Virus record (IMG/VR): IMGVR_UViG_3300010367_000378
Span: 1-21,635 of that record
Origin: a virus
Direction: 5' to 3' (one strand)
Length of the DNA stretch: 21,635 nt
Part shown: positions 1 through 21,635 of the stretch, piece after piece
How positions within the stretch are numbered: position 1 is the stretch's first letter
How the letters are laid out: the number at the start of each line of letters is the position of its first letter
Program-made: the position numbers and the translations under genes
The notes under the pieces: model-generated
Seen by the model: the letters and a program-made list of their open reading frames with translations, nothing else
The model's database searches: none
Told to the model about the DNA's origin: nothing

Positions 1-316
1 GTCGACCGTAGGCTGATCGAGGATGGTGATCCTGCCGCCCTCGAAGGCCTGGCCCTCTACCAACTGGTAGCCGTAGGGCCGGCGGATCACCTCGCCAGGC
101 TGGCCGATCTCCGAGTCGTACCGCTTGCGGCCGTAGCCGGGCGGAGAGGTAGGAGATCCACTTTCCCGCGTAGAAGGTCTTGCAGAGCTCGACCGGGTAG
201 ACGCCGGGCTCGACCCGGATGCTGTAGTACTGAGCGGCCGACTCATGCTGGCGCTCGAGGGTCATCGGCTGGTCGACGGTGATGGTGGCGATCGTCTTCG
301 GGGTGGGGGTGGTCAT
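1..316 (-). CDS. Hypothetical phage protein, 3' end outside window; apparent +1 frameshift near 139-141
   Basis: ATG at 316 follows SD GAAAGGA and reads MTTPTPKTIATITVDQPMTLERQHESAAQYYSIRVEPGVYPVELCK. After about 140 the frame with GC-rich third positions switches to GYGRKRYDSEIGQPGEVIRRPYGYQLVEGQAFEGGRITILDQPTVD. Confidence 0.75.
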   Translation of the reverse strand, partial: MTTPTPKTIATITVDQPMTLERQHESAAQYYSIRVEPGVYPVELCKTFYAGKWISYLSARLRPQAVRLGDRPAWRGDPPALRLPVGRGPGLRGRQDHHPRSAYGR

Positions 317-368
317 CGTGGTCTGTCCTTTCGTTGCGTTGGGGCCGTAGCCCCCGTTCGATAGACAT

Positions 369-397
369 ACTCTATACGAACGTATAGACAGAGTCAA
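369..397 (-). promoter_or_regulatory. Sigma70-type promoter TTGACT-N17-TAGAGT overlapped by palindromic operator TCTATACG-AA-CGTATAGA (371-388)
   Basis: -35 at 397-392 and -10 at 374-369 with a 17-nt spacer. AT-rich island with an 8-2-8 inverted repeat, upstream of the ATG at 316. Confidence 0.75.
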
Positions 398-472
398 GCG
401 GGGGAGGGCCAAAAACATCGGCTTCTCCCCGCTTCCTCTCCTGCCGTTTCAGGGGTTCCCCTGAATTGACTT

Positions 473-1249
473 TCAGGCCAGGCCGGCTGCCCGCAGGATC
501 TCCGTCTCCTGCTCGGAGGTCAGGGCTGCGGGGGTGCAGTAGTCCGGCGCCGGGGTGCCGCCGTCGATGGCCCGCTGCCAGCGCTGTCCCCACTTGAGGT
601 ACAGCTCGACCTTGCGCTCTTCGGTCGTGGCGCCGAGCGCCTGCAGCGCGGAGGTGGCCTGCGTCACCGTGGCTCCCTTCATGCCCAGGAACCGGAGGAC
701 CGCCGGCACCGGGTGGCCGAAGAGCGCGCCGCGCTTCCCGCTCTTCTGGCCGGCGGGGAGCCGGTAGCCGAGGCCGGTCAGGATCTCGACCGCCGCCTCC
801 GGCATCTTGCGGATCAGGACCTCCAACTCGGCGCGGCGATCGGAAACCGGAGCCTCGGCGAGTTGCGGGGCCGACGCGGGCTCAGGGGCAGGCTCGGCCG
901 TCGCCAGGGGCTCGACCGGCGTGCCGTCGGCGAAGATCCAGGCCTCCTGGCCCCGATCGTTCACCACCTCGTAGGTGGCCTCGCCGTTCCGTGGGCCACC
1001 GAGCATGTTGCCACAGCGCCCGGTCTGCATGCGGTAGTAGATCTCGCCGCCGATCTCGACCTGGGCAGGAACCGCCACTTCGGCTGGTTGGGCAGCCTCA
1101 GCCGCCGCGGCAGCCGCCGCCTCCTTCGCCCGGCGCCGCTTCTCAAGCTTCGGCATCGGATAGGGAGCCGCAGGGGCGGCAGGCTTCTTGGTGCGGCCGG
1201 TGGTGGAGGGGGAGGAGGCGGGCTTCTTGGCGGTGCTCTTCGTAGCCAT
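473..1249 (-). CDS. Hypothetical protein (258 aa) with Lys/Ala/Pro-rich N-terminus
   Basis: ATG at 1249 follows SD GAAAGGA and reads MATKSTAKKPASS. The longer ORF-track start at 1330 lies inside the promoter. Confidence 0.8.
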   Translation of the reverse strand: MATKSTAKKPASSPSTTGRTKKPAAPAAPYPMPKLEKRRRAKEAAAAAAAEAAQPAEVAVPAQVEIGGEIYYRMQTGRCGNMLGGPRNGEATYEVVNDRGQEAWIFADGTPVEPLATAEPAPEPASAPQLAEAPVSDRRAELEVLIRKMPEAAVEILTGLGYRLPAGQKSGKRGALFGHPVPAVLRFLGMKGATVTQATSALQALGATTEERKVELYLKWGQRWQRAIDGGTPAPDYCTPAALTSEQETEILRAAGLA

Positions 1250-1302
1250 CGGGGTCGTCCTTTCTTGCCTTGGGGGCCAGCAGGCCTCCGGTTGTGAGGA
1301 CG

Positions 1303-1330
1303 ACACTATACGAACGTATCTAGAAATCAA
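1303..1330 (-). promoter_or_regulatory. Sigma70-type promoter TTGATT-N16-TAGTGT containing a second copy of the operator core (ctatacgaacgtat, 1306-1319)
   Basis: AT-rich island; 14 bp identical to 372-385; upstream of the ATG at 1249. Confidence 0.65.
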
Positions 1331-2694
1331 CCCCCAGCAGCAAGAGCAGGCGTTTCGTCTTCCCAGGGGCCCGGCTCCCCGGGGTGGGTGAGCTCAAACC
1401 AGCGCCGGCGGATGACGTCGGCATAGCGGGGGTCCTTCTCGATGACGAGGGCGGTGCGCGAGGTCTGTTCGCAGGCAAGCACCAGCGTCCCGGACCCGCC
1501 GAAGAGATCGACCGCCACCTCCTCCGGCCGGGTGGAATTCTCGAGGAGGTCCCGGAAGAGCGCCACCGGCTTCATGGTGGGATGGTCCCGGTTGGCCGCC
1601 GGCGCGGGGTGCTCGAGGACAGTCCGCTTGTCCCGCCCCCCATACCAGCGGTGGGCGGCCCCCTTCTTCCAGCCGTAGAAGCAGGGCTCGTGGGCCCAGT
1701 GGTAATCGCTGCGGCCCAAGACGAACCGGTGCTTCACCCAGATGAGCTGCTGGGCCCGGTACCAGTCGACGGCCTCGAACGCCGCCTGCACCTCGCGCGC
1801 CTTCATGCTGGCGTGCCAGATGTAGATGGGGGTTCCCGGGGAGAGGAAGGGGTCGATCGAGACGAAGCACTCGCGAAGGAAGGCGATGTATTCCTCCGGC
1901 GTCATGTCGTCGTTTTCGATCGTCATCTCTTCCTCGGTCCGCCCGTGGTAGGCCACGTTGTAGGGCGGGTCGGTGAGGAGGAGGGCGACGTCGTGGCCGG
2001 CGAGCAACCGGAGCATGGCCTCGGTGTCCCGGCAGTCGCCGACCAGGAGCCGGTGGCGGCCGAGCTGGTAGATCATCCCGGGCTCGCTCTTAGGCACCTC
2101 CGGGGGCTCGGGGATCTCGACCTCGTCCGGATCGGGTCCGGCCCAGCCGCGGGCCTCGTGAATGGCGCGCTCCATCTCCGCCGCGGCCTCGTCGAAGGCT
2201 TGGAGATCCTGCTGGGGGAAGCCCCAGGCGATCAGCTCCTCTCGGGTGTAGCCGCCCTCGGCCATGAGCCGGTGGTCGAACTGGCCGTGGTTGGCGTTGA
2301 GCCGAGCATTGAGCTCCCGTTCCCGCTCGAGCGTGAGAAAGACGCACTTGCCGGGGAGCCGGCGCTGCCCTTTGGCCTTTGCCAGGCGCAGCCGCTTGTG
2401 GCCACCGACGACCACGCCGTGGCGATCGGGGTGGGTATTCACCACCAGGTCCTCGACCAGGCCGAACTCGGAGAGGCTGGTGTCGAGCTGGCCGAGCTGC
2501 TCGTCGGTCATGAAGTGGGGGTTGTAGTCGGCCTCCCGGAGCTCGGAGACCTCCCACATCCGGGTGGGCGGAATGTAGAGCGGGCCCGCCGTCTCGTCCA
2601 CGGCAGCGCGATCTTCCGGCAGGGATTGAGCTTCCAGGTGGACCAGATCGGGTGCGCTTGCGCCCGGGTCGTCCACGACTTCGGGGTCGGCCAT
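1327..2694 (-). CDS. ParB/Srx-like N-terminal domain fused to N6-adenine/N4-cytosine DNA methyltransferase (beta class)
   Basis: N-terminus has YNPH...SLSEFGLVEDLVVN...VVGGHKRL. Catalytic TDPPY precedes HPTMKP and the SAM-binding DLFGGSGT (beta order). SD GAAGGAG. This fusion is common in phages. Confidence 0.92.
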   Translation of the reverse strand: MADPEVVDDPGASAPDLVHLEAQSLPEDRAAVDETAGPLYIPPTRMWEVSELREADYNPHFMTDEQLGQLDTSLSEFGLVEDLVVNTHPDRHGVVVGGHKRLRLAKAKGQRRLPGKCVFLTLERERELNARLNANHGQFDHRLMAEGGYTREELIAWGFPQQDLQAFDEAAAEMERAIHEARGWAGPDPDEVEIPEPPEVPKSEPGMIYQLGRHRLLVGDCRDTEAMLRLLAGHDVALLLTDPPYNVAYHGRTEEEMTIENDDMTPEEYIAFLRECFVSIDPFLSPGTPIYIWHASMKAREVQAAFEAVDWYRAQQLIWVKHRFVLGRSDYHWAHEPCFYGWKKGAAHRWYGGRDKRTVLEHPAPAANRDHPTMKPVALFRDLLENSTRPEEVAVDLFGGSGTLVLACEQTSRTALVIEKDPRYADVIRRRWFELTHPGEPGPWEDETPALAAGG

Positions 2695-2734
2695 CGTCGC
2701 TCCTTCAAAGGGGGTGCTGCCGGAGGTGATGGTA

Positions 2735-3106
2735 CTACTCGTCCGGCGGCTTCGCGTAGATCCGCAGGGGCCAGTCGGTCACGATCTCATCCGACCAGGT
2801 GCAGGTGGCGTCGCCCGCCGGGCAGGAGCACGAGACCCGATAGACGTAGAGCGTGGGGCCCTTGTCCTGGAGAACCCGCGTCGGCGGGCCCGCCCAGTGG
2901 ACGTGCCGGTGGCAGCGGTCGCAGATCGGCGACCAGGTGGTGAACATGAGATCGGCGGGCTCAACGTACCAGCACCACCGCTTCCCGTCGCGGGTTTTTT
3001 CCAGCGCCGGCTCGATCGCGAAGATCCGTTGGCGGGTGTCGCCGGTGAGGCGGTGGCGATCACCGGCTTCGGCCCCGGTGCGGCCAGCGGCCTCGTCCGA
3101 CTGCAT
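2735..3106 (-). CDS. Hypothetical Cys-rich protein (123 aa), possible Zn-binding
   Basis: CDRC...CSCP...C motifs; TGATG overlap with the upstream gene. Confidence 0.7.
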   Translation of the reverse strand: MQSDEAAGRTGAEAGDRHRLTGDTRQRIFAIEPALEKTRDGKRWCWYVEPADLMFTTWSPICDRCHRHVHWAGPPTRVLQDKGPTLYVYRVSCSCPAGDATCTWSDEIVTDWPLRIYAKPPDE

Positions 3107-3366
3107 CAGCCGCCATCTTCCAGGCGGCGAACAGCGTCCAGGAGGTCACCCTCGAAGGCCTCCCGGTCGAGTTGCTCGAGGTAGCGCTCGAGCACCCCCT
3201 CCAGGGCGATCTTGCAGTCCCGCGGGCCGGCCATCTTGCGGCCGAGCTCCAGGCGGGCGGCGAGAGCGCGGCGCTGGCCCTCGGTGACGCGCAACTTGAG
3301 GACGAGGTGGAGAGCGCCGGCGGGGACCGGCACCAGGTCAGCGGGATCTCCGTGGCTGCGGCTCAT
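3106..3366 (-). CDS. Hypothetical protein (86 aa), possible small DNA-binding protein
   Basis: ATG at 3366 (MSRSHGDPADLVP). A beta-strand-like LVLKLRVT followed by helices is loosely RHH-like. Confidence 0.7.
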   Translation of the reverse strand: MSRSHGDPADLVPVPAGALHLVLKLRVTEGQRRALAARLELGRKMAGPRDCKIALEGVLERYLEQLDREAFEGDLLDAVRRLEDGG

Positions 3367-3404
3367 AAATGCGCCAAATTGCGCCGAATTGTGCAGGATT
3401 GCGC
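3365..3404. repeat. Four imperfect 10-bp direct repeats
   Basis: ataaatgcgc / caaattgcgc / cgaattgtgc / aggattgcgc, abutting the start codon at 3366. Confidence 0.8.
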
Positions 3405-3505
3405 GTGATGGGGCTCGTCGTCGAGGACGTTGCCGTCGGCGCAAGGAGGGCGACCGCGGCCGGTGACGTCCGGCTCCTGCATGGTGACGTTGTTACTGCT
3501 ACAGG

Positions 3506-3550
3506 AAAAAGAGTAGCACGGCGGGCCGGCCGCAAGACCGGCCCGCGGTG
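3506..3550 (-). terminator. Probable intrinsic terminator
   Basis: Minus-strand hairpin CACCGCGGGCCGGTC-TTGC-GGCCGGCCCGCCGTG followed by CTACTCTTTTT, starting 15 nt after the stop at 3566. The U-run is slightly offset from the stem. Confidence 0.6.
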
Positions 3551-3565
3551 GAGGAGGGGGAGCTT

Positions 3566-4054
3566 CTACTCGCCGTTGGCGCCGGCGGGGGCGGCCTGCG
3601 AGGCGTCCTGCGGGTCGGACGGGGAGGTCTGCTCGCCGCCGGTGGAAGGGGTGGAGGGAACGGTCTGCGGCTTGTTCGCGTCCATCGCGGCCTGGAGAGC
3701 CTGCTGCGCGGCGGCCATCTTCGCCTGGCCGGCGTCCATATCGTCGGCAACGGCGGAGAGCGGGGAGAGGTCGATCCCGGGGTTGTTGGCGAGCGCTTCG
3801 GCGACGGCGGCCTTGATCTTGTCGGGCCAGGTGCCGAAGTCCTGGACCGCCTCCTGGACGGTGCCGAGCAGCCCGTCGAGCTTCTGGTGGGTCTCCTGGT
3901 CTTCCTGGACGATCCGGTCGAGCGTTTCCTGCGCGGTGGCCATGATTGACTCCTCCTTCTGCTGGTTGGATAGAGCCCGGTCGAGCTTCGATTCGATCCG
4001 GCTGAGGATGGGGAATAGAGCTCCGAGGATACGGATCAGCAGGTCGCGGAACAT
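3566..4054 (-). CDS. Hypothetical helical/coiled-coil protein (162 aa) with a second in-frame start at 3943
   Basis: ATG 4054 with SD AAGGAGG (MFRDLLIRILGALFPILSRIESKLD). ATG 3943 also has SD AAGGAGG (MATAQETLDRIV). Confidence 0.8.
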   Translation of the reverse strand: MFRDLLIRILGALFPILSRIESKLDRALSNQQKEESIMATAQETLDRIVQEDQETHQKLDGLLGTVQEAVQDFGTWPDKIKAAVAEALANNPGIDLSPLSAVADDMDAGQAKMAAAQQALQAAMDANKPQTVPSTPSTGGEQTSPSDPQDASQAAPAGANGE

Positions 4055-4143
4055 CGCTTCTCCTCCTTCCAGGGGACGGGTTCGGGGCCGACGGGGCGGG
4101 ACCGGGGAAGCGTAGCAGGGCCAGGGCAGGAGGGGGAAGGCCC

Positions 4144-5052
4144 CTATGGGGTCGAGACCCACGATGACAGCGCCGCCGCCCCCGCGGCGCGGAGACGATC
4201 GATCCGCTCCGGCCGGGCCCGGAAGTCGAGGGCGCTCTCATCGCCGACGTCGATCCGGATGATGCGCTGCCAGAGCTCCTTCGGGACGAAGGCCTGGTTG
4301 GCGACCGCCCGCAACATCGTGGCGTTGGCCACCAGGATCTCCGGCAGCCGCGGACGTAGCGGGCGAACCGCGACGTCTCCGCCGGCGTCTTCGATCTCCC
4401 GGTGGGAGTCCAGGCGCACGCCGAGGACCTGGTCGCAGGGCAGGCCGGAGAAGATCGAGAGCGGGTGGTTCATGGCCACGCCGCCGTCGCAATGCCACCA
4501 GCCGTCGACCTGGACAGGGGGCCAGAACAACGGCACGGCCATGCTCGCGAGCACCGCATCCGCCACCGGCACCTCGGGCGTGTCCTCGGTGGAGAAGACG
4601 TGGGGCTGAGCGTCGGCCGCGGCGCCGCGGCGCAGGTAGCGGGTGGCGGCGACGTAGAGGTGGTGGCCGGTCCGGCGGTGCAGCCCGTGGAAGGTCAGGT
4701 CCTCGGGGAATCCCGCCTCGAGGAGACGCTCGACGATCCAACGCCGGGCGAAGTCGATCGAGTGCCAGCCGCCGCTGAATGCGAGGCGCAAGACCGCCGG
4801 CGGGTGGTAGGCGGCGAACTCCGCCCAGGGGGTGGCCTCCTGGATCTGGCGCACGTGCGCCGCCGGCGCGCCGATCGCCCGCAGCATCGCGGTGATCGCC
4901 CCGGCCGAGGCGCCGGCGTGGTGGATGACGGGGAGCTCCCACTCCTCCAGCGCTTCGATGATGGGCCCATAGGCTTGGCCGAGGAACCCACCGCCCTCCC
5001 AGGCCTCGGCAGTGACCTGGGCCAGCTTCTCAGGGACGGAGGATTGCAGCAT
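4144..5052 (-). CDS. Patatin-like phospholipase (302 aa)
   Basis: Oxyanion loop EGGGFLG, nucleophile elbow GASAG, ASMAVPLFWPP and catalytic DGG all occur in canonical order. Confidence 0.93.
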   Translation of the reverse strand: MLQSSVPEKLAQVTAEAWEGGGFLGQAYGPIIEALEEWELPVIHHAGASAGAITAMLRAIGAPAAHVRQIQEATPWAEFAAYHPPAVLRLAFSGGWHSIDFARRWIVERLLEAGFPEDLTFHGLHRRTGHHLYVAATRYLRRGAAADAQPHVFSTEDTPEVPVADAVLASMAVPLFWPPVQVDGWWHCDGGVAMNHPLSIFSGLPCDQVLGVRLDSHREIEDAGGDVAVRPLRPRLPEILVANATMLRAVANQAFVPKELWQRIIRIDVGDESALDFRARPERIDRLRAAGAAALSSWVSTP

Positions 5053-5251
5053 GACCGGCCTCTCGGTGAATCGACTCGACGACGCGCCCCGAGGTGAAGG
5101 CGTCGACCACGCCGCCGCGGTGCACCACCACGATGGAGACGGCGAGGAGCTGGCCGCTGCGCATGGCGCCGAGCAGGGCGACCAGCTTCTCCTCGAGAAC
5201 CGGGTCGACCGGGAGGGGAGTGCCCAGCTCCATGTCGATGTGCGCCGTCAT
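5030..5251 (-). CDS. Hypothetical protein (73 aa)
   Basis: Clean ORF overlapping the patatin start; resembles the C-terminal half of 6015-6497. Confidence 0.7.
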   Translation of the reverse strand: MTAHIDMELGTPLPVDPVLEEKLVALLGAMRSGQLLAVSIVVVHRGGVVDAFTSGRVVESIHREAGHAAILRP

Positions 5252-5272
5252 GGTGGTCCCCTGCAGCAGGGA

Positions 5273-5725
5273 TCAGGGGGCGAAGCGGATACGGCAGGGA
5301 GATTGATCGCCGCAGAGGTGCAGCACCACCTCCACCGCGTTGAGTACCGGGGAGGTGCGCTCCCGGAGGCGCTGCGCTGTGCCCGTGGCGCAGGCCAGGA
5401 CGCAGGCGCAGAGGTTGACACCGCAGAAGCGGGCGATCAGGCCCTCCTGAATGAGATCGGCCCCCAACAGCCAGGCGTAGATCTCGCCGTCGCCGGCGTC
5501 CCGATTCTTCCAGATGATCGAGGTGTCGGCCGGCAGCTTGGCCGAGATCTCGCCGCTGCCGTCGTAGCAGACCGCCAGCACCCGGCCGCCGCGCGCCACC
5601 ACCGCGGCGGCCTCCTCTTCGATGCTGGAGATCAAGGCGGGGTCGAGCGCGGCCGAGTAGGCGACCTGCATGTCGACCACGACCAGGACCTCCAGCACCA
5701 GCGTGGAGACCGCCGGCGTTTTCAA
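5273..5725 (-). CDS. Isochorismatase-like cysteine hydrolase (about 150 aa)
   Basis: VLVVVDMQ (Asp), IIWK (Lys) and CGVNLCACV (Cys) fit the Asp-Lys-Cys triad layout. TTG start at 5725 overlaps the upstream TGA and has GAGG upstream; the start is uncertain. Confidence 0.72.
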   Translation of the reverse strand: MKTPAVSTLVLEVLVVVDMQVAYSAALDPALISSIEEEAAAVVARGGRVLAVCYDGSGEISAKLPADTSIIWKNRDAGDGEIYAWLLGADLIQEGLIARFCGVNLCACVLACATGTAQRLRERTSPVLNAVEVVLHLCGDQSPCRIRFAP

Positions 5726-6009
5726 CGCGAGGTCCTCACCGGCACGGGCGAGCCGTCCTCGTCCACCTCCTCGAAGGCCTCGGGGTTGCTGAGGACGTCG
5801 TCGAGATCCGCGAGGAGATAGAGGACCTGGTCCTCGGAGATCGGAACCTGGAGCTCCACCGTCGGGCCGAAGAACCGGATGGAGGAGGTGCCACGCTCCT
5901 CGAGGATGACGTCGCCGTTGGCGGCGAGCGGCACCTTCAAGCGAAAGCGCCGCGGGGCGCCGCGGCGGCGAGCATCCTTCTGGAACGTGGAGACGATGCG
6001 GTCGGACAC
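5722..6009 (-). CDS. Hypothetical protein (95 aa), paralog of the N-terminal domain of 6015-6497
   Basis: GTG at 6009 follows GAGGAG; contains RRFRLK...GDV...VEL...DL..VL..PE.FEE. Confidence 0.75.
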   Translation of the reverse strand: MSDRIVSTFQKDARRRGAPRRFRLKVPLAANGDVILEERGTSSIRFFGPTVELQVPISEDQVLYLLADLDDVLSNPEAFEEVDEDGSPVPVRTSR

Positions 6010-6014
6010 GGCTT

Positions 6015-6497
6015 CTACTCCTCGGGCCCCTCGCCCGTGCGCAGCCCCTGGATGTGGCGGAGCTTGATGTCGGTCTTGAGCGCGTCGAGCGCGCCGACGG
6101 TGGCGTAGACGCCGCGGTCGACGCCTGTATGGCACTCGGTGACGCAACCGCGGAGGCCGAGACCGACCGCAGCGAGGTTGCGCAGCTTGCCCAGGCGGGC
6201 ATCCGCCAGGAGCCGCTGGCACATAGCGACGACGTCGGGGAAGACCTTGCCCGCGGGCTTGGGCTCGGCGGCGCCGGCGGGGATCTCCTCGAACCACTCC
6301 GGCAGGGCGAGCACGGTCTCCAGATCGATCACCATGCTGGCGGCGTAGTCGCGCGATCCGAAGTCCAGGGTGAGCTCGACGACGGGGCTCCCGAAGGTCC
6401 GCGCCGACAGGCTGGAGGCGGTGAAGACGTCGCCGGCGAGGATCAGATCCTTCTTCAACCGGAACCGGCGAAGCGGCTGCTTTTTCTTGCTTCCCAT
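6015..6497 (-). CDS. Hypothetical two-domain protein (160 aa)
   Basis: Clean ORF with ATG 6 nt after the upstream stop and GC-rich third positions. Confidence 0.8.
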   Translation of the reverse strand: MGSKKKQPLRRFRLKKDLILAGDVFTASSLSARTFGSPVVELTLDFGSRDYAASMVIDLETVLALPEWFEEIPAGAAEPKPAGKVFPDVVAMCQRLLADARLGKLRNLAAVGLGLRGCVTECHTGVDRGVYATVGALDALKTDIKLRHIQGLRTGEGPEE

Positions 6498-6503
6498 GGT
6501 GGT

Positions 6504-7457
6504 CTACTCCGCGTCTCGGGAATCGCGCCGGCGGACCGGCTTCTCGGTGGTGGTGGTCGTCGCCGGCTGCACGCTGGCGGTCTGCTCGGGTGCGGGGGAG
6601 ACGATGGCGCCGGTCGCGGGAACCGGCTCGCCGGAGTCGATGACCTGGGCGGTGGCGCCCTCGGGGGCCGGAGCCAGCTTGGCCACCACGCCGTCGAGGC
6701 TCATGCGGCCGGTCGGAGTTCCCTCGGGGGTGGCCTCGTCGACCACGACGTTGGCCGCCGGGGCCACGGTGGTGGCTGCCAGGACCGGAGTGGCCACCAC
6801 CTCGGGCAGGCCCTCCACCTCGAGGTGGAAGGTGACGGTGCAGGTGGGGGTCTCCACCTTGAACTCCCCGGCGCGGGCCCGGAAGTCGTCGGCGCCGATG
6901 ATCCGGATCTCGAAGTGGGCGAGGGTGTCGTCGCCGTTCGCCTTGAGCAGATTGAGGATGACGCCGGTCGCCTCTTCGAGGAGAGCGCCGGCCACGCCCG
7001 TGGCCTGGGAGATCCCGCTGACCAGCGCCTGGCCGAGGCCGGTGGCGTCCACCGCGTGGCGGGCCTCATCGAGCCGCTGGCCCGCCTTGCGCTCCCCCTG
7101 GTCGCTCTCCATCACCACGCCACGGCAGAAGAGCCAGGGGCCGGGGTCCCCCTCGAACAGCACGAGGTCCAGGACCAGCGGGTTACCGCGGCGGATGCCG
7201 GCGGCCGGCTCTGTGAGGATCGTGGTTGCGCCCTCGATCTGGGCGGTTTCGCCCTGCAGGGCGGGCGGATTTGGGGCGGTTTCGCCCTCGGCCGCGCCAG
7301 GCACAGCGGGGGTCTCCGGTTTGGGATAGGCGGGGACCAGCGACAGGGGAATCGAACCGCCGGTCTTGCCGGTCAGCGCGATCGTGGAGATGTAGGGCTC
7401 CCGGCTCACCAGAGCGCGAGGGAGCTCTACGCCGACGAGGCGGAGCTTCGCTTTCAT
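6504..7457 (-). CDS. Hypothetical protein (317 aa) with Gly/Ala-rich helical segment and low-complexity tail
   Basis: Strong SD TAAGGAG before the ATG at 7457; AT-rich leader. Confidence 0.85.
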   Translation of the reverse strand: MKAKLRLVGVELPRALVSREPYISTIALTGKTGGSIPLSLVPAYPKPETPAVPGAAEGETAPNPPALQGETAQIEGATTILTEPAAGIRRGNPLVLDLVLFEGDPGPWLFCRGVVMESDQGERKAGQRLDEARHAVDATGLGQALVSGISQATGVAGALLEEATGVILNLLKANGDDTLAHFEIRIIGADDFRARAGEFKVETPTCTVTFHLEVEGLPEVVATPVLAATTVAPAANVVVDEATPEGTPTGRMSLDGVVAKLAPAPEGATAQVIDSGEPVPATGAIVSPAPEQTASVQPATTTTTEKPVRRRDSRDAE

Positions 7458-7498
7458 GAGATCTCCTTAAGAGTCTTCTACAGCTTACTTATGAGGAG

Positions 7499-7529
7499 AT
7501 GGTACGGCACCTCGGGAGAGGGCCGTCAA
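7499..7529 (-). promoter_or_regulatory. Candidate promoter TTGACG-N19-TACCAT
   Basis: Lies in the 90-nt intergenic gap before 7457. The 19-nt spacer is longer than optimal. Confidence 0.45.
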
Positions 7530-7547
7530 CCGAGAAAGACGGAGTGT

Positions 7548-7757
7548 CTACGGCCGGGAGATCCTGCAGGTGGCCCAGCAGCCCGGGGGAACAGCCTCCT
7601 CCCGCCGGCGAGGGAGGCGGCCGAGGTAGCCCATGCACACCCAGGAGCCAGGCGCTACAGCGCGCGCCATGGCCTTCCCCCGGCGCGAGCACCGCTCGTC
7701 GTAGCAACGAGGAGCGGGCTCGGGCCAGAGATGGGCTGGAGGATCGTCGTCGGCCAT
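7548..7757 (-). CDS. Small Cys-rich hypothetical protein (69 aa)
   Basis: ATG directly follows the upstream TAG; CYDERC...WVC...GCWATC. Confidence 0.6.
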   Translation of the reverse strand: MADDDPPAHLWPEPAPRCYDERCSRRGKAMARAVAPGSWVCMGYLGRLPRRREEAVPPGCWATCRISRP

Positions 7758-7934
7758 CTACCGCGTCGTGTGCTCGCGGTTGCAGTCCGGCCGGTTGCAC
7801 ATCGGGCAGGTGCGGTGCGGGCGGGGAGGCACCTGCCGGGAGCCACAGCGATCGCCGTCACGCCGGCGCCGGCCTCCTCCTCGGGGTTCGGGACGCTGCT
7901 GCTGGTGGTGGGGAGCTGCTCCCTGGCGGCTCAT
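7758..7934 (-). CDS. Small hypothetical protein (58 aa) ending in CPMCNRPDCNREH
   Basis: ATGA overlap at 7931-7934 and TAG-ATG junction at 7757/7758. Codon usage in the 5' half is atypical. Confidence 0.45.
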   Translation of the reverse strand: MSRQGAAPHHQQQRPEPRGGGRRRRDGDRCGSRQVPPRPHRTCPMCNRPDCNREHTTR

Positions 7935-8687
7935 GCGCGGGCGGTCTCCCGCGGACGCCAGTCCCTCGACCCGCTATCGCGGCGGCGAGAGTCGAGGACC
8001 TGCTCCCGAACGTTGGCCGCGGCCTCATGGAGCGAGGCGCCAGGAACCCCCAGCCCATAGATCCCGTCGTCGCTCTCGGTCGGGATGCCCTTCTCGATCT
8101 TGACGTCCCAGCCACGCTCGATCGAGCGGAACGGCCATCGCGGCCAGCGGCGCCGGGCCCGCACCGCCTCGTAGGGAGTGAACAGCGCGGTGTAGGGCCC
8201 CTCCGGCATCCAGACCGCGGCCTCTTCCGGGGGCCCGAGCTCGGTCCGCTTGTAGTCCATCCGGCCGAGCAGGACGTTGCGGAGGTCGAGATGGCCGCGG
8301 CGCCACCGGGGGTCGGTACTGCGATGCTCGTCGGGGTCCATCCAGAGGAGCCACCAGGGCCCGCCGTCGAAGAAGCGCAACGAGATCTCCCGGCCCTCGA
8401 GGAGGAAGAGTCCCGGGGTGTAGCGGGACTCCCGCGCCGGCAGGAGCTTCTTCAGCAGGGACCCCATCCCGCTCACGCCGAGGTAGAGGCTGAAGAGGCC
8501 GATGCAGAAGGAGGCGGTGACCTCGTTCTCGTTGGGATCGAGCTCCCAGGGCCACCGCCCAGCGGTTGGAGAGGAGACCCCACTCGATGCGGAGGACGTG
8601 GCGCTGCAGGTGCCACCAGGCCCGCCCGTTCCAGGGGAAGGCGCCGTGCCCATCGGCGCGGGTAAGGTTCTGCCAGTGGGCGTGCAT
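7931..8687 (-). pseudogene. Trp-rich hypothetical phage protein (about 251 aa) split by a +1 frameshift at about 8545-8547
   Basis: Frame A (MHAHWQNL...IEWGLLSNRWAVAL) joins frame B (ELDPNENEVT...RETARA) if one G of CTGGGAG is removed; the span is 757 nt = 3n+1. This may be a sequencing error. Confidence 0.7.
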
Positions 8688-8689
8688 GA

Positions 8690-9079
8690 TCAGCGCTTCC
8701 TCCGGCGGGGGGCCGGCGCCGTCTTCTGGGGCTCGGAGCTCTTCTGGGCTTCGGGGCCGGCTCCGGTCTGGGGCACGAAGACCCGCTCGAGGATGCCGAC
8801 GAGCCGCTCCTGACCACGCTCGATGCGCGCGAGGGCTCCCTCAACGTCGCCGCCGGCGCGCAGTTCGGCCGCGGCGTAGTTGCCGACGGTGAGCTCGTTG
8901 TGGACAGGCATGGACCCTCCCGGTGCCGTCATCCCCGCCACCGCCTTGCCGCCGCCCAACCCCACCACCTCCTCGAGGACGGACAGGCGCTCGGCCGCCT
9001 TGTTGGCCCGGTCGTTGTGCCAGGAATCCATCTCCTCCAGACGCTTCTCAAGGACCTGCACTCGCTGAAGTAGGCTCAT
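8690..9079 (-). CDS. Hypothetical coiled-coil protein (129 aa)
   Basis: ATGA overlap; heptad-like LLQRVQVLEKRLEEM. Confidence 0.8.
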   Translation of the reverse strand: MSLLQRVQVLEKRLEEMDSWHNDRANKAAERLSVLEEVVGLGGGKAVAGMTAPGGSMPVHNELTVGNYAAAELRAGGDVEGALARIERGQERLVGILERVFVPQTGAGPEAQKSSEPQKTAPAPRRRKR

Positions 9080-9357
9080 GCGCTCTGCACTCCTTCCCCC
9101 TTCCGGGGGGTCTTTGTAAATTTCCGACCTCGGATGAGGGCCGGATTCTCCAGGGCAATATCACCCAGGGGCGGCAGCTCGGCCGCCGGCGGCGGGATGG
9201 TCGCAGGGGGGAAAATCGCCCGGAGCCGCCCGCGGATCAACTCCTCGGCCGCGGCTTCCCGGGTGGCGCCATAGAGCCCGGTCCGGACCAGGCGGTCGAG
9301 CTGGTCGATCACCTGCCAAGTGGTGGTGAGGGTGAGGTCCACCGGCTTGCCTGCCAT
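9076..9357 (-). CDS. Ribbon-helix-helix (CopG/Arc-like) DNA-binding protein (93 aa)
   Basis: VDLTLTT (strand), WQVIDQLDRLVRTGLYG (helix and turn), TREAAAEELIRGRL (helix); TGATG overlap. Confidence 0.65.
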   Translation of the reverse strand: MAGKPVDLTLTTTWQVIDQLDRLVRTGLYGATREAAAEELIRGRLRAIFPPATIPPPAAELPPLGDIALENPALIRGRKFTKTPRKGEGVQSA

Positions 9358-9593
9358 CAGCCGGGGATCTCCCGGGCATCTGGCGGGGCGAGGTCGACCA
9401 CGAAGGCGGCTCCATCCCGGCGCGTCAACCAGAGGTCGAGCTCCTGGACGGCTCGCTCGCGATCCATGCCGTGGACGTCGAGTTCAGGGGTCGTGCTCGG
9501 CGGCGCCCAGGCTTCCCGGATGCGGCGTTCTTCGAGGGCGAGCCGCTCGGGGGTCGCGGTGTAGCCGGGGGCGAAGTGGCGGCGAGGCTTCAT
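9357..9593 (-). CDS. Hypothetical protein (78 aa) with Smr-like LDVHG motif
   Basis: ATGA overlap at 9590-9593; ELDVHGMDRERAVQELDLWL. Confidence 0.65.
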   Translation of the reverse strand: MKPRRHFAPGYTATPERLALEERRIREAWAPPSTTPELDVHGMDRERAVQELDLWLTRRDGAAFVVDLAPPDAREIPG

Positions 9594-10111
9594 GGCGCAC
9601 TCCTGCCGCCGATGCGACCACACCCCTCGCAGGGGTGGGAGATGTGGGAGAGGCAGCCCGGGTGCCGGCAGGGCACGCCGTCCGGAGGGATGCGGCGCGC
9701 CGGCGGGTCGTCGAAGCTCTCGTCGAGGAGGAAGGCGAGGGTCGGATCAATCCGCGGCGGCGGAGGGTCCGGGATGCGGAAGGTTCTGAAGATCCGGATG
9801 TCCGGCGGCCCGCTGCGCAGCTCGCCGGTATCCCTCGGTGGGTGCTTGAGGGGGATCAGGACGTCGTCGGGCTGCCGGCGCCGCACCCCCACCAGCATCC
9901 CGGTCCTGTCCTCGCTGGCCAGGTCCCAAGCCCGGAAGACTTGCATCTTCTGCTGCTGCTCGAACTGGCGCCAGGCCTCCGCGGCGGCATCGCCGCGGCC
10001 GACCGAGACCGAGCCGTCTTCCTCGTAGAAGACGGGGACCTCGAAGCGCTTCCACCAGGTGCGCAGGCTCTCCTCGAGGAGCACGGGGCTCAGAGTGCCC
10101 AGGGCCATCAC
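9590..10111 (-). CDS. Hypothetical protein (173 aa) with C-terminal Cys/His cluster
   Basis: GTGA overlap; PCRHPGCLSHISHPCEGCG at the C-terminus. Confidence 0.75.
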   Translation of the reverse strand: MMALGTLSPVLLEESLRTWWKRFEVPVFYEEDGSVSVGRGDAAAEAWRQFEQQQKMQVFRAWDLASEDRTGMLVGVRRRQPDDVLIPLKHPPRDTGELRSGPPDIRIFRTFRIPDPPPPRIDPTLAFLLDESFDDPPARRIPPDGVPCRHPGCLSHISHPCEGCGRIGGRSAP

Positions 10112-10620
10112 GCACCTCCCGCGAGCTGCTGCTCACCTTCAGCCAACTCCCAGCCGGCGGAGGTAAGCAGCCGGCGGATCAGATCCTCGGGCCATGCTTC
10201 GGGAACAAGAGATGGGTCCTCTATCACCAGGTCCGCCTCGACGAGGGCGTGTTGCTCCAGCTTCACGTTGACCGAGACGATCGGCACCACAGCGCCGTCG
10301 ACTTCAACCCGCGGCCCACGGTCGTCGATCGTCACCCGGCCGCGCACCGTGAAGCCACCGACGCGCACGACGCGCAGGTCTCGGATCTGAAGGAGCTCGC
10401 TGGGGATATGCGGCGGGATGGCTACCTTCGCCCAGAGGTCGAGCCGGCGGACGTAGACCTCGGCCGCGGCAACGCACCGCTCTCGACTGCCGGTAATCAA
10501 CGCGCGTCGGATCGCTGGCCCGCCCTCGCTCTCCTGGAGGAGGATGTCGTTGTAGTGGTCGACCTCTCCCGCTTCCACCTCGACCGGAGACAGGCCGGTT
10601 GTGATCTCGATGCCGATCAT
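10108..10620 (-). CDS. Hypothetical protein (170 aa)
   Basis: Coupled overlaps at both ends; normal composition. Confidence 0.75.
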   Translation of the reverse strand: MIGIEITTGLSPVEVEAGEVDHYNDILLQESEGGPAIRRALITGSRERCVAAAEVYVRRLDLWAKVAIPPHIPSELLQIRDLRVVRVGGFTVRGRVTIDDRGPRVEVDGAVVPIVSVNVKLEQHALVEADLVIEDPSLVPEAWPEDLIRRLLTSAGWELAEGEQQLAGGA

Positions 10621-10781
10621 CGCCGGGCCGCCTTCCTGCCCTGCTTCTCCAGCTCCCGCTTCCGCTTGCGCTTGGCCGTGGCGGTGGGGGACTTCGCCGG
10701 CGGCGCCGAGGTCTTCGTGGCGCGGCGTCCTTCGAGTACGACGCGGGCAGCGCCCTTGAGGGTGGGGTGGTCAGCTTGCAT
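10617..10781 (-). CDS. Small basic protein (54 aa), below the ORF-track cut-off
   Basis: GGAGG SD; MQADHPTLKGAARVVLEGRRATKTSAPPAKSPTATAKRKRKRELEKQGRKAARR; exactly fills the gap with overlaps on both sides. Confidence 0.7.
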   Translation of the reverse strand: MQADHPTLKGAARVVLEGRRATKTSAPPAKSPTATAKRKRKRELEKQGRKAARR

Positions 10782-11598
10782 CGGAGGCCTCCCCTCGCAG
10801 CCGCCGGTTCTCCTCCTCCAGGGCGGTGATGCGTTCCTCGTAAGCCTGCACCCGTTGCCTGACCGCTTCGTTCGCGAGTCGAAGCGCCTCGTTTACAGGC
10901 ACCCGCCGCGGCGGTGCATCGCCTTCCACGATGTCCACGAATCCGCTCTCCGCCCCCAGATAGCCGACGACCTCGGCGTAGAGCAGGTGCAGGTCCTCCT
11001 CGGGGAGTTTGGCCACGTCGACGTCGAACCGGGAGGCCTTCGCACCTCGCGGTTTGATCTGAAAGCGCTGGAGGAGCGCAGCGGTGACAGCCTCGGCTGT
11101 CGAGTCGAGGCTGGTGAGCTGCCGGGGAGCCGCCTGGGTGTGCGTGTTGGCCGCGAGCACGATCGCGGCCTTGAGCGCCACGGCCAGTTCCTGGTCGGTG
11201 GCCGCCGGGCTGAAGAGCAAGGCGTCGAACCGGGCCTCCTCGACCGTGGAGCGGAGGGGCCCGCAGGCATAGATGGACCTGGCGCGCTCTCCGCCCTGGG
11301 GGTCGATCCGGTGCTTCTCGATGACGACGGCACCGTCGACGACCGGCTCCTCGTCTTCACCGCGCTCATCAGAACCGGAGGACACCATCGGCGGGATTTT
11401 GTTCAGCTCTTCCGGCTCGGACATCAGCTCGATCGTCTGGCTTGCCCCACATCGGCACATCACCCCACTCCACGTCAGCGGGGAGCCCAAGGGCCGGTCG
11501 ATCAGGATGATCACCGGCACCGCACGCCCGCACGCCTCACAATCAAGCTCGATCTGGACCTGTCCAGTGGTCCGAGGGATCTCCACCGGCCGGCTCAT
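10771..11598 (-). CDS. Hypothetical protein (275 aa), N-terminal Zn-ribbon-like motif and C-terminal coiled coil
   Basis: ATGA overlap at 11595-11598; CEACG...CRCG; RITALEEENRRLR. Confidence 0.8.
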   Translation of the reverse strand: MSRPVEIPRTTGQVQIELDCEACGRAVPVIILIDRPLGSPLTWSGVMCRCGASQTIELMSEPEELNKIPPMVSSGSDERGEDEEPVVDGAVVIEKHRIDPQGGERARSIYACGPLRSTVEEARFDALLFSPAATDQELAVALKAAIVLAANTHTQAAPRQLTSLDSTAEAVTAALLQRFQIKPRGAKASRFDVDVAKLPEEDLHLLYAEVVGYLGAESGFVDIVEGDAPPRRVPVNEALRLANEAVRQRVQAYEERITALEEENRRLRGEASDAS

Positions 11599-12350
11599 GC
11601 GGGCCTCCGATCGTAGATCCCTTTGCCGCCGGGCCCGGCCGGCGGGCTGGCCCACGCCACCACCACGACGTGGTCCGGCAACTCGCGGTCCTCGAGGAGG
11701 AGCCAGCGTCGGGCCCGGCGCCGGAGCGGTGACCAGAACTCCTTCTGCCCCGGGCCGCAGGCGAGCCAGCCGAAGAGCACGGTGCCGGGCGGGGTTTCAT
11801 CGGGCGGCGGATCGGCCTCGGGGTCCCGCCAGACGATGGTCTCGGTGGCGAGCGGCGGCGCCTTGGGCTCGCCCAGGAGGATCACCGGCCCCGTCTCAGG
11901 GAACGGCTCGCCGGCGTTGGCGAGCAGCTCGTTGTATTCCTCCCAGCTCGCGAGCGAGGTCGGTTTGCCCTCGATCGAGACGTTGCCGTGATAGGCGGCC
12001 ATGAAGGCGGCCAGGCCATAGGCGCCGTAGACCCCCGAGGGCGCCGCGGCGATCGCCGCCTGCAGGAAGCCCTCGACGTCGTCGGTCATCATCAGCACGG
12101 AACCGCGAGGGTCGCAAGGCAAGGAAGGAGCGCTGCTCTGGCTCTTCCGGATCGTCGCCAGGGCTGCCGCCGCCTGAGATCCGGCAGGGGGAGGCGGCAG
12201 GACCTCGGCCATGCGGTAGAGATCGCCGGCGTCGACGGTCCACCAGCAGGTGCGCGCTGCGTAGTAGACCCGCTTCGGCTGCTTCGAGGGGACGAGCGCG
12301 CGGACGTCGTCCAGGGTCCGGACCTTCCAGGTGAGCTCGATCGGCGCCAT
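11595..12350 (-). CDS. Hypothetical phage protein (251 aa) with DUF551-like C-terminal module
   Basis: GGGAGG SD; the C-terminal WRDPEADPPPD...VLFGW...VVAWASPPAGP resembles the DUF551 pattern. Confidence 0.78.
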   Translation of the reverse strand: MAPIELTWKVRTLDDVRALVPSKQPKRVYYAARTCWWTVDAGDLYRMAEVLPPPPAGSQAAAALATIRKSQSSAPSLPCDPRGSVLMMTDDVEGFLQAAIAAAPSGVYGAYGLAAFMAAYHGNVSIEGKPTSLASWEEYNELLANAGEPFPETGPVILLGEPKAPPLATETIVWRDPEADPPPDETPPGTVLFGWLACGPGQKEFWSPLRRRARRWLLLEDRELPDHVVVVAWASPPAGPGGKGIYDRRPA

Positions 12351-12353
12351 GGG

Positions 12354-12971
12354 TCAGTCCCTCCCCCCGCCGGCCAGACCGAGCGCCGCGGTCAGCATCC
12401 GGGCGAGCTGCACCGTGGCGCGGACGTCGGCCAGCGCGTCGTGCGCCTCCTCGGCCGGGAGGTCGATGCCCAGCCACTCGCAGAGCGTCCCGAGCTTGTG
12501 GTTGGCGGGCGGGTTGGGGGCGCCGAGGGTCAACCAGCGCGCCAGGTTCAGGGTGCAGAGCGGCTCGAAACACGCCGCTGGACAGAAGACCCCGGCACGC
12601 TTGAACCAGGCCGCCAGGAAGCCGCTGTCGAAGGGGGCGTTGTGGGCGCAGATGCGCGCCACGGTGTAGGGCTTCTTCTGGGCCGAGATCTTGGAGACGG
12701 TCGCATGCCGGCGGAAGAACTGCGCGATCCAGTCCAGGGCCCGGCTCTCAGCGACAGCCTCGGTCGCCCACACCTCGGGGTTGTAGTGGTTCACCTCGAG
12801 CGCCTTGGGATCGGCGGTCTTGGGGTCGAACTTGATCTTGAGCTCCATCGACTCGACCTCCCCCCAGAGCCCGTCGCAAGCGATGGCCGCGAACTGGATC
12901 ACGGGGTGGCGATTGGGGTCGAGGCCTCCTGTCTCGACGTCGAACACGACGATGCGCTCGTTCAGATCCAT
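12354..12971 (-). CDS. DEDDh 3'-5' exonuclease (DnaQ/Pol III epsilon-like)
   Basis: ExoI VFDVETGG, ExoII AHNAPFD, ExoIII AHDALAD. Confidence 0.93.
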   Translation of the reverse strand: MDLNERIVVFDVETGGLDPNRHPVIQFAAIACDGLWGEVESMELKIKFDPKTADPKALEVNHYNPEVWATEAVAESRALDWIAQFFRRHATVSKISAQKKPYTVARICAHNAPFDSGFLAAWFKRAGVFCPAACFEPLCTLNLARWLTLGAPNPPANHKLGTLCEWLGIDLPAEEAHDALADVRATVQLARMLTAALGLAGGGRD

Positions 12972-13116
12972 AGCTTCGGGTTCCTTCCTGCCGGGCCCGT
13001 TGGAAGATCGCCGCCCCGACGGGGACCCGGCCGGCTGCCGGGGGCGGCTTCATGCTGGTGGACCGCGGGCTCCTCAACCCGCGGCTGGAAACTCTACCTC
13101 TGTCGGAGTCGCTGGA

Positions 13117-14106
13117 TCAGTTCCCCAGGGCTCCATAGTCAAGCCCCCGCTTCACCTCCACAGCTCGCAGGTAGGCGTAGCGCACCACCGGCGCCGGCGC
13201 CGCCTCGATTAGGGGGCGCAGGGCCCGCTGCGCCGGCGACAGGCCGCCCATCACCGATAGTACCCATGCCTTCACCTGGTCCGCGGGGACGGCGGCCGGG
13301 TTCGAAGGGCCGGGCGCCTCCCCTGAAGCACAGCGCGCAGCGATCACCGCGGTGGCGAAGGCCTCGTCGAGCGCTTTGTCCTCCCAGACCAGAGCACCGC
13401 TCACCAGCGTCTTGACGGCGTCGGGGACCGCGGGCGCGGTGAAGAAGTAGGTGGTGAGGTGCGTGCGGATGGTGACCGTGGCCGGCATCTGCGCCGGCAA
13501 CGTCTCGCAGGTGCGAGGGTTGGGTGTGACGCAGGCGCAGAGACAGAGGGGGGTCTTCCCCGGCGGACATCCGACGTTCCCATCCTGAGCACCGGCCACC
13601 GCGGCGAGGGTGAAGAAGGCGGCCAAGACCGGAAACACCTTCCCGTAGCGCGCCGCTGGAGTGAGGAGGCGCCAGAGCCATTCCGACCACCCGCAGAGGA
13701 CCGCGAAGTTGTGGTCGAAGGCGCCGTCGTGGTGCATAGCATGCCGCTGCGGCGTCAGGAAAATGCGCGCCATCTGGAGCGGCCTGAAGATGAGCACCGG
13801 GCGATGGGAGAGGGCGTGGGAGACCTGAGTAAGTCCGATCCCGAGCCCCAGGGTCACCAGGAAGGGCGAGCGCAGGAGGAGGCCGCCCAGGAGAATCGGC
13901 CCACCAGCGAGCCAGGGAGCCAGTAAGTTGGTAGGCGTCAGGAACTTCCCCGGGTTGCGGTGGTGCTCCTGAAAGTCCCGCGCGATCCGCCTGATCAGGC
14001 TTCCATCCCCGCCCTTGATCTTGTCGAAGACGACGTGCCAGACCAGCCCCAGGAAGTCGGCGCAGAACCAGGCGAAGAGGACCTCGGCGAGCCGTACCAT
14101 CGTCAT
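13117..14106 (-). CDS. CarF/TMEM189(PEDS1)/FAD4-family lipid desaturase-like domain fused to a signal-peptide-like segment and Cys-rich domain (329 aa)
   Basis: ATGA overlap at 14103-14106. ADFLGLVWH...D, FQEHHRNP, QVSHALSH and LQ..RIFL.PQRHAMHH...F...CGW give 8 His in family order, separated by hydrophobic segments. Confidence 0.82.
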   Translation of the reverse strand: MTMVRLAEVLFAWFCADFLGLVWHVVFDKIKGGDGSLIRRIARDFQEHHRNPGKFLTPTNLLAPWLAGGPILLGGLLLRSPFLVTLGLGIGLTQVSHALSHRPVLIFRPLQMARIFLTPQRHAMHHDGAFDHNFAVLCGWSEWLWRLLTPAARYGKVFPVLAAFFTLAAVAGAQDGNVGCPPGKTPLCLCACVTPNPRTCETLPAQMPATVTIRTHLTTYFFTAPAVPDAVKTLVSGALVWEDKALDEAFATAVIAARCASGEAPGPSNPAAVPADQVKAWVLSVMGGLSPAQRALRPLIEAAPAPVVRYAYLRAVEVKRGLDYGALGN

Positions 14107-15020
14107 CGCCCTCCAGCCTTGGGCCAGCGGGTAATCCGACCGGGCCCGCCGGGGCACGCCGGCGGCGTGCCGTAGGCGGTGGTGATCTGCTGCTTCGCGT
14201 TGGGAGGCGCCACGCCCTCGGGGAGGCCGTAGGTCACCACCCCGCTGGCATAATCGGCGCAGACCCACGGGCTCGGCTGACCCATCTTGTCGACCGTCTC
14301 GAAGTGGGCGACGTGCCCCTTGGGGCCCCGCTCGAGCACGAGCTGGTTCTTGAGGGGGAGGAGATCGCCGGCCGTGCCGCTGCGGATCTCGCTCAGGATC
14401 GTCGGCCAGGCCTTCGCCCAGGTCTCCCCCCGCTTCCAGGCCGTCTCGATCTGCATCAGGGCGTAGAGCCCCAGCCAGTCGGGCGAGGTCTCGATCATCT
14501 TGGGCAGGCGGATCGGCCGCTTCGCGAGCGCCGGCTCGGCCCCGTGGTCCAGCCAGGCGAAGGTGGTAGTGACCTGCTTTCGCTGGTCGCTGTCGTCGCT
14601 GAAGCGCGCGCCGAGGCCGGTGACGAGACTCCAGTCAGGTAGGGCGAGGAGCCGGGCAGCGACGAGGTTCCCCTGCCAGCTCTTCGTGAGGGCTTGGACC
14701 ACGCGCTGGTCCCCGGCGCGCATGCCGAAGAACAGGAGTGGGCCCCGGGCGGCGCCGAAGTGCCCCCAGTGGCTCTTCGAGAACAGGGCTTCGTCCGTCC
14801 CGCCCTTGGCCTGGTCCCCGACGAGCTTGACGTCGCCGTACCACTGCACGATGAGATCCGAGACGGAGGGCAGGTGCTGACCTGCCCAGGCGGCGAGCTG
14901 CTGCTCGCAGTGGTTCGGGGTGGCTCCCGATGTCCAGTCGGGCTTCACCACCACCGGCGGACCCCCGGCGGGGGTGTTCATCCAGCGGTAGGTGGGGGCT
15001 GCGTAGTCGTCTCCCATCAT
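14103..15020 (-). CDS. Hypothetical Trp/Gly-rich protein (305 aa)
   Basis: SD AAAGGAG; long ORF with GC-rich third positions; no motif recognised. Confidence 0.85.
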   Translation of the reverse strand: MMGDDYAAPTYRWMNTPAGGPPVVVKPDWTSGATPNHCEQQLAAWAGQHLPSVSDLIVQWYGDVKLVGDQAKGGTDEALFSKSHWGHFGAARGPLLFFGMRAGDQRVVQALTKSWQGNLVAARLLALPDWSLVTGLGARFSDDSDQRKQVTTTFAWLDHGAEPALAKRPIRLPKMIETSPDWLGLYALMQIETAWKRGETWAKAWPTILSEIRSGTAGDLLPLKNQLVLERGPKGHVAHFETVDKMGQPSPWVCADYASGVVTYGLPEGVAPPNAKQQITTAYGTPPACPGGPGRITRWPKAGGR

Positions 15021-15101
15021 GGCTCCTTTCCGGGTAGCGCAGGGTCAATCCAGGTGCTTCGCCGGCACGCCGCCGCGAAAACACCAGAGCAACAAAGCCG
15101 A

Positions 15102-16379
15102 TCAGCCATCACCCTCGTCCTCGGAGAACAGCCACGCCTCCCCTTCGGAGCCGGTTTCTTCCCCCGGTTGTTGGTTGGCCGCCCGGGCCAGCACCTGGGC
15201 GACGGCTTCGATCTCTGCGACCGAGCGAGCCTTCAAGATCCGTTGACGAGCAGTGGATAGCATACTCCCGGGCAGGGGCCCGACCTGCTTTCCGTTGCCG
15301 AGGACCATCCCCTTCGCCATCCAGCCGGTGTCGAGACGGGCGAGAGTGATCTTGCGCCACTCCTCGAGATCCTCGTCCCCGTAGCCCTGGGCGACACGGC
15401 CTTCCCGCCACGACTGGACGGCATCGCCGAGGGGGTCGAGCAGGTAGCGGAACGAGCGGACCGGTTCGTTCTTTGCGGCCTGGCGCGAGGCGACTTCCCA
15501 GATCTTCGAGGACAGCACCTCGACGGGGACTCCCTGCGTCAGCCAGCCGATGACGGTCTCCCGCTCCAGGAACGTGAGGACCCGGCTCACGCCCGTGGCT
15601 TCCCGGAAGGCGGCTTCGAGATCTGCGACCCAGATCAACCCTCGACGAGCGGCGGCGGCGGCCGGCGGCTCATCCCCGGACCCCTGCTCTGCTGCTGCCG
15701 CTGCTATCTGCCGTAGAGGGTGGGATACACGTCTGTCAGGAGAAGATGAAGACGAAGCTGAAGCTGCAGCCGAAGCTGAAGCTTGAAGCTGAAGTGCATC
15801 CCTTTTTGTATGCAATTGCATGGGTGAGGTCGTGCTTTTGCTTAACCCTCGGACAGCACGAGGCTTAGGCGGTGCATTCCGCTTTTTTTCCCATAGAGCC
15901 CGCGCGGCTAGCATCCGCTCGATCCGGACCTTGATCTGGAGGAGGTAGGTGCGGCAGAGGCCGATCTGCCACCACCTCTCCCCGCGTTCGCGCCAGCCGG
16001 TCTGGATCTGCTCCCAGAGGTCCGGCCAGTCCGCGGGGTGACCGCACCAGCCGCGGAGCTTCAGATCCTGCGCAGGGACGCTGCAAGGCGGCAGCATACC
16101 CCAGGCGAGTTGGATCAAGTGGAAGTGGAGCCCGCGGGCGGTGTGGCTCATCAGGAGGACCATGTCGTCCTTCATCCACTGCCCCGGGTACCACTGGAAC
16201 GCCGGCCCCGGCTTCGTCTTGAAGCCGACGTCGTCGCCCTGGAGCTTCACCACCAGATCCACGATCTCCTCCCAGCGGTTCCGGTCCAGGATGTAGACGA
16301 CCTCCTCCTTCCATCGTCGGAGGTCCTCCTTCGTGATTTCGGGCGATACGCCTACCTCTGCCTCGTCTTCTTGCGCCAT
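15102..16379 (-). CDS. YdaU/DUF1376-like phage replication protein (425 aa)
   Basis: PAFQWYPGQWMKD...MSHTARGLHFHLIQLAW...SVP matches the DUF1376 N-terminal pattern. It has a central Ser/Ala linker and sits downstream of the recombination genes. SD GGGGAGG. Confidence 0.7.
   Translation of the reverse strand: MAQEDEAEVGVSPEITKEDLRRWKEEVVYILDRNRWEEIVDLVVKLQGDDVGFKTKPGPAFQWYPGQWMKDDMVLLMSHTARGLHFHLIQLAWGMLPPCSVPAQDLKLRGWCGHPADWPDLWEQIQTGWRERGERWWQIGLCRTYLLQIKVRIERMLAARALWEKKRNAPPKPRAVRGLSKSTTSPMQLHTKRDALQLQASASAAASASSSSSPDRRVSHPLRQIAAAAAEQGSGDEPPAAAAARRGLIWVADLEAAFREATGVSRVLTFLERETVIGWLTQGVPVEVLSSKIWEVASRQAAKNEPVRSFRYLLDPLGDAVQSWREGRVAQGYGDEDLEEWRKITLARLDTGWMAKGMVLGNGKQVGPLPGSMLSTARQRILKARSVAEIEAVAQVLARAANQQPGEETGSEGEAWLFSEDEGDG
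15742..15900. other. Candidate replication origin inside the replication gene
   Basis: GAAGCT-type repeats at 15742-15794, palindrome ATGCAATTGCAT at 15810-15821, recurring TGCAT/TGCTT, T-runs and a local GC drop. Confidence 0.45.
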
Positions 16380-16489
16380 CGGCCTCCCCCGTGTAGCGGC
16401 GGGGAAAATTCATCGCAGGGTGGGGCCCTGGCCGGCGACGGCACGCCTACGCCAGGACCCCGTCTCAACAAAAAGGACCTGGTTGGGGT

Positions 16490-17647
16490 CTACTCCTTCT
16501 TCCCCTTGAGGTCCCGGATGGCCGTGAGCGCCCGGGTGTAGAGGCCGTTCTGTGCCTCGCCCGGTTCCCCCTCGAAGTCGGCGAGCGGCGCGCCGAGCTT
16601 GGCGACGACCGCCTCCTCCTGGACGGGAGGGCTGTTCTTCATCAGGGCCCGGAGCTTCGCGATGTTCTCCTCGGTCAGCTTCGGCCGCGGGCCACCACCA
16701 GCTTCCTGCTGGCCGGAGCTTTCGGCCGCCGCGGCAGCAGCCGTAACGTCGACCACAGGGCCTGCTTCTTCACCCCGAGGCTCGGGGATGCCGCTGTCGG
16801 CCGCTCGCATGTCGTCAGGGAGAGCTGATACATCGATGGGTGCGGAAGAGAGGGCGGCCGACGCCTGAGCGCCGCCAGCGAAGGCGTCAAGGGTCGAGGG
16901 GATACGGGGGAGCGCTCGCGCTTCGTCTTCGACAATCCGCTCGAGGTCCTCGATGGTCTTCACGCCGAGCACGACCTCCGGACACCAGCGGCGCGCCCAA
17001 TGGAGGACCCCGGTGTAGAGGAGCTTCTGGTCCGGATCGGCCGCCCACATCTTGTTGTCGGTCTTCACCTTGTCCCAGACGATCGTGTCCACTCGCTCCA
17101 CCGGGTCTCCCTTGAATCGACCGCGGATGGTGATCTGGCGGGTCTTCCCCTCACCGCTCCACTCGAAATCCAGGCGCTTCTCGAGGCCGGCGAGCTCGTT
17201 GACGACGGCCAGAACCAGCTTCCCCTGGAAGGCCAGCTTGCCGCCGACCACGTAGGTCTCAGGCGCCACCGCGAAGGGAGACATCCCCCAGCGGACTGAC
17301 TGCTCCACAACGAGGAAGCAGTTGGCGATCGTGCGCTTCTTCGCCTCGGCCATGCCGGCGCGGAACTCGTCGGCGCCGAGCTTGTCGCGGGTCTGCATCC
17401 GCTCGGCCGGCGACATCTTGTTCTTCGGGTCCCACCAAGGATGAGCGACCAGGTGGTCCGGGAGAATCGACGCCTCGGACATCGACAGAGCGATGCGTTG
17501 CATCTGTTCGAACATGCCTGTGTCGAGGATCTGGGTGTCGGAGACGACGACGCGGACTTCCTTCGCCGGACGAGGCGCCAGGGCTGCAGGCGGGGCGGCC
17601 GGCGGTGCATCGGCGTTCGGAGCGGGGGCGGTGATCGGTTCGGTCAT
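16490..17647 (-). CDS. recT: RecT-family single-strand annealing protein (385 aa)
   Basis: NCFLVVEQSVRWGMSPFAVA..TYVVGGKLAF and W.ADPDQKLLY....WARRWCPEVVLGV match the phage RecT-like pattern; adjacent to the YqaJ nuclease. Confidence 0.85.
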   Translation of the reverse strand: MTEPITAPAPNADAPPAAPPAALAPRPAKEVRVVVSDTQILDTGMFEQMQRIALSMSEASILPDHLVAHPWWDPKNKMSPAERMQTRDKLGADEFRAGMAEAKKRTIANCFLVVEQSVRWGMSPFAVAPETYVVGGKLAFQGKLVLAVVNELAGLEKRLDFEWSGEGKTRQITIRGRFKGDPVERVDTIVWDKVKTDNKMWAADPDQKLLYTGVLHWARRWCPEVVLGVKTIEDLERIVEDEARALPRIPSTLDAFAGGAQASAALSSAPIDVSALPDDMRAADSGIPEPRGEEAGPVVDVTAAAAAAESSGQQEAGGGPRPKLTEENIAKLRALMKNSPPVQEEAVVAKLGAPLADFEGEPGEAQNGLYTRALTAIRDLKGKKE

Positions 17648-17651
17648 GTTC

Positions 17652-18632
17652 CTATTTCCTCTTCGCTGAGTGGGTTAGCAGAAAGCCCCGGTAAGGGGCA
17701 CGGTTGTAGCCTTCGACCCAGGTCTCCTCGACTTCGCCACACCAGAGGGCGTAGCCGCCGTCGAAGAGCGCACGCTCGGCATCGCCCACCAGGTGGCGGA
17801 TCTGGGCGCCGAGCCCCTTCTTCTCCTTCTCCGCCCCCTTCTCCCGCTTGCGGGCGTCGTCGTAGGCCAGGGCCAGGGCCAGGGCTTCGGAGTTGCCACG
17901 GAGGTCGACGACGGACCCCGGGCGGACATGGCCGAGCAGGGCGGCCACCGTGTCGGCATCCAGCTCCCAATTCGGATCTGGCGGCGTGCCGGCGTCGATC
18001 GACTCCCAGAACGCCTGGACCTCCTGCTCGATCCTGGCGATCACCCCGGGGTGTCGGTCGATCCGGTAGAGGTGGAGCTCGTTGCCACCGACGAGCGGCG
18101 CGGCGATCCCGGAGGGAAGGCCCGTGCAGGCCATCTGCGCCTGCACCTGGAGCTTGATCCGGAACGGAGGCTGACGCTCCGCTTCCACCCATTCCCCCTT
18201 CTTCCACCACCAGACACCCGGTTCGACGCGCTCCGGCCAGCGCCGGAACATGAGCCGGTCCACGTTCTTGATTTCCAGAACTGCGTCATGGGCGCCGGCC
18301 TGCACTTCGAAGTCGGTGGTGGAAGACATACCGCGCAGGGTAGGGTGCTCAACGAAGCCGCCGGGCTTCACTTTCCAGCCGGTGAGCTGCGCCACGCCGT
18401 GAGCGATCGCCGCCTCGAGGACGTTGCCCCAGAACTTCCGGTCCGAAAGGGTGGCGGCGCTCTCCTCTTGGGGTTTGAGCCGGCCGGCCTTGCGCATCCA
18501 GAGGCCGTACCTTGTCTCGAAGGGGTCGAGGTCATCGGGAGCGGCGCCTTCGTCGAGCCAGGCAGCGGAAAAAAGCGCCGGGACTTCGGACGCGCCGATG
18601 TTGTGGGCGCGCCGGGGATCGAGGTGTGTCAT
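17652..18632 (-). CDS. YqaJ-family (lambda exonuclease-like) viral recombination nuclease (326 aa)
   Basis: ATG at 18632 (ATGA overlap); IGASE, GNVLE, SSTTD, LEIKN and QVQAQM motifs. Confidence 0.9.
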   Translation of the reverse strand: MTHLDPRRAHNIGASEVPALFSAAWLDEGAAPDDLDPFETRYGLWMRKAGRLKPQEESAATLSDRKFWGNVLEAAIAHGVAQLTGWKVKPGGFVEHPTLRGMSSTTDFEVQAGAHDAVLEIKNVDRLMFRRWPERVEPGVWWWKKGEWVEAERQPPFRIKLQVQAQMACTGLPSGIAAPLVGGNELHLYRIDRHPGVIARIEQEVQAFWESIDAGTPPDPNWELDADTVAALLGHVRPGSVVDLRGNSEALALALAYDDARKREKGAEKEKKGLGAQIRHLVGDAERALFDGGYALWCGEVEETWVEGYNRAPYRGFLLTHSAKRK

Positions 18633-19213
18633 GCAGCTTCCTCCTCCTCCCTTCTGAGGGCTGCCACCCGCCGGTTGCGCAGCGCGAGCTCGCGGTAGGG
18701 ACAGCCCTCGGGGTGGGTCATGGGGTCGGCCGCCGTGGTGTCCGGCGGAGGCGGATCGCACTCGCAGAGGTCGAAGGGGGGCTCGTCCGTGCACGCCGAG
18801 CAGAGTCCCGGGGAGATCCAGTAGCAGGGCTCCCCGGTGAGTTCGACGCATTCCATGCAGTTGTCGTCGGTGCAGCCGCATCCCCGGCAGACGTCGCCGT
18901 AGAGGGAGCGAAACTCGATCCGGATGCCGAGCTCCCGGGCCGCGGCCATCCCCAGCTTCATGCCCTCGGAGATCCCGAGGTCGGTGTAGACCACGGAGGC
19001 CTCGCAGACGGGGAGGAACGCCTGGCCGGCGGCGATCCCCAGGGCGCGCTCCTCGGGCTTGTCGTCGTCGAGCACGCCGGGTTGGGTGTAGAGGAGGTGG
19101 GAGGCGTAGGGAGCCTCCCCTCGACCAATGCTGTCGTGCATGCACTCCCGGGCATAGGCGAGGTTCTCCTCGACGTTGCCCGAGTAGGGGCTCTCCAGGA
19201 AGACGCGACGCAT
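18629..19213 (-). CDS. Nucleoside 2-deoxyribosyltransferase-like (DUF1937/DUF4406-related) domain plus C-terminal Cys-rich Zn finger (194 aa)
   Basis: VFLESPYSG...APYASHLLY...CEASVVYTDLGISEGM followed by CRGCGCTDDNCMEC...CYW...LCSAC. Confidence 0.75.
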   Translation of the reverse strand: MRRVFLESPYSGNVEENLAYARECMHDSIGRGEAPYASHLLYTQPGVLDDDKPEERALGIAAGQAFLPVCEASVVYTDLGISEGMKLGMAAARELGIRIEFRSLYGDVCRGCGCTDDNCMECVELTGEPCYWISPGLCSACTDEPPFDLCECDPPPPDTTAADPMTHPEGCPYRELALRNRRVAALRREEEEAA

Positions 19214-19609
19214 CTACGTCTCCTCCTTGGGGGGAACGGCCGGGAAGATCACCCGGCCCATGAGATCGTGGAGACGCTGGAGGATCTTCTTCTGCTCCTC
19301 GAGCGCCCGGGCTTCGACGTCGCGCCCTCCCTCATCGAAGAGCGCCTGGGAGCGGTCGGCCAGGTTGCCGATCGCCGACCAGATCTGCCGCGGTGTGGCG
19401 GTGCACCCGCCGATGCCCTGCCGCTCTTCGGGGAGTCCGCAGAGGATGCAGGGGTTGCCCTGGTGGGCGATGTACCAGGCGCCGGCGAGGCGCGCCTGGA
19501 GGACCTGGGTGCAGGAGTGGCTGCCGTCGGTCCCCTTGGTCCAGGAATGACCGCAGTCCCAGCAGGTGGAGGTCTCCGGGTTGTCGGGCCCGGCGAACGG
19601 CTTATCCAT
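19214..19609 (-). CDS. Hypothetical Cys-rich protein (131 aa)
   Basis: ATG at 19609 follows AGGAGGAG; CWDCGH...HSC and CILCG...C motifs. Confidence 0.78.
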   Translation of the reverse strand: MDKPFAGPDNPETSTCWDCGHSWTKGTDGSHSCTQVLQARLAGAWYIAHQGNPCILCGLPEERQGIGGCTATPRQIWSAIGNLADRSQALFDEGGRDVEARALEEQKKILQRLHDLMGRVIFPAVPPKEET

Positions 19610-19904
19610 GGTGGGCTCCTCCTGGGTTCCTGCGGTTGAAGACCGGGGCGCGGCTGGATGCCGGGCCCTTTCTGGCCGACTTGCGGATGCCGAGCGCGAC
19701 TTCCACCGCCTCGACGGCGTCGGCCTTGGCCCGCTCGTGGGCCTCGCGCGCGGCCTCGCTGCGGGGGTTGCCAAGGCGCTCCTTCCACGTGGCGTAGACC
19801 CGCGACTGGATGGCGTCGGGAACCATGCGCCAGTGGGTGAGGCACATCAGGTGGCCATCCTTGGCATCCCGGGGGCAGTCCTTGATCGGGCAGGGGCTGC
19901 TCAT
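19602..19904 (-). CDS. Hypothetical protein (100 aa) with C-x4-C...MC-x2-HW putative Zn finger
   Basis: ATGA overlap and AGGAGG SD; MSSPCPIKDC...LMCLTHWRMVP. Confidence 0.78.
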   Translation of the reverse strand: MSSPCPIKDCPRDAKDGHLMCLTHWRMVPDAIQSRVYATWKERLGNPRSEAAREAHERAKADAVEAVEVALGIRKSARKGPASSRAPVFNRRNPGGAHHG

Positions 19905-20107
19905 CGCTGACCTCCTGCCGAGATGTGGGCCCGGACCTGTTGCTTCAACTCCTTGAGCTGCTTCAGCGCCGCATCGGCCCGGTGCCATCCGGGGCTGAAG
20001 CGGGGGCACTCCCTCTTGTCTGCCTGGTGTTGCTTCTCGGCGGCCTTCACCAGGTCGAAGAGGTCCTGCTGGGTGATCGAGCGTCGAGGGCGGGAGAAGG
20101 GGCTCAT
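19901..20107 (-). CDS. Hypothetical helical protein (68 aa)
   Basis: ATGA overlaps at both ends. Confidence 0.72.
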   Translation of the reverse strand: MSPFSRPRRSITQQDLFDLVKAAEKQHQADKRECPRFSPGWHRADAALKQLKELKQQVRAHISAGGQR

Positions 20108-20997
20108 AGGTCGGCTCCCTGTTCCCGCGCCTCCTCGGCCAGCTCCCGCGCCTCCTCGGCCAGCTCAGGGTGCCGAGTGAGATAGGAGGGGATCTCGCCG
20201 GAATCCGGCTCATAAGGGGGGAGGGGGAGAAGCGCCACGCCGGCGCGGCGGGCGATCTCGGTGATCTCGTCGGCCAGTACGCCTCCGAGCGAGGAGGCCA
20301 TGGCCCGGGCCGTCGACCGGCTCATCGACTCGGCGACGAAGTGGAGCCCAAGGCCCTGGCGGGTGTAGTACAGGGCCTCCTCTCCCGTCATCTCGTGGGT
20401 GACGCCGGGGATCGGCTCGCGACAGACCAGGGCGCCGCCGCCGGCGAGGTCGAAGATCCTGGCCCGCGGCATCCATGAACGGTCCGGATACTCCTCGTCA
20501 ATCGGCAGCTCCTCCGTCCCTAGAACTCGGCGGACGGTGCTCGCGGCCGACGTGGCGATCTCGTCGGTGATGATGCGGCCGGGCCCGGCGTCGATGCCGA
20601 TCATCCGGATGAAGACCCGGAGCACCCGGAGGAGAAGATCGTCGAGCTCGTCTGCGAGTTGCGCAGGGGAAAGCCCGCTGATGGCTTCGAGCATCTCGAA
20701 CGACCAGAGCGCCGCGCTGTGGCCGTGCTCCCTGCGCATGGTGGGCAGGAGGTCTCCGTAGACCAGGGGGCGGAAGTACTCGTCCAGGCGGCAGACCAAC
20801 ACTGCGGTGTTGTCGGCAGCCCAGCGGATTCCCAAGAGCAGTGGGTGGATCTCGGCGTCGGAAAAGGTCCAGTGCTCTGGGTGCTGCCGGAAATCCTCGG
20901 CCGCGGCCTGGGCAAAGCGATCGAGCTGCTGGCGCTCCTCGATCGAGGTGACCACAGGGGCTTCGAGCGGGCTGTGCTCCCGTCCGGGCGACCTCAT
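20104..20997 (-). CDS. Hypothetical protein (297 aa)
   Basis: ATG at 20997 overlaps the upstream TGA; reads MRSPGREHSPLEAP. Confidence 0.8.
   Translation of the reverse strand: MRSPGREHSPLEAPVVTSIEERQQLDRFAQAAAEDFRQHPEHWTFSDAEIHPLLLGIRWAADNTAVLVCRLDEYFRPLVYGDLLPTMRREHGHSAALWSFEMLEAISGLSPAQLADELDDLLLRVLRVFIRMIGIDAGPGRIITDEIATSAASTVRRVLGTEELPIDEEYPDRSWMPRARIFDLAGGGALVCREPIPGVTHEMTGEEALYYTRQGLGLHFVAESMSRSTARAMASSLGGVLADEITEIARRAGVALLPLPPYEPDSGEIPSYLTRHPELAEEARELAEEAREQGADL
20123..20166. repeat. Perfect 21-bp tandem duplication (encodes ELAEEAR twice)
   Basis: tcccgcgcctcctcggccagc twice, in frame. Confidence 0.9.
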
Positions 20998-21635
20998 GAC
21001 GCCGTCTCCCAGGCCTCGGGAGAGATGCCCTCGAGGTCCTCCGGCCGCGGCTGGCCGAGCGACCAGATCAGCAGGTTGGCTGGCGCGTCGCGCACCTTGT
21101 CCACCTCGAACTCCTCGCCCTCCATCCACCGGGGGCCGATCCGCGGCTGATCCAGGACGCGAACGATGCGCAGCCGGTAGCACTGCTCCTTCTCGTTGCT
21201 GGCGTCCTGGAGGACCCGCACCACCGCCCGGCCGCCGTCCTCGCGGTAGATCCCGGCAGCCGGCGGCACCGTGGCCAGCCGCTCGATCTCGTCCGCGACC
21301 TCGGCGCCGCGGCCCTGCACGACGAGGGCGAGGCGGCGTTCACCGGTGCCGGTGGCGGTGACGGGCACCCCCGGCGCCAACTCCGTGGTCGAGAGCTGGT
21401 CGAGCCAGCGGTCCAGGTCCTCGGCTGAGAAGCCGCAGGCCTGCATCCAGGACTCCGCGGTCGTGCGCAGCCGCGAGTAGGTCGAGAGGTCGAGGCCCGT
21501 GATGCCGTTGCGGTCGATCGAGTCGAGGAGGAGGGCCGCTTCCTGAGCCACGGCGAAGGCCAAAGCGAGCTTCGGCTGGTCCTCCCGTCTCTCGGCGTTC
21601 AGCACCACGATCGAAGGGATGCGCAGCAGCCAGTC
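20994..21635 (-). CDS. Hypothetical protein, 5' end outside window
   Basis: Frame is open to the window edge (DWLLRIPSIVVLNAERR...); the stop overlaps the next ATG. Confidence 0.8.
   Translation of the reverse strand, partial: DWLLRIPSIVVLNAERREDQPKLALAFAVAQEAALLLDSIDRNGITGLDLSTYSRLRTTAESWMQACGFSAEDLDRWLDQLSTTELAPGVPVTATGTGERRLALVVQGRGAEVADEIERLATVPPAAGIYREDGGRAVVRVLQDASNEKEQCYRLRIVRVLDQPRIGPRWMEGEEFEVDKVRDAPANLLIWSLGQPRPEDLEGISPEAWETAS

Follow-up and report, generated by a model that had tools for sequence, protein, structure and literature searches.

The window, that is, the whole 21,635-nucleotide stretch of DNA analysed here, represents the first 21.6 kb of an 87.9-kb linear IMG/VR contig. 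On its minus strand lies a gene whose product joins a small membrane domain of the lipid desaturase type to a C-terminal, predicted exported domain (Table 1). The contig is that of an uncultured soil tailed phage, since the genes of the record include those for the large terminase, portal, major head and minor tail proteins. The genes that surround the desaturase-fusion gene encode RecE/YqaJ-like, RecT-like and DnaQ-like proteins and a ParB-methyltransferase, and their GC and GC3 values are uniform. A first-pass annotation, made from the letters of the window without database searches, had viewed the gene as truly viral and as part of a phage replication operon; both the recombination and exonuclease genes on its flanks and the structural genes of the wider contig bear this out.

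Table 1. Features of the desaturase-fusion gene and its neighbourhood (positions in the window; nt, nucleotides; aa, amino acids)
Feature	Position	Strand	Remarks
Patatin-like phospholipase gene	4144-5052	(-)	PF01734, 89.7 bits
DnaQ/RNase T-like exonuclease gene, downstream	12354..12971	(-)	Same strand, 145-nt gap
GC-rich hairpin	13063-13084	(-)	CCGCGGG, 8-nt loop, CCCGCGG
Desaturase-fusion gene	13117..14106	(-)	329 aa from ATG 14106; stop TGA 13119-13117
Exported domain (predicted), residues 176-329	13120..13581	(-)	6 Cys, then helical bundle
Fourth hydrophobic helix, signal-peptide-like, residues 153-175	13582..13650	(-)	RYGK, hydrophobic core, AGA|QD
Minimal PF10520 (CarF/PEDS1/FAD4-type) membrane domain, putatively di-metal, residues 1-148	13663..14106	(-)	Pfam, alignments, AlphaFold model
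Upstream gene, translationally coupled to the desaturase-fusion gene	14103..15020	(-)	305 aa; no family match
Shine-Dalgarno GGAGG	14110..14114	(-)	3 nt ahead of ATG 14106, 9 nt ahead of ATG 14100
RecT-like annealing protein	16490-17647	(-)	Upstream, same gene array
RecE/YqaJ-like exonuclease	17652-19145	(-)	Upstream, same gene array (RecT and RecE together span 16490..19145)

Residues are numbered throughout from the ATG at 14106. An alternative ATG at 14100, which yields a protein of 327 aa and coincides with the start of the public gene call (P0002), is better placed and appears to be the likelier start, because the GGAGG lies 9 nt ahead of it. Whichever ATG is used, the gene is coupled to its upstream neighbour, as the annotation had proposed, because the TGA of the latter (14105-14103) overlaps ATG 14106 and ends 2 nt ahead of ATG 14100. 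No promoter-like or terminator-like site was found between the two genes, and the GC3 of the desaturase gene (0.84) is similar to that of the adjoining phage genes. The product of the upstream gene matches no Pfam or PHROGs family and has no informative relatives. The hairpin listed in Table 1 begins 33 nt past the desaturase stop codon, within the gap ahead of the exonuclease gene, and lacks a T-run. The phage has a second lipid-acting enzyme in the patatin-like phospholipase, whose gene belongs to the same array and is separated from the desaturase gene by about 8 kb.

It is extremely improbable that the gene is cellular and that the contig, wrongly classified or chimeric, includes host DNA. 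The CheckV completeness of the record is just 81% and the record is linear, which would leave some room for such an error. Against this, the gene sits in a tightly packed co-directional block between the phage RecT/RecE-like and exonuclease genes, and the structural module, although more than 50 kb away, is on the same contig, with uniform GC. Moreover, relatives of the gene adjoin terminases in other viral contigs, and a pattern scan (profile A5) of 185,579 species genomes revealed no close relative of the protein. As for the lineage of the phage, a megablast search with 11.6 kb of the contig against 50,697 phage records gave no match. The nearest isolate by major head protein (G000 69429-70673, minus strand) is Tunturi_4, a phage of Tunturiibacter (Acidobacteriota), at 32.6% identity, and the nearest by terminase is a Bradyrhizobium phage at 29% identity. 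Assignment of a host from either isolate was rejected, these identities being too distant. The Tunturi_4 genome measures 88 kb, the same size class as the present phage, a weak hint on lineage or host.

The N-terminal part of the protein was assessed first with family profiles. The annotation had assigned positions 13663-14106 to a Lipid_desat-type domain, and the Pfam profile of that family (PF10520) indeed recognizes residues 13-143 with 41.6 bits, above its gathering cut-off of 26.4 (E 1.7e-10, profile positions 1-149 of 175); a six-frame search with the same profile scored 40.7 bits. The FA_hydroxylase profile (PF04116), from a related superfamily, narrowly missed its cut-off of 31 bits, with a score of 29.4 over residues 10-144. 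The protein has no family in PHROGs and no Pfam match to FA_desaturase (PF00487), which we take to be the family of the classical acyl-lipid desaturases that cyanophages carry (vFAD). As judged from its sequence, the protein is thus a member of PF10520.

All eight family His residues occur in the protein (positions 24, 48, 49, 97, 101, 122, 125 and 126), in the arrangement H...HH...HxxxH...HxxHH that the family requires, together with a non-conserved His132. The positions and contexts listed by the annotation were all found at the quoted sites, save for one miscounted dot in the first motif, which is immaterial. Exhaustive phmmer comparison with 1.84 billion cluster representatives yielded 146 matches; when the 65 that match the N-terminal domain were aligned, the invariant columns were exactly H24, D28, H48, H49, H97, H101, H122, H125 and H126. 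A broader alignment of 190 sequences to one profile (hmmalign), which includes seven CarF-like genes from Myxococcota genomes (243-345 bits with the NCBIfam model NF045946), shows that the eight His residues, D17, D28, F45, Q111 and G139 are conserved in every group; the exceptions are gaps in fragments and a few rows that differ at F45, Q111 or G139.

These positions can be compared with the characterised enzymes. None of CarF, human TMEM189 and mouse PEDS1 can do without the eight His residues (PMC9131029, PMC8960569). In mouse PEDS1, Asp100, four residues past His96, is also essential, and replacement of Phe118, three residues ahead of His121/His122, by Ala leaves 6% activity (PMC8960569). 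The spacing of D28 and F45 in the phage protein matches that of the mouse Asp100 and Phe118. The order of the eight His and the class of their spacing are those of CarF/PEDS1 (TMEM189), as are the Asp four past the first His and the Phe three before the HH. The phage protein differs in size (a domain of about 150 residues with three helices, versus about 270-280 aa and four helices), in being phage-encoded and fused to an exported domain, and in carrying Pro58 where CarF/PEDS1 has a ninth His.

The last of these differences bears directly on function. The ninth His (H113 of CarF, H131 of mouse PEDS1) is specific to the PEDS1 branch and is needed for PEDS1 function (PMC9131029, PMC8960569). The corresponding column, nine residues past H49, is His in six of the seven Myxococcota CarF-like proteins, and Phe in four of six viral relatives. 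NF045946, the equivalog model for CarF/PEDS1, scores the phage protein at 17.7 bits against a cut-off of 500. Because of Pro58 at the ninth-His column and the NF045946 score far under the cut-off, the protein is not a plasmalogen desaturase, and vinyl-ether desaturation was ruled out on these two grounds together with the position of the protein outside the CarF-like clade (see below); the doubt that the annotation had expressed, from the Pro alone, was well placed. Plant FAD4, a delta-3-trans desaturase of the sn-2 palmitate of phosphatidylglycerol, shares the Pfam family and the eight-His motif, again without the PEDS1 ninth His (PMC9131029, PMC8960569). FAD4, of about 320 aa, resides in the chloroplast and is likened to the phage protein through family and motif only.

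The AlphaFold2 model of the N-terminal domain, built on the 65-sequence alignment, is all-helical and confident (pLDDT 92.2, pTM 0.86). Among 48,161 chains compared by VIA-align, the hydroxylase domain of yeast Scs7p ranked at the top (Z 7.6, alignment of 148 of 160 residues), well ahead of the next unrelated row at 4.7; mouse SCD1 reached Z 4.2 over 131 residues. Foldseek against the PDB gave only weak matches, to Scs7p (E 0.7), and a profile search of the PDB sequences found no PF10520 relative, i.e., no solved structure of the family. In BFVD the top match was a Harvfovirus "lipid desaturase domain" protein (TM 0.72, probability 1.0). The predicted fold is that of the membrane di-metal desaturases and hydroxylases, in line with the family-type structure expected from the annotation. 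The best solved matches, Scs7p (a sphingolipid alpha-hydroxylase, 4ZR1) and SCD1 (4YMK), are di-metal His-rich membrane enzymes that cover nearly the whole domain; they share only 12-14% identity with it, have another arrangement of His boxes and are larger, with four helices and cap domains. The giant-virus PF10520 proteins (e.g., Harvfovirus A0A3G5A308) are viral and have the same predicted fold, but they belong to viruses of eukaryotes, measure about 200-220 aa, bear an N-terminal extension and fall outside the clade of the phage protein.

The domain has only three transmembrane helices, at about residues 5-27, 60-78 and 80-100, and two loops (27-58 and 100-154) hold all eight His residues, D28 and F45. 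Since both loops are rich in Lys and Arg, they presumably lie at the cytoplasmic face. For CarF, a topology of four transmembrane helices with all His cytoplasmic was shown experimentally, and CarF/PEDS1 have about 70 more residues ahead of the first His (PMC9131029, PMC8960569). The phage protein departs from this topology in that its counterpart of the CarF/PEDS1 helix ahead of the first His box is missing. In-frame stops just upstream of several relatives confirm that the shortness of the N-terminus is genuine. Without the first transmembrane helix of CarF/PEDS1, the protein may have only part of the substrate tunnel, or a very different one.

The relationship to the hydroxylases raises the question of the reaction. 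An active di-iron enzyme that is instead a hydroxylase or other oxidase, or that acts on a non-phospholipid substrate (ornithine lipid, hopanoid, carotenoid, quinone or lipid A acyl chain), would be in keeping with the PF04116 near miss, with Scs7p rather than SCD1 as the best solved match and with the distance of the small phage-type proteins from both characterised branches of the family. We consider this reading rather unlikely, for the protein conforms to PF10520 both in its His spacing (H-x3-D, HH, H-x3-H, H-x2-HH) and in its Asp/Phe pair, the PF10520 profile outscores PF04116 by 12 bits, and the characterised PF10520 members are all desaturases of intact glycerolipids, both branches acting near the glycerol backbone (PMC9131029, PMC8960569).

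Relatives of the N-terminal domain were sought in viral and cellular sequences. A tblastn search of phage records with the protein gave one match only, a 595-kb uncultured huge phage with a small homologue. Pattern scans of IMG/VR added small homologues of 145-162 aa on four other phage-like contigs, two of which have a terminase nearby, and a 203-aa homologue on one giant-virus MAG (L019). Together with a 177-kb phage-like contig and the giant-virus proteins of BFVD, these make up the viral relatives, and at least six of the small proteins are on other viral contigs. In a tree of 181 sequences (FastTree, midpoint-rooted, composed without eukaryotic sequences), the phage protein belongs to a clade of 21 members (support 0.94), 142-208 aa in length, among which are those of the four phage-like IMG/VR contigs. 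The nearest neighbour of the phage protein (P0022) is encoded on the 177-kb phage-like contig, with a terminase 1.6 kb away. A separate clade, of 11 members, comprises the CarF-like sequences, so that the comparison with CarF-like and viral homologues suggested in the annotation sets the protein apart in a "mini" clade.

At four other loci the mini desaturase adjoins, or lies less than 1 kb from, a conserved papain-like protein of about 280 aa (L047:8438-9268, L011:1154-2002, L016:9133-9963 and L017:6766-7653) with the motifs Q..G.CW, H and NSWG..WG; the one in L047 scores 24.1 bits with PF00112. No such neighbour was found in the present phage, and its upstream 305-aa gene was rejected as a conserved partner, being unrelated to the papain-like protein of the other phages.

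The remainder of the protein has relatives of its own. Residues 153-175 align with the signal peptides of stand-alone homologues of the C-terminal domain, and the fourth hydrophobic helix extends over residues 155-173. Matches to residues 160-329 form a separate protein set of 17 cluster representatives, mostly of 150-200 aa; nearly all begin with a signal peptide and they occur in other phages. The domain has Cys residues at positions 180, 188, 190, 192, 200 and 259, four of them conserved, and its helical bundle carries the motif ARC.SG..PGP..P..VPA..VKAW. Its model is confident (pLDDT 87). Neither the domain nor its 17 homologues match Pfam, and the domain found no match in the PDB by Foldseek or in the ESM Atlas by shape or by features; VIA-align gave a best Z of 4.5, to generic helical hairpins only. 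A stand-alone homologue with 58% identity (L002:1355-1927) is encoded on a distantly related phage contig, where it adjoins a ParB-methyltransferase and has a terminase near; three other genes of that contig are common to the present phage.

The two parts were found together in no other protein among the 1.84 billion cluster representatives, so the fusion is known from a single contig. The single reading frame could in principle be an artefact, in which the gene of a 150-aa mini desaturase became continuous with that of a secreted protein bearing a signal peptide of its own, either through an error of sequencing or assembly or because a stop codon had very recently been lost. This would explain why the gene is confined to one contig and why the junction (153-175) keeps a complete signal-peptide layout that aligns with the N-termini of the stand-alone homologues. 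We regard it as very unlikely: the region contains no stop, frameshift or N, the genes for the two parts are adjacent in none of the related loci examined, and a helix at the junction with its N-terminus inside and its C-terminus outside fits the topology of the three-helix domain. A separate second gene for the C-terminal domain was likewise rejected, as no internal ATG or ribosome-binding site was found for it.

A protein of 197 aa from the mini clade (P0020, metagenomic) also has a C-terminal extension, consisting of a hydrophobic stretch that ends in a lipobox-like ASGC and a short tail. Because of this extension, a fourth helix or exported tail seems to have been added to the mini enzyme more than once.

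The occurrence of the C-terminal domain on its own, secreted, in the distantly related phage and in 16 other cluster representatives, and the uniqueness of the fusion, would also suit a protein in which the desaturase-like part is catalytically dead and serves as a polytopic anchor or export vehicle for a functional periplasmic domain, for example in superinfection exclusion or envelope modification. All predicted metal ligands and both second-shell residues are kept, however, at an identity to relatives of only about 30-40%, which would be unexpected for a mere anchor, and other phages repeatedly carry mini proteins of this clade on their own, with no C-terminal domain. An inactive anchor is therefore unlikely.

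The explanation that we favour as a whole, at a probability of roughly 0.6, is a phage inner-membrane, di-iron, lipid-oxidising mini enzyme with a periplasmic C-terminal domain. The gene would be expressed within the recombination/replication gene array of the tailed phage, and its product would insert into the inner membrane. A di-iron centre is predicted at the cytoplasmic face of this membrane, liganded by the eight His residues with support from Asp28 and Phe45. With O2 and a host electron donor, the enzyme would oxidise a lipid of the host inner membrane near its head-group end, most likely by desaturation and possibly by hydroxylation. The fourth, signal-peptide-like helix would carry the C-terminal ~155 residues into the periplasm, where the Cys-containing domain would stay tethered or be freed by signal peptidase. 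A redox partner (cytochrome b5, Fer2 2Fe-2S ferredoxin, thioredoxin or AhpC/TSA peroxiredoxin) was not found in the 87.9-kb record. Phages of this kind probably modify the membrane lipids of their hosts chemically during infection.

A more far-reaching version may be entertained, tentatively. Several tailed-phage lineages might carry the smallest known membrane di-iron lipid desaturases, active and engaged in remodelling the host inner membrane, and in the present phage signal peptidase might cut at AGA|QD and free a disulfide-bonded periplasmic partner, which would make this a two-product gene. Taken as a whole, this version is possible but doubtful.

The CarF/PEDS1/FAD4 family itself is known, with two known activities, namely plasmalogen vinyl-ether formation and delta-3-trans desaturation of phosphatidylglycerol. 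What is new here is a minimal, three-helix, phage-associated variant, uniquely fused. The phage-borne clade, by keeping the whole predicted metal site in about 150 residues, would delimit the smallest catalytic core of the family and offer an attractive structural target. The annotation knew of no characterised bacteriophage member, and the literature searched contained none either: no paper pairs PF10520 with phages and no viral member of the family is characterised, the viral relatives described above being uncharacterised. The only characterised phage lipid desaturases in that literature are those of cyanophages (Roitman et al. 2018, PMC5776448), delta-9 lipid desaturases that are active auxiliary metabolic genes and are proposed to alter the host membrane during infection. 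They are phage-encoded membrane desaturases, as the protein described here probably is, but they belong to marine cyanomyoviruses and are neither minimal nor fused (PMC5776448). With the present gene, phage auxiliary metabolic genes would include lipid desaturases of two unrelated classes, the new one from soil phages rather than from marine cyanophages. Fusion through an internal signal peptide is an unusual architecture for a phage gene, and would tie a lipid enzyme of the cytoplasmic face to a periplasmic function.

In the same family we noted a tight group of four-helix paralogues of about 222 aa (L021-L038), from Polyangia, some Bacteroidota and one cyanobacterium, which lies outside the clade of the phage protein. 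The group is distinct from CarF, as a CarF-like gene (196 bits) and a paralogue of this type (96 bits) occur together in one Sandaracinus MAG. Coordinates noted with the group are G001:C7:56537-56974 and G001:C15:86960-87454.
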